Assembly: GCA_951406725.2 (NCBI GenBank)
Contig: OX597821.1
Location: 50,964,001-51,028,000 of the forward strand
Length of the DNA: 64,000 nucleotides
DNA from: Octopus vulgaris
Lineage: Eukaryota
Direction: 5' to 3'
Shown here in pieces: positions 1-64,000 of the stretch (positions are counted from its first letter, which is position 1; every line of letters begins with the position of its first letter). Position numbers and translations under genes: made by a program. The notes beneath the pieces were generated by a model. The model did no database searches. It was not told where the DNA came from and saw only the letters and a list, made by a program, of their open reading frames with translations.

Positions 1-728
1 GTAAAAAAAGCCTATTGGTTTATTTTATATTTTACATGAAAATATATCTTTTTAAAGGGCTCTGTAATGACATTTGGGACAAGTAGCTGTATCATGAAAT
101 AGAGGCTAAATTCAGTATTTATTTACGATTTAGACTAAATGTAATAAATCTCAGCGTAGGCAAAGGCCTACGAATTATTACTTCCGAATGTCTAATAATT
201 GAAACCGGAACTAATGTCAAAAAACCGGCATTTCCTTTTTCAAAAGCACCGATACGTTATTGGTAATTGCAGTTACAATTTTGGAGTTTAAGGTCTTCAG
301 TGGCTTATCTTTTCAATAAGTATTTTATAGTAACTTTCTAACGCGATGTGGTAGAACGGCCACAAATAACAGAGAGGCTCGAATTCTTGGGAAGTATAGG
401 CAAGAAAAACCTTTCTGTGATATTTAGAGTGATTCGCTCGCAAAGTTTTGTCAAGTGTGTTAGTACTGGAAATTAGGTTCACGCTGAAGCTCATCAGGAT
501 GTAAATTTTTTTCGCGGTCTTTACCAATACTTGAAGAAGTTATTCTCTTCGTTTTGCAGCACTTGGTTGACTACCTATCTTTGCTGCTATTCCACGGCAG
601 ATGGTTTCTGAAAGATACCAGAAAACACAAGAAGGCTGTTTCCATTGAACATAAGCCTCTTAAGCCCTTTTTCACACACGCACACACGTATTTTCATAAA
701 TACGTATGGGTGTAATCATATATATATA

Positions 729-771
<43 letters not shown>

Positions 772-854
772 ACGTGTGTGAGTGTGTGTGCGCGCGCATA
801 CAAATATGTGTAGATATGTCTGTTCCTATACAGTTGTATATATATATATATATA

Positions 855-1330
855 TCTCTTATTATAAAAGGCAGATTTTATCTGCCTCCCTTTGGGAGTT
901 ATACAAATCTACAATATAGGATTTCTTCAATTACAATTTACCTTGCATTTTTAAGAGTACAATGCATCGCGTCATGCCAGGTCCAGTTTTTAAAATTTAA
1001 ACTCCAGTTAAGCAAAATTTACAGAAAACTCACATTCTGGTGTGTGTGTCAAATGCTTTTCTTAGTCTGGTTTACAGCACACGCAAACGCACACACACAG
1101 TGGGCAACGAATAAAATGAAAGTAATTGACTTACTGTAGTGAGTGATTCTTTCACTCTGCCTCCCACTTCCTCTTTCCACACAGACACGCAAATATATAA
1201 ATAAAATTGTAAGCTAACGTGCGTGTGTGTGAGTGGGGGTGTGTGGGTGTGCGCGTGTGTGTGTGTGTGAGGGTGCGTGTGTGTGTGTGTGTGTGCGTGT
1301 GCGTGAGTGTGTGACAGGAAAGTTTTTTTA
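855..1330 (+). mobile_element. Possible Helitron-like 5' fragment
   Basis: Starts A|TCTCTTATTATAAAAG after (TA)n, similar to the TCTTTATATATAAAAG start of the Helitron copies here; no 3' hairpin-CTAG seen. Confidence 0.3.
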
Positions 1331-1364
1331 CGACGAATATAACACCTATATCCAAGTAGCAGAA

Positions 1365-1845
1365 AGATAAGACAGTAAGGTGTGATTTGAGGGAGATTTG
1401 GCTGCTATTTCTACCAGGTCTAGCTGCCATGTAGGGGTCACCCTCATAGGCTCATACATACATATATACATAGATAAGACAGTAAGGTGTGATTTGGGGG
1501 AAATTTGGCTGCTATTTCTACCAGGTCTAGCTGCCATGTAGGGATCTCCCTCATAGGCTCATACATACATATATACATAGATAAGACAGTAAGGTGTGAT
1601 TTGGGGGAAATTTGGCTGCTATTTCTACCAGGTCTAGCTGCCATGTAGGGGTCTCCCTCATAGGCTCATACATACATATATACATAGATAAGACAGTAAG
1701 GTGTGATTTGGGGGAAATTTGGCTGCTATTTCTACCAGGTCTAGCTACCATGTAGAGGTCCCCCTCATTGGCTCATATATATATACATACATAAGACAGT
1801 AAGGTGTGATTTGAGGGAGATTTGGCTGCTGTTTCTACCAGGTCT
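1365..1845. repeat. 107-bp tandem repeat, about 4.5 units
   Basis: AGATAAGACAGTAAGGTGTGATTTG recurs at 1365, 1472, 1579, 1686 and about 1790; ORF track shows the same peptide at 107-bp offsets. Confidence 0.95.
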
Positions 1846-1911
1846 GTTAGGCCTTCTCATGTAAACTCAAGCTTTCTCATGCCTTCAACATATGACCAAA
1901 GCAGAGAATGT

Positions 1912-2168
1912 ATTCTTTTATTCTTCTGCTTTTTCCAGCCATTGGTCTGTGGCCAAGCTGGGGCAATGCCTTGAAGAATTGTAGTTTAATGAATCAACTC
2001 CAGTTTTATTTTTTGTAAGCATTGTACTTATTCTATCTGTTTCCTTTGTCAAACCACTAGGTGACAGGGATGTAAACAAACCAACATTCGTTGTCAAGCA
2101 GTGGTGGAGGACAATCAAAAGCACAGACACGCACACACACACACACATACATGCATACACATATACAC

Positions 2169-2199
<31 letters not shown>

Positions 2200-2215
2200 T
2201 ATATGTGTGTATATA
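1912..2215 (-). mobile_element. SINE family A, 3' half, diverged
   Basis: Reverse complement matches the 3' half of 3053-3441 (TGCTTGACAAC...GTTTACATCCC). Confidence 0.75.
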
Positions 2216-2219
2216 TATA

Positions 2220-2542
2220 TTGCAGCGTGGAAGGTGTTTGTAAGCCATTTAAGAAACACACAAAAACCGTTACATTCACTTCAACATTTAAATTTAATTT
2301 GCCAAAATATTTTCGTCGCTTTCAGACCGCGACCTGTTCACTGACAAAAATATCGTGCTAACAGGTCGCGGTCTCAAAGCGACGAAAATATTTTCACAAA
2401 TTAAATTTAAATGTTGAAGTGAATCTAACGGTTTTTGTGTGTTTCTTAAATGGCTTATAAACACCTTCAACGCTGCAACTGTTTTCGTTCCAGCACACGA
2501 TCTCAGATCAAGTCACTTGCTATGCAAGTACATCTCTGTAAC
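2220..2542. mobile_element. Fold-back element (119-bp inverted arms plus about 60-bp tail), Penelope-like terminal structure
   Basis: Arms 2220-2338 and 2360-2478 are near-perfect reverse complements with a 21-bp spacer; flanked by (TA)n. Confidence 0.8.
2298..2348 (-). ncRNA. Minimal type I hammerhead-like motif, G3-C8 core variant
   Basis: Minus strand: TTTGTCA GTGAACA g GTCGC ggtctgaaa GCGAC GAAA ATAT TT TGGCAAA; stems I and II pair and loop III is palindromic. Confidence 0.55.
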
Positions 2543-2646
2543 TATATATATATTTATATATATATATATATATATATGTATATTGGTAAAAACAGTAAGA
2601 TAACAAAAGAAAGAAAGAGACCTCAATATTATGTAAATAGAGGAAA

Positions 2647-3041
2647 TCTTTATATATAAAAGTGAGGTTGTGTGTCTGTCTCCTACGATTTAGATTCCTA
2701 ACTACTCCCACATTTTGCGGTGCAGTTTAACCAAAACCGGGTATCTTATAGTCGTGATTCATATCGAGACCGTCTGGGTATTAGCGCGCGTCTACGATGA
2801 GTCTACGATTTAAAAAAAAATTTACCATCAATTTTTCCCATTTTTAATCCATTTTTGACATATATAAGAGAAGTAACTCTCTAAAATTTATTATTAAATC
2901 TCAGAACGTAAAAAGCTACAGTAACACCCCTCCCCCTTTGTGGTTAGCCATATTGAGATGGCTATTATACTTTACATCTCTAAAAATGCTTATATAATTA
3001 TTTCCCTTACAAACCCGAGCAACGCCGGGCGATACTGCTAA
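2647..3041 (+). mobile_element. Non-autonomous Helitron, copy 1
   Basis: 5' TC, 3' GC-rich hairpin CCCGAGCAACGCCGGG followed by CTAA (CTRR), inserted between A and T, no TSD; two further copies in the window. Confidence 0.85.
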
Positions 3042-3052
3042 TATATATATAT

Positions 3053-3441
3053 AGGCGCAGGAGTGGCTGTGTGGTAAGTAGCTTGCTCACCAACCACATG
3101 GTTCTGGGTTCAGTCCCACTGCGTGGCATCTTGGGCAAGTGTCTTCTGCTATAGCCCCGGGCCGACCAATGCCTTGTGAGTGGATTTGGTAGACGGAAAC
3201 TGAAAGAAGCCTGTCGTATATATGTATATATATATGTATGTGTGTTTGTGTTTGTCCCCCTAGCATTGCTTGACAACCGATGCTGGTGTGTTTACGTCCC
3301 CGTCACTTAGCGGTTCGACAAAAGAGACCGATAGAATAAGTACTGGGCTTACAAAGAATAAATCCCGGGGTCGATTTGCTCGACTAAAGGCGCTGATCCA
3401 GCATGGTCGCAGTCAAATGACAAACAAGTAAAAGAGTAAAA
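3053..3441 (+). mobile_element. tRNA-derived SINE family A, full length
   Basis: A-box-like TGGCTGTGTGG, B-box-like GGTTCAGTCCC, internal (TA/TG)n, AAGTAAAAG tail; many copies in the window. Confidence 0.9.
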
Positions 3442-3444
3442 GCG

Positions 3445-3523
<79 letters not shown>

Positions 3524-4152
3524 GTGTTTGTTTCTGTGTGTATTTTTGAATTGTCCTTTGTTAAATATATATCCATTTTCTATTCAATTTTATAAATTTA
3601 ATATACACCCATGTAATTTGTAAGGTTTTCTCTGCAAAATTGGATATTTAATAGAAGAGTAAGTGAAAGATTGGATGTTTTCATCCCTTTTTCGTTATAT
3701 ATATATATATATAAATAAACATATATATATATTTTTTCATAGACATTAATATACATACCTCCCATATACATATAGTTTACATGTCACTTTTAATGGACAG
3801 TTACCATGGGACAAAATTGTTGTAGCTGTGAAAGATTAAGACTTCAAAATGCTGAATTCATGTCTGAAAGAAAAGCCCCTCCTAAGTTACAAACCAACAC
3901 GCACCGCCCAGAAAAAACATAAGTGCATGCACACATACTCATCACACACTTCCCTTATGCACATCTATCTGTCTGCATGTATATGTGTGCATATGCGTGC
4001 GCACGCGCGCGCGTGTGTGATGCATTGAAGGGAATTTGCAATATCATATCCGGTCACAATACATGGATAAATGTTTACGGCAAGATTGCATGTTACAACT
4101 CAATCCAGGCAACTTTTCAAATGAACATTATCTGGAAGTCACCTTGACATAT

Positions 4153-4353
4153 GCGACGAAGTGCTGAAAAGTTCCTGGCTTCGGGTAAAAGAGAATACAG
4201 GAGGAGAAATTAAATATCATTTTATTCAACATACTCTCCTCTCAGATTCACACATTGCAGCGGTTCTTTACTTTTTCTAATCCTTGTAAAAGGACTCGGA
4301 AAGCTGAGCGTACAGCCAGGCCTTTTTTGATACCCTTAAAGCACCTCTCCGTA
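4153..4353. mobile_element. Non-autonomous mariner-like MITE
   Basis: Left end GTGCTGAAAAGTTCC and partial inverted right end AGCACCTCTCCG-TA; end sequence resembles those at 5320 and 42942. Confidence 0.6.
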
Positions 4354-4822
4354 GAAAGTACAAAAATATGTGTTCTGTCAAACCATATTTACATGCAAAT
4401 GCATACTCCCATGGACTTAGATATACACGCATGCACATTCTACAGTGTTTCTGTTTGTCTTGTCAACATTTAGAAACTGCTGCTCGGTTTGATTTTCGAT
4501 CGAGATATTGAATATTGCACACGTTTGATATTCTTTCATAGAACAAGCCAGATAGCATTATATATACATATATAATTGAGAATGAGTTGAATTAGGTACT
4601 TAAGTTGAAGCACTAAGTCAGTCCGGTATTGAGAAATCCATGCTGTCGCTATTGTAACTAAGAATAGACTACACTTCCAAGAATCGCATGAAGCCCATTG
4701 TGTAGTCAATTCTTAGCTATGCTAGCGACAACATGAACTTCTTCCATCTTTTTGCTTTGTTAAAGTATTTGAGAAAAATTATATTAATGTGTCCAACTGG
4801 TTAAAATTCTATTTATTTATTC

Positions 4823-4910
4823 GTGCAGCTGATGATGACACTGCATCTGAATTGATGTAATGATTACATTGTTCAATTAAATAAAGCCGCTTGAAACAGT
4901 CGTACTGCAT
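4823..4910 (+). ncRNA. Type I hammerhead-like motif, canonical C3-G8 core with long stem II
   Basis: GTGCAG CTGATGA ...(internal hairpin ATGTAAT/ATTACAT, AATTGA/TCAATT)... GAAA C AGTC G TA CTGCAT; base of stem II is imperfect. Confidence 0.55.
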
Positions 4911-5319
4911 CACTACTTGATATCATGTTGCTTATTTTGATTATTTGATTATATATATATACACATATGTATAAATACATATACATATACACTCATATAT
5001 ATACACACACATGTATATATATATATATAAATATGAATATTTTATATATATATATCTCATATTAATATGTAGATAACGTGCATGTCAGTATCTATCTGCG
5101 CACACACACATATTTATATATACATATATACAGGCAAGTACACTCAAATATTTGAAGCTAGAGATTCAGTTCTCTGCTTGTGCATTTATTTAGCTGAAGA
5201 ACATCCACAGAACAGAAACTGAATATAACGATGTTATATTATATTACTGATGGTGAATGCATGATCGATTGTTACTAATCTGCTTAGCACCCGTTTCACA
5301 TGTAACGAACACACATTTA

Positions 5320-6185
5320 CGAAAGTTGACTGAAAAGTTCATATGCTTAGCAAAACTTTCATGGAATGTGACGAAATGAAATTTAATTTTCAGCATTATC
5401 TTTCTTTGCGGTCCTCATTCTGCTTCCATCTCTATTGCAGTGCTTGGATCTCACCTGTAAAAAGCTTTCACCCAGTTAGTCAAGAAAAGTCATCAACTGC
5501 ATGTATGACGTCATCATCACTGCGATACTGATTCCAAGCCAAATGCTTTTTATTTTTGTGTTGGGAACAGATGGTAGAGGGGTCTAAATCAGGAGAATAT
5601 GGACGGTTATCAATTAGTTCAAAGCCACAGTCTCTCACAGTAGCCATTGAAAGCAAGGACGTGTGTGCTGGGACGTTGTTCTGATGAAACAAGGCACCTT
5701 TCGTCAATTTTTCTGGCCTTGATAGCTTTTTGTAACTGCCTCAGCAAGTTGGCATACTATTCTTCATTGATAGTGTGGCTATTTTGAAGGTAGTCAATAA
5801 ACACAATACCTTTTGCATCACAAACAACTGAGGCTATCATCTTCCCTGTAGGTGAAACGACGTTGACCTACTTCGGAACAGGTGAGGAGAGGTTCTTCCA
5901 CTACACGGATTTTCTCTTTGCCTCTGGCTTAAAGTGATTAAAACAACACTCATCTTGAGTTTGTAAACGTTCAAGGAAACCAGTTGTATTTGCCTTAAAC
6001 AAAGGAAGAATTTGCAGTGATGTGATCAGGCTGGTAGACGTTGATCAGGTGTCAGAAGACGTGGCACACAGAGAGCAGAAACTCTCACCATGCCAAGTTC
6101 GTTTTGCAGAATATTCTCCCCCCTCTTAAGGGATATGCTAATAACATTGACTATTTGGTTTATAAACAACCACCTGTCATCTTTG
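5320..6185 (-). mobile_element. Decayed mariner (DD34D) transposon
   Basis: ORF 5480-5707 FHQNNVPAH...RPYSPDLDPS matches mariner HDNAPAH/PYSPDLAP; TA-CG..CTGAAAAGTTC terminal sequence. Confidence 0.9.
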
Positions 6186-7084
6186 ACTCGATTAATAAAT
6201 ACCGACGAAATGCCGCTAAGCTTTTTGTTCGCTTTAACCGTATGTAGTAATAATAAATTCTAACCCAGGTATGAGGTTACAAATACAGAGGTAGGCATAC
6301 TCGAACGCTTGCCTAGTATTATATGTTATCGACTTCGAAAGGATGAAAGAATTTCAACGAGATTTGAACTTAAAGCGTAAAGAGCAAGTAAGCAATGTAC
6401 AAGGTATTTTTCTGATACTCTAACGATTCTTACAATCACTACCACTTTGACCACATGTAGCATTTATGTTAATGATTACTAGGAAGAAAGATTACTCCAA
6501 TTTGGATATTGAACTTCAAAATCTCTTTAATGCAAACATGTTAATATTGAAACATTCAGAGTGAAATTTCGCACTATAAATTGACTGCATTCAGAAAGTG
6601 AAGAAGTTCAGTCAGTTATTTTGACTATAATTATCAACCAATTGGGATTTAAAATGGAAATACTAATTAATACCACCGAGTTTAATTATTTAAAAATGCT
6701 GATCATACTTCAGAACTCACGATAATGTAAATTACTGTATAGCTATACATCTAAAATTCGCACTTTACCATATAACACTCAACGGAAACACATTGACTTT
6801 GTTGAAATATCAAACAGCTGCCAAAATCAAGGAACTTTGAGTAAACCAAAATGACAAAATAACGGCTTTATTTTACTGAAATTCGATGACCTTTATAGAA
6901 ATAATGATAAATAATGTAATGATACGGACATAAACTATACACAGGAGAAAACGCACAGCTTCTAAACTGGTACAATATTTTCACAAATACTTAAAGAATA
7001 TGTCTGTTGGTTCCACTGATAAAAACTGGTGCGCTTACACGTTGTTCATTACTTCCCTTCGTATGTTATTTGAAAGCCGCTCGT

Positions 7085-8035
7085 ATGAGCATGCGACTTA
7101 ATCTAATTCGGAAATTTATGGTTTACGAGTTCAAGCTGAGCCATAACATCTCAGAAGCAGCCAAAACATTTGTTGAACCTCGATGATCAGGTAAGGTCAG
7201 GTAGGACTTTAGAGGTGTATTCGGGGCAGTACTTCAAGTTATAGAGGCAAATTCAGTAAGTAGGACTCGGAGAGTATCAGGTAAGCTCAACATAACACAG
7301 TCCAATGTGGTTCGTTACTTTCACGACCTCGGCAAAAGCATCCGGAGCTACCGAATTGTGCCTTACGAATTTACCCCAGCTCAGGCTCATAGGCGAATGG
7401 GTGTTTGCAAGGAACTCTTGGAAAATCCGCGTCTGCGTTTCTTTAAGAGGATGATAACGTGCGATGGAAACTAGATATTTTTCCGCAATTCTAACATGCA
7501 TAAGCAGTAGTTAAGCAAGGTTCAGCTTCCAGAATATGTCACCAAACATGGGCGTTTTGAATACCAGGTTATGCAGTGCGTCTGATGGAATTATGAGGAA
7601 ATAATTCAATAGGACGGTCGAACTATCTATGCTGACCTGTACTCTGAACAACTGGATCAGATGGATGCTACCGTGCGGCAAAAATATCTCGCATTGATTA
7701 AAAGGAAACCGAGCTCTTCTGCAGCAAGACAACGTGAGACAACGCAAGAGCACCCGAACGACTCGGAATAAACTCGAGGAACTTGAGGGAATCGAACCGA
7801 TGCCGCACCCAGTGTATACTCTAAACCCAGCACAACTAAGAGGAGGTGGAGTTGGAAGCAAGAGCTCTTCGCTTCCAATGACTAGAGCCAGTATGAACGT
7901 GGGATCATAGAACTTGTATAAAAAATAGCTTCAGACGATGCAACACGACGGCCTCTACATCGAATGCTTGGCTGTTATCGTTGTAATTTAAAGAATCAGG
8001 CAAATTAGTAACCTAATCATTGCAAAAATTTTGAT
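7085..8035 (+). mobile_element. Decayed mariner transposon
   Basis: Frameshifted IRKFMVYEFKLSHNISEAAK (mariner N-terminal HTH), QDN, MPHPVYTLNP (HPPYSPDLAP-like). Confidence 0.8.
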
Positions 8036-8397
8036 CTAATCGTGTAACTGCGAGGAATTGCGTGATATGTAACTGAAAAATTGATTCCAATCCCTAAAAA
8101 CTTGTCAACAACACTTAAATTTCAGATTGTCATTACAGGAAGGAATAAACTGCGCCATCTATCAATTCCAGCGTCAGTTTGTGTTTGGTTGGACAGTTCG
8201 TGTACAGTTACAGAGTTTTACGTCATAGATTAATAGCCTCATCTCTGAATAAATAAAGAAAAGAAATTAATTATTGTTTTGTAAGAACATAAGTTTTCTA
8301 TAGTATATTTACGATTTCTGTTTTCGACTTAAATTTCTAAGTTATTTTCGGGACATGGAACATGATAGTGTCGCGTTATCTAAGAATGCTGCTGCTG

Positions 8398-8472
<75 letters not shown>

Positions 8473-8482
8473 GTAGTAGTAG
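8398..8482. repeat. (CTA)n microsatellite switching to (TAG)n
   Basis: Direct reading. Confidence 0.95.
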
Positions 8483-8989
8483 CAATGACAGCCATAGTAT
8501 AGCTCAACTTGGTTACTGAATCTGTGGGAAATAACAGCCAAATCTCCTTCAAATCACGTATTCCCGTCTTAAAAAAAGGACATATTGGTCCATGTAATGC
8601 TAGATACATTATGTCTAAAAATAAAGAAAAATTAGTGTTTAGCCATGGATTGAATAGTCATAACCGTTCTCGAATCAAGCTAAACAACACCACCAGCACC
8701 ACCTGCACGACCTGCACCAACACCAACACAAAAAACGGCACCGCCATCCACTACCACTGCCAAAAACAATACCAGGAACAAAAATGAATATTGCGAGATT
8801 TGAAATTCTTAAATATTTATAAGGTGTTATAAATGACGAGTATATACACTGAAGTTAATTGTGATTCTCATTCTAAGTAAAAGAATTCTTTTCTTATTTC
8901 CGCAAAGAATTCCATGCTTACGAAGATATATAGGAAATATACAGCTGAAAGTTTTCTTCGGCATCTCCCTCACCGTATGTGTGGATGTA

Positions 8990-9108
<119 letters not shown>

Positions 9109-9111
9109 ATG

Positions 9112-9420
9112 TCTTATTTACTTGATTCAGTCAATAGACTGTGGGTGCAATAATATATGTTTCCATTCCTTTTATTATTATTCCCGTTTCATCCACTGGA
9201 GCGTGGTCGAACAAATCAACACTGGAGCTTTTTCAGATTAGTACTTATTTCATCCTTTCTTGTTTGGCCAAACCGCCATGTTGCGGAGGCGCTTACAGAC
9301 CAACTTCAGTTGCTAAGTATTGGGGAGAAAAAAAAAACAAAGACACACACACACGTATAAATACACACGCTCATATATTCGACGGAATTCCTCTCTTGCA
9401 AATTTAAACACAAGGCAGTA
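9112..9420 (-). mobile_element. SINE family A, old diverged copy
   Basis: CAGTCAATAGACTGTGG, CCAAACCGC and AAACACAAGGC blocks align with the reverse complement of family A. Confidence 0.55.
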
Positions 9421-9599
9421 GAGATTAATTCGATGCTTCATGATTGCGAAGCTATCTTCATCATCATAGAGCCATTTTTAGAAGGTGTGAGTGTGCGTGC
9501 GTGTGTTTGTGTTATGTATATATATATATATATACATACGTTTCAGTGAGTGTCATGCATATTGCTTGATTGCATGTAGCAAGCTCTTTTAGATAGAGA

Positions 9600-10246
9600 A
9601 ATTTACCTCTGTTGCTGAGTTGTAGCAGACTTCAATATGCAGTAGAAATATGGGTGCGATATCTGGGTAGGTGTTAGTGGTGGCCATGCTGGGTCTGTCA
9701 TATGATACGGTCTTGTGCATTGTAATGCAAGGCTTTGAGCTTGCATCCTGTGCATCCATGTCAGATGCTGTACTATTTTCTGGGTTATGTTAAAAAAAGA
9801 CTGTCGTTCTGTTGCTGCAGTTCGTACAGCCTCTGCATATTGCCTTTTGAGGGGTGCAGAATGCATGCGGTGATCTCTTTCCTTACTCGTTTGAGACGTG
9901 TTTCTTCCAGTTAGTGCACTATTAGTCTGCAGATACATGCTTGATGACTTCCTTCAATGTTTTTGCTGGTTTTGTTTCATGTTTCCCTGCTTGTGGTTCC
10001 AATAAGTTTTGGGATGGGCAAGGCTGCTGCCCTCTCCTGTTTCTCAAGGTCAGCAGGTGCCATTTAAGTAAAATTTACATACAACCTGGGCTGTCAGTTT
10101 CCATCCTTATGCGTCTTCGTTTATCCTTTTGGCGTTTTGGGTTTTTGTCTTTTTTCTTGTTCTTCTTGTTATTTTTGGACATCAGGGCATCAGTTTTTCT
10201 GGCTGTGTCAGCTTTTTTTTTATCTGCCTCTGTTTATCAACACACT
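9600..10246 (-). pseudogene. Decayed CCCH zinc-finger region, LINE ORF1-like
   Basis: 10079-10053 translates CKFYLNGTC followed by *P*ETGEGSSLAHPKTY (degenerate C3H1); Lys-rich upstream segment; multiple stops. Confidence 0.5.
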
Positions 10247-10705
10247 CTAGCTTTGACTATTCTTATTGCAGCTGTTGCTGGTGTTAGTTTTTTTGGGGGG
10301 GCCAGTGATGTTCATAGATTCTTTTTCAGTGCTGCTTTTGGGGTCAGTGATGTTTGCAGTTTCTTTTTTGACACTGTTTGTTTGTCCTTCATTGGATTCC
10401 AGGCATGCAGCATCGTCATTGAGCACTCCTGTCTCCATTATGTTTTCTCGAATGTTGATATGCTGCTTGATGAGATCATAGGAGCGTATGAACTCTTGTT
10501 TCTTTCGAACGATCTGTGCCTTGGATCTATGGTAACCATAGCTTTTCAAGGCCGCCGCTATCAGGTCGTTGGACGGAGAACCCTTGCTCATGCTCCAAAC
10601 TTGAATAAAGAAACGGAGCTCCTCGAATTGCCAATTTCGACGCATCTTTGGTATTTTGTTTGCCTGAATCTGACTTTGCATGAATTTGCGGTAGATGGTG
10701 TCCAT
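10247..10705 (-). CDS. 152-aa ORF with Myb/SANT-like (trihelix/MSANTD-type) domain
   Basis: RNWQFEELRFFIQVW...IAAALKSYGYHRSKAQIVRKKQEFIRSY fits the W-x3-E...I.VW...IA..L...GY.RS..Q...K trihelix pattern; the downstream frame is broken, so it may be a pseudogene. Confidence 0.5.
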   Translation of the reverse strand: MDTIYRKFMQSQIQANKIPKMRRNWQFEELRFFIQVWSMSKGSPSNDLIAAALKSYGYHRSKAQIVRKKQEFIRSYDLIKQHINIRENIMETGVLNDDAACLESNEGQTNSVKKETANITDPKSSTEKESMNITGPPKKTNTSNSCNKNSQS

Positions 10706-10829
10706 CTGTTGATTGTTTATAGAATAAAGGCGAGAGAGAGGGAAAGAGAAAGAGTTTGCGAGAATGTGGAAGTTTGTGTCGAAGAGATAAAGAAAGGCAA
10801 GTTCAATGAGAGATGGAATATGAGATAAG

Positions 10830-11230
10830 GGGTCTCAAACAAGGGTCGTTACGTATAGGAGAGAAATAAGGTGGTCTATAATGGGATGGGAGAGAGGGAG
10901 AGAGAGAGAAAGGTATCGTAGCGTGCTAAGATGATTTTAAAATAGTGGTGCAAAAAATCGAAATATGTATCTTTAAGAACGTCCAGAGAGAACGGGAGGG
11001 GAAGAGAGAGAGCGCGCGAGAGAGAGAGACAGAGAGGGAGATAGAGAGAGCGAAAGAGAATGTTTAAGGAAAGAATGTAAGAGAGTCTAAATATTGTGCA
11101 ACTTTACGGACGTTCAGAGAGAGGGGGCGAAAGAGAAAGGTGTTGTTATGCACTGAAAATGGATTCAGAAAGGGAAAGTTTAAGGAGAGAAAATGAAAGA
11201 AAGAGTCTAGATAGTGTATAGTAAATAGAA

Positions 11231-11286
<56 letters not shown>

Positions 11287-11760
11287 TGAGAGAGCATGTT
11301 TAAGGAGAGAATCGAGAAATATTTAGCTCTAGGAAAGCTTTAAGAAGAGAAGGTGGAAGAAAGAAAGAAGAATGGTGTCGTTAATTGCAAAAAAGGAATC
11401 GAGGTAATGTGTTTTAAGGATGTTACATAAAAAACGAGGTAATGAACTTTAAGGGAGTTCGGAAAAAATAGTTATTTTTAACTCTGTAGGGAAGAAGTGG
11501 TATCGTCAAGTGCTAAGACGGCTCTAAATAGTGTACGTTAATTATGTTCGATAATCTAAAGAGACAATGTTTAAGGAAAAATGCGAAAAATATTTACTTA
11601 ACACTAGGAAAGTTTAAGAAGAGATAGTAGAAGAAAGGAGAAAAGAGTGGTGTCGCTAAATGCAAAGATGAATCAAATTAATAAACGTTAAGGGCGTTTG
11701 ATCAGGTAGCGAATATTAGCAAGGAATGTGTAGCTTATACATGGAAGCAAGAACGACTGA
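10830..11760. repeat. Purine-rich degenerate repeat region
   Basis: Recurrent TTTAAGGA, GGTRTCG and TCTARATAGTG motifs, (GA)n tracts, paralogous blocks 11296-11420 and 11567-11695. Confidence 0.65.
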
Positions 11761-12120
11761 AAGAAAAGTGAATGAGGATTGAAATAAAATGACTTAAAAT
11801 ACTTAACTTTAGAAAATATTCAATAAGATACTTACTTAGAATGTGTGCAAGATACAATAAATTCGCCTTACCTTATATTCTTGTCGGAGAAAACGATAAT
11901 AGACTTAAAGATCGCTTAACGGAAGACAATTTTAAAGATTATTATTTTAGTTCAAAACTAAGGACAATGAGTTAGAGTTTCTATGTAGCAATATAATTGA
12001 TTTAGGAGAAACGAACATGTACGAAGTCATTTAAAGAATATCTTTATGTCCTGGACACCTTACTTATATATTTTACACAGATAACAAGTGAGTCAAAATA
12101 CCCACGTAGTCTTCTTATGC

Positions 12121-12172
<52 letters not shown>

Positions 12173-12190
12173 ATATATATTGTGTGTGTG

Positions 12191-12221
<31 letters not shown>

Positions 12222-12229
12222 TATATATA

Positions 12230-12284
<55 letters not shown>

Positions 12285-12285
<1 letters not shown>

Positions 12286-12620
12286 AAGGCGTCTGGCTCA
12301 GTGATTAGAGCGTCAAGCTTACGATCATGAAGTTTTCAGTTCGATTCCCGGACCGGGCTGCGTGTTGTGTTCTTGAGCAAGACACTTCATTTCACGTTGC
12401 TCCAGTTAACTCAACTGTAGAAATGAGTTGCGACATCACTGGTGCCAAGCTGTATCGGCCTTTGCTTTTCCCTTGGATAACATCAATAGTGCGGAGAGGG
12501 GAGGCTGGTATGCATGGGTGACTGCTGGCCTTCCACAAACAACCTTGCCCTGTCTTGTACATCGGAGGGTAACTTTCTAGGTGCAATCTCATAGTTATTC
12601 ATGACTGAAGAGGGTCTCCT
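12285..12620 (+). mobile_element. tRNA-derived SINE family C
   Basis: A box TGGCTCAGTGA, B box GTTCGATTCC; 3' part matches 48416-48587 on the opposite strand. Confidence 0.85.
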
Positions 12621-12722
12621 CCTCATGTATATATAATCATATATATATATATATATATATATATGATTATATATACATGAGGAGGAGACCCTCTTCAGTC
12701 ATGAATGACTATGAGATTGCAC
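12581..12722. repeat. Palindrome centred on (TA)n
   Basis: GTGCAATCTCATAG...GGTCTCCTCCTCATG mirrored by CATGAGGAGGAGACC...CTATGAGATTGCAC, one mismatch. Confidence 0.95.
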
Positions 12723-12998
12723 TGCTCGCTTAGCCAGCGGGGTGGTGTCATTCGAAGGCTAAAAAACAATGCGAACGCATTGTGACCAGCGATGTGTAAC
12801 AACATATGATGGTCTGGTCGGTCATGTGATCACGTGATATATATATATATATGTATGCGAAACAGGACAAAAAATGCCGAGGCAAAATATATATCAAAAA
12901 TACATATCGGCTATAGTGGAGCCCTGATAATCCGTTACACCACTTACCCAGCGTCCCTATTCGTTTACTTCACAAATGAATTAAGCGCCCATATTTTG

Positions 12999-13355
<357 letters not shown>

Positions 13356-13359
13356 TATA

Positions 13360-13406
<47 letters not shown>

Positions 13407-13974
13407 TGGAGGGAAATAAATATTCGTACATGTCTAAATTCTTTATTTATTTAACGGGCATCTCTATGCCTTTTAGTCAACAGTGGAGTTTTTCTAGGAG
13501 AGCGTGACTGCAGTTCATTCCTATGAAGTTCATTGCTAATTGTTCGTAGTGTAACACTAGTCCCTGAAGCTAACAAATCTTCTTACAACTCCTTTCTGGT
13601 GATCATTGCGTTGTTTTTCGAGTCCAAAGAATAAAATCAGAACCCATAGAAGATGAAAGATAAATACTTACATTCAAGCCCTTCAATTCTGTCTATATAC
13701 CGAGTTGCTGAAATTTATCAATATTTTCTCTCATTATTTTGATATATTATTTGCTGTCATTAATAGAACTGTCGGTATTTTTGACGACATGATTATGTTA
13801 GTAAATTTATGTGTAAAATGTGTATATAGTTAGATATATAGTAATATGCGATAGACACACGCACTTATTCAAACACTAATATATGTAGATATAAATATAC
13901 ACATTTTCAAGCATATTAATTTTTAAAAAGGGCGTTATTATTAATACGTACATATTCAAATACATACTCATATA

Positions 13975-14550
13975 GGTGCAGGCTTCTTAACCTCTTGGAT
14001 CCAGGTTCAGTCCCACTGCGTGGCACATTCGGCAAGTGTCTTCTTCTACTATAACCTCGGGCTAACCAAAGCCTTGTGAGTGGATTTGGTAGACAGAAAT
14101 TGAAAAAAAAGCGGCGAACTGGCAGAAACGTTAGCACGCCGGGCGAAATGCGTAGCCGTATTTCGTCTGTCGTTTCGTTGTGAGTTGAAATTCCGCCAAG
14201 GTCGACTTTGCCTTTTATTTTTTCGGGGTCGATTAAATAAGTACCAGTTACGCACTGGGGTCGATGTAATCGACTTAATCCGTTTGTCTGTCTTTGTTTT
14301 TCCCCTCTGTGTTTAGCCCCTTGTGGGTGGTAAAGAAATAGGTATTTTGTCTGTGTTTACGTTCTGAGTTCAAATTCCGCCGAGGTCGACTTTGCCTTTC
14401 ATCCTTTCACGGTCGATAAATTAAGTACCAGTTACGCACTGGAGTCGATCTAATCGACTTAATTCTTTTGTCTGTCCTTGTTTGTCCCCTCTATGTTTAG
14501 CCCCTTGTGGGCAATAAAGAAATAAGAAGCTGAAAATAGCACGTCGTATA
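13975..14550 (+). mobile_element. SINE family A fragment interrupted by a family B SINE
   Basis: Family A sequence to about 14110, resuming at about 14526 (GCTGAAAATAGCACGTCG). Confidence 0.7.
14111..14525 (+). mobile_element. SINE family B with tandemly duplicated body (about 184 bp)
   Basis: Head GCGGCGAACTGGCAGAAACG, B-box-like GAGTTCAAATTCC; body repeated at 14159-14342 and 14343-14525. Confidence 0.9.
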
Positions 14551-14561
14551 TATATATATAT

Positions 14562-14870
14562 AAAGCAGAACAAATCAGTGTTAAAATGAGACATACTTAT
14601 CTACATGGCCGAAACAGCTGTAAGATGTAATCTATACTTATATTTATATTTACTTATATTTATATTCTCTTTTATATATTCTACATATTATACAACATTA
14701 CTCTTTTATGTACACTTTTTTATGTACATTCCTTTATGTACACTGATTTGTTCTGCTTTTTTATGTTTAACCCTACAGTCTCTTATGTGGTGGTTTAATA
14801 AAGTATGTGATTGAGTATTATCCGGTAATTGATATTTGATTTAGATGTGTTTCTCCATTTTCTTATCTTG
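14562..14870 (+). mobile_element. (TA)n-embedded Penelope-like terminal unit with 20-bp inverted end
   Basis: AAAGCAGAACAAATCAGTGT (14562) is inverted at 14740-14759; contains the hammerhead 3' half GGCC GAAA C AGCT G TA. Confidence 0.55.
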
Positions 14871-14882
14871 TATATATATATA

Positions 14883-15179
14883 TATAATATAATATTAATT
14901 AGAGACAAAACCACTATTATGCAAATCAAACAAAGAAAGACTTAATCCAATACATAAAAAAATTTATATAAATTAAATATAATTAAGATTAATTAATCTT
15001 AATTATATTTAATTTATATAAATTTTTTTATGTATTGGATTAAGTCTTTCTTTGTTTGATTTGCATAATAGTGGTTTTTTGTCTCTAATTAATATTATAT
15101 TATATTTTACTATAAAATTAGATTCAATCATAAATCTGATTTTTCCCTGTAAATTTGGATTTATTCCCTAATATTTATT

Positions 15180-15190
<11 letters not shown>
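14883..15190. mobile_element. Fold-back family P copy 1: loopless 222-bp palindrome plus about 85-bp tail
   Basis: Symmetry centre 14992/14993; arms 14883-14992 and 14993-15104; tail shared with copy 2. Confidence 0.9.
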
Positions 15191-15236
<46 letters not shown>

Positions 15237-15570
15237 AATGGATGAATGAATTATCCTTTGTTTACCGTTAACATGGAACATTCAATAAACAGTTACTAGG
15301 GTAGCAAAATTCACGCAAGTAACAAGGATGTAGCGACCTATTCAAAGGTAGAAACTCCGGGTTAATGTGCAGTAATTTGTATAGTATAAGTAAATAAATT
15401 GAATTGATTGCAGGTGTTATTCAAATTCTTAGGTTCTCTTTCTTTTCTGGTGAGAAGATTACATTATTTTACACCATTTATTCCTTTGCAATATAACCAA
15501 TGTCGTCTTCGAAACACATGACGAAAGTAAAAGAATTTGAAAAACACCTGCGTTCAACTCCATTTATTTA

Positions 15571-15619
<49 letters not shown>

Positions 15620-16240
15620 AACAGCTGTAAGCTAATGAAGTTCATAACATAATTGTTTATTCCTTGGTCATTCTAAGTTCATATATGTGTGTGTTTATTT
15701 ACTTGCGTATCTAGACACATACAAATACGCAGACGACCGTCCAGCCATATAAACTTATCTATATGCACATATGTCTAACTTTATATCTTGAGGGTATATA
15801 TGATGACGTCTCTGATATTTATAGCTATTGTGTCTTGATTTCGAGGGTGGTTTGTTTTACTTCACCTTTACATAATTTTCAATTCTAATAGTAATTCATA
15901 TTAAGTATATAATTCATGAAATCTAACCAGTACAGTGTATATTGCATTTCAAAATAGTTGGTTTTCTTTGCTGTCATGCTGTTTTTTCACAATGTAGTTG
16001 AAATCATTTTCGCTTGAAATAATTTTATTTGTATATCCGATGCTTATTGATCTGAAATTCTTTGTGTGTTTTTTTTAATCTGTCCATTATTATTCATCGA
16101 TCTCTAAATATTCGGCGAAGTATTCTTTTAATGTTTAACATTAAGAAATATTTCCTCAATTCCTTTATGTAGAAGCAATTTCTAGACATTCGGATGTTGT
16201 TTCTCATTAAGAAAGAAAATAACACAAAGAAATGTTCTCA

Positions 16241-16298
<58 letters not shown>

Positions 16299-16358
16299 AA
16301 TTTAAGTACCAAGATCATCTGAGTATTTTTAACTCGTCTCACACACAGACTGACAAAC

Positions 16359-16397
<39 letters not shown>

Positions 16398-16444
16398 GAC
16401 AAACACACACACACAGACACACACACACACAAATATATATATAT

Positions 16445-16610
16445 ACGAGGGGCTTCTTTCAGTTTCCGTCTACAAAATCCACTCACAAGACTTTTGGTCA
16501 GCCAGAGGCTATAGTTGAAGGTACTTACCCAGCAAGCCACGCAGTGGGACTGAACCCGGAACAATGTGGTAGGGAAGCAAGCTACTTACCACACAACCAC
16601 TCCTGCGCCT
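16445..16610 (-). mobile_element. SINE family A, 5' half
   Basis: Reverse complement of the family A head. Confidence 0.85.
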
Positions 16611-17044
16611 ATATATAAATTGTTTAAGTGAAGAAAAGTATAGAGATTTATATATAATATAGTAAATTCATATTATACATACTGGAAATACTACGTCAGG
16701 TACTCAAATGGTCTAAAAGTTTAGGGTCAGGGCACCTGTCAGACTAATAGCATTTTATTTGCGTGGTGAAAGTGGGAAAATGATATTACTGGTTTCAGTC
16801 TTAATGTAGTCTTTGTAGGATGCTACGTGCAAATTTTATCTAATACTTATACTAACCTCCCATTCTGTTTTATGTATATTCTTTTATCCTCAGTTGACAT
16901 TCTATACAACTTGTACGTACGCAAACACATGCATAGATACAAATATGCATGTGTGTGAATGTGTATCTACTTAAAATGACAGTGGTTGATGTATTTCGTG
17001 ATAAGACTTTGAGAGCCTACGAGACAAATAAACACATTTTGATT

Positions 17045-17047
<3 letters not shown>

Positions 17048-17091
<44 letters not shown>

Positions 17092-17232
17092 CATACATAT
17101 GCTATATATATAATATAACATGTATATATATACATATATATATGTATATATATGCATATATATGTATATGTATATATGTATATGTATATATGTATATATA
17201 TATATGTATATATGTATGTGTATATATATATG

Positions 17233-17265
<33 letters not shown>

Positions 17266-17282
17266 GGATATATGTATATATG

Positions 17283-17313
<31 letters not shown>

Positions 17314-17555
17314 GTATATATGTATATATGTATATATATATATATACATATATATATGTATACATGTATATATATATATGTATACATGTATATATATATA
17401 TATATATATGTATACATGTATATATATATGCATATATATGTATATATGTGTGTATATATGTCTATTTAGATATATACGTATAGACATATATATATATATG
17501 TATGCATATATATGCATATATATACGTATATATATTTATATATACATATACGTAT
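17048..17555. repeat. Long degenerate (TA)n/(TATG)n low-complexity tract
   Basis: Direct reading; source of YI-repeat ORFs. Confidence 0.95.
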
Positions 17556-18165
17556 AATAAATATAATTAAGGATAGACGGTTTGCTAAGATCGATCGGAA
17601 GAGGTATAAGATCAATCGAAAGATACATAGTTACACACGCAGCGGGGGGCGGGGGCGAAAGAAAACAAAGAAGTGGTAAAAAAGACAAACTGGAGATGGT
17701 GGTGACGACGGGGAAACGGGACTACTTCGAGCAAGAATAACAGTGAAAGCAAATTGTGATTCATAATATAACAATATAACCTAGATCTTTATCTCCTTCA
17801 ACCCAAATCTATTATCAAAGACGTATTCGAAATGTTCAAGCGAGTACTGTGAAGAAATTTAATGTTTTGCTTTCAGGTAATATAATGTCACAGTAGGGTT
17901 ATAATGCAGTTTGAAAGATTTTTGAATGAATCTAGTCAGACAATTGATGAGTGCGAAAATCTGACAAGTGTTTCGATTTGAAAATAAAATCTTTTAAATA
18001 TATTATTTCACTGTCTAACTTGTCATGCAAGCTTTTGTAGCCGAGGCAGTTCGACATTGTGGCAAGCGAAGAAATATACATATATATGTTTACGGGCAAA
18101 TAAGTAAACCATGATCGGTTGTCAGGTAATGTGTCGGGGACAAGCACAATAAACACACATGCATA

Positions 18166-18234
<69 letters not shown>

Positions 18235-18245
18235 TCTATAGCATC

Positions 18246-18292
18246 TCACCCGCGAGGAATCGATGCAAGTGGAGTCGAAACGATCGTTGTGA
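18246..18292 (+). ncRNA. Degenerate hammerhead-like motif in a (TA)n-flanked unit
   Basis: TCAC...GAGTC GAAA C GATC G TT GTGA: stem I and palindromic loop III intact, CTGANGA box decayed. Confidence 0.35.
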
Positions 18293-18483
18293 TTAATGAA
18301 AAATCTCGTGAATTCCATTTCCTGTTACTCTCATTTGATATATATCTATATATATAATCATCTCTGTCGAAGAGCGCAGGATCGAAACTGCAAAAGGTTT
18401 TCCATACTTAACGAGCGTCAAACTAACACACCTGCTTTTTGTTCCCTCACCTGTCTTCGCATTTTGTTTTCTGTAATTTTGAA

Positions 18484-18523
<40 letters not shown>

Positions 18524-19002
18524 GTTATCGCCATACTAATATGGCAGTCTAATAACGCTGCCGTAATCTCCTTTAGAGAGACTTAGTAATTTTAATATTT
18601 CTATTATATATATATATATATATATAAGGAATAAGTCAACTCACTGATATAGTAGGGGATACTTGCCCAAGGTGCCGCGCCGTGGGACAGAACTCGGAGC
18701 CATGTGGTTGGGAAGCAAGCTTCTTACCACACACCATGTTTCTAAAAATATAACAGCTAAATGCATTTTCATTAAAAAATGGCATTAACGACCTTTCTTT
18801 TTCAACACAGCTCTTAACTTTCCAGTCACAAATCAAAATTTCCTCACTGCTGTGATATATATATTCCATCTCCATCTTTAAAGAGTTATCACAGAATCTG
18901 ACTTCATGTAATGTATTGAGTAATCCTTCACAATCTGTTATACATGTATTACATATCCCTACATACAAATTTATAAATATTTAGCCTTTATATTTTAGAA
19001 AC

Positions 19003-19162
19003 ATGCGCCGGCATGGCTGTGTGGTAAGAAGCTTGCTTCCCAATCACATGGTGTCGGGTCGTGTCCCATTGCGTGGTACCTTGGGCAAGTATCTTCTACT
19101 ATATTCGGGCCAGCCAAGCCTTGAGAGTGGATTTGGTAGACGGAAAATTAAGAAAGCCCGTC

Positions 19163-19254
<92 letters not shown>

Positions 19255-19466
19255 ATGTGCGTGTCTTTTTGTGTCTGCGTTTGTCCTTTACCACCGCTTG
19301 ACAACTGGTCGTAGTGTGTTTACTTCTCTGTGATGTGGCTGTTCGGTAAAAGTGATCGATAAAATATGTACTAGGTTTTTAAGGAAAAGGACTGGGGTCA
19401 ATCCAAGGCAGTGCCCCAGAATGGCTGCAGTGTAACGATTGAAACAAGTAAAAGATAAAAGATAAA
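19003..19466 (+). mobile_element. SINE family A, diverged, with internal (TATC)n
   Basis: Colinear with 3053-3441. Confidence 0.85.
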
Positions 19467-19681
19467 GAAACGAATTGTTTCAGCATGGAACCCTTTCAAA
19501 CAGGTTTTCGCTATATTCTAAAAAAAAACATCGGTGAAATATTTAATGAAATCATAAAGCTAACCCCTTTGAAAAATAAAAAAAAACACAAAACAAATCG
19601 CATTTTAAGAAAATAATTCGAAAGGAAAAGTGTACAGAGTTACGACCGTTTATTTGAAAAATTTCGTAAAATAAATTTCGG

Positions 19682-20092
19682 AGGCGCAAGAGTGGCTGTG
19701 TGGTAAGTAGCTTGTCTACCAACCACATGGTTGCGGGTTCAGTCCCACTGCGTGGCACCTTGGGTAAGTGTCTTCTACTATAGCCTCAGGCCGACCAAAG
19801 CCTTGTGAGTGGATTTGGTAGACGGAAACTGAAAGAAGCCCGTCGTATATATGTATATATATATGTATGTGAGTGTGTATTTGTGTGTCTGTGTTTGTCC
19901 CCTAGCATTGCTTGACAACCGATGCTGGTGTGCTTATGTCCCCGTTACTTAGCGGTTCGGCAAAAGAGACCGATAGAATAAGTACTGGGCTTACAAAATA
20001 ATAAGTCCCGGGGTCGAGTTGCTCGACTAAAGGCGGTGCTCCAGCATGGCCGCAGTCAAATGACTGAAACAAGTAAAAGAAAGAAAGAAAGA
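19682..20092 (+). mobile_element. SINE family A, full length, young
   Basis: Near-identical to the reverse complement of 27008-27435. Confidence 0.92.
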
Positions 20093-20379
20093 ATAAAATG
20101 GAAATGCCTGTTTGTCTTACGCAGAGAGTCAAGTGACATCAACATAGCTACATATGTGTTGCAAGATGTGATGAGGTATCACACTGAAGAAGAATTTTGG
20201 TAAATTGTACTGTCATTATATATCATTACATCTTACTACAAAACTTCGAAAATATAAGATTATTAGTTTCAATAATTGAAGGAAGCCAAGTTAATTTTTA
20301 ACATCCCCTTCAGTTTTTATGAAAGCACATGGCTTTCATAAAAATGTATCAGCATGTGCTAATCTTTCATTAAAACATG

Positions 20380-21230
20380 TCTGCTGTATCATTTCAACGA
20401 AACTCATGAAGTGTCGTTTCAACCATCGCTGAGCTGACTTTACAAACACTAAGCAGTTTTATTACAAAATCCTGTTGTTTCATTACAACTCTTGCTGATC
20501 TGTTTCATTATTACCACTTCTAAAATATATATTAAAACCCCACCGAGTTGGATAATCACAAAGATAATCTACAAACTCAATATAGTTAGCTCTGAGCTGT
20601 TATATTGCAACAAAATCTTTTCTTTGCCATTACAACAAACTCTTATCTTTGCCATTACAAGTATCACTTAGCTATTTCATTTCAATCAACATTTAAGATT
20701 ACCATTACAGTCACTGATTAAGGTATATCATTATAACTGCGTCTGGCTTTGTAATGATAGCAACTGAGCTATATTTCTACTACCACAGAGCTGCTACTAC
20801 AACAACTACTAACCTGTACCATTACAATTACATTTGAGTCATCACCGCAATCAACACTGCGCTCTATCATTAGAAACACTGCTAAACTCTTGTAACCAAC
20901 GCTGAGTATTGTCCTCATAACCATCACTGATCTACATCATTTCAAACACCATTGAGCTGAGTTATTACAACAACTACTTCGATGAGTCATGATAGACATC
21001 ACTGAATCGAGTCGATAAAACCATCACTGAACAGTGTCATTGCAGTCATATTTTTACTGTTTCAATAGAACCAACCCACAGCTGTGTCATTATAAAAATC
21101 ACTCAACAACCACCACCACTGTACTGTATCATTAAAACTGCACTGAACAGTTCCCGTAAAAACCTGACTGTGTACATAAAAACTGTGTCATCAAACTCAG
21201 CACGGATATTTTCATTACAACCATCATCGG
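20380..21230. repeat. Highly diverged 25-bp minisatellite
   Basis: Approximate consensus CTGTGTCATTACAACCATCACTGAG; 25-bp phase clear at 20922-21046. Confidence 0.8.
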
Positions 21231-22187
21231 TAGGACATGGTCCGAGAAAGATTTTGTTGCTGTGTGTACCATGTCTAACTGCTAAGTAGATTCTTACTTA
21301 CTGATTTGACTGACCTCTTTTGAGAGTTAATCTCCGATATTCGCATCTGCATCAACAACATCAACAATTGCAAGAGATTCTTATCAATTATAATACACGG
21401 AATGTGAAGTGGAATGGGAATGTTACCTTACTGAATGTATAATTCTGACTTGAAGTAAGTAACATTTCAGATTTACTGTCCTTCTGGTTTAAGGAGATTC
21501 AAATAACATTAGTCATTACGCTTATATATTCTTCTTCTCGTTACAAGGATAACTTTAAGTAATTGAAATTGTTTTCATCACTACATTATGTTGACACTTA
21601 TTCACTTATATAGATGGAGGTCCCAGGTTACCTCCCGCAATTAATAGTTAGCTTCAGGTAACTTGTATACGTTGCTGTGAGTCGTGTCCTTATATAGACG
21701 ATGTCTTTCAGATTTTATAACACTGAGCGACACATTTTCAATTTTTAGGAAATTCAGCGAATATATTGATCACATATTACAAATCAGGACTTCACGTGCA
21801 ACTAACAGTGTAATAAAAATTTATATTACTTATATTTTATAAAGATAATTCACATTACCTCATTTATTGCAAGTGTTTTCAAACGAAAATCGCAATGAAT
21901 GTTGTCCATAAAGATTTTTCGCTCTCGTAGCCGACGTTTATACCTTTTACCGATATAGACCACGTGCACACATACCCATAGTCGCAAATACGTACATACA
22001 CACACAAACACACATATACATACGCACAGGCACGCGTACATACAAACATACATACACGGAGTCACATATGTAAACATATATTGCGGTCTTACACACTGCT
22101 TCCGCAGACCAAATTCAGCCCAGGTTTATAGAAGACACTTGCCCAAAATGATGCGTACTTGATCTGAACCTGAAAGAATGTGGTTTA

Positions 22188-22224
<37 letters not shown>

Positions 22225-22904
22225 GGATATAAAGAAAGTCAGGAGGTATGAGATGAATATATGATTATATAAAGCTATATATTGTACATTATACTCTCTC
22301 AACATACACATATATATGTATATATATGTATATATATATATATTTGTATATATATATATACATATATATATATCTATGTATATCCGTATATATATTTACA
22401 TCTACATATATATATACATATATGTACATGTATATATGTATATATGTATATATATATATATATATGTATATGTATATATGTATATATGTATATATGTGTA
22501 TATATATATATGTATGTATATATGTGTATATATATATATATGCATAAATATGTATGTGCACATATATGTGTATATACAGAAGTATTTTTTTACTTCTATC
22601 ATTAGCGATATAGATACTCATGTAGTACCCTTGTGTATATATGTACATATCTAATATTGTATGTATATGTTTTATTAATTTGCCTGTACGGCTTATAATT
22701 TGCTTACCACTTGTGATGGTATTTTAATAATACCATCCCTAATATATATATATATATATGTGTATATATATATGTATATATAAGTGTATATATGTGTATA
22801 TATATATTTATATATAAGTGTATATATGAATGTGTATATGTATATATGTATGTATGTGTAGCTTAGGAGCTGTGGCCATGCTGGGGCACCGCCATTTGGT
22901 GTTG

Positions 22905-24400
22905 CTACATAATTTTACTTTACTAAAACGTTTTAGAAATTGATTTTTGGTGCATGAGAGAATTTGATGCCCCTGATCTCATTTGTACTTCCTGCTGTGA
23001 AGTTAGTTCATCCGGGACACTGGATGGTAAGAGGTCTACTTTGGTTTTGAAAGCACCTACATCCACCCCATGCAGGTCTTTCAGTTGCCTCGTAAGGATA
23101 TTGAAGAGCTGTGGTCCATTAAAGCCCAGGCTGTTGCAATACCTTGTCTTATAACTTGGTTGCACATTAGGAGTCTTTGGCACTATGCAGTGGCGCTCTT
23201 TTCTAGCTTTAGTGTAAATCTCGATGCCAAAGTTTGGGACTAGTCCCTCTAGGATCTTCCAGATGTATATTATGTCATATCTTTCTCGTCTACGCTCTAA
23301 GGAATAGAGTTTCAATCTCTTGAGTCTTTTCCAGTTGCTTATATGCTGCATACAGCCTATCCTTTTTTTGCAGCGTCTTTGGATTGCCTCAAGTTCTGCA
23401 AGTAATTTTACACTTGTTGGTTACCATAGCTGGAAGCAATAGTCAAAGCGACTTGGAACAAGTGTCTTCCAGAGGACCATCATGGTTTTCTTATCTCTCG
23501 TACTAAAAGTTCTAAGAATCCATCCAGTCAGCCGCCTGCATTTCATTGTCAAATTAACAACATGCACATGGGAGGATGCATCATTACTGGTGAAGTTGCA
23601 CAGATATCGAACTGACTGTGTCTCGGGAACTGCAATCTCTCCAGGTCCAGTGTATTGAATTGGTATTGTATTTAGTTTTGCATGCTGATTGAATAAGGAT
23701 TGAAGCTTTTCAGCATTAAAATGCATGTTGGTGTTCTCAGCTCACTTGTATATGTAATCCAACTCATGCTGTAGGTGCATGGCGTCTCCAGGGTTCTGTA
23801 CCACTTGTGAAACTTTTGTATGATATGCATATCTTGTGATCGTGCACTGTGTGTGGTTGAGGGCATGTCTCAGAGAGTCATTACGAACAGCAGTGGTTCC
23901 AAAACAGTGCCTTGCGGAACATCACTCACTACCCTTTCTATCCTTCAGAAAGTCATGCAGCCATTCTCCCAATTTCTCGAATATGCCGAGATTAAGCAGT
24001 TTGTGACACATCATTCCTTGATCGACTTTATCGCAGGCCTTTGCAAAGTCGAGATATATCACATCCACATTTGAATGGTTGAGCAGCTGTTTTAACACTC
24101 AGTCATAGTGTTGTAAGAGCCGATTCAAGCAGCTTCTTCCTGGTCGGAAACAATCTTGGTTGTCAGTGAGCAAGTCATTTTCCTCAAGGAAGGTGATTAA
24201 TTTTTTTCTGACTATTCGTTCCACGACTTTAGTGGTGTTCGATGTCAGAGAGATAGGTCTGTAATTTTTGGCTTCTGCTCTGCTACCTCCTTTATAAATA
24301 GGGAATAGTTTACCCTCCTCCAGCTTGCTTGGAAGTTTCCCATTTGCAAGGAAGCTCTGGAATGTATGTTTGCTTGCAGCCACACTTTCAGCCATTCACC
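22905..24400 (-). mobile_element. CR1/L2-group LINE ORF2 (reverse transcriptase) remnant
   Basis: KNYRPISLTS, FRPGRSCL, FNAEK, LKLYSLERRRERYDIIYIWKIL; frameshifted. Confidence 0.92.
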
Positions 24401-25354
24401 GTGAATGCAGTGAGACCCTAAGAATGTTTGGATCATCCTAGCAGAGTGGGAAGAATCTTTGTCATGCTTCAATACGAGAGTTCTTAAAAGTGACAGCAGT
24501 ATGTTATCTAGTCACGGATCCAAGACTTGCTTCAGGAGATAGCAATAGGCGACTGCGGTGACTTTAACCTCATCAGGCACCGTGAGTGGGTCAACAAGTC
24601 TGTCCCTAATGATACCAGCCCACAGCATGACTCATCCTCTTTGTTGTTAACGTAGTAAAAATTGGCGACTCTCATCTCCAAAATAGACCTAACCATTTGC
24701 TTAACCGTCAGGTTCGTCAAGTGTCAAGTGAATAGAACACAACTCAAGTCTAACGTCATGCACTTTTTCGGCCCATTAAAGCCTCAAAGTCCTGTGAGGC
24801 GGCAGTTTCAGGGGTTCTTGCACGGCAGCCATGGTCCCGTGGATGCGATTTATGGTAGGTTTCAGTACATGAAGAAGCCCGGAGGTAGTGAAAATGGCTT
24901 TACTTGTTTGTCTAAGATTCCTACGTAACTTGCGGCCAATATTCCTTAAATCCATAGCTGTCATAGTCGGAGAGTCCCACAATCGGATCGTTCTCTCCTT
25001 GGCACTCATGTGGCTAAATAATTCATTATATCAATAAATGTTATAATATGGTCTTCTGTTAAGTATATACTCAAATTATGCTTAATATGTATCGTTATCC
25101 TTCATTTTCTAAGAAAAAAAAAATGTATAGATGGGCTATTTTCATTCCAAAGCTCTTAGCGTGGTTCTCCCAAAAACTGAAGAATCTGAAATAAAAAGAA
25201 AGGATATTATACAGAATAATGAAAGCATAACAGTGGTATTGCCATAGTGTGCAAACAAGCTAGGAAAAGTGTGATAAAATACGATTCCCAGAAACCTGAG
25301 AAATCCTAAATTTCACTCCTAAGTGTGGTTCTGTGTGTATATTTGTTTTAAATT

Positions 25355-25552
25355 TAGGCACAAGACCAGGAATTTCGAGTGATGGAGTAAGTCGATTACA
25401 TTGACCCACAGTGTTTAACTGGTACTTATTGACCATGAAACGATGAAAAGCAAAGTCGATCTTGACAGAATTTGAACTCGGAATGTAAAGGCGGGAGAAA
25501 TGCCGGTAAACATTTTCATCGCTTCGGTAACGATTCTGTCAGCTCGCTGCCT
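25355..25552 (-). mobile_element. SINE family B, old copy
   Basis: AAGTCGATTACATTGACC...GGTACTTATT...GAATTTGAACTC matches the reverse complement of family B. Confidence 0.7.
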
Positions 25553-26837
25553 CATAACTGAATGTAATATCAATTTATATATATAAGTTTATTGATGGGA
25601 ACGTTCTGAAAGGCATAAAATATACGCCTCGGCGACAGTAAAAACTGGAGATGCGATTAAAGTTTAGAAGATTTTAATAGATTATATTTTATTGGTTTGG
25701 TCAGAAGAAGGACGAAGGAAAGCGTCTGTGACTATTTTGAAGATCTTAAAGGCAGGTAGAAGGAAGTAAAGAAGCGATACCAGAGTGATGACCTGAATAT
25801 TTGGAACATAGTGTAGAAGTTCCGGGAAGATTATGTGATAAACTGGTTATGTGATAAACTGGAACATTGCAGCTACTCAATAATTATCTTGAGGATTATG
25901 TGGAACTGTACGGTTGGTCAATGCTGTTTCATTTGAGTTAACTGGCCGTGTGATAAACTGGAACATTGCGGAGTCGAAACTAGGATCCATAGCTGATAGA
26001 TTTTGTATGTAGTATGTACATAAAACAGGACATCTACATAATTTGGGACGTAGGTTCTCTGTCATGGAAGAAAATAAATAATAATAATGAGGTAACATTT
26101 ACTTTATTCGTATTATCTCTACGCATCACCGAGCTCCGAGACTATAGATTAGCGTTTGTAACATTGCTCACAAAGTCTTAACTGTTCTTATATATTCTGG
26201 GATAAAGCTAATGGCATTTATTTGACGGCATATATATCTATAGACGGATACATGAGAAATGTAGAATGCCAACTAGCTAAAGAATGAGAGTAAAGAGAAT
26301 TCATATCAGTACTTATTTGATTAACCAACACAACCTTCAAATGCTTGCCGTAGACGTTTCTAACCTTTCGCCATAAAAGTCAAGTTTTAATATATGATCA
26401 ACCGATTATGAGAGGATGAGCTAAAACAATGGAATTTATAATTCTATTAAACGAAATTATGTCTTTAACTGACTTGGACAGGTATTAAATATGAATAAGA
26501 AACCCGTTAGAAGTAGCATTACCAGAAGCTTATCTTTTCCTCTGTGACACTCGCCTCATTATATATAATAGTTCACACTACAGCTTCCACGTTTAAATAG
26601 CATTAATAAAGATGAATGTGTTTAATACCTCTCACACTCGAGCACAAATGCAAATGTACAGATGTACATCAGCATACACAATGCATTGGGTAAGTTCACT
26701 TTTCTGTCTTCTCTCACTTGGGTAGATCTTTTACATGTTCCGTAAAGGCCAGCGAAGACAAGTTGAATTCATACATGCCGCCATCTTTCTCTTTGTTTAT
26801 ATATACATGCACAAGCACATAAACATACACGTAGATG

Positions 26838-26876
<39 letters not shown>

Positions 26877-26884
<8 letters not shown>

Positions 26885-27625
26885 TAAATTAGAGACAAAA
26901 CCACTATTAGGCAAATCAAACAATGAAAAACTTAAGCCAATACATAATATTATTTAATTTATATTATTTAAATATATAACAAAATTATTAAAAAAATATA
27001 ATTTATATACTCTTTACTCTTTACTCTTTTACTCTTTTACTTGTTTCAGTCATTTGACTGCGGCCATGCTGGAGCACCGCCTTTAATCGAGCAACTCGAC
27101 CCCGGGACTTATTCTTTTGTAAGCCCAGTTCTTATTCTATCGGTCTCTTTTGCCGAACCGCTAAGTAACGGGGACATAAACACACCAGCATCGGTTGTCA
27201 AGCAATGCTAGGGGACAGACACAGACACACAAACACACACACGCATATATATATATATATATACATATATACGACGGGCTTCTTTCAGTTTCCGTCTACC
27301 AAATCCACTCACAAGGCTTTGGTCGGCCCGAGGCTATAGTAGAAGACACTTACCCAAGATGCCACGCAGTGGGACTGAACCCGGAACCATGCAGTTGGTA
27401 GACAAGCTACTTACCACACAGCCACTCCTGTGCCTATATATATATTTAAATAATATAGATTAAATAATATTATGTATTGGCTTAAGTTTTTCATTGTTTG
27501 ATTTGCCTAATAGTGGTTTTGTCTCTAATTTAATATAATATAATATTTTACTATAAAATTGGATTCAATCCTAAATCTGATTTTTCCCTGTAAGTTTGGA
27601 TTTATTCCCTAATATTTATTATTAT

Positions 27626-27627
<2 letters not shown>
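26877..27627. mobile_element. Fold-back family P copy 2, with a SINE at its centre
   Basis: Arms about 26877-26978 and 27438-27540, tail 27541-27627 homologous to 15105-15190. Confidence 0.9.
27008..27435 (-). mobile_element. SINE family A, full length, young
   Basis: Reverse complement of 19682-20092 with a (TTTACTC)n tail. Confidence 0.92.
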
Positions 27628-27675
<48 letters not shown>

Positions 27676-27720
27676 AAACAAGTCAGGATAGAAAATGCTA
27701 AAATAATTTTATAGAGAACA

Positions 27721-27762
27721 TTTCAGTACCGGTTACAGTCATTGAGACCTTTTTAACTGTAA
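27721..27762 (-). ncRNA. Decayed hammerhead-like motif, U3-A8 type
   Basis: Minus strand: CAG TTAAAAA GGTC tcaat GACT GTAA CCGG TA CTG; topology kept but both boxes mutated. Confidence 0.35.
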
Positions 27763-27893
27763 CAATTAAATAATTAAATTTAGAAAAATTAAAAGAAAAA
27801 AATTTTTTAAAGGAATATTTGTATAGTGTTCAAATATAAGTGGCATTTTCCTTGTTTCTGCCTTTCTCTGTCTCTCTTGTTTACTCTTGTGGG

Positions 27894-27973
<80 letters not shown>

Positions 27974-28206
27974 AGTATAAAGGAAGAATTTGTGCGTGTT
28001 TGGTTGAATGTGTACATCCGCGTGACTGCTGGTATGTGTGTTTGTGTGTTTGGGCGTGTGTGTGTGCATTAGCCATCTGTGACCTCTGTGGCCTTTTGTT
28101 CAAGGTCAGTTTTTCCGCATATCCGCTGGGATTCGCTTGTCATCCCATAAATATTTATGGGTGTAGTTCCTAATGTGGAGACGGTTAGGACAAAGGGAGC
28201 ACAAAG

Positions 28207-28240
<34 letters not shown>

Positions 28241-29805
28241 TGAGTGACTGTGTCTCCGCTCGTGTGTACTATGCGTATTCGTGTACGTTGTGTGTACGTT
28301 TGTATGTGTGTGCGTGAATCTGTGTTTACTTTTGTGAGTGCATTCCAGTAAGTGTGTGTGTGCGTGCGTATCCGCGTGTACAAAACGTGTGGCAGTTTTT
28401 TTGTATAGGTAAGCTACTATGTGTATGCCTGCGTGTGTGCATTCATGTGTGAGAATGGCTGCATCTATGGAAATTAAGTTTAGTGAAAAGTTTAAATTTT
28501 CGTGTATTGATGATATTCCAGTAGATACTACACTTTTTGCAGAAACATTAAAAAAAAAAAGTTACCGAGTTTTAAATTTCATCATGTTTACTCAGTCAGA
28601 GAACAGGATTTGGAAGATGTTTTATGCTTTGTGTCAACTGTAAACAAATTAAACATTGACGGAATTCTCCTTTACGCAGAATTTTATTGTTTGGAGTTTT
28701 CAGAAAATTTTTGCGAATTTATATTCTACACAAGGGAATTCATACGATTATACTAAAAACAAAAGAGAAAAGGATTCGTGAGAGATTTAAGGCCTATTTA
28801 GCTGTTATTTTTAACACATCTCATACGGCATGTGTTTTAAGCGTTTAATAAGCATCAAAAAGAACACGTGTTCAGCAACTTGGTAACAGCTTGGCTTGTC
28901 TCTATGGAAACAGGAACCTATCTGTTTGTGGCTTTCGATTTGCTAAAATTGCCCCAAATTTGCAAACTTTAAAATCTATTAACTCTTTATTTAGTGATTT
29001 ATGGCGAAAATGATTTCATGTCAATAATTACTTTACAAAAAGAATAAACCAATACACCAAATATAAAATCAGCTGGAACTAAATCAATTGGAGCAAAACT
29101 TGAAGAAACTGAAAAGTGGTAGCCAAACAGAAAAAATCCACTGTATACAATTCTGTGCACGTATGTGCGTGTGCATGTTTGTGTGCGCGCGCGTGGGCTT
29201 GGTGTGTGTGTGTGTGTGTACGGTGCACATTAAACAAACGAGTGATTAGTTAAGTTGGTTAGATATCTAACTGACTAACAATACTTAATTGTATTGTAAA
29301 ATTTTGGGATGGACTTTTTTTTTGCCAAATATCTAATTGACGAACAATAAAAAAGCGATGTGTTAGTATTATTGGTGTAATCACACAACAAGATGTAGTG
29401 TATGATTATATTGTTATTATATTCAACTTGCACTTGATACTATTACTGGAAATTTTATGATATTTCGATTTGTTATTCAAGCGAATTAGAAAATATTTAT
29501 TTCTAACTCCGTATATTTCGTACGAATGTCGTGCCGTTTCAAAGTCTCCATAAATTTGCTACCAGCAAACAGATATGTCAGACTAGACAAATACAAACAG
29601 AAATAGATATTTTACTAAAGATGTCTTTTCAATCAAATCTTATTTGAACGGGTAAAATTTGAATAATATTTAATTGTATATGTCGAGGAAATATATTTCA
29701 ATGTTTTATTGAGTGAAAAATGATTATTTCCCTGAAGGATTATTCAAAAATTTCTTAACTGTATCTTATTTTTTAAGAAATATTCTTTGTTGATATATAT
29801 GTATG

Positions 29806-29838
<33 letters not shown>

Positions 29839-30144
29839 TTTGTGTGTGTGTGTGTGTGTATTGGTGTTTGTCATATCTCAGTAGGATTGCATCATTTTCT
29901 GTCTTAAGTTGTTTGAAGTTATTTATGCTGAAATTTAAACAACTCTGATAATCGAAGAAGATAATCATAAAGCAATCTGGAAAATACAAGCAACAACAAT
30001 AAAGCTAAAGAACTAATAAAAATCATACAAAACAAAACAAAACATATTTTTTCCTATTTCAACACAGAATTGCAGTAATAAAATACAACCACAATACCAA
30101 ATACAAATGTATCAGTGTTATATGAATATTATTAATGCGCTACA

Positions 30145-30216
<72 letters not shown>
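30145..30216. repeat. (CTA)n microsatellite
   Basis: Direct reading. Confidence 0.95.
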
Positions 30217-30217
<1 letters not shown>

Positions 30218-30849
30218 AATGATATTGATCACTTTATTATTTTTCTTTGTTAAGCAAGAATGCTATTAAAACTGATCTTCACCGAAATGAACAAAATTTA
30301 AGTTATTTTATTTAAAGTCTTTTTTTTTTTCTCCTGTACCTTCATGCTTTTCTCATTTTATCTTGAATAAACGCTTTAATTTCCTTCAATTTTGTTTTAT
30401 AAGAAAACAAAATACAATCCCATCTAATATTACTTCACAGACATAAAACCGATAAAAATAATTCGAAATCCTATTTCAAATTGAAGCTTTTCTAAATAGA
30501 GTTAAAAGAAAATCAGGCTATAAAAAGAAAGTAATTTTTGTATTAATGTTAATTTTAAGACAATTCTCCTGGCGGAAATATAACTGTTTAATGATGTCTT
30601 CTGGGAAATATGTCCAAAAATTTCAGTAAATATCACTAAGCACATTTGTTTGAAAAGTACCTAATTTATGAAATTACAAAAACTAATATGTGTGAACACG
30701 TGGAATAGAATATATACTCGCTCTTTCCTTTTCTTTCTTCTCTGCCACATCTTCGCTCTCTTACCCTTCCTCATAATATATATCACTATTCCGGTAAACA
30801 AATGGGAGGAAAATATCCAGCATAAGTTACGGAGCAGAAGTCGAACCTG

Positions 30850-32370
30850 GTGAGTGATTCAAAGCAGTCACCTGGCTACATCAAGCACAATCAAGGAACC
30901 TTGCTCACCACTGTGCAATATCACCACGATCAACGGACACGGGATCGCTTCCCTTAACGCCTACACATTCCTCACACCAATATTTTTACTAAATATTGGG
31001 GGCCTGTTTCATCATAATAAAAGCAAAATTTCCTTCTTCAGAGACCTTGCTGCATGCAATCAAGCCTCATGCAGAGCAATCGGGGAAACTCACCTAAGCC
31101 CTGATATAGAGGAGTCAGAAGTACACGTACCAAAATATACCATACTGCGAACAGACAGAAGGGAAATAAGCCAACAAAAGCGAAATCGTTTTTCCTGACA
31201 GACCTTGCTGCATGCAATCAAGCCCTCTGCATAGCACTCGTGGAAACCCATCTAAGCCCTGATATAGAGGATGCTGAAGTACACTCTAATTGTATACATA
31301 AGGCAACACAATATAGTCATATGCAACACATATTTCCCACCGGATGATCCAAACCAAATTGGTAAGTTTGAAGATTGTCTAATAAGGATTAAAGAAATCC
31401 TCATGAAATTGGAACACCATGTGGGCGTATTTCTTATGGGTGATTTCAACTTCCCGAGGGGTTCTATTTTGCAGTACGCTGCAAAATAGGACCACTCTTC
31501 CAAAAGATGGCTCCCTCACAGATAGTCCAACCAGGATCAGTAAAGTACTGAATGACCAGTTCAAAAGTATCTTTACCACCCCGTTGGAACAGAGGCAAGT
31601 GAACGAACCAGTGGATTTCTTTGTCGCCTCACCTATAACCAGCGTGGCAGTTACGAAGATTTACATCGACATTAGCGAAGAAGATATACCACTAGCCATA
31701 GATGAGGTAGACGCAAACTCAGCTGCTGGTCCTGTTGTTTTCCCAGCAATCCTCCTCAAATCGTGTAAGCGTGCTATGGCGAAACCTCTACATATTCTCT
31801 TCTAGAGCTTTCTTGCAAATGGCAGGCTGCCAAGCAAATTGAAGGAGGGAAAATATGCCAAATCTATAAAGGAGGGAGCAGAGCGGATGCTGAAAACTAT
31901 ATGCCTATCTCTCTAACTTCACACATCAGCAAAGACATGGAACGGATACTCAGAAGGAAACTAATCACATTTCTTGAAGAAAATAGCTTGTTGAGTGATA
32001 TCCGGCATGGCCTTCGACCAGGTAGGAGTTGCTTGACCCAGCTCTTATAGCACTATGACTGGTGTTGAGGCAGTTACTCAACAACTCTAATGTGAACGTA
32101 ATATACCTTGACTTTGTAAAAGCTTTTGATAAAGTGGATCATGGTATGATATGCAACAAACTGCGTGATCTTGGTGTAGCTGGAAAACTTGGAGAGTGGT
32201 TGCATAACTTTTTGAAAGATAGAAGTCAGGCAGTAGTGGTCAATGGAGTCACCTAAAAAAAAACAAAAACCGTAAGCGGTGTTCCACAGGACACTGTCTT
32301 AGGATCACTGCTTTTCATAGTGGCCCTCTCAGATATGCCTTAAGCTGCCTGGATAGCCACCCTTGCTAGC
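30850..32370 (+). mobile_element. CR1/L2-group LINE ORF2 remnant (APE endonuclease plus RT)
   Basis: GETHL, RTDR, MGDFN (APE); YLDFVKAFDKVDH, SGVPQDTVLGSLLF (RT); same family as 22905-24400 in opposite orientation. Confidence 0.92.
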
Positions 32371-33019
32371 TATCCACCGATAGCAACAATAATATATAGT
32401 ATGAACCGGATAAGCAAACCCATTTCAAATAAAAGCTTATAATGTGATGTGCTATGTATTTTCAAAGTTAAATGGAAAATCTATGATCTTTGTTGTATGA
32501 GGTTTGACTTGGGTACAAATGGCCACGTGAACAATATAACTATCACAATACAACACAATGGCCGCCTACCACTAAAAACTAAATCAATGCAACCCACATC
32601 TACACAGCTATCAGCCCACCAACTTTTGAATCCAACTGGCTGCAACAGATATCAGCATCTTCGTCGTCAACACAAGTATGTGTGTGCTTTTATGAGTGTG
32701 TATTAATGTATGTGTGACTGTGAATGGATACCTATGTCTTAAGTCAGAAGTGCAATGGGCGGATTGTCTATAAAATCTTGTGCCCCTTCAGCTAACTGTA
32801 ATCATATAGTACTGTCTCTTCCTCAATCCATCATCATTTCATCTCATTTACGTTATTGCATGGATAGAAAAAAGACAACTTTTCCGCTCTAACCAATCAG
32901 CTCTGTCATGGGCCAATTATTTATTCCATATTTATTGGAGATAATTAATCGCTGCCGCTGTTGAATTTGTTTTCAATTTAAGACGTCTGGAAAGATGTCA
33001 AGCAGACCTGAAGATAGTA

Positions 33020-34055
33020 GTGCGAAAAGGAACCGTAAAGGGATTACACTGGATTTTAAACTTGATGGTTTAAAAAGACTTAATTCGGAAGTAAAAACAA
33101 GTTAATATTACTACGTTAAATCATACAACGTTTACAGTGGGAACAAAATGTAACAACAGAGAGAAAAATATGTCAAGTGCTCAAAAAGCTACTCAGTTAT
33201 CTGCCCGGACTTTATTTTCCCATAGTTCTAATGTAATGCTGAAAATGGAACAACTATCGAGTGCAGCGCTAAATACGATGATAATTTTTTTAAAAAGCCA
33301 AAAATTTATATGACGGTCTGCCGAAAAAAAGGTGAAACTTGTAATGAAAAACCCTTTGGGGATAGTAAAGGCTGATTTGAACAGTTTAAGAAGTGTATTA
33401 AATTGCACAACATAAAATGATTGGACAAACCGCGAGTGCTGATACACAGACCGCTTTTAATTAACGGGCAGTTCAAGAAAATAATTGCTGAACTTGGCTT
33501 CACTCAGAGCAATTATACAATGTTGATGATATTGCACTTTTCTGCGTGTGTATGCCTGTTAGAACTTTTATATCTCGTCTGATGTTGTTTTTTTTTTGAG
33601 AGGAAATGCCGCTGGTGATATGAAATTATAGCCCCTACTTATGTGTCACACTGAAAATCTATAGGCTTTCATGGGTTACATAACTTTGATTTGCCTCTGA
33701 CTTAGCGTTCAAATATGAAGGCAAAGATGTCCAAGATACTTTTCAAAGCGTATGACGAAGAGTCTTTTCAAAGAGTGAATTACAAACGTCTTATTGTCTT
33801 GCATTACGAAGGTACAATGTCACACAACATTGCTTTTTAAAAAATAATGCACAGAACTGCCCAGTGGACTTTGATGACCTTTTTCACTTTTATGTTATTA
33901 TGCTTGTTGCTATTTTCTTTTTTAAAATGTCCGTATGAATGCAATTTGACTTGATAAAATGAAAATCAATGGGAAAATTATTTTCGTATAGCGAAATTTT
34001 GTATTATGGCCAGATTTTCAGGAATGCATTATATCCATACAGCGAGAGATTTCTG
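33020..34055 (+). mobile_element. Decayed pogo/Tigger transposon
   Basis: KRNRKGITLDFKL (psq HTH), EQLYNVDDIALF (FNADETGLF-like), GNAAGDMKL*PLL; ends ...GAGATTTCTG-TA. Confidence 0.8.
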
Positions 34056-34088
34056 TATATATAACCCGGCATAACACATTTTAGTCTG

Positions 34089-34191
<103 letters not shown>

Positions 34192-34857
34192 GCCTGCCTG
34201 CCTGTCTGCCTGTCTGTCTGCATGCCTGCCTGCCTGCCTGCTCTTCCTGGCGCCAATCCTCACATGGTTAGAAGATTGAAACACGGGTACCACTTGTATG
34301 ATGGTAACACTCTTTTACAACAATGCCAAGACAAGGAGACACGCACACGCACACAAGCATATAGATGCACACATATTTATAATGCACACATATTTATATA
34401 TGTGAATAACGAAACAGCAAACGGTTAATACCGTTATTCACATAACGAATTCAGAAAAAATAGGTTTCTGTGAAAAAAGAAAAAAAATTAAATAAATTCA
34501 AATATTGAATAGGAAATACATTAATTAAAAGAGAAATAAGATGGACATTAGTGATAATTCATCACGTTATCTGCACTTCTATTAGTATAACTCAATCGGA
34601 TTAACAGCTCATTCACTCGCTGTCAAAAGACAGAAGGAGAATAAATTATAAAGAAAAAGACATACCTAACTTTCATGCGGCAGAAATGTATGTGTGTTTG
34701 TGTTTGTATGTGTGTGTCTGTGCATGAGACTTTTACGTTTATGGACATCATTCTGCTTGTGTCCATCCATCCATACATACATCCATGCATCCATCCATTC
34801 ATTCATCCATCCATCCACCCATCCATCCATCCATCCATCCATCCATCCATCCATACA

Positions 34858-34891
<34 letters not shown>

Positions 34892-35003
34892 CATATCTTT
34901 CGTTTACTTGTTTCAGTCATTGGACAATAGCTACTCCGAGGCACCGTTTTGAATAGTAATTGTTACAAATGTTGGCATAAGGCCAGTAATTTTATGGGAG
35001 GTG

Positions 35004-35042
<39 letters not shown>

Positions 35043-35114
35043 TTTTTCTAGTTTCAGCTCAGAGCTGCGGCCATGCTGATGCACCGCCGTTATATATATA
35101 TACCAAAGTACTTG

Positions 35115-35182
35115 AAAACCAAAGTACTTGAAAACAATCCACGCAGGCAAAAGCGTGGATTGTTTTCAAGTACTTTGGTTTT
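35115..35182. repeat. 30-bp perfect hairpin with 8-nt loop
   Basis: AAAACCAAAGTACTTGAAAACAATCCACGC aggcaaaa GCGTGGATTGTTTTCAAGTACTTTGGTTTT. Confidence 0.95.
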
Positions 35183-35387
35183 TCTGGGAACCCCTTTTAA
35201 AGTAGAAGGAATAGCTAAAATTTTTGACTGCTATTTCTAAACTTCGGTATGTGGTGAAGCAAATCGTTGCTGAACCCTAATTATAAAGTATTACTTAAGC
35301 TTAGCATGAAATGATATTTTTCATGCCGAATTCTACTTGGTGAAATTACTGATTACTTCTTAATTAATTAATTTTACTCTTTGTTAT

Positions 35388-35421
<34 letters not shown>

Positions 35422-35469
35422 TACGTATATACATATATATATCTATATATATGTAAATACATATGTACA

Positions 35470-35523
<54 letters not shown>

Positions 35524-36452
35524 CTTACATTTATGTATGCACATATATATATACAGGTATACCTCGGCTTAAGTGGTTTCGAGTTAAGTCGTCCTCAATT
35601 ATACGTCGGTTTTCAAAAATAATACATCAAATCTGTACACCACAAATATTGGAATTGTAAAATCATTAGAAAACCGTTAAAAGCACATAAACCATGTTTC
35701 TGTACAATAAATGAGAATTACAGCATATAAAATCATACTAAAATGCGTAAGTTAATGTTAAGACACCAAAAAGTAGTTTACCCCACCCCCGTTAATCTAA
35801 GAGTAGTCTGTCTTATAATTTCTATATGTGTGTTTCTTTGTGTGTGTATATGTGTGCGTGCGCGTATTGTTTTCTAAGAGGAGATAGTCGGTGATTTCGA
35901 GGTTTCAGTTTATATGCAGTCGAATAGCTATGGTTTTGGCTTTTAGCCTCATGCATAGTAATGTGACGAGGGTGAGGAAAGTGGATGTGTAAGTCTGTTA
36001 GTAAGGAGCGAGTAGAAATGATTGTTCAGGAAATGAACAGGAATATATACATATTGGGGTTTTGGGAAGGTGAGAAAGAGGTTGTAAATATATTTTTTCT
36101 AGTTTGAGAAAATAACTTTATGTTCTTCGAAAGCAGCTGCTCTTTGATTATATATATATATGTACAGCTAGATGTCAAAAGTTGGATATATATAGGAGTT
36201 CCTGTTCCAGACAGGTGACATTTAGATCACGTTTGTTAGTCTAATCAAATATTTATATATTAAATACTATTATTTGTTTCAGGCATTTGGCTGCGGACTT
36301 TAATTGAACAAGTTAATTTACCCAAAATTCAGCTGTTCTAACGGCGTCTCTGCGTTCGAAAATGAATTATCATCTTGATTGTTTCTTACAATATATATAT
36401 ATATATATATATAATTATTGTTTGAGGGAATATAATATATTTTATATATATA

Positions 36453-36844
36453 TCTTTATATATAAAAGTAAGGTTGTGTGCTGTCTGTCTCCTACGATTT
36501 AGATTCCTAACTACTCCCACATTTTGCGGTGCAGTTTAACCAAAACCGGGTATCTTATAGTCGTGATTCATATCGAGTCCTTCTGGGTATTAGCGCGCGT
36601 CTACGATGAGTCTACGATTAAAAAAAAAATACCATCAATTTTTCCCATTTTTAATGCATTTTTGGTATATATAAGGGAAGTAACTCTCTAAAAGTTTATT
36701 ATTAAATCTCAGAACGTAAAACGCTACAGTAACACCTCTCTTTGTGGTTAACAATATTGAGATGGCTATTATACTTTACATCTCTAAAATGCTTATATAG
36801 TTATTTCCCTTACAAACCCGAGCAACGCCGGGCGATACTGCTAG
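36453..36844 (+). mobile_element. Non-autonomous Helitron, copy 2
   Basis: A|TC start, subterminal hairpin, CTAG|T end; colinear with copy 1. Confidence 0.9.
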
Positions 36845-36909
36845 TATATATATATATATATAAATTTAATATAGTATAATTTTATATATATATGTATATA
36901 TATATATGA

Positions 36910-36943
<34 letters not shown>

Positions 36944-36952
36944 TTATATATA

Positions 36953-37006
<54 letters not shown>

Positions 37007-37618
37007 TTGTGCGCGCATGTTTTGTGTATACATGTTCGTATATAATCTGTATGTAAGGTATATATATATATATATATATAAATATACTATTTACCTACAA
37101 AATGAAGTTAACGATATTATCTGGAGTACATTATGAAACAGTTGATTCTTTTGCTTTTAACAACAATTTCTGCACAAAGACATAAACATGTATTATACAC
37201 ATACATATATGTATGTATATACATGTGTGTGTTTGTTTATATGTGAGTGTGTGTGTGTGTTTATGGATGTACGTATATACATACATATACATCTATAATA
37301 AAGATACGGATAGAAAAGAGAAAATCACAGTTTTAATCGTTGATTTCAACATACAAAGTCGACGGTTGTTTCTGTTGTATCGACACATTTAGTTACAGAA
37401 GATATCATTCAAATTAATATATCTCAAAACACATGTTAACATATTTGATATAATTAACCAAATTCATTTAAAACAACCCATCATTGATATATTCCTGGGC
37501 GTTCTAATCCCTTTTTTCAGCGTGTATTCATACATGCATGCATGCATACATAGGTACATTCCTACCTACCTACCTACCTACATACATACATACACATCAT
37601 TACATGTATATATTTAAA

Positions 37619-37659
<41 letters not shown>

Positions 37660-37782
37660 AATAGTAAAAAGTGAAAAAACTACAGAAGGCTTGTTTTAAA
37701 AGGTTAAAAAATATATATTTGAGTCATTATGTCTGAAGAATGTTATAAATTTTTTTTTTTTTCATACAATGACATAGCTTTG

Positions 37783-37822
37783 AAGAAATGACCGGTTTCG
37801 CGTTCAGCTTTTCAAATTTCTT
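37783..37822 (-). ncRNA. Minimal type I hammerhead-like motif, U3-A8 core variant
   Basis: Minus strand: AAGAAAT TTGAAAA GC tgaac GC GAAA CCGG TC ATTTCTT; perfect 7-bp stem I, palindromic loop III, GUC cleavage triplet. Confidence 0.65.
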
Positions 37823-37828
37823 ACATCG

Positions 37829-37865
<37 letters not shown>

Positions 37866-37994
37866 TGTATGTATGTATGTATGTATGTATGTATGTATGT
37901 ATATGAACACATAAAAATAGTTCCACACAAATTCATATTTTTACGTGCATGCGACTAAACACGCATACACAGACAAACTGATATCTATCTTTCA

Positions 37995-38345
37995 TTTTTT
38001 ATTTTTTACATGTTTCGATCATTAGACTACGGCCATGCTGGTTTACGGCATAGAATAATTTTTAATCGAATGAATCGAATCCATTCCTTTTCCTTTTTTA
38101 AAGTCTAGTAGCTATTCTGTCAGTTCTTTCGCCGAACCGTTAAGTTACAGGGACGTAAACACACCAACTCCTGTTGTAGTGGGGGACAAACACTCGCATA
38201 TAGAAACGTATTAAACGACGCACTTCTTTCGCTTTCCGTCTTCCATATCCACTCACAAGGCTTTGGTCGGCCCAAGGCTATAGTAGAAGACATATTGCCC
38301 AAGGTGCCGCGCAGAAGGTCTGAACCCGGAGCCATGTGGTTGGGA
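37995..38345 (-). mobile_element. SINE family A, diverged
   Basis: Colinear reverse complement of family A. Confidence 0.8.
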
Positions 38346-38809
38346 CGATACGTACAGACATATAAATAGTGTTAAGAATGTATGAGTGCGTAGGTGTGCG
38401 TGTGAGCAGCTCTAGAAAGATCCAGCAAATTGCTAATAGAACTTGTGGCTTTTGAACCAATTCAACTTTCAATTATGCATTATTGTGATGGAATTTACCG
38501 AAAATTTGAAATTTAATAATTTTCTAATACTGAATTGCGTATTTTAATGTTCATAAACGTTTGAAGTTTTGATTATGTGGTCCTGTGCAGTGACTTTCTT
38601 TAAAACACATCTTGTTTATTTTCATTTACCAGTGGAAAGTGGAAATTTGTTGAAATTGTTATGGCATTTATTTAAATTTGTAATTTTTGTTTTAAAATTA
38701 CAGTTCTTTTTAAGACGCAAGTATATGTTCAATCTAAAAACCAATTATCTTATCAACCACATTATTGCCAAGTGTGAGAGAATGTTTACCAGATGAGATA
38801 TACGTAATG

Positions 38810-39180
38810 AGATATACGGCCAGAACGGTCTCGAACAGGATAACAAAATGGAAAATACCCACAAACGAAGTTGAACATATTGAAACCGACTGGTTAAAAG
38901 AATATTAGGTACTTAAAAATTAAAACATCCACCAACTTAAAACGAAACTAGCCAGATACCGTTGTGTAGGACTAGAAAAAAAAGATATGTTCTGTTGTGG
39001 AAATCAGCTGTCCTCTTGACACGAATGTGGTTAGAAAAATAAGGAGGACATTTATAAAGTATGTGAAAATCCAGTACCCATGATATACTTTGAGATTCAT
39101 ACCTATTATAATTGGAGTAACAGGATAAATACCAACCCCTCTAGAACAAAGTGTGGCTGAACATCTTAAGATTTAAAGGA
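38810..39180 (+). mobile_element. R4/Dong-like LINE restriction-like endonuclease remnant
   Basis: KRN*PDTVV*D*KKKICSVVEISCPLDTNV...RFIPIIIGVTG. Confidence 0.7.
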
Positions 39181-39247
39181 TGACGATTAAGGCAAGATAC
39201 ATTCCCTCACAATATTGGTACAAAGTAGGTGGCCGATCATAATTTAA

Positions 39248-39761
39248 TCTAAAATAAAACTGTAGTTGTGTGAGTGTCTGTCTCCTACGATTTAGATTCC
39301 TAACTCCTCCCACATTTTGCGGTGCAGTTTAACCAAATTCGGGTATCTTATAGTCGTGATTAATATCGAGCCCGTCTGGCTATTAGCGCGCGTCTACGAT
39401 GAGTCTACGATTTTAAAAATAATTTAACATCATTTTTTATTCTATTTTAATGCATAATTTTTCGTATGTCGATGGCGGCGGAGTTGGCGTCCACGCTCAA
39501 ACACCTGCACCTGTGTTTGCTTCTCCCCCTTCTTCCCTCCCTCGTGAAGCTGTGGGGAAGGGAGTTTAAGGAAATCAACGTCGTAATGCGTTGTCAAGGA
39601 GACCAGCGTTCTTTTAGAACAACGACTTCATGGCTTGAAGACACCAAAACAGAAATGGCTAAGAAAGCCCGAATTGGCATCTATAAAGGAAGTAACTCTC
39701 TAAAAATGCTTATATAGTTATTTCCCTTACAAACCCGAGCAACGCCGGGCGATACTGCTAG
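39248..39761 (+). mobile_element. Non-autonomous Helitron, copy 3 (structural variant)
   Basis: Same 5' body and hairpin-CTAG|T end; different internal segment at about 39460-39685. Confidence 0.88.
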
Positions 39762-39846
39762 TTTAATCTAAAATTAAAAAGAGTAAGTCCAAAGAAGGGA
39801 AACCGGAGAAAGAAAATCGCCAACGATACACATGCGGTCACATATA

Positions 39847-39904
<58 letters not shown>

Positions 39905-40127
39905 TATAGGCATATGTGTGTATATATATATATATACATGTATATATATATATATACATGTATATATATATATGGTAAAAAAGTTTGCTTCCAACCACAC
40001 GGTTCCGGTTGTGTGGCACTTTGGGCAAGTGTCTTCAGCTATAATCTCGAGTTGCCCAAAACCTTGTGAGTGGATGTGGTAGAAAGATTTGATTAAATCC
40101 CACCTGCCTGGCACATGAAGCCTTGTA

Positions 40128-40963
40128 CAGGGTGCGGCGAATAAACTGTCGTCTAAATCACGCAAAAATGAAGATTACACTGACAACTCATTTTAATAGA
40201 TATATCTACCAAAATTACATAAAAATATCTTGCAATACTAAAGATTAAATATATTCAATAAAATCGCCATTGGTTTCAATATGGCCTTCAGACGACTTCG
40301 GAATCTCTGGACGGTCTCCTTGTTTAAGTTGGTGTATGTTGTCATAATCCTTGCCTTCGGTTCATCTTTGGTGTTATGTTTTCTTGGTCTCTCGCTCAAC
40401 TGTGCCCCGTACATAATAATCAAGTGTGTTGCAGTCTGGGGATTTAGATGGCCAGATGTGGTCGCAGAAATTGTGTGACAGCCATGACTAGGTTCTCCTG
40501 CTTGTGTGGCATAGTACAGATACCTGTTGCTAGACATAGGGTTTTCCAGCAGCCACCCTCTTGACGCAGGGCTGCACTACCTCCTCCAGGAATTTAATGT
40601 AGGCCTCCGTGTTGAATCTGAGGCTGTGTGGGGAAATGAATGGAGGCATAACGTCGCCGTCCCTAGTGATCCAAACACTATGTTGTTGACTGGATGTTTG
40701 ATTTTCATCACTCTCGGTACATGTCCTCAGATTGATACCTAAACACTATGAAATGTTCATATTGGAGATTCCGGCGCAAAATGTCAAGCACAACAGCATG
40801 TCGTTCTAAGTTTCTGGCAGAGTGAATTGCATCATGGTGTTTTTCGCACAGGCGGTGCCCAACTGACCCTACTATATTGTGTATTCGACATAATCAAAAA
40901 CAAATAATAAGCATCCGCAAAAATAAACATATAAAATGGCGATAATTCACCCATCGCACTCTG
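40128..40963 (-). mobile_element. Tc1/mariner superfamily (maT/DD37D-like) internally deleted element
   Basis: Ends TA-CAGGGTGCG / CGCACTCTG; C-terminal NTKDEPKARIMTTYTNLNKETVQRFRSRLKAI. Confidence 0.8.
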
Positions 40964-42941
40964 AATACTTCTGACTCCTAACCGTCTTAAGCATGGCTAT
41001 GTAGTTAACTGTGACACCTCTTGGAAGAATGTCTTCTACCTTAGTTTCGGCAGAGCTAAATCCTTCTATGCGAAATTTGATAGAAAATAAGAGTTTGATG
41101 TCAAACAGGTAGCCGTTCCTCGAGTTAGGTTCTAAGACTTGACACTTTACCCAGCTTGACTTACGAAGCTTCTCCATGGGTACATTCAATAGAGTCCACT
41201 CAACAGTAGGCATTTGAACTAGGATTTGTGTCTGAGAATTACTTCCGTATTTTTCTCGTCATTCTTAGAGCCTCAGAAAACGGTCATGAGGTTTGACTTT
41301 CCTTCTCTGACAAAACCATCAGTAACGGATTACACGATGGGAAACGAAGCCATTCTTTCTTCTAAGCTTTTTACTCTGGAAATACCTTAAGTGTGTAGTT
41401 TAGTCATAAGAGTTCTTATTAAAAAATCCGAAAACAATTAATTCCTTGCATTGTACCAGAAATTATTGTCATGGTTCCCATGTATTCTGTGTAATTGCTA
41501 GGAAAACAAGTTTTCTACCCCCCCTCCGAAAAAAATCATGCAGAGTTTGTCCACAAATCTCTTTGGATAGGAGGAAGTAAGATCGAATATATTCCATGAA
41601 TTAAGAATGGGTGGGAATGGATCTTGAGGTAGGCTGTAATTCCTGTTGACAAAACTTTTCGTTTGGATATCAAAGGTTTTATTATTGCCAATTCAACGCA
41701 GATTTCATTTTCAGTAACTTTTCTACGGCATTTATTGACTGCCAGCTATGGAAACACTTCCATCCATCCATCCATCAATCTATCACCCCTCCCTCTCTTC
41801 ATCCATTCATCCATCGATCCATGCATACACATACATGTGTAGACGTACACGTATATTTATATGTAGATATATATTATAATATATATATATGTATATATAT
41901 GTATATATATATATATATATGTATATATGGCTGGATGGCTGGATGTATAAATATATATATATTATATATGTGTATTTGAGTGTATATATATATATACACA
42001 CAAATATAATAGTATATTTGTAATGAACAGTACGTATATACGTAACATATGTACTCACATTTATAATAACGTGTTATATTGTTTGAGAGGTATGGCCTTA
42101 TGTTAGAATTGAATATAGCCTTTCCAGCATTTCGGGGAAATTGATTTTCACGCAGAACAAAAATACGGATCGCAAAGTTGATGAAATGTTCGCATAAATT
42201 CTGTTGTATAATATAAACAAGATATTTTGCAGTAGATATTTCGCTCCCAGATGATATGTGTAGAAAATATGAATACATCATGAAATATAAATATAATACT
42301 CACAGAAAATAAATCATACATATTTTGGTTGAATAGATAGAACGCGGGACAAACTTTCTGGGTAAGTTTTGAGTATACTGTTTTATATTATGTCTGGTCC
42401 CTTATTTGAAATATACGTTTTAACTAATATTTGAATGAAAACTTTGTCTCTGAAAAAGAACTTGGTGATTCTCTTTAAAATAAAATTATAACAATGCATT
42501 ACAGGACCAATTATCCAGCAAGCTTGGGACCGGAAGTAACCCGGATTTCTGGATTTTACGGTTTTCTGAACACTGTTTTAATATATATTTAAAATATAGA
42601 ATAAAAAACGAAGAAAGAGAAGAGATTCGAATTAATATACTTTTAAAGCAGGTTCTATTCAATATTCATTAACCCACTTAAAACTTTAAGCGAAGGAAAA
42701 GTAAATAATATGGTTTTATTTAACAGGCACAGGTACAAATTAACACATTTCTAAAGCAGAATATGTTTAATCTCTATTAATGGACTTGAAAAGGTAAAGG
42801 ACGAAACTATCTTAATCATATTGTATGCAAATTAACCAATTTCAAAATCAGGGTCTGTTCGATTAATACTGTATATTGCATTATAGTGTATATAGATATA
42901 ATAGAGAAATTTGTTTTGCACACTGTTGCAGTTTTCATTTA

Positions 42942-43745
42942 CGATGGTCGGCTGAAAAGTCCATAGGCTGATCAAGCTACTCCCATCGAATGTGACAAAA
43001 TGAGGTTTATTTTTCGACATAGTCCTCATTACAGTCCATACACTGCTTCCATCAGTGTTGCAATGCTTGGGTCCCATTGGTGAAGAAGCTTTCATCTAGT
43101 TGGTCAAGAAAATCAGTCATCAACAGCCAAATGGAGGCGCAATGGCTCAGTGGTTAGGGTAGCGGGTTCGCGGTCGTAAGAACGTGATTTCGATTCCCAG
43201 ACTGGGCATTGTGAATGTTTATTGAGCAAAAGCACTTAAACTCCACGAGGCTCCGACGGGGTGGGGGTGGTGAACCCTGCTGTACTCTTTCTCTCGCTCT
43301 TTCTTCCTACTTCTACCCCAAAGCAGAGGAACCATGGTGTAACCCACTATGGTGTGGTAAACTTTCAGACCATAGTCTAGATTGCGAATCCTCTGTACCC
43401 CAGGATGGTTCAGCTCTCCACCCGTTAAAAGCAACCGTTTACGGAATGAGGATAATAACGTAGCTTTCTCGCCCGTGCAACCGCCAGTGTGGTGGGTGGA
43501 TCTTCAAGTTGCCACACGCATTCATAGAAGCTTAGAGTAGGCTCGAATTAGAGACTATTCTTTGTGGCTAATGGCGTGAGTCTTGACTAGAAGAAGAAGT
43601 AGTAGTAGTCAACAGCCGACATAAATGGTTCCCAGCGTATGGGCTCAAATGATAGTCAAATAAGGCCAAATCAAGAGAATAAGGGAAGCTGATCAACCAG
43701 TTCAAAACCACAGTCACGCACTACATCTATTGAAACGAATGGCTT
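42942..43745 (-). mobile_element. Mariner 3' end fragment interrupted by a SINE
   Basis: TA-CGATGGTCGGCTGAAAAGT terminus homologous to 5320; resumes after 43609. Confidence 0.75.
43131..43608 (+). mobile_element. tRNA-derived SINE family D with (GAA/GTA)n tail
   Basis: A box TGGCTCAGTGG, B box TTCGATTCCC, TSD TCAACAGCC at 43120-43128 and 43609-43617. Confidence 0.85.
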
Positions 43746-45958
43746 GTAGGGTGTCTAGAACCACAATTTGCAATGTTCCCTGATGTTAGAATGAATGTCC
43801 TCGGAAGCAAAAACCTTTTTCTACAGGTACTTGATAACAGCACGATGTCAAATTCTGTCCATTTTCAAGTGTAAACTTTATTAGTTACATTTGAAGTCTT
43901 TTTTTTATCTGGAAAACAACAATGCTTCTATTAATAAAGAGATGAGAGATTAATGCATGTCAGATTTTACAGTTTTAGCATCCCTTCTTCATAGACAACC
44001 TATGATCTTTTCCACCCACCCTCACAGTTTACTCTGATGGAGAACATCAATAATTCAATGACTATCCTACCTTTTAATCAAATGTAGGGTGTCTAGAACC
44101 ACAGTTTGCAATGCACACTCCTTTACTTCACAACCTGATTTAGTAATCTGCAGTGAATTAGACAACTATCTCTAGCAAGTTAAGCAAATCCGTATAAGCT
44201 TATCAATTTAGTTCACTTTGCACATTGCAGAAAGATGTAATGGATAAGTTCCATTCTATAGTTATCGTCAATGACGAACATCCGACTCTAATTGAACCAA
44301 ACCTTGATTACTAACCTACTTGAATATCGAAAAATCTTATTTAGTTTCAGCTTGGACGGAGTTAAATCTTCTAATTTCAAGATGTTTATTGATTTCACGA
44401 TGTAATATAACATTGTGTTTATACGGCGACAGTAATATAATTTCAATATAATTGTATGAATCATTTTCAGTGAGAAGTGTTTTCGGGAAGTCTTTAAGAA
44501 CTATCACACTCATGTGACATAGGTTACGTACAGAATGTAAAATACAATAACAGAACATAGAATACCGGATTCGGAGTGTGTTAACTTGTGATGCAGACGA
44601 CGTGTTCTGTGAAAGAGCTCTGGTACGCATGAATCACAGAATCAATTGTTGCCATATTTCAGCAGGAATTGTTATGATTTACATTCGGTCGCAAATTCAT
44701 TCTATAAAGCAGGATTTCTGCAGATACTTTACTTTCATCACACATCTCAGTGATTTACTGATAATCATTAGTGATTTCATTTGGTAAACTCACGCATTTC
44801 AGGCATATTTGTCCACGAATAATAGAAAAAAAATCATAAATCTCCTAAAAAGATTACATTGCCAATACATATCAGCGTGAAGATTACCCACTGTAGGAAG
44901 AGGTTGAAAACAGGAGATAATAATACCGAGATTGTTGAAATATTCATTTCTATCAGGTATAAATACCTGGAAATTGAGATACAGAAGCAGAACAAATAGT
45001 GACAGATTCCAGCTTAGCAGAGAAGGGTTGTTATTTTACATAGGAAAATCGAATGTATGAACAGTTGCTTGCGTAGGGTTATTTCATCATACAATTGTAA
45101 CGTTTGCGTGTGCACGTGCTTGCGTATTTGTGTGTGATCAAGTGTGCACAAATAAGAGAGAGAGATTGGGAGAGAGAGCAAGAGAGATTGAGAGAGAGAC
45201 AGAGAGAGAGAGAGAGCGACAGAGAAAAAAGAGGGAGAGAGCGACAGAGAAAAAAGAGGGAGAGAGAATATGGGAGACAGAGAACACAGAAGATAAAAGA
45301 AGGCATTTTAAAATTCTTTGAAAAATATAAATCTTTTAGAATTTAATTATCAAAAACTATTCCCTTTCCTTAGAAAGAAACGTTTTAATTTTATTCGAAA
45401 TTTAACTCCATCTAAGGATTCTATCCACAATTTTGTGCGTGTCTTTGATGGATATAAATTAAATTAATATTACGGATCTGAAACTTTGAATTTAGTTATC
45501 TTAATTCTTTTTCTATTTTGAAAGATTTTAGTCATTCACACCACGACCAATGCTTGGTCTGCTGTTTCTTGATTGAGTTCGCTAGAGATGCATTTCAGAA
45601 TTGGTTCTGAAGTTAAACGAACGTAATTTGAGAAGAACTATAGCAGACAGGGCAATTTTGGCTCCTGGCAGCCAGTTTCTTCGATTATCCAATAATTTGT
45701 AGATTGTATATTCGAGAACAGAATAAAAGAAAAAGTGATTTAATCAAATTCTTTAATATCACAACAAAGATGATTTAATGATGAGGTGTTTAAATAAATC
45801 TTCTCTTTTGTTCTGTTCTGGGATTCTCTAAATGTATACAAGACCTAGAGGACATTATGTCCAATACTTCATTGGCAGTTGGATATACGGAGATTTCCAT
45901 GAAGTTGTAGGCATATCTAACATATCTACAACATACATACGTAAATAGATAGACAGAC

Positions 45959-46019
<61 letters not shown>

Positions 46020-46020
<1 letters not shown>

Positions 46021-46220
46021 GTTTCTTTATTGGCCACACGGGGCTGCACACAGATAGGACAAGTTACAAGGTAGAGCTTTTCTTTTGGGGGCTGAAAAAA
46101 ACAAAAAAACAAAAGAAACAAAAAAAGGGGTGGCATAGGTTTTCGATCAAGAGGGATCGTAAAAGGGAAGAAAAGAACAAAAAAAAAAAAATAAAAATAA
46201 AAATAAAAAAATAAAAAAAG

Positions 46221-46222
<2 letters not shown>
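46020..46222 (-). mobile_element. Retroelement 3' end inserted in (GATA)n
   Basis: Minus strand ends CAGCCCCGTGTGGCCAATAAAGAAAC; (GATA)n on both sides. Confidence 0.6.
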
Positions 46223-46251
<29 letters not shown>

Positions 46252-47581
46252 GTAGGTAGACAGACAGACAGGTAGGTAGCATGTGTCGCAGCCGTCTGAC
46301 GAATAAAACAGGTAAAAGAAATAAAAGAAATAAAACTGATTTGTATTTTAGTTTGTGACATTATCTAATTGCTCAAACTCTCATCCTTACCAGTCCATAC
46401 ATGTTTGCGATCGATGAAGATTAGGTATAAAATGAGGATCATAATAAATAAATAGCACTGTATAACATAATTATTGTCCTTGGATGGCAACTGTTATTTC
46501 CTATTTGCTTACCCCTAAAGAGTATGAAAAATGGCTAATATTTCCTTCAAAATTTGCTTTTATAAAATTTATTCAAATCTCGAAGAATCATCCTTCTCAA
46601 AATAAGTGTAAGATATTCCCCCATTGCTGCTGCTCATGATCAGAGATGCACATATGGTCAGTCATTAAAATATATGTTCAAGTGGTTGAGATGAAGCAAT
46701 AGATAAATAAATATGAGGTGTTGAGCAGAATACTGGCTGTAACGATATTTCTGTTTCGGTAACTCATTACTGAATATGTCTGAATTGTAATAGAAAATAG
46801 GTCAGTTTGAGATCATTGATGTCCAGTTCAAAAAAGCAAAGTCTGAAGAGAATAGAAGTCATCTCCTTTGATTTCTAGAGAGAAGCAAATAGAAAATTAC
46901 TCTTACTGATCAAAGATAAAAACAAGCAAACAAAAAACAATAGAATAAAACAACAAAATAATTTTCGTTACACAGTGAAATAATTAATACTCATTGGTCA
47001 TTCAATTTTACCATCATCAGGAAAGGCGTCCATTGTATAAAGATCTGATACGAAGTGTGCGTATTGGCGCACGAATACGCACACATCGAAAAGAATATAT
47101 TTCTCAAAATCTTATAAGGAAACATGTAATGAGAAGAAATCCCTGTACTTGCCGAAGTATCTGGAAATGTTCTTTTGGGACGTTTTCGAACGGAAATTGG
47201 ATCTAAATATAATTTTCAATGATTTAGATTGTATACATTTTTTGGAAGAAGAATAAATAATTCATAAATAAAGTATGTATTTTCAATTTTAAAATAAATT
47301 ACTTGCATCAAAAGTATGTTTTTAGATTTCTATGATTTTTTTGTTGTTGATAAGGAAGCAAGGTTGCAATATAGTATTGACTGTACTATGAAAGCAGCCA
47401 AATAAATTGTATTTATATTTGTGTAGGTACGTACTTATGTATGTATGTATGTATGTATATAACTATGTACGTATGTATGTGCGCATATACATATACATAT
47501 ACATAGAATAAATGACTATCTGTAAATATATGTGTGTATACGCAGTAAAATATAATTTCATGGATATTTTATAAAAACGAA

Positions 47582-48130
<549 letters not shown>

Positions 48131-48415
48131 GTATTTATCTATTTAAATTGTAAAATGAAGAAAAGAGTATATAGACACTCATGCACTCACACACATTCAC
48201 AGACTTACATATGGCAAACCAAAGAAATTATCTGAACGTATAGAATTCAACATCAGTAAATAGTTTTCTACGTGTTGATCAAATATAATACATACATATG
48301 TACATACATAAATACATAGACACATATGTACATACATACATACATACATACATCGGAAAAACTCAATCGTCACGAATTATGACTGACGGTACAGTGTAGC
48401 ATCTACATATGTATC

Positions 48416-48587
48416 GGAGACCCCCTTCGGTCACGAATGATCATGGGATTACACTCGAAAGTTACCCTCCGAGCCACAAGTCCGGGCAAGATTGTTTATG
48501 GAAGACCAGCAGTCGTCCATGCATACCAGCGTCCCTCTCCACGCCACCGATGTTACCCAAGGGAAAAGCAAAGGCCGATACAGCTTG
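48416..48587 (-). mobile_element. SINE family C, 3' fragment
   Basis: Reverse complement of about 12445-12620. Confidence 0.85.
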
Positions 48588-49949
48588 AATACTCGGTTTC
48601 ATGGAAAAAGCGTGTAGGAAACTGACGCAAATTTTCCAAATCTAAGCTATTATGAGTACAGTGAAGATTTGCAAGACATTCCAAAAATTCTCCAGAGAGA
48701 TTCTTATGTGAATAGGTGCACACACTTAGGTGTATGCATTAACAGTTCAACCAACACACCAAGTCAACCCACATATTTAAAAACACTGGGGACTCTCTTA
48801 ACTGAAAAAGTCATATTGTCTGTTTTTGCGACCGACTTCAACTCTCTCAAGTGCTTAAATTACACTGAAAGAAAACACATATATACATACAAACACACAC
48901 GCACGCACACACACACACATACACAAACACACACGCGTATATCTATATATCTATACACACACACACTCATATATGTATGTGTGTGCATAAATATTAATAC
49001 ATAGGTATACATAATATTTATTTAGAGATGCGGCTATTTCCAGTTTCGCTAGTATCTTTGCTAATCCTGCTCCACTTCTGTATCGCACACTTTTTTTTTC
49101 TTATTTGAAAACTTAAACTCACACACATTTACACACATGCTCACACATGCTCACACATAAACGCGTACATATTATAATGAAATCGTTAAAATCCTTTATA
49201 CACTAAATAAATGGTGATATGCGCGGTTGTTATTTACACAATTTCTGATTGTCAAATTATAACAAGACACCTTAAAGCAAATTCTATTGAATCGATAGAT
49301 ACTTGATTTTTTTATCACATTGACAAAGAAATCTAGAAAAATCTTATAATTAATGTTTCTCGCCAGTCGGTGGAAATATCTCGGAGCGCCCAATTTAACT
49401 CTGTCCTTAGCTATAATTACTTTTTTACATACACTTATTTTTGTTGAAAAACTACTTAATCTAAATATTTGTTTATATTTCTTGCATGGTTTAAACAACG
49501 AAATATTTATATATGAACTGAATTTTGCAATTCATTATATTAAAAGCGTCTTTTCACGCACACACACACACACACACGGAATTGAGATATAGCTTCCATT
49601 CCACACATTTATCCATGAGGTTACGTCTCATATACATAAAGTTTGTGATAGTTGACTTATTAAGCATCAACACGTGAACATCAAGTGTCTGGGTGTGTGT
49701 ATCGGGGCCAAGAATTACCTCCATGCTTGAAATGGGTGACTGTTAGTCTTCTTGTGTGTGGGTAGCTTTCCTTCGCAAAAGATTGTTGTGACTACAGAGC
49801 GCAGGAAAAGTACTTGAAATATGGGTACGTGCTACGGAAAAGGAATCAGTATAGTATGTTGCAATAACATAGAGTTGAATTTATCTAGCTTACCTGTCCG
49901 TGTTCTCTTCTGAGAAACGTATGAAGAGGCTAGAGTAAGAAGACAAGCT

Positions 49950-50900
49950 GGTTAACTGGACTACTGTTCGATTATGCGAGAGGCAGAAGTGTTATCCAAC
50001 GCTTTAAGTTAGATTTCTTGGTATGTGGGCAAGATGTTTTATGGTGTATATCGGAATACTTAATAACTTTAGATTTTGCTTGTGCAAAAGCTGCACTCTG
50101 CTGCCTCCCTCAGTTTGTTTCCTTGCCATTTCCCGAATGTGCAATTTTAGTGTGGTATTGTCCGCTCCACGATCATTTAGGTCACAAGCTTTGAAAACAA
50201 GTTTGAGTAGTGTTTCTATAAATGCTTTAACGAGTAAATGTGCTGTGTATTATAAGTCATAGAATCGGTTGTCGACTAAGATGCCTTGATAGTATCGCCT
50301 TTCATACTGTGATATACAACTTGTGGGTTTCAGGGTAACTTTCGGTATATCATTTTTGGTTCATGTAATATTATGCTATGACGAAGTCTTTCACTTACCG
50401 CCCGTAGACCGTGTTTGATGGTGATAAATATTTCTGTGAGTGTTTTTCGACAGCATTTCTTTTTCAATGCATTTCTTATTCAGCGGATTGTTAGTTGCTT
50501 TTCTGAAATTACATCCACGTTCTGATGAACGTTTATTGCTCTCCGTATTTATTTGACGAGGTTCTATGAATGGCTATGCTTCGGAAGCTAAACTGCAACC
50601 CATCTTACATAACCAGGACATTGTTTCTGTATATCTATTCCATGAATAATTCTACGGCCCAGTTTCTACCAAAAATTCGTTTCTTGTCTTTGCCCTTAAT
50701 ATAACAAATCGATTCACATCCTTTCACGTCAAATCACTGTTGTTACCTCCACTAAAAAGGGTCTCTGTACTTGAAAATCTGTCTTGTGGAATTCTCTTCC
50801 TTGTTTCTCAGAAAAATTCGTTCCCTGTTCTTTTAAATCTCATGCTAAACAGTTTAATATTCTTAGGCCAGCTTCTAAGATTCTTCTCTGACTTTTCAAC
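49950..50900 (-). mobile_element. Possible highly decayed L1/Tx1-type LINE C-terminus
   Basis: Fragments QYHTKIAH, ECSFCT, SNLKRWI are reminiscent of the zf-RVT region; weak. Confidence 0.3.
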
Positions 50901-51937
50901 ATTCTAGGTGGTTATTTTGAGATCTGTCTCAATGGTGGGTGCTTGCTGCCGTTTGGAAGTGATTTTCAATGAAGAAAAAAACCAAAAAAAATTTTCATCC
51001 AAAATCCTATCTCACAACACCACCACAACTGCACTAAAAAATCAAGACAAACCCGCACTTCCAGACAAAACTCTCACTCTCTCTCTCTCTCACTCTCTCT
51101 CCCTATCTCCATACATACAGAGACAAACACATGCACACATCAATGAAGAAACATACATGCATTCAGTTTTCATATATAATCACAGAACAAGAAGTGTGCA
51201 CATGCGCGCGCACACAAAGACACACACACAGCGCACACAAAGACACACACACAGCGCACACATATACCCACATTCATGCCACAGGCTGATACACATGCCG
51301 CTACACAACAGAAGAGTACTCCGCAATATACACGCACAACAGTCCATCAAAAGATATAGAAACACACACACGATAAACAACCGCATACACACACAATCAC
51401 ACTACGTTTCTTTATTGTTTGAGACTCGCAGTAGGAAGTGTTTGTCCTTTGTAACGTTTTAAGATCTTTTGTTTATCTCTTTTTATCTGTTTCCTCTCGT
51501 GTCGTTTTATTCGTTGATGTAGAACGTGCGTCCGAAACGCTACAACTGTTCTATTTTCTATCATTCTGAGCATTCACAAATAACAAAGAATATATTTAAT
51601 TCCGTTTTGATGCATACTTACATACATATATTCATACACATTTATGCATATATACAGTGTGTATACGCATATATGTATCCATGTGTGTGTGTGTGTATGT
51701 GTGTGTGCATAAATATATCGATACATATAACCTTAAATATGCATATGTTTATATGTGTGTGTGTATATATATCTGTAATATAATAAGTGACAATTATTCA
51801 GTTGCCATAAAAATTGTCACATTATATTACAGATAAATTCCTCTATTTACATAATATCGAGGTCTCAATTATTCTTTTGCTGTCATACCATTACCATTAA
51901 TATATATATACATACACACACATGCACACACACACAG

Positions 51938-51975
<38 letters not shown>

Positions 51976-52379
51976 GTGTTTGAAATACCATATATAATAA
52001 ATTCTTAAAATTATCTCCGTCTCGAGGACGTATCATAATTGCCAAATGGCAACTGAGTCTAGTTCCTATTGTGAATCTTAATATTCAAGAATTTCTCCAA
52101 AAGTAAATGCCATTAAGGAATGCCAAACATCAGGTTTATTGCCTGGTGAGAAGAGGACCGTTGTGGATATGTCTAATTCGTTCAATGACTTCCATCACTA
52201 TGGCAATTGATCGACTTTAACTTCAGCAGCTGAAGGACCTTATCTTATGCATAAAGATAGAAAACCTTTATGCCTTAAATAAACCGCATATTTTAAAATA
52301 TATTGAGCTAAGAGAAAGAACACAAAGTATCCATTAAGATATATTTGAATAATATACATGTGTACAGGTATTATTAAGA

Positions 52380-52978
52380 TTACCAAAATAGATCCATTTT
52401 TCGCCCAAACTGGGTATCATGTGGATTTATCATCAGTTGTAGGTAAATGTTCACACGTCGTTGTGCCTGGTCATTGGTCAGTTCGTGACGAAACTTTTGA
52501 CAGCGTCTGTTCAAAGGGCTGATGATAATTTGTGAAGGATCAAGTTTTGCCGACAATGTACATGTGCTTGTGCTTGGATGTTGTTCCACTATTTGAAGCA
52601 AGGTCTAATAGTCCACAACAGAAGATCTTGACTTCGGTCTGTCTTCGAGTCTGGAGTCACTTTCCTTGAAACGTTTGCACCAGTTGTGCGCCACACGTTC
52701 GTTGACAGTTCTTAGGACTTCTACGTCATTAATTTCTTTTGCCGCGGCACTTTCACTCACTCCTTTTTTCCCATAAGTTGTGTGAAATGGATGAAATTGC
52801 AATTTTTCCACCATTCATTATGACTGCTATAAAATAAAGAATGAACAATTGATGTTTAAATGTCATATATGAAAAAAAAAAAGAATAAGTGATAGAGCAA
52901 CGATTAGACAACAACTTGTATCAAATTAATGATTTTGACAAGTTGCCAAAAATCATCAAGGAATTTACCCCACCTCAA
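52380..52978 (-). mobile_element. Decayed mariner, 5' part
   Basis: AAAKEINDVEVLRTVNERVAHNWCKRFKESDSRLEDRPKS (mariner HTH), HELTNDQAQRRV. Confidence 0.85.
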
Positions 52979-53162
52979 AAAAAATTTACCTTATTCTAGA
53001 GTATATATGATTATACATGTATATATACATACAAACACACACATATGCACATTTGTGTATATTGACATATGCACATATATATGCATCTATTTATATATGC
53101 ATAGGCATTTAAAGACACATGCAAGCAAATCTACAGAAACACAAATGGTATATATGCATAAA

Positions 53163-53393
53163 GGCGGCGAGCTGGCAGAAACGTTAGCGCGCCGGACGAA
53201 ATGCTGAGCGGTATTTCGTCTGCCGCTACGTTCTGAGTTCAAATTCCGTCGAGGTCGACTTTGCCTTTCATCCTTTCGGGGTCGATAAATTAAGTACCAG
53301 TTACGCACTGGGGTCGATGTAATCGACTTAATCCGTGTGTCTGTCCTTGTTTGTCCCCTCTATGTTTAGCCCCTTGTGGGTAATAAAGAAATA
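53163..53393 (+). mobile_element. SINE family B, full length with TSD
   Basis: 13-bp TSD GGTATATATGCAT at 53147-53159 and 53394-53406. Confidence 0.92.
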
Positions 53394-53890
53394 GGTATAT
53401 ATGCATTTCACTGAACGTTAAATAATCAGTGAATAAAAAAATGAATTAAGCGAGGCATTAATGAGTTATCATTATATCCAAATTTCCCTGTAGTTTTAAT
53501 TATTAAGAATATATATTAATGATGAATTATATTTATATATTATGTATACATGATATGCTTTCCAGTAAAAACTGTTTTTCACCTGCAAGCGCATTAATTT
53601 CTATATATCGTCTGAAAATTCACATTTCTAATTGACATTATTTAAATGTTACTGCAACCAATCTCAGCTGCCTGCCTCCACTATATCCCCGAGAACATAT
53701 TTCAATGACCAAAGGAATAAAAAGAGGTGAAAAGAAAACCTATTAAGCATAGTTAATTGGTGGTTCTACGGTGCGATATCGGTCTGATGTACTGTAACTT
53801 CAGTGGATATCAGTTGATAAAATAAATTCGTATTGTGCTAGTTGTTAGTTGTTATTCCCATCACTAACAACAATATATATTTTGATATTT

Positions 53891-54080
53891 TATCTTTTAC
53901 TTGTTTCAGTCATTTTTGACTGCAGTCATACGGGGGCATTGCCTTGGAGGATTTTGCTTGAACAAATCGCCCCCAGGACTTAATTTTGAAACCTGATACT
54001 TAGTCTGTCGTAGTCTTATGCCAGTTGTCGAGCGGTGGTGGGGAACAAACACAGGCAAGAAGACACGTACGCATATACGT

Positions 54081-54149
<69 letters not shown>

Positions 54150-54223
54150 CATATCTATATCTATATATATATATATACATATATACATACATACATATAT
54201 ATATACATACATACATACATACA

Positions 54224-54259
<36 letters not shown>

Positions 54260-54420
54260 TATGTAGAACGGACTTCTGTAAGTTTACATCTATGAAATCC
54301 ACTTACAGGGCTTTCTTCGGCTCAAGGATATAGTAGATGCCCAAGGTGCTACACAGTGGAATTGAACTCAGGACTATGTGGTTGAGAAACAAGCTTCTTA
54401 CCACACGGTCACCCCTGCGA
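53891..54420 (-). mobile_element. SINE family A, diverged, with expanded internal microsatellite
   Basis: Tail and head blocks colinear with family A. Confidence 0.75.
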
Positions 54421-54440
54421 TATTTTATACATATGTATAC

Positions 54441-54511
<71 letters not shown>

Positions 54512-55045
54512 TGTATACATATACACACATATATATATAGACACACACATATATATAAATTCAAAGATATAATGAACAAACACTCCAATCCGTCAAAACA
54601 AGTATATATCATTCCCAAATTATCAAAAATCGAATATAAATATATATTAAAACAATAGGGCACCCAATTGTAAAATCCAACAGTACAAAATATACAGATA
54701 TACACGAATAAAAGGTGATAAATCCTAAAAGATTAATACGAATGAAGTCGAATGAACAGAAATATATGGAATAAATTAATGCATAATAAAGATGACTAAA
54801 ATGTTAAGGCTATGGAAATAAAACAATATAAACATATAAAAATACAAGAATATAAATATAAAAAACAAAGTGTATAAGAGTTTATACAAAGAGAGGAGAC
54901 CACCATGTGAATTCCTTACATGCTGGAAAGGGCAACCAAAACCAAAATCACGAAAGAGATATTCTTACATTGTACGTTGCCTGTAGGACCCTCAATGAAT
55001 AAAAATCTCAGTTAACCCTACAACCATGAGTTTCACCTATATACC

Positions 55046-55077
<32 letters not shown>

Positions 55078-55302
55078 TGTATGTATGTATGTATGTATGT
55101 ATGTATGTATGTATATGTATGTATATATGTATGTATGTATATGTATGTGTATGTATGTATATATGTATATGTATATGCATATACATATATATGTATATAT
55201 ATGTATATATATATATATGTATGTATATATGTATATGCATATACATATATATGTATATATATGTATATATATATATGTATGTATATATATATATATATAT
55301 AT

Positions 55303-55376
55303 AAGTATAATAATGGATGACCACTAATTGGACATCTAATATGCTAGAAGATCGTCTACGATCACCCTCAATATTT

Positions 55377-55430
<54 letters not shown>

Positions 55431-55502
55431 TATAATAATGGATGACCACTAATTGGACATCTAATATGCTAGAAGATCGTCTACGATCACCCTCATTATT
55501 TA

Positions 55503-55506
<4 letters not shown>
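55303..55506. repeat. Direct duplication of a 78-bp unit separated by (TA)n
   Basis: 55303-55380 and 55428-55505 differ at one base. Confidence 0.95.
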
Positions 55507-55542
<36 letters not shown>

Positions 55543-55579
55543 TCATTCATATACCAATATATATATATCCATTCATATA

Positions 55580-55632
<53 letters not shown>

Positions 55633-56677
55633 AAGATATATGTATATCAATACACACACGAACGTATGCACACACATTTACTAGCTTAATTTATTAATTA
55701 GAGAGAAGCATTTGAAGCCACGTGGTTGACATAATCTCGACCTGGTACGTTCAGAAATATATGATATTCTGAAGATCATATGAAATCTTGCAGTAATAAT
55801 GCAAAAAGGTGAACAATGTTTGTAAGTAAATAAATCGATTTATGTTATATGTCTCATTAAAATATCAGATGCAACTGTATTTATAAATTTATCATCTGTA
55901 CTTTATGCTTATGTTGAGATATTTTGCCTAAAGGTAAGTTAATGTGTTTACAGTTAATGAAAAATTAGTCAAAACTCTTAAAAGAACAAATCGAATAGTG
56001 CACCAGGTTCCGTGTCATGATTTGATGACTTATAAATGAACGCATTTCCTTTTACCCCTTCACTGTTACTGTCCTTCCTAAACTGGATTTCCTTCCGTCA
56101 TATTTTCTTTTTATCTAATGCCCTCTTAGTACTTGGCTTTTCTTATTTCTCCCCCTCCATTTTCTACCAATTCTGTCACCAAGTTTCACCCTTACACTCT
56201 CCATCGTTTTGAATCCCCTGCCAGTTGCTGTCAATCGGTCTTCTACAGAGGAAGGAATGATAATACCAATTTCCCCCTTTCCACTTTTGTCTCGACAATG
56301 AATGATAACTATTTCTGAATCATCGAAAAATTCAGTTCTCCGAAGCCTTTATACTCAATACAATCAGTTAATTTCCCAACAAATACAAATTTACCAACGC
56401 AGGAAACTAACCTCCTTGCTTCATATTTTATGAGATTGATAATTACTGAGTCGAAACTATTGGCAAAAAGAGATAAGGTTCTCACCGGTAGAGTTTAAAA
56501 GTATGAAATATACGGACTGAACTAATATCTGTAAGGCTTAAACTTGTTTTTGAATAATCTCGTCAATATATACTGGTGCACATCCACTCTTTATATGAAA
56601 GGGATTCATAGAAACAAAATCTGCGACTTTTTTCGTTAAATGCTTCTACGTCATTTCTTTTAAATGAAATTTAAAAC

Positions 56678-56702
56678 ATTTTTCTTTTTTTTTCAGGTAA
56701 GT
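56678..56702 (+). promoter_or_regulatory. Candidate recursive splice site (3' splice site fused to 5' splice site)
   Basis: ATTTTTCTTTTTTTTTCAG|GTAAGT, junction 56696/56697. Confidence 0.5.
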
Positions 56703-57039
56703 GAAATATCACCAATTTAAATGTAAGACCTGACCTCAGAATGGTATACGGCATCACGTGTAAGCATATTTCTATATATAAGTTACATATCATATATATT
56801 CGATATATATTAAAATACTGACGTTATATAATGACATATCTGTCTCCATCTTTTCTTCCATTTTCTTCTCACCCCATTCATCCATTTGGTTCATTACATA
56901 TATACGTACCCCCATATATATATATACATACCCGCAATACATACATACATACATATAGTTGTTTTTTTTATTTACACAGTATATAATTATGACCTACTAA
57001 TTGCTTCACACAATGGATATGTTGTCTACATAGCTTTTA

Positions 57040-57660
57040 TTAACACGCCTAGTGTGTCGAAGTAATCTTCAGGGTCTGCGCATATTACCTGTACAATTTA
57101 CAAATCCGGACAATAGGGCAAGAAAAAACAAGACAAGAAAAGAGACGAAGGTGGATTCAAAAAGAAAGTGAAAAAGAAAGGAAAAAAGAAGAAAGATAAT
57201 TGGAGTTGTCTCCTTTGACAGTAAAGACATAAAGCCAGTTGGTGTCGAATCAACGGAAACGAGACTAAAATCTTCGAAACTACTAATCTCTTTTGAGAGA
57301 GTGGTTCTCTCCAGTTCGATAAAAGAAACTTGCCTGTATGTTTGCATTTGCTGAAACTTTATGATCTGGAATTCAAGAGTGCAGGGGAATTCTCTGATCT
57401 AAAAAGGATATGTGATCTTTCAGCTATGCGTATCTTGTATATTTTCGATCTATTAACATATAGTATAAATTTTTCTACGATTTGCCGATTGATTTTATGT
57501 GGCGTGGAGTTCGTCTTAAAATTCCATACGTGGCTGGCCAACTTAGTGTCTTTACTTTTGCACATGTACCGGAAAGAAGATAAGTGGCTAAGCATAGATT
57601 CTTTTGAAGAGCAACGTAAATGATACCATCTGGTTATACTAACCACCTATATCCTCAGAC
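57040..57660 (-). mobile_element. Penelope-like element 3' part (GIY-YIG C-terminus plus UTR)
   Basis: SHLSSFR...TKLASHVW...LLNSRS then FSKCKHTGKFLL; CTGAAGA box downstream at about 57066-57072. Confidence 0.8.
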
Positions 57661-59046
57661 TAACATGTACACCAGTGTTCACCCACCATCTTTAACTTTT
57701 TTGTCACACATTTCGGCACGTGGATACTGACAGCCGACATTCACTTACTCAGTACCTATGCACACCTATGCACATTCCCTCCTCTTTTCACTCATACACG
57801 CGTGTACACACACTTACATACGCACTTGTACGCGCATTTATACACACATCTCATACACTAGCACACACGCACATTCACGCTGACACACATTCTTCTACAC
57901 TTCGACATAATTTTTGACATCTTCGAAACATACCTATTTTTTTCTTCCACTTGTCCCCTGTGCTTGCTTAACTACTCGGTCTTTAGCTTGCTAACACTTG
58001 AACACAAACACACACATACGCACGCGTGCACATGCAAACACACACACACACACATACACAGAAACAAACAAACACACACACAGGTATTATAAACACAGGC
58101 ATACAGGCATTTCTGCCACTCCCATAAATTTACTCGCCACTTTCTTCTCAGAAAAGACTAATTTTGTTTTCTTTATCATTTTCTCTGTACTCCAAGTGCG
58201 TTACATCCTGTTTGTCATCTCCTATACCACAGTTATTTCTTCGGGTCTGTGGATTTTCCAGCTTCTTCATCACGTACATTATTTCTTATTTAAGAAACTA
58301 TCAGCTTTGCACCCTCCTCTAGGCAATTTATCAATTTCTCAAAACCATTTATCATAGTTTTACAATTTCAATCTATATCTTTGACTTTTCGTATTTTCTC
58401 AAAATTCATGCATTTTCCTCAAAATTCATGCATTTTTCTCATTTTCAACTTTTTATTTTATATTTTTCTCTTTGTTTTCACATTGCTACGTGTTTTCTTT
58501 ATACTCTTGTGAACACATCTATATACCATCAACTATACTTTAAACATTCCATGTTCTTCCTCAATGCCTTTATTCCCTCATATTACCATACACTCTTAGC
58601 TCCTCCCACTCACGCTTTCCCAACATACGCCTAACGATTACACACAACAAGTACTTCACCCATTCAGAAACCAATGCCTCTATATATCTCCACACTTGCA
58701 CACCACTCCATACCCAGCGCTTACACACACACATACACACAAACACACACACCATTCCCTCCTCACACTCCTTTAGCTCTTTCCTCTCATCTTAATTCTC
58801 CACACCCATACAACATTTCTACTTGGTTTCTAAGCCTTCACCAGTTTCTTTCTTTTTCTTTCACTGATTATTTCTTTTCCTCATTTCCCTTGTACTTCGA
58901 CTTTATTTTGAAGAACAACTAACGTCCGAAGGGTTATATTTTCTGTTGCAGGTAAAGTGTGAAGCTAATAACTCATTGTAAAACATCACTCTTCTTGTAT
59001 TGTTCTTTTTTACGTTTATTGTATTTACACACATACATACAATATA

Positions 59047-59086
<40 letters not shown>

Positions 59087-60110
59087 CATATGGTATACAT
59101 GTATAAACATGCTATATATGTGTGTGTGTGTATGCGTGTGTGCATGTGTGTGCGTGAGTATGTAAGTATACTATGAATAAGCCAAACACAAGAATACAGA
59201 GATATATAATCTTATATAATTCGATGACTACCTAAAAGAAAATTGATTTTCTCCCTGCATGATGGCTAGTCTGTGTGTGTGTGTGTGTGTGCGCGCATGT
59301 GTGTGTGTGTGTGTGTGTGTGATTATGTATGGTCGTTTCAAGGAAATGAAAATGTCAATGAATAATGAGTTCTCTCACAAATCATATCGGACACAGTTAA
59401 ACTATAATCATCATTAATAGGGGAACTATTGAGAGAATGCAGAAATAACAGCGATTTTTAACATACTACTTGCTTTATATCTATACACGGCAGAAATAGC
59501 ACATAGCATGTTAGTCACCTTAGATGGAGATCGTAACCACCAACAAGGTAGGTAAAAAAAAAAATGTACTTTGCACCGATGACTCATTTGGATTACAAAT
59601 ATTACCAATGCAGAAACTAGAGTTTATGTATTCGTATCATATTATACATACATACATGCATTCATACAAAATACCCCATTGCTGATGTTGAAACTCCAAT
59701 GAAACTGCCTTGGACCTAGGTTAGAAACCGGTTCTTTCTCTATTGGCCAGAAATCTTGATGGCATGCATACAAAGGAGAAAGGGGAGAGCTGATTGAAGG
59801 CTACAAATCCAAAACTTCACTGGAACTGTGAAGTTCTGTAAAATTTTCCAGAAGTTTGCGATTTAAGTATATATGAGATATATAGCTATATGCATGAGAA
59901 TACATACATAAAAGAAAACATACAAAGCTGCATACATACATACATACATACATACATACATACATACATACATACATACATACATACATAAATACTCTGC
60001 TCCGTTGTTGAAATTCCGATGAAGGAGGGTTGGATCTAGGTTAGAAACCGGCTCTTTACCTATTGGCAAGAAATCTTAAATACAATTGGATAATTGAATA
60101 TAAACATATT

Positions 60111-60148
<38 letters not shown>

Positions 60149-60169
60149 GTATGTGCGTCTTCTCGCGTC

Positions 60170-61840
60170 ATTTCGACGTATGAGTGTCCAACAACCATTT
60201 GTTTTAGTTCTGATGTCAATGTCACCAGTGAAACTGTAATCCAACCAATATTTACGGACAGTCCACAGATCGAACATAAAAAAGGTTTGTTATACAAAGC
60301 AACCGGTATGTTAGATCGAGATTGTGTCTTTGCTTTAGATTTAGTAAGGTGATCCAGATGGCTAAGTCGATAGCTTTTTTTTGGCTTTATAGCATGTTAA
60401 CCTCTCTTCATTGCGATTCAATGCAGACTTTTCGAATGTCCCAGAGATAATCTTTTTCGCTTTCAGATTAGTTGTGAGCAATTCCTTGTATCTCAACGTT
60501 TCTCCGATCATGGAGCTGGATACACAAAAATACGTTTAGAATTCCGTTGTCATTCATTCTAACATGACCAATCCACCTTTGTTGGGATTGCGGAACAAAG
60601 GATTCAGTTTTAGCAATTCATTATTTAGCGGACAGATTACTATTGGAAATTCTGACTTTCATATTCATACGAAATGACCCGAAGACATCGGTTATGAAAG
60701 ACATCATACTAGTTGATATAAGATCGATAGGACCTCCCAATCTCCGATCCTCACAGGAGAGTAGAAAGGTGTATAGCTTTGTAGACACTGATTTTTTGCT
60801 AATGAGATTCCCCGTTCATAGCACAGAAGATGATGAATTTTGAAGTAACTATTTAACACTTTGGCTATACGGTTGACTATTTCAACAAGAGGCATTTGGA
60901 TTTACTCTGCTCCCCAAATATGTGGTCTTTATGTTAAGTTTTCCAGGTTTTCCTCATCCATAATAATGAGCGTGGTAGGGAACTATTGAACTGGTTGTTG
61001 TTTTATACCTACAATTTCCTTGCAAATGGGCCAGGGCTGGTGGATTACTTCGATAATGCATTAACGATGTTACGGCCGAAGGCTATACCTGCATTAGGGA
61101 AAAGATTTAAAATATCTTGCTTCTCTAACAAGCGTTACAAGTGCGCCATCATTAGTGAATAAGAAGTCCCATATCATTGGCATTCAGACAAGTGTTTTGG
61201 CTGTAAACTGCAATGATTGAAAAAAGGACCACTAGTGCGGAGTTGGACCCGTTAATCGAGACCACCGTAAGCGTGGGGCAGAATGTGACAGAAAAGAGCG
61301 AAATAGCCCCCCCCCCCGCCACCTCACCAAATGATAAAAAATGAGAAAGAAATGCCCTGATACAATCTTGCTTTGTGCCATTCGAAAACGTCAAGTGTCA
61401 GAAAGTTGGCCGTCTGATAAAATAACTGCTTTCATCGCTGCATGGAAGGAAATGATGACGTTTAGCCTTTCATAAGGTATAATTTTTTTGTTCGACAACT
61501 ATTCAGAGAGCCATTTTTGCTGACAGTGCGGAAAGCCTGGGACTAATCTATGTATAAAAAAAAACATGTACAGTTCATGATTTTTACCACCAAATTTCTC
61601 AGCAAATTGACGAACTGTAAGAATTATGTCCATTAAAATGCGACTTGATCTCAAGCTGTAATGCAACTGTGAATAGCTGTCATCGATAACATGCATTATT
61701 ATTCTCTTAAGAATTACTCACAACAAGATTTTAACTCCAATGCATAGGAGAGAGACACACACACACTATGTGAGTTACTGCAGATGACTTTTCTTCTCTT
61801 GTTTTTGAAGAGTTGCATTATGAATGCACATTTGTAGACC
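60170..61840 (-). mobile_element. Decayed RTE-clade LINE reverse transcriptase
   Basis: LRSSRILMDIILTVRQFAEK, NGTKQDC, YLGS, NRIAK, GISL..K motifs in RTE order. Confidence 0.8.
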
Positions 61841-62003
61841 AGAGGTACTAACTCAACAGATGATTAAAATACTTCCAAAAACTTTTGCACCAAATACTTT
61901 TACGCTCATATTTGAATTATTTTGCGTGGTAAAACAGAAGCTTTGTTTCAAGACATCTGCTTGACTCGCGTGCGTCATGAGCACATAACTTTTAAAAGGT
62001 GAA

Positions 62004-62224
62004 GGCGGCGAGCTGGCAGAATCGTTACCACGCCGGGCGAAATACGTAGTCGCATTTCGTCTGCCGTTACGTTCTGAGTTCAAATTCCGCCAAGGTCGAC
62101 TTCGGGGTCGATAAATTAAGGACCAGTTACGCACTGGGGTCGATGTATTCGACTTAATACGTTTGCCTGTCCTTGTTTGTCCCCTCTGTGTTTAATCTCT
62201 TGTGGGTAGTAAAGAAATATATAT
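62004..62224 (+). mobile_element. SINE family B with TSD
   Basis: 14-bp TSD CTTTTAAAAGGTGA at 61989-62002 and 62225-62238. Confidence 0.92.
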
Positions 62225-62511
62225 CTTTTAAAAGGTGACAGCACAACAACACACGTGCTTTTCTTAGACCATTTTTTCTTCTCTCCGGACCTTTCTCCTT
62301 TCCTCTTTCTGTCGAAGAGCCAGGTTCGTAGCGTCACACACCTCTTTCTCCATCTTAAATTGAGCATCAACTTAATACATTCACTGAGTAGGTCCTATTG
62401 ACTTTTAATGTTTTGTTCTTGTTTTTATTATCGATTGGCCTATATGTGTGTGTGTATGTGCGTGTATATTTATTTATATGTATACGTCTCTTCTATTTTT
62501 TATTTATTATA

Positions 62512-63535
62512 AATCTTCAACTGAGGAGGGAGCCAGTTTCCAACAAAGCTACAAGGCCCCATCTTTGGGATGTAGCTAACACAGACAAATTCATATTCAG
62601 AACTTGAGAAAAGTCTTGCATATTTCTACAGTTCCACTCGCAGATTGCACTTGTAATGTACGAATTAGCTGGGCGATTTTTCTTTCTGAAAATCCCAGTT
62701 TACCCAGATTCTCCTTTAAGCATTCACTAACAAAACACAGTGCTCCAATTATTATAGGTATGAATATGAATTCATAGTCTGGATATAGAAGCTGGAGGTT
62801 TCGAATCAGATATCCTATTTTCTTTGATTTTCTAAGCTTATTTCAGGACAGTCTTTTTTGCGGATGGCATTATAGATTGTTTTAGCGACAACATCGTGCA
62901 GCATAGGGAGGTAGTATCGTGACGATATTTTGGGACAACTGCTAATCACATGCGTGATGTCTTCCACAGAAACATGACATACCCTACACATGTGGTTGCA
63001 CCTTGGGATTACAAGAGCGTCACTGTCTCTCTTGTTCACCAGGTACTTTGTGGCAATTCCTGGATTACAAATGCATAGCCTTCAAAGTGCGATGTGATGT
63101 CGTGGTCTTATGTCGAAGAGAGGCTGCGCTTTGTGTCAGTTCTACTGTGTCAGTTCTTCAATCTTCAGGCAACAAACCCATGCATAAACTTTTTTAATGT
63201 ATGCTGAGTGCTTTCTATCCAGGTCTCCTCTGAGGTAAGGGAGCCCAGCTATTTTGGGGCTGTATAGGAGATCATCAGGAAGAGAGTGCTTCTTGAGTAG
63301 CTCACTGCCAACTCGTACAATATTGCTGACTTCGCTTTTCAGCACTGCATTTATATAATTACCTTTGCTGCTGTTTTCAGCAGGTGCTGTCTGAGTGATA
63401 CCATACAGATTTCGAAGGCTGCCTGCACTGATCTCAGGCTTTTACCACCTTCATTTCATCTTAGATAGAGCCTGTCAACATCACTGTTTCTGTGGAAGTT
63501 CCTTGATGTCAGGACTTTGCAGATTTTGATATCTA
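62512..63535 (-). mobile_element. R4/Dong-like RLE LINE 3' fragment
   Basis: FHRNSDVDRLYL..EGG, CCHC knuckle CRVC...EDITHVISSC, HDVVAK, FIPIIIGAL...CKTFLKF*; the PD..D endonuclease core is internally deleted. Confidence 0.85.
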
Positions 63536-63586
63536 TATATTGTTTGTAAGTTTGTATGTATGTATGTATGTATGTATGTATGCTTG

Positions 63587-63620
<34 letters not shown>

Positions 63621-64000
63621 TCTATCTATCTAACTAGTTAGCTATATACATATATATTACGTAAACCATTATATACATATGTGTAAGAGTGTACATATAT
63701 ATGTATTTTCATACATATACATGTACATTCCAATACACATTCATGTATATGTATTTTCATGCATATACATAAATTTATTAAAGATAATGTTTTATCACAT
63801 TATAACGCACGACTGTAATAATATCTAGTAACAAAACAACTGATAGCCTATTATATATACACTTTGAAAATTCCTTCGTAAATAATGAATTAGAGAATGA
63901 TATATTGTTACTTGAACTGTACGAATATTTGTATCCATGTATATGCAACAACACTTCCATAAACTAGTAACCATCTGTGGCAAATATTAGTCTTCTCAGA

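What the first reader, a model, noticed from the sequence alone, without database searches (positions are those of the whole stretch)
37783..37822. 40-nt U3-A8 hammerhead candidate with perfect stem I
Minus strand AAGAAAT-TTGAAAA-GC-tgaac-GC-GAAA-CCGG-TC-ATTTCTT has every element intact: 7-bp stem I, 2-bp stem II, self-complementary CCGG loop and GUC site. It lies in a roughly 175-bp unit (about 37655-37830) between (TA)n and (TATG)n. It is the best single candidate for an active ultra-minimal ribozyme here.
Basis: partly seen in the sequence, partly recalled or inferred. Interest (0 to 1): 0.7.

Follow-up and report, generated by a model that had tools for sequence, protein, structure and literature searches.

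The report
Penelope retrotransposon end-repeat hammerhead
The 40-base motif is real and sits in a 174-base scrap of a high-copy Penelope-type jumping gene; this U-A hammerhead type is already in print and is predicted to cut only when two copies pair, and a modest excess of genomic copies starting at the predicted cut site likely records some cutting in the animal.

Summary
The motif is exactly as described and above chance. It is a minimal type I hammerhead with a U3-A8 core in the pseudo-LTR of a Penelope-like retrotransposon (RT plus C-terminal GIY-YIG, Neptune/Nematis-type linker). The window holds only its 3'-terminal 174 bp, inserted in a (TA)n tract. The genome has 286 exact copies of the 40-mer. 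Across subfamilies 82-93% alike, the core is invariant (0 of 17 columns vary, against 82 of 191 flank columns), and one subfamily swaps a stem II pair compensatorily. U3-A8, 2-bp stem II and palindromic loop III are all published. 'Every element intact' overstates: stem III cannot close in a monomer, the fold is no better than shuffles, and 24 of 29 sister copies lack the seventh stem I pair. A double hammerhead is the predicted dimer optimum. This copy is solitary and was likely copied from uncut RNA. About 47 copies begin at the predicted cut, against 20 and 12 at two control sites: suggestive of in-vivo cleavage, not proof. The scan has noted this class, and cut-site starts, on other DNA. 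New member of a known kind.

The parts
37657..37830 (-). 3'-terminal 174 bp (pseudo-LTR, without the 42-nt tail) of a Penelope-like retrotransposon; 5'-truncated, no ORF
   Evidence: 94-97% identical to the best dispersed copies; matches the 5' and 3' pLTR of full-length copy L100 at 93%, and no other piece of the element is in the window
37816..37822 (-). Stem I, 5' strand (7 nt)
   Evidence: pair probabilities 0.4-0.75
37809..37815 (-). Core U3-U4-G5-A6-A7-A8-A9 (U3-A8 in place of C3-G8)
   Evidence: no variant shared by 4 or more of 65 copies
37800..37808 (-). Stem II, 2 bp (G10.1-C11.1, C10.2-G11.2), with a variable 5-nt loop
   Evidence: C-G becomes U-A in 8 of 65 copies and is broken in 2 of 65
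37791..37799 (-). G12-A13-A14 and the palindrome ACCGGU (A15.1 to U16.1), predicted to pair between two hammerheads
37789..37790 (-). Predicted scissile bond after C17 (GUC; GUA in sister subfamilies)
   Evidence: by hammerhead numbering; excess of copy 5' ends at this place
37783..37789 (-). Stem I, 3' strand (start of the predicted 3' product)
   Evidence: the first base is missing in 24 of 29 protein-chosen copies
37607..37656 (.). (TA)n tract at the element's 3' junction: the likely insertion target
   Evidence: nearly all of 100 sampled copies end in (TA)n or (TC)n(TA)n (read by eye)
37831..37902 (.). Short TA run and (TATG)n array at the 5' junction; 2-nt AT overlap with the element

Best explanation
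The motif is a minimal U3-A8 hammerhead carried in the terminal repeat of a (TA)n-flanked Penelope-like retrotransposon, predicted to cut only as a pair, and the window copy is a solitary, 5'-truncated and likely inert 174-bp end piece. SHOWN: the full element is about 4.0 kb (pLTR, ORF with RT, CX4CXXC linker and GIY-YIG, pLTR). The motif lies in both repeats, on the coding strand, about 195 nt upstream of the first ATG and downstream of the GIY-YIG domain. Its core is held constant while loop II and the flanks drift. PREDICTED: two motifs pair through ACCGGU into a double hammerhead that cuts after C17. INFERRED from the anole element: the element's own protein may assist folding, and cutting is partial and not needed for insertion. 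INFERRED for this copy: the endonuclease nicked a (TA)n tract, reverse transcription started at an element-internal TATATA (both observed 3' ends, 42 nt apart, fall at one), ran through the uncut motif and stopped 8 nt beyond stem I.
For: RT domain over the Pfam cut-off (RVT_1, E 2.3e-7) and GIY-YIG below its cut-off (E 0.003) in linked copies; 595 longer relatives at E<=1e-20, many with RT plus GIY-YIG, the named eukaryotic ones from molluscs. Direct pLTRs 3979 bp apart plus an inverted truncated copy in L100; two motifs 3468 bp apart in L192. 286 exact 40-mers, control 0; 1260 exact hits to a downstream 20-mer. Of 65 copies chosen without using the motif, 0 of 17 core and palindrome columns but 82 of 191 flank columns carry a variant shared by 4 or more copies (Fisher p 1e-4; columns are not independent and flank alignment is noisier). 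Lineage changes inside the motif mostly keep the structure: C-G to U-A in stem II, GUC to GUA, A-U to G-U at the end of stem I. Monomer stem III is impossible and the dimer MFE is the double hammerhead, also with the window's real flanks. Literature: PMC4209133, PMC3088659, PMC11167929, PMC8557442 and its preprint.
Against: No cleavage was measured. The covariation is one event in one lineage: 1 pair changed on both sides, which 422 of 500 shuffles also reach (8 hand-picked rows). The mean non-majority frequency of core against flank is not significantly lower (p 0.10). 24 of 29 protein-chosen copies lack A1.1, which leaves an extra U before U3, and insertions near position 3 impair cleavage in PMC3088659, yet those subfamilies spread. 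In the full pLTR context of L002 stem I is predicted not to form (P about 0). Another 18-nt box upstream is equally invariant, so invariance alone does not prove catalysis. Neptune versus Nematis was not resolved by a tree.
Confidence: 0.85

Rival explanations
1. The motif is a hammerhead-shaped but catalytically near-silent element, kept as a protein-binding, folding or promoter signal of the pLTR.
For: 56 of 100 sampled copies span the whole motif, so they came from RNA not cut there. Subfamilies lacking A1.1 proliferated. The monomer fold is weak. Anole PAc insertion in vitro did not need cleavage, and no RNA-seq ends were found at its site (PMC11167929).
Against: Variation follows hammerhead rules: it is free in loop II, keeps NUH at 17 and keeps the 10.2-11.2 pair. 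Copy 5' ends are in excess at the scissile position.
Confidence: 0.25
2. One reading: the 40-nt RNA is an efficient self-cleaving ultra-minimal monomer, and this locus is active.
For: All core bases are present. U3-A8 is reported active in vitro and 2-bp stem II is common in nature (PMC3088659 passages). Stem I is predicted at P about 0.6 in the window's own flanks.
Against: Stem III would need a 2-nt loop; with only A15.1-U16.1 closed the fold costs +3.5 kcal/mol. A Schistosoma minimal motif was inactive as a monomer. There is no partner copy and no ORF of the element in the window.
Confidence: 0.05
3. The unit is a non-autonomous tandem retrozyme or SINE-like repeat of its own.
For: Many copies are short, and true 358-362-bp tandem hammerhead repeats exist in this genome.
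Against: Copies share the 3' end and extend upstream by variable lengths into the RT/GIY-YIG ORF. There is no tandem array here, and the retrozyme-type loci show no blastn match to the full element at E<=1e-3.
Confidence: 0.02
4. Chance match to a loose descriptor in AT-rich DNA.
For: Folding z-score +0.75; no Rfam match.
Against: 0.01 expected per window; it sits where Penelope elements keep hammerheads; core invariance and a compensatory change.
Confidence: 0.02

Closest known systems
Minimal hammerheads (min-HHR) of metazoan Penelope-like elements, U3-A8 variant of Schistosoma mansoni Cercyon (Cervera and De la Pena 2014, PMC4209133; parts 1-2 of 4 read: results, discussion, start of methods; supplements and figures not seen)
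   Same: Type I, in pLTRs, U3-A8 core, G10.1-C11.1, palindromic 15.2-16.2 and loop 3, mostly single truncated copies, predicted dimer
   Different: There helix II is 7-8 bp with an unpaired base between 9 and 10.1 and helix I is 4-5 bp; here helix II is 2 bp with no extra base and helix I is 6-7 bp. The unseen supplementary alignments may hold a closer match.
Poseidon_Ac (PAc) hammerhead of the green anole (Frangieh et al. 2024, PMC11167929; parts 1-2 of 4 read)
   Same: Hammerhead in the pLTR, two reverse-transcription start points defining an optional tail, AT-rich targets
   Different: PAc has C3-G8, its ORF starts inside the ribozyme, and priming is reported as non-homologous to the target. 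Here the core is U3-A8, the ATG lies about 195 nt past the cut, and both 3' ends fall on an internal TATATA that matches the (TA)n target.
Neptune/Nematis EN+ Penelope-like elements (Craig et al. 2021, PMC8557442 and preprint; passages read)
   Same: C-terminal GIY-YIG with CCHH, CX2-5CXXC linker, DKG motif, inverted 5'-truncated partner, tail, microsatellite bias
   Different: Clade not fixed by a tree here; the tail is 42 nt against the 30-40 quoted
Natural U3-A8 hammerheads and 2-bp stem II (Perreault et al. 2011, PMC3088659; passages read)
   Same: U3-A8 covariation seen in nature and stated to be active in vitro; stem II often 2 bp; palindromic stem III suited to dimers
   Different: Those with short stem II are often braced by a pseudoknot; none was looked for systematically here
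Metazoan non-LTR retrozymes (PMC7229834 passages; bioRxiv 10.64898/2026.07.22.740005 part 1 and passages)
   Same: Type I hammerhead with short palindromic stem III, linked to Penelope pLTRs
   Different: Those are non-coding tandem units of 150-450 bp; this is the end of an autonomous coding element

Membership tests
Minimal type I hammerhead of metazoan PLEs | Core N3-U-G-A-N-N8-A ... G-A-A-A ... U-H with a 3-8 Watson-Crick pair | tested here: met
   U3-A8; invariant across subfamilies
Minimal type I hammerhead of metazoan PLEs | Helix I closing the core | tested here: met
   7 bp here; 6 bp plus an extra U in 24 of 29 protein-chosen copies
Minimal type I hammerhead of metazoan PLEs | Helix II with G10.1-C11.1 | tested here: met
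   2 bp; second pair C-G or U-A
Minimal type I hammerhead of metazoan PLEs | Palindromic 15.2-16.2 and loop 3 allowing a dimer | tested here: met
   ACCGGU; dimer MFE is the double hammerhead
Minimal type I hammerhead of metazoan PLEs | Location in the pLTRs of a PLE | tested here: met
Minimal type I hammerhead of metazoan PLEs | Common but not universal traits: long helix II (7-8 bp) and an unpaired base between 9 and 10.1 | tested here: not met
   helix II is 2 bp and follows A9 directly; traits from PMC4209133
Minimal type I hammerhead of metazoan PLEs | Site-specific self-cleavage | not testable with these tools
   only indirect: excess of copy 5' ends at the site
Canonical monomer-active hammerhead (Rfam Hammerhead_1) | Stem III closed within one molecule; covariance-model match | tested here: not met
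   2-nt loop disallowed; no hammerhead family at E<=10
Canonical monomer-active hammerhead (Rfam Hammerhead_1) | Loop I - loop II tertiary contact | not tested
   loop II varies among subfamilies; no contact was modelled
EN+ Penelope-like element, Neptune/Nematis type | One ORF with RT and C-terminal GIY-YIG | tested here: met
   RVT_1 over cut-off, GIY-YIG under cut-off; relatives carry both; open frames up to 869 aa ending in this domain
EN+ Penelope-like element, Neptune/Nematis type | CX2-5CXXC linker, two Cys between GIY and YIG, DKG motif | tested here: met
   read directly in the translations; definitions
EN+ Penelope-like element, Neptune/Nematis type | pLTRs, inverted 5'-truncated partner, optional tail | tested here: met
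   tail in 38 of 100 and absent in 62 of 100 by regex
EN+ Penelope-like element, Neptune/Nematis type | Placement in the Neptune or Nematis clade by RT phylogeny | not tested
   no named reference sequences were at hand
Non-LTR retrozyme | Non-coding tandem units of 150-450 bp, each with a hammerhead | tested here: not met
   single copy, continuous with a coding element

The most novel reading that the evidence does not exclude
The ribozyme cuts in the germ line, and the genome records it: roughly 5% of copies that reach this region begin at the first or second base of the predicted 3' product, about 2.4-4 times the rate at AT-matched control sites. That would be in-vivo evidence for cleavage by a Penelope hammerhead with a U3-A8 core and a 2-bp stem II, for which my searches turned up no report. 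A second strand: this family primes at two internal TATATA tracts homologous to its (TA)n target, unlike the non-homologous priming reported for PAc.
Probability: 0.5. Interest if true: 0.55.

Novelty: new member of a known kind. Interest (0 to 1): 0.27.

Why it matters
As a motif it is ordinary: Penelope pLTR hammerheads with U3-A8 are published and this genome has thousands of U3-A8 matches (3622 against 120 control). Its value is as test material for an open question, whether Penelope hammerheads cut in vivo and what for. The family offers natural variants (7-bp against 6-bp stem I, C-G against U-A in stem II, GUC against GUA), long open frames, and a measurable excess of copies starting at the cut.

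Tried and rejected
Rfam: whole-window scan, 150 of 314 rows shown, all under their gathering scores and none a hammerhead; local scan gave 2 chance hits. An Rfam Hammerhead_1 search of the genome scored only 73 of about 263,000 candidates and gave 6 matches, none at this locus; not used. Expression: no RNA holder listed. Four runs were laid, all contigs, which cannot show ends or strand; they show only that the family occurs in three of the coded organisms (A and B/C/D labels: X1, X15, X16, X17) and were not used for or against. Cut-site test on TA-flanked ends only: 9 of 26 against 5 of 30 distinct loci, counted by eye, not significant (Fisher p 0.11). In the 100-copy sample 7 rows mapped to +33/+34; 3 were dropped as alignment artefacts at inversion junctions, leaving 4 of 68. 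A search with the C-terminus of a 77%-identical relative found no separate family, only sister subfamilies, so covariation across distant families of this element was not obtained. A cis partner for the palindrome: the upstream invariant box holds pieces complementary to the palindrome and to stem I, but it has no GAA before the pairing A and is not predicted to pair; rejected as a half-ribozyme. Host gene: no convincing host ORF among 97 frames of 90 aa or more; short exons were not excluded. Alignment A1 had two wrong rows and was redone as A2. The host group was not determined: named relatives are molluscan, and my guess of a cephalopod is recalled, from no call.

Full report
Observation. 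A type I descriptor allowing C3-G8 or U3-A8 finds only this site in the window, and resampled windows give 0.01 such hits per 64 kb at stem I of 5 or more pairs. The 40-mer has no unusual folding energy (z +0.75) and Rfam does not recognise it.

What the unit is. A search of the own genome with 37657-37830 gave 1599 candidates; 40 were scored and gave 45 matches, the full-length ones 94-97% identical. The 40-mer occurs exactly 286 times (control 0) and a downstream 20-mer 1260 times. Copies share the 3' end and reach upstream by variable lengths into an ORF with a reverse transcriptase (RVT_1 E 2.3e-7, over cut-off), a CX4CXXC linker and a GIY-YIG domain (E 0.003, under cut-off). 595 longer relatives were found at E<=1e-20; the named eukaryotic ones among the 120 listed are molluscan. 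L100 shows the textbook layout: inverted truncated copy, 5' pLTR, first ATG about 195 nt after the predicted cut, ORF, 3' pLTR 3979 bp after the first. L192 has two whole motifs 3468 bp apart. These are the features of Neptune/Nematis-type Penelope-like elements in PMC8557442 and its preprint (passages); no tree was built. The window holds only the last 174 bp and no other piece of the element.

Insertion pattern. Of the first 100 of the 1260 anchor hits, 62 end like the window copy and 38 carry a further 42-nt tail (regex count). Both ends fall where the full element has an internal TATATA, and nearly all copies continue into (TA)n or (TC)n(TA)n. I infer priming by a nicked (TA)n target annealed to one of these two tracts. 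PMC11167929 explains tails by two internal start points but reports them as non-homologous to the target. The window copy has no tail and stops 8 nt upstream of stem I with a 2-nt AT overlap, so its template was likely uncut at this site.

Is the motif under constraint? Of 56 sampled copies spanning it, 19 equal the window's 40-mer. Among 65 copies chosen by a downstream anchor or by protein, and spanning subfamilies down to about 82% identity, 0 of 17 core and palindrome columns carry a variant shared by 4 or more copies, against 82 of 191 flank columns (p 1e-4; at 6 or more, 0 of 17 against 67 of 191, p 1e-3). The mean non-majority frequency, 0.03 against 0.14, is not significant by rank test (p 0.10). 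One subfamily has U-A for C-G at 10.2-11.2 together with A17 (8 of 65); 6 more have A17 with C-G; 2 break the pair. On 8 hand-picked haplotypes 95% of cells pair, against 39-55% with slid partners, but only one pair changes on both sides. Against: 24 of 29 protein-chosen copies lack A1.1, leaving 6 pairs and an extra U before U3 (my reading; two are ambiguous as to the missing base), so the 'perfect 7-bp stem I' is a subfamily trait. 2 of 65 have U3 with G8 and 2 have G3 with A8. An upstream 18-nt box is as invariant as the core.

Can it cut? In one molecule stem III needs a 2-nt loop, which the model forbids, and closing only A15.1-U16.1 costs +3.5 kcal/mol. Two molecules fold as a double hammerhead at -13.3 kcal/mol against -3.0 for each monomer, and likewise with the window's flanks. 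In the full pLTR of L002 stem I is predicted not to form. PMC4209133 reports about 1300 U3-A8 hits in Schistosoma, no cleavage of a monomeric minimal motif and low cleavage of dimers and trimers (parts 1-2 of 4; supplements not seen, and they may show a closer motif). PMC3088659 states that U3-A8 occurs naturally and is active in vitro, that stem II is often 2 bp, and that insertions near position 3 impair cleavage (passages). PMC11167929 found the anole motif cut only with protein present, and not needed for insertion.

Genomic marks of cutting. If cut RNA is sometimes copied, 5' ends should pile up at the first base after C17 (+33 from the motif start; +34 where A1.1 is missing). In the 100-copy sample 4 of 68 copies reaching this region begin there, after dropping 3 misaligned rows. 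That base starts an AT, which matches the target, so controls are needed. TA-flanked ends alone gave 9 of 26 against 5 of 30 at the same hexamer 20 nt downstream (p 0.11). A genome-wide pattern for ends at +33/+34 gave 70 rows. 30 were read as loci: 21 true 5' ends (17-18 separate events) and 9 intact copies with point changes. Of the other 40, 14 look intact from the four printed bases, so about 47 of 70 are true; this part was not verified on loci. The matched control gave 26 rows, all read, 20 true. With anchor rates of 46 and 52 per 100 the ratio is 2.7 (p 1e-4), or 2.4 (p 1e-3) on my rough count of separate events. A second control with longer TA overlap gave 12 true of 16 rows, with an anchor rate at least as high, about 4-fold lower by my arithmetic. 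Two control sites do not capture site-to-site spread, and stalling at the hairpin or template switching at the U-rich strand could give the same result. I rate in-vivo cleavage as the cause at about even odds. 56 of 100 copies span the whole motif, so most templates were not cut there.

What is known. The class, the U3-A8 pair, the short stem II and the dimer logic are in print. Searches (listings; papers read as stated above, plus passages of PMC7229834, PMC7151607 and bioRxiv 10.64898/2026.07.22.740005) found no account of this family or of cut-site 5' ends for Penelope elements; the library lacks most subscription papers. The scan's own notes hold 22 findings with these words in at least 11 genomes, several reporting cut-site starts; none matched this sequence. 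They are unchecked notes and not support.

Verdict. Real motif, known kind, inert-looking copy; modest indirect evidence that the family's ribozyme cuts in vivo. Interest 0.27.

Noticed in passing
G000, e.g. L041-L069 (C1:20002278-20004542), L183-L185: Separate 358-362-bp tandem repeats with canonical-size type I hammerheads (4-bp stem II). Closely related families differ by C3-G8 against U3-A8, and loop III is CCGG, CGCG or CTAG: retrozyme-like, with core covariation inside one genome.
   Followed up: partly
G000 whole genome: 3622 matches to a U3-A8 core pattern (control 120) against 111 to a C3-G8 pattern with fixed CCGG loop (control 5); the patterns differ in tightness, so the ratio is only indicative.
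   Followed up: partly
L002:1431-1448 (78-61 nt upstream of the motif; absent from the window copy): An 18-nt box invariant across subfamilies although non-coding in most copies. It resembles an ETS-type binding site (recalled, untested) and may be part of the pLTR promoter.
   Followed up: partly
L031:940-5777: A 4.8-kb palindrome in which both arms include about 430 bp of non-element flank beyond the (TA)n: a fold-back duplication or carry-over of flanking DNA.
   Followed up: no
L199/L200, L210-L212, L205: Junctions where element ORF sequence is joined in sense directly to the predicted 3' cleavage product; could reflect religated or template-switched RNA.
   Followed up: no
G000 rows (e.g. 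L271; C2:37914538, C27:31116443): Open frames of 780-869 aa ending in the GIY-YIG domain: some copies are young and near-intact.
   Followed up: no
3' junctions, (e.g. L113, L141, L164): Many copies have a (TC)n run between the element end and (TA)n, possibly slippage at priming or later repeat expansion.
   Followed up: no
window 22923-24395 (-) and 30854-32050 (+): Broken frames that read like LINE-type reverse transcriptase and endonuclease pieces (recognised by eye, not scanned).
   Followed up: no
window 57359-57646 (-): A 95-aa frame that looks like the end of a GIY-YIG domain of another Penelope-like family (recalled resemblance, not scanned).
   Followed up: no
window 12578-12725: A near-perfect inverted repeat with about 55-bp arms around a (TA)n centre, which drew sub-threshold microRNA matches.
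   Followed up: no
window 1365-1845 and 14158-14524: A 107-bp tandem array (4.5 copies, 95% match) and a 184-bp two-copy repeat that looks like a common SINE of this genome (SINE label recalled).
   Followed up: no
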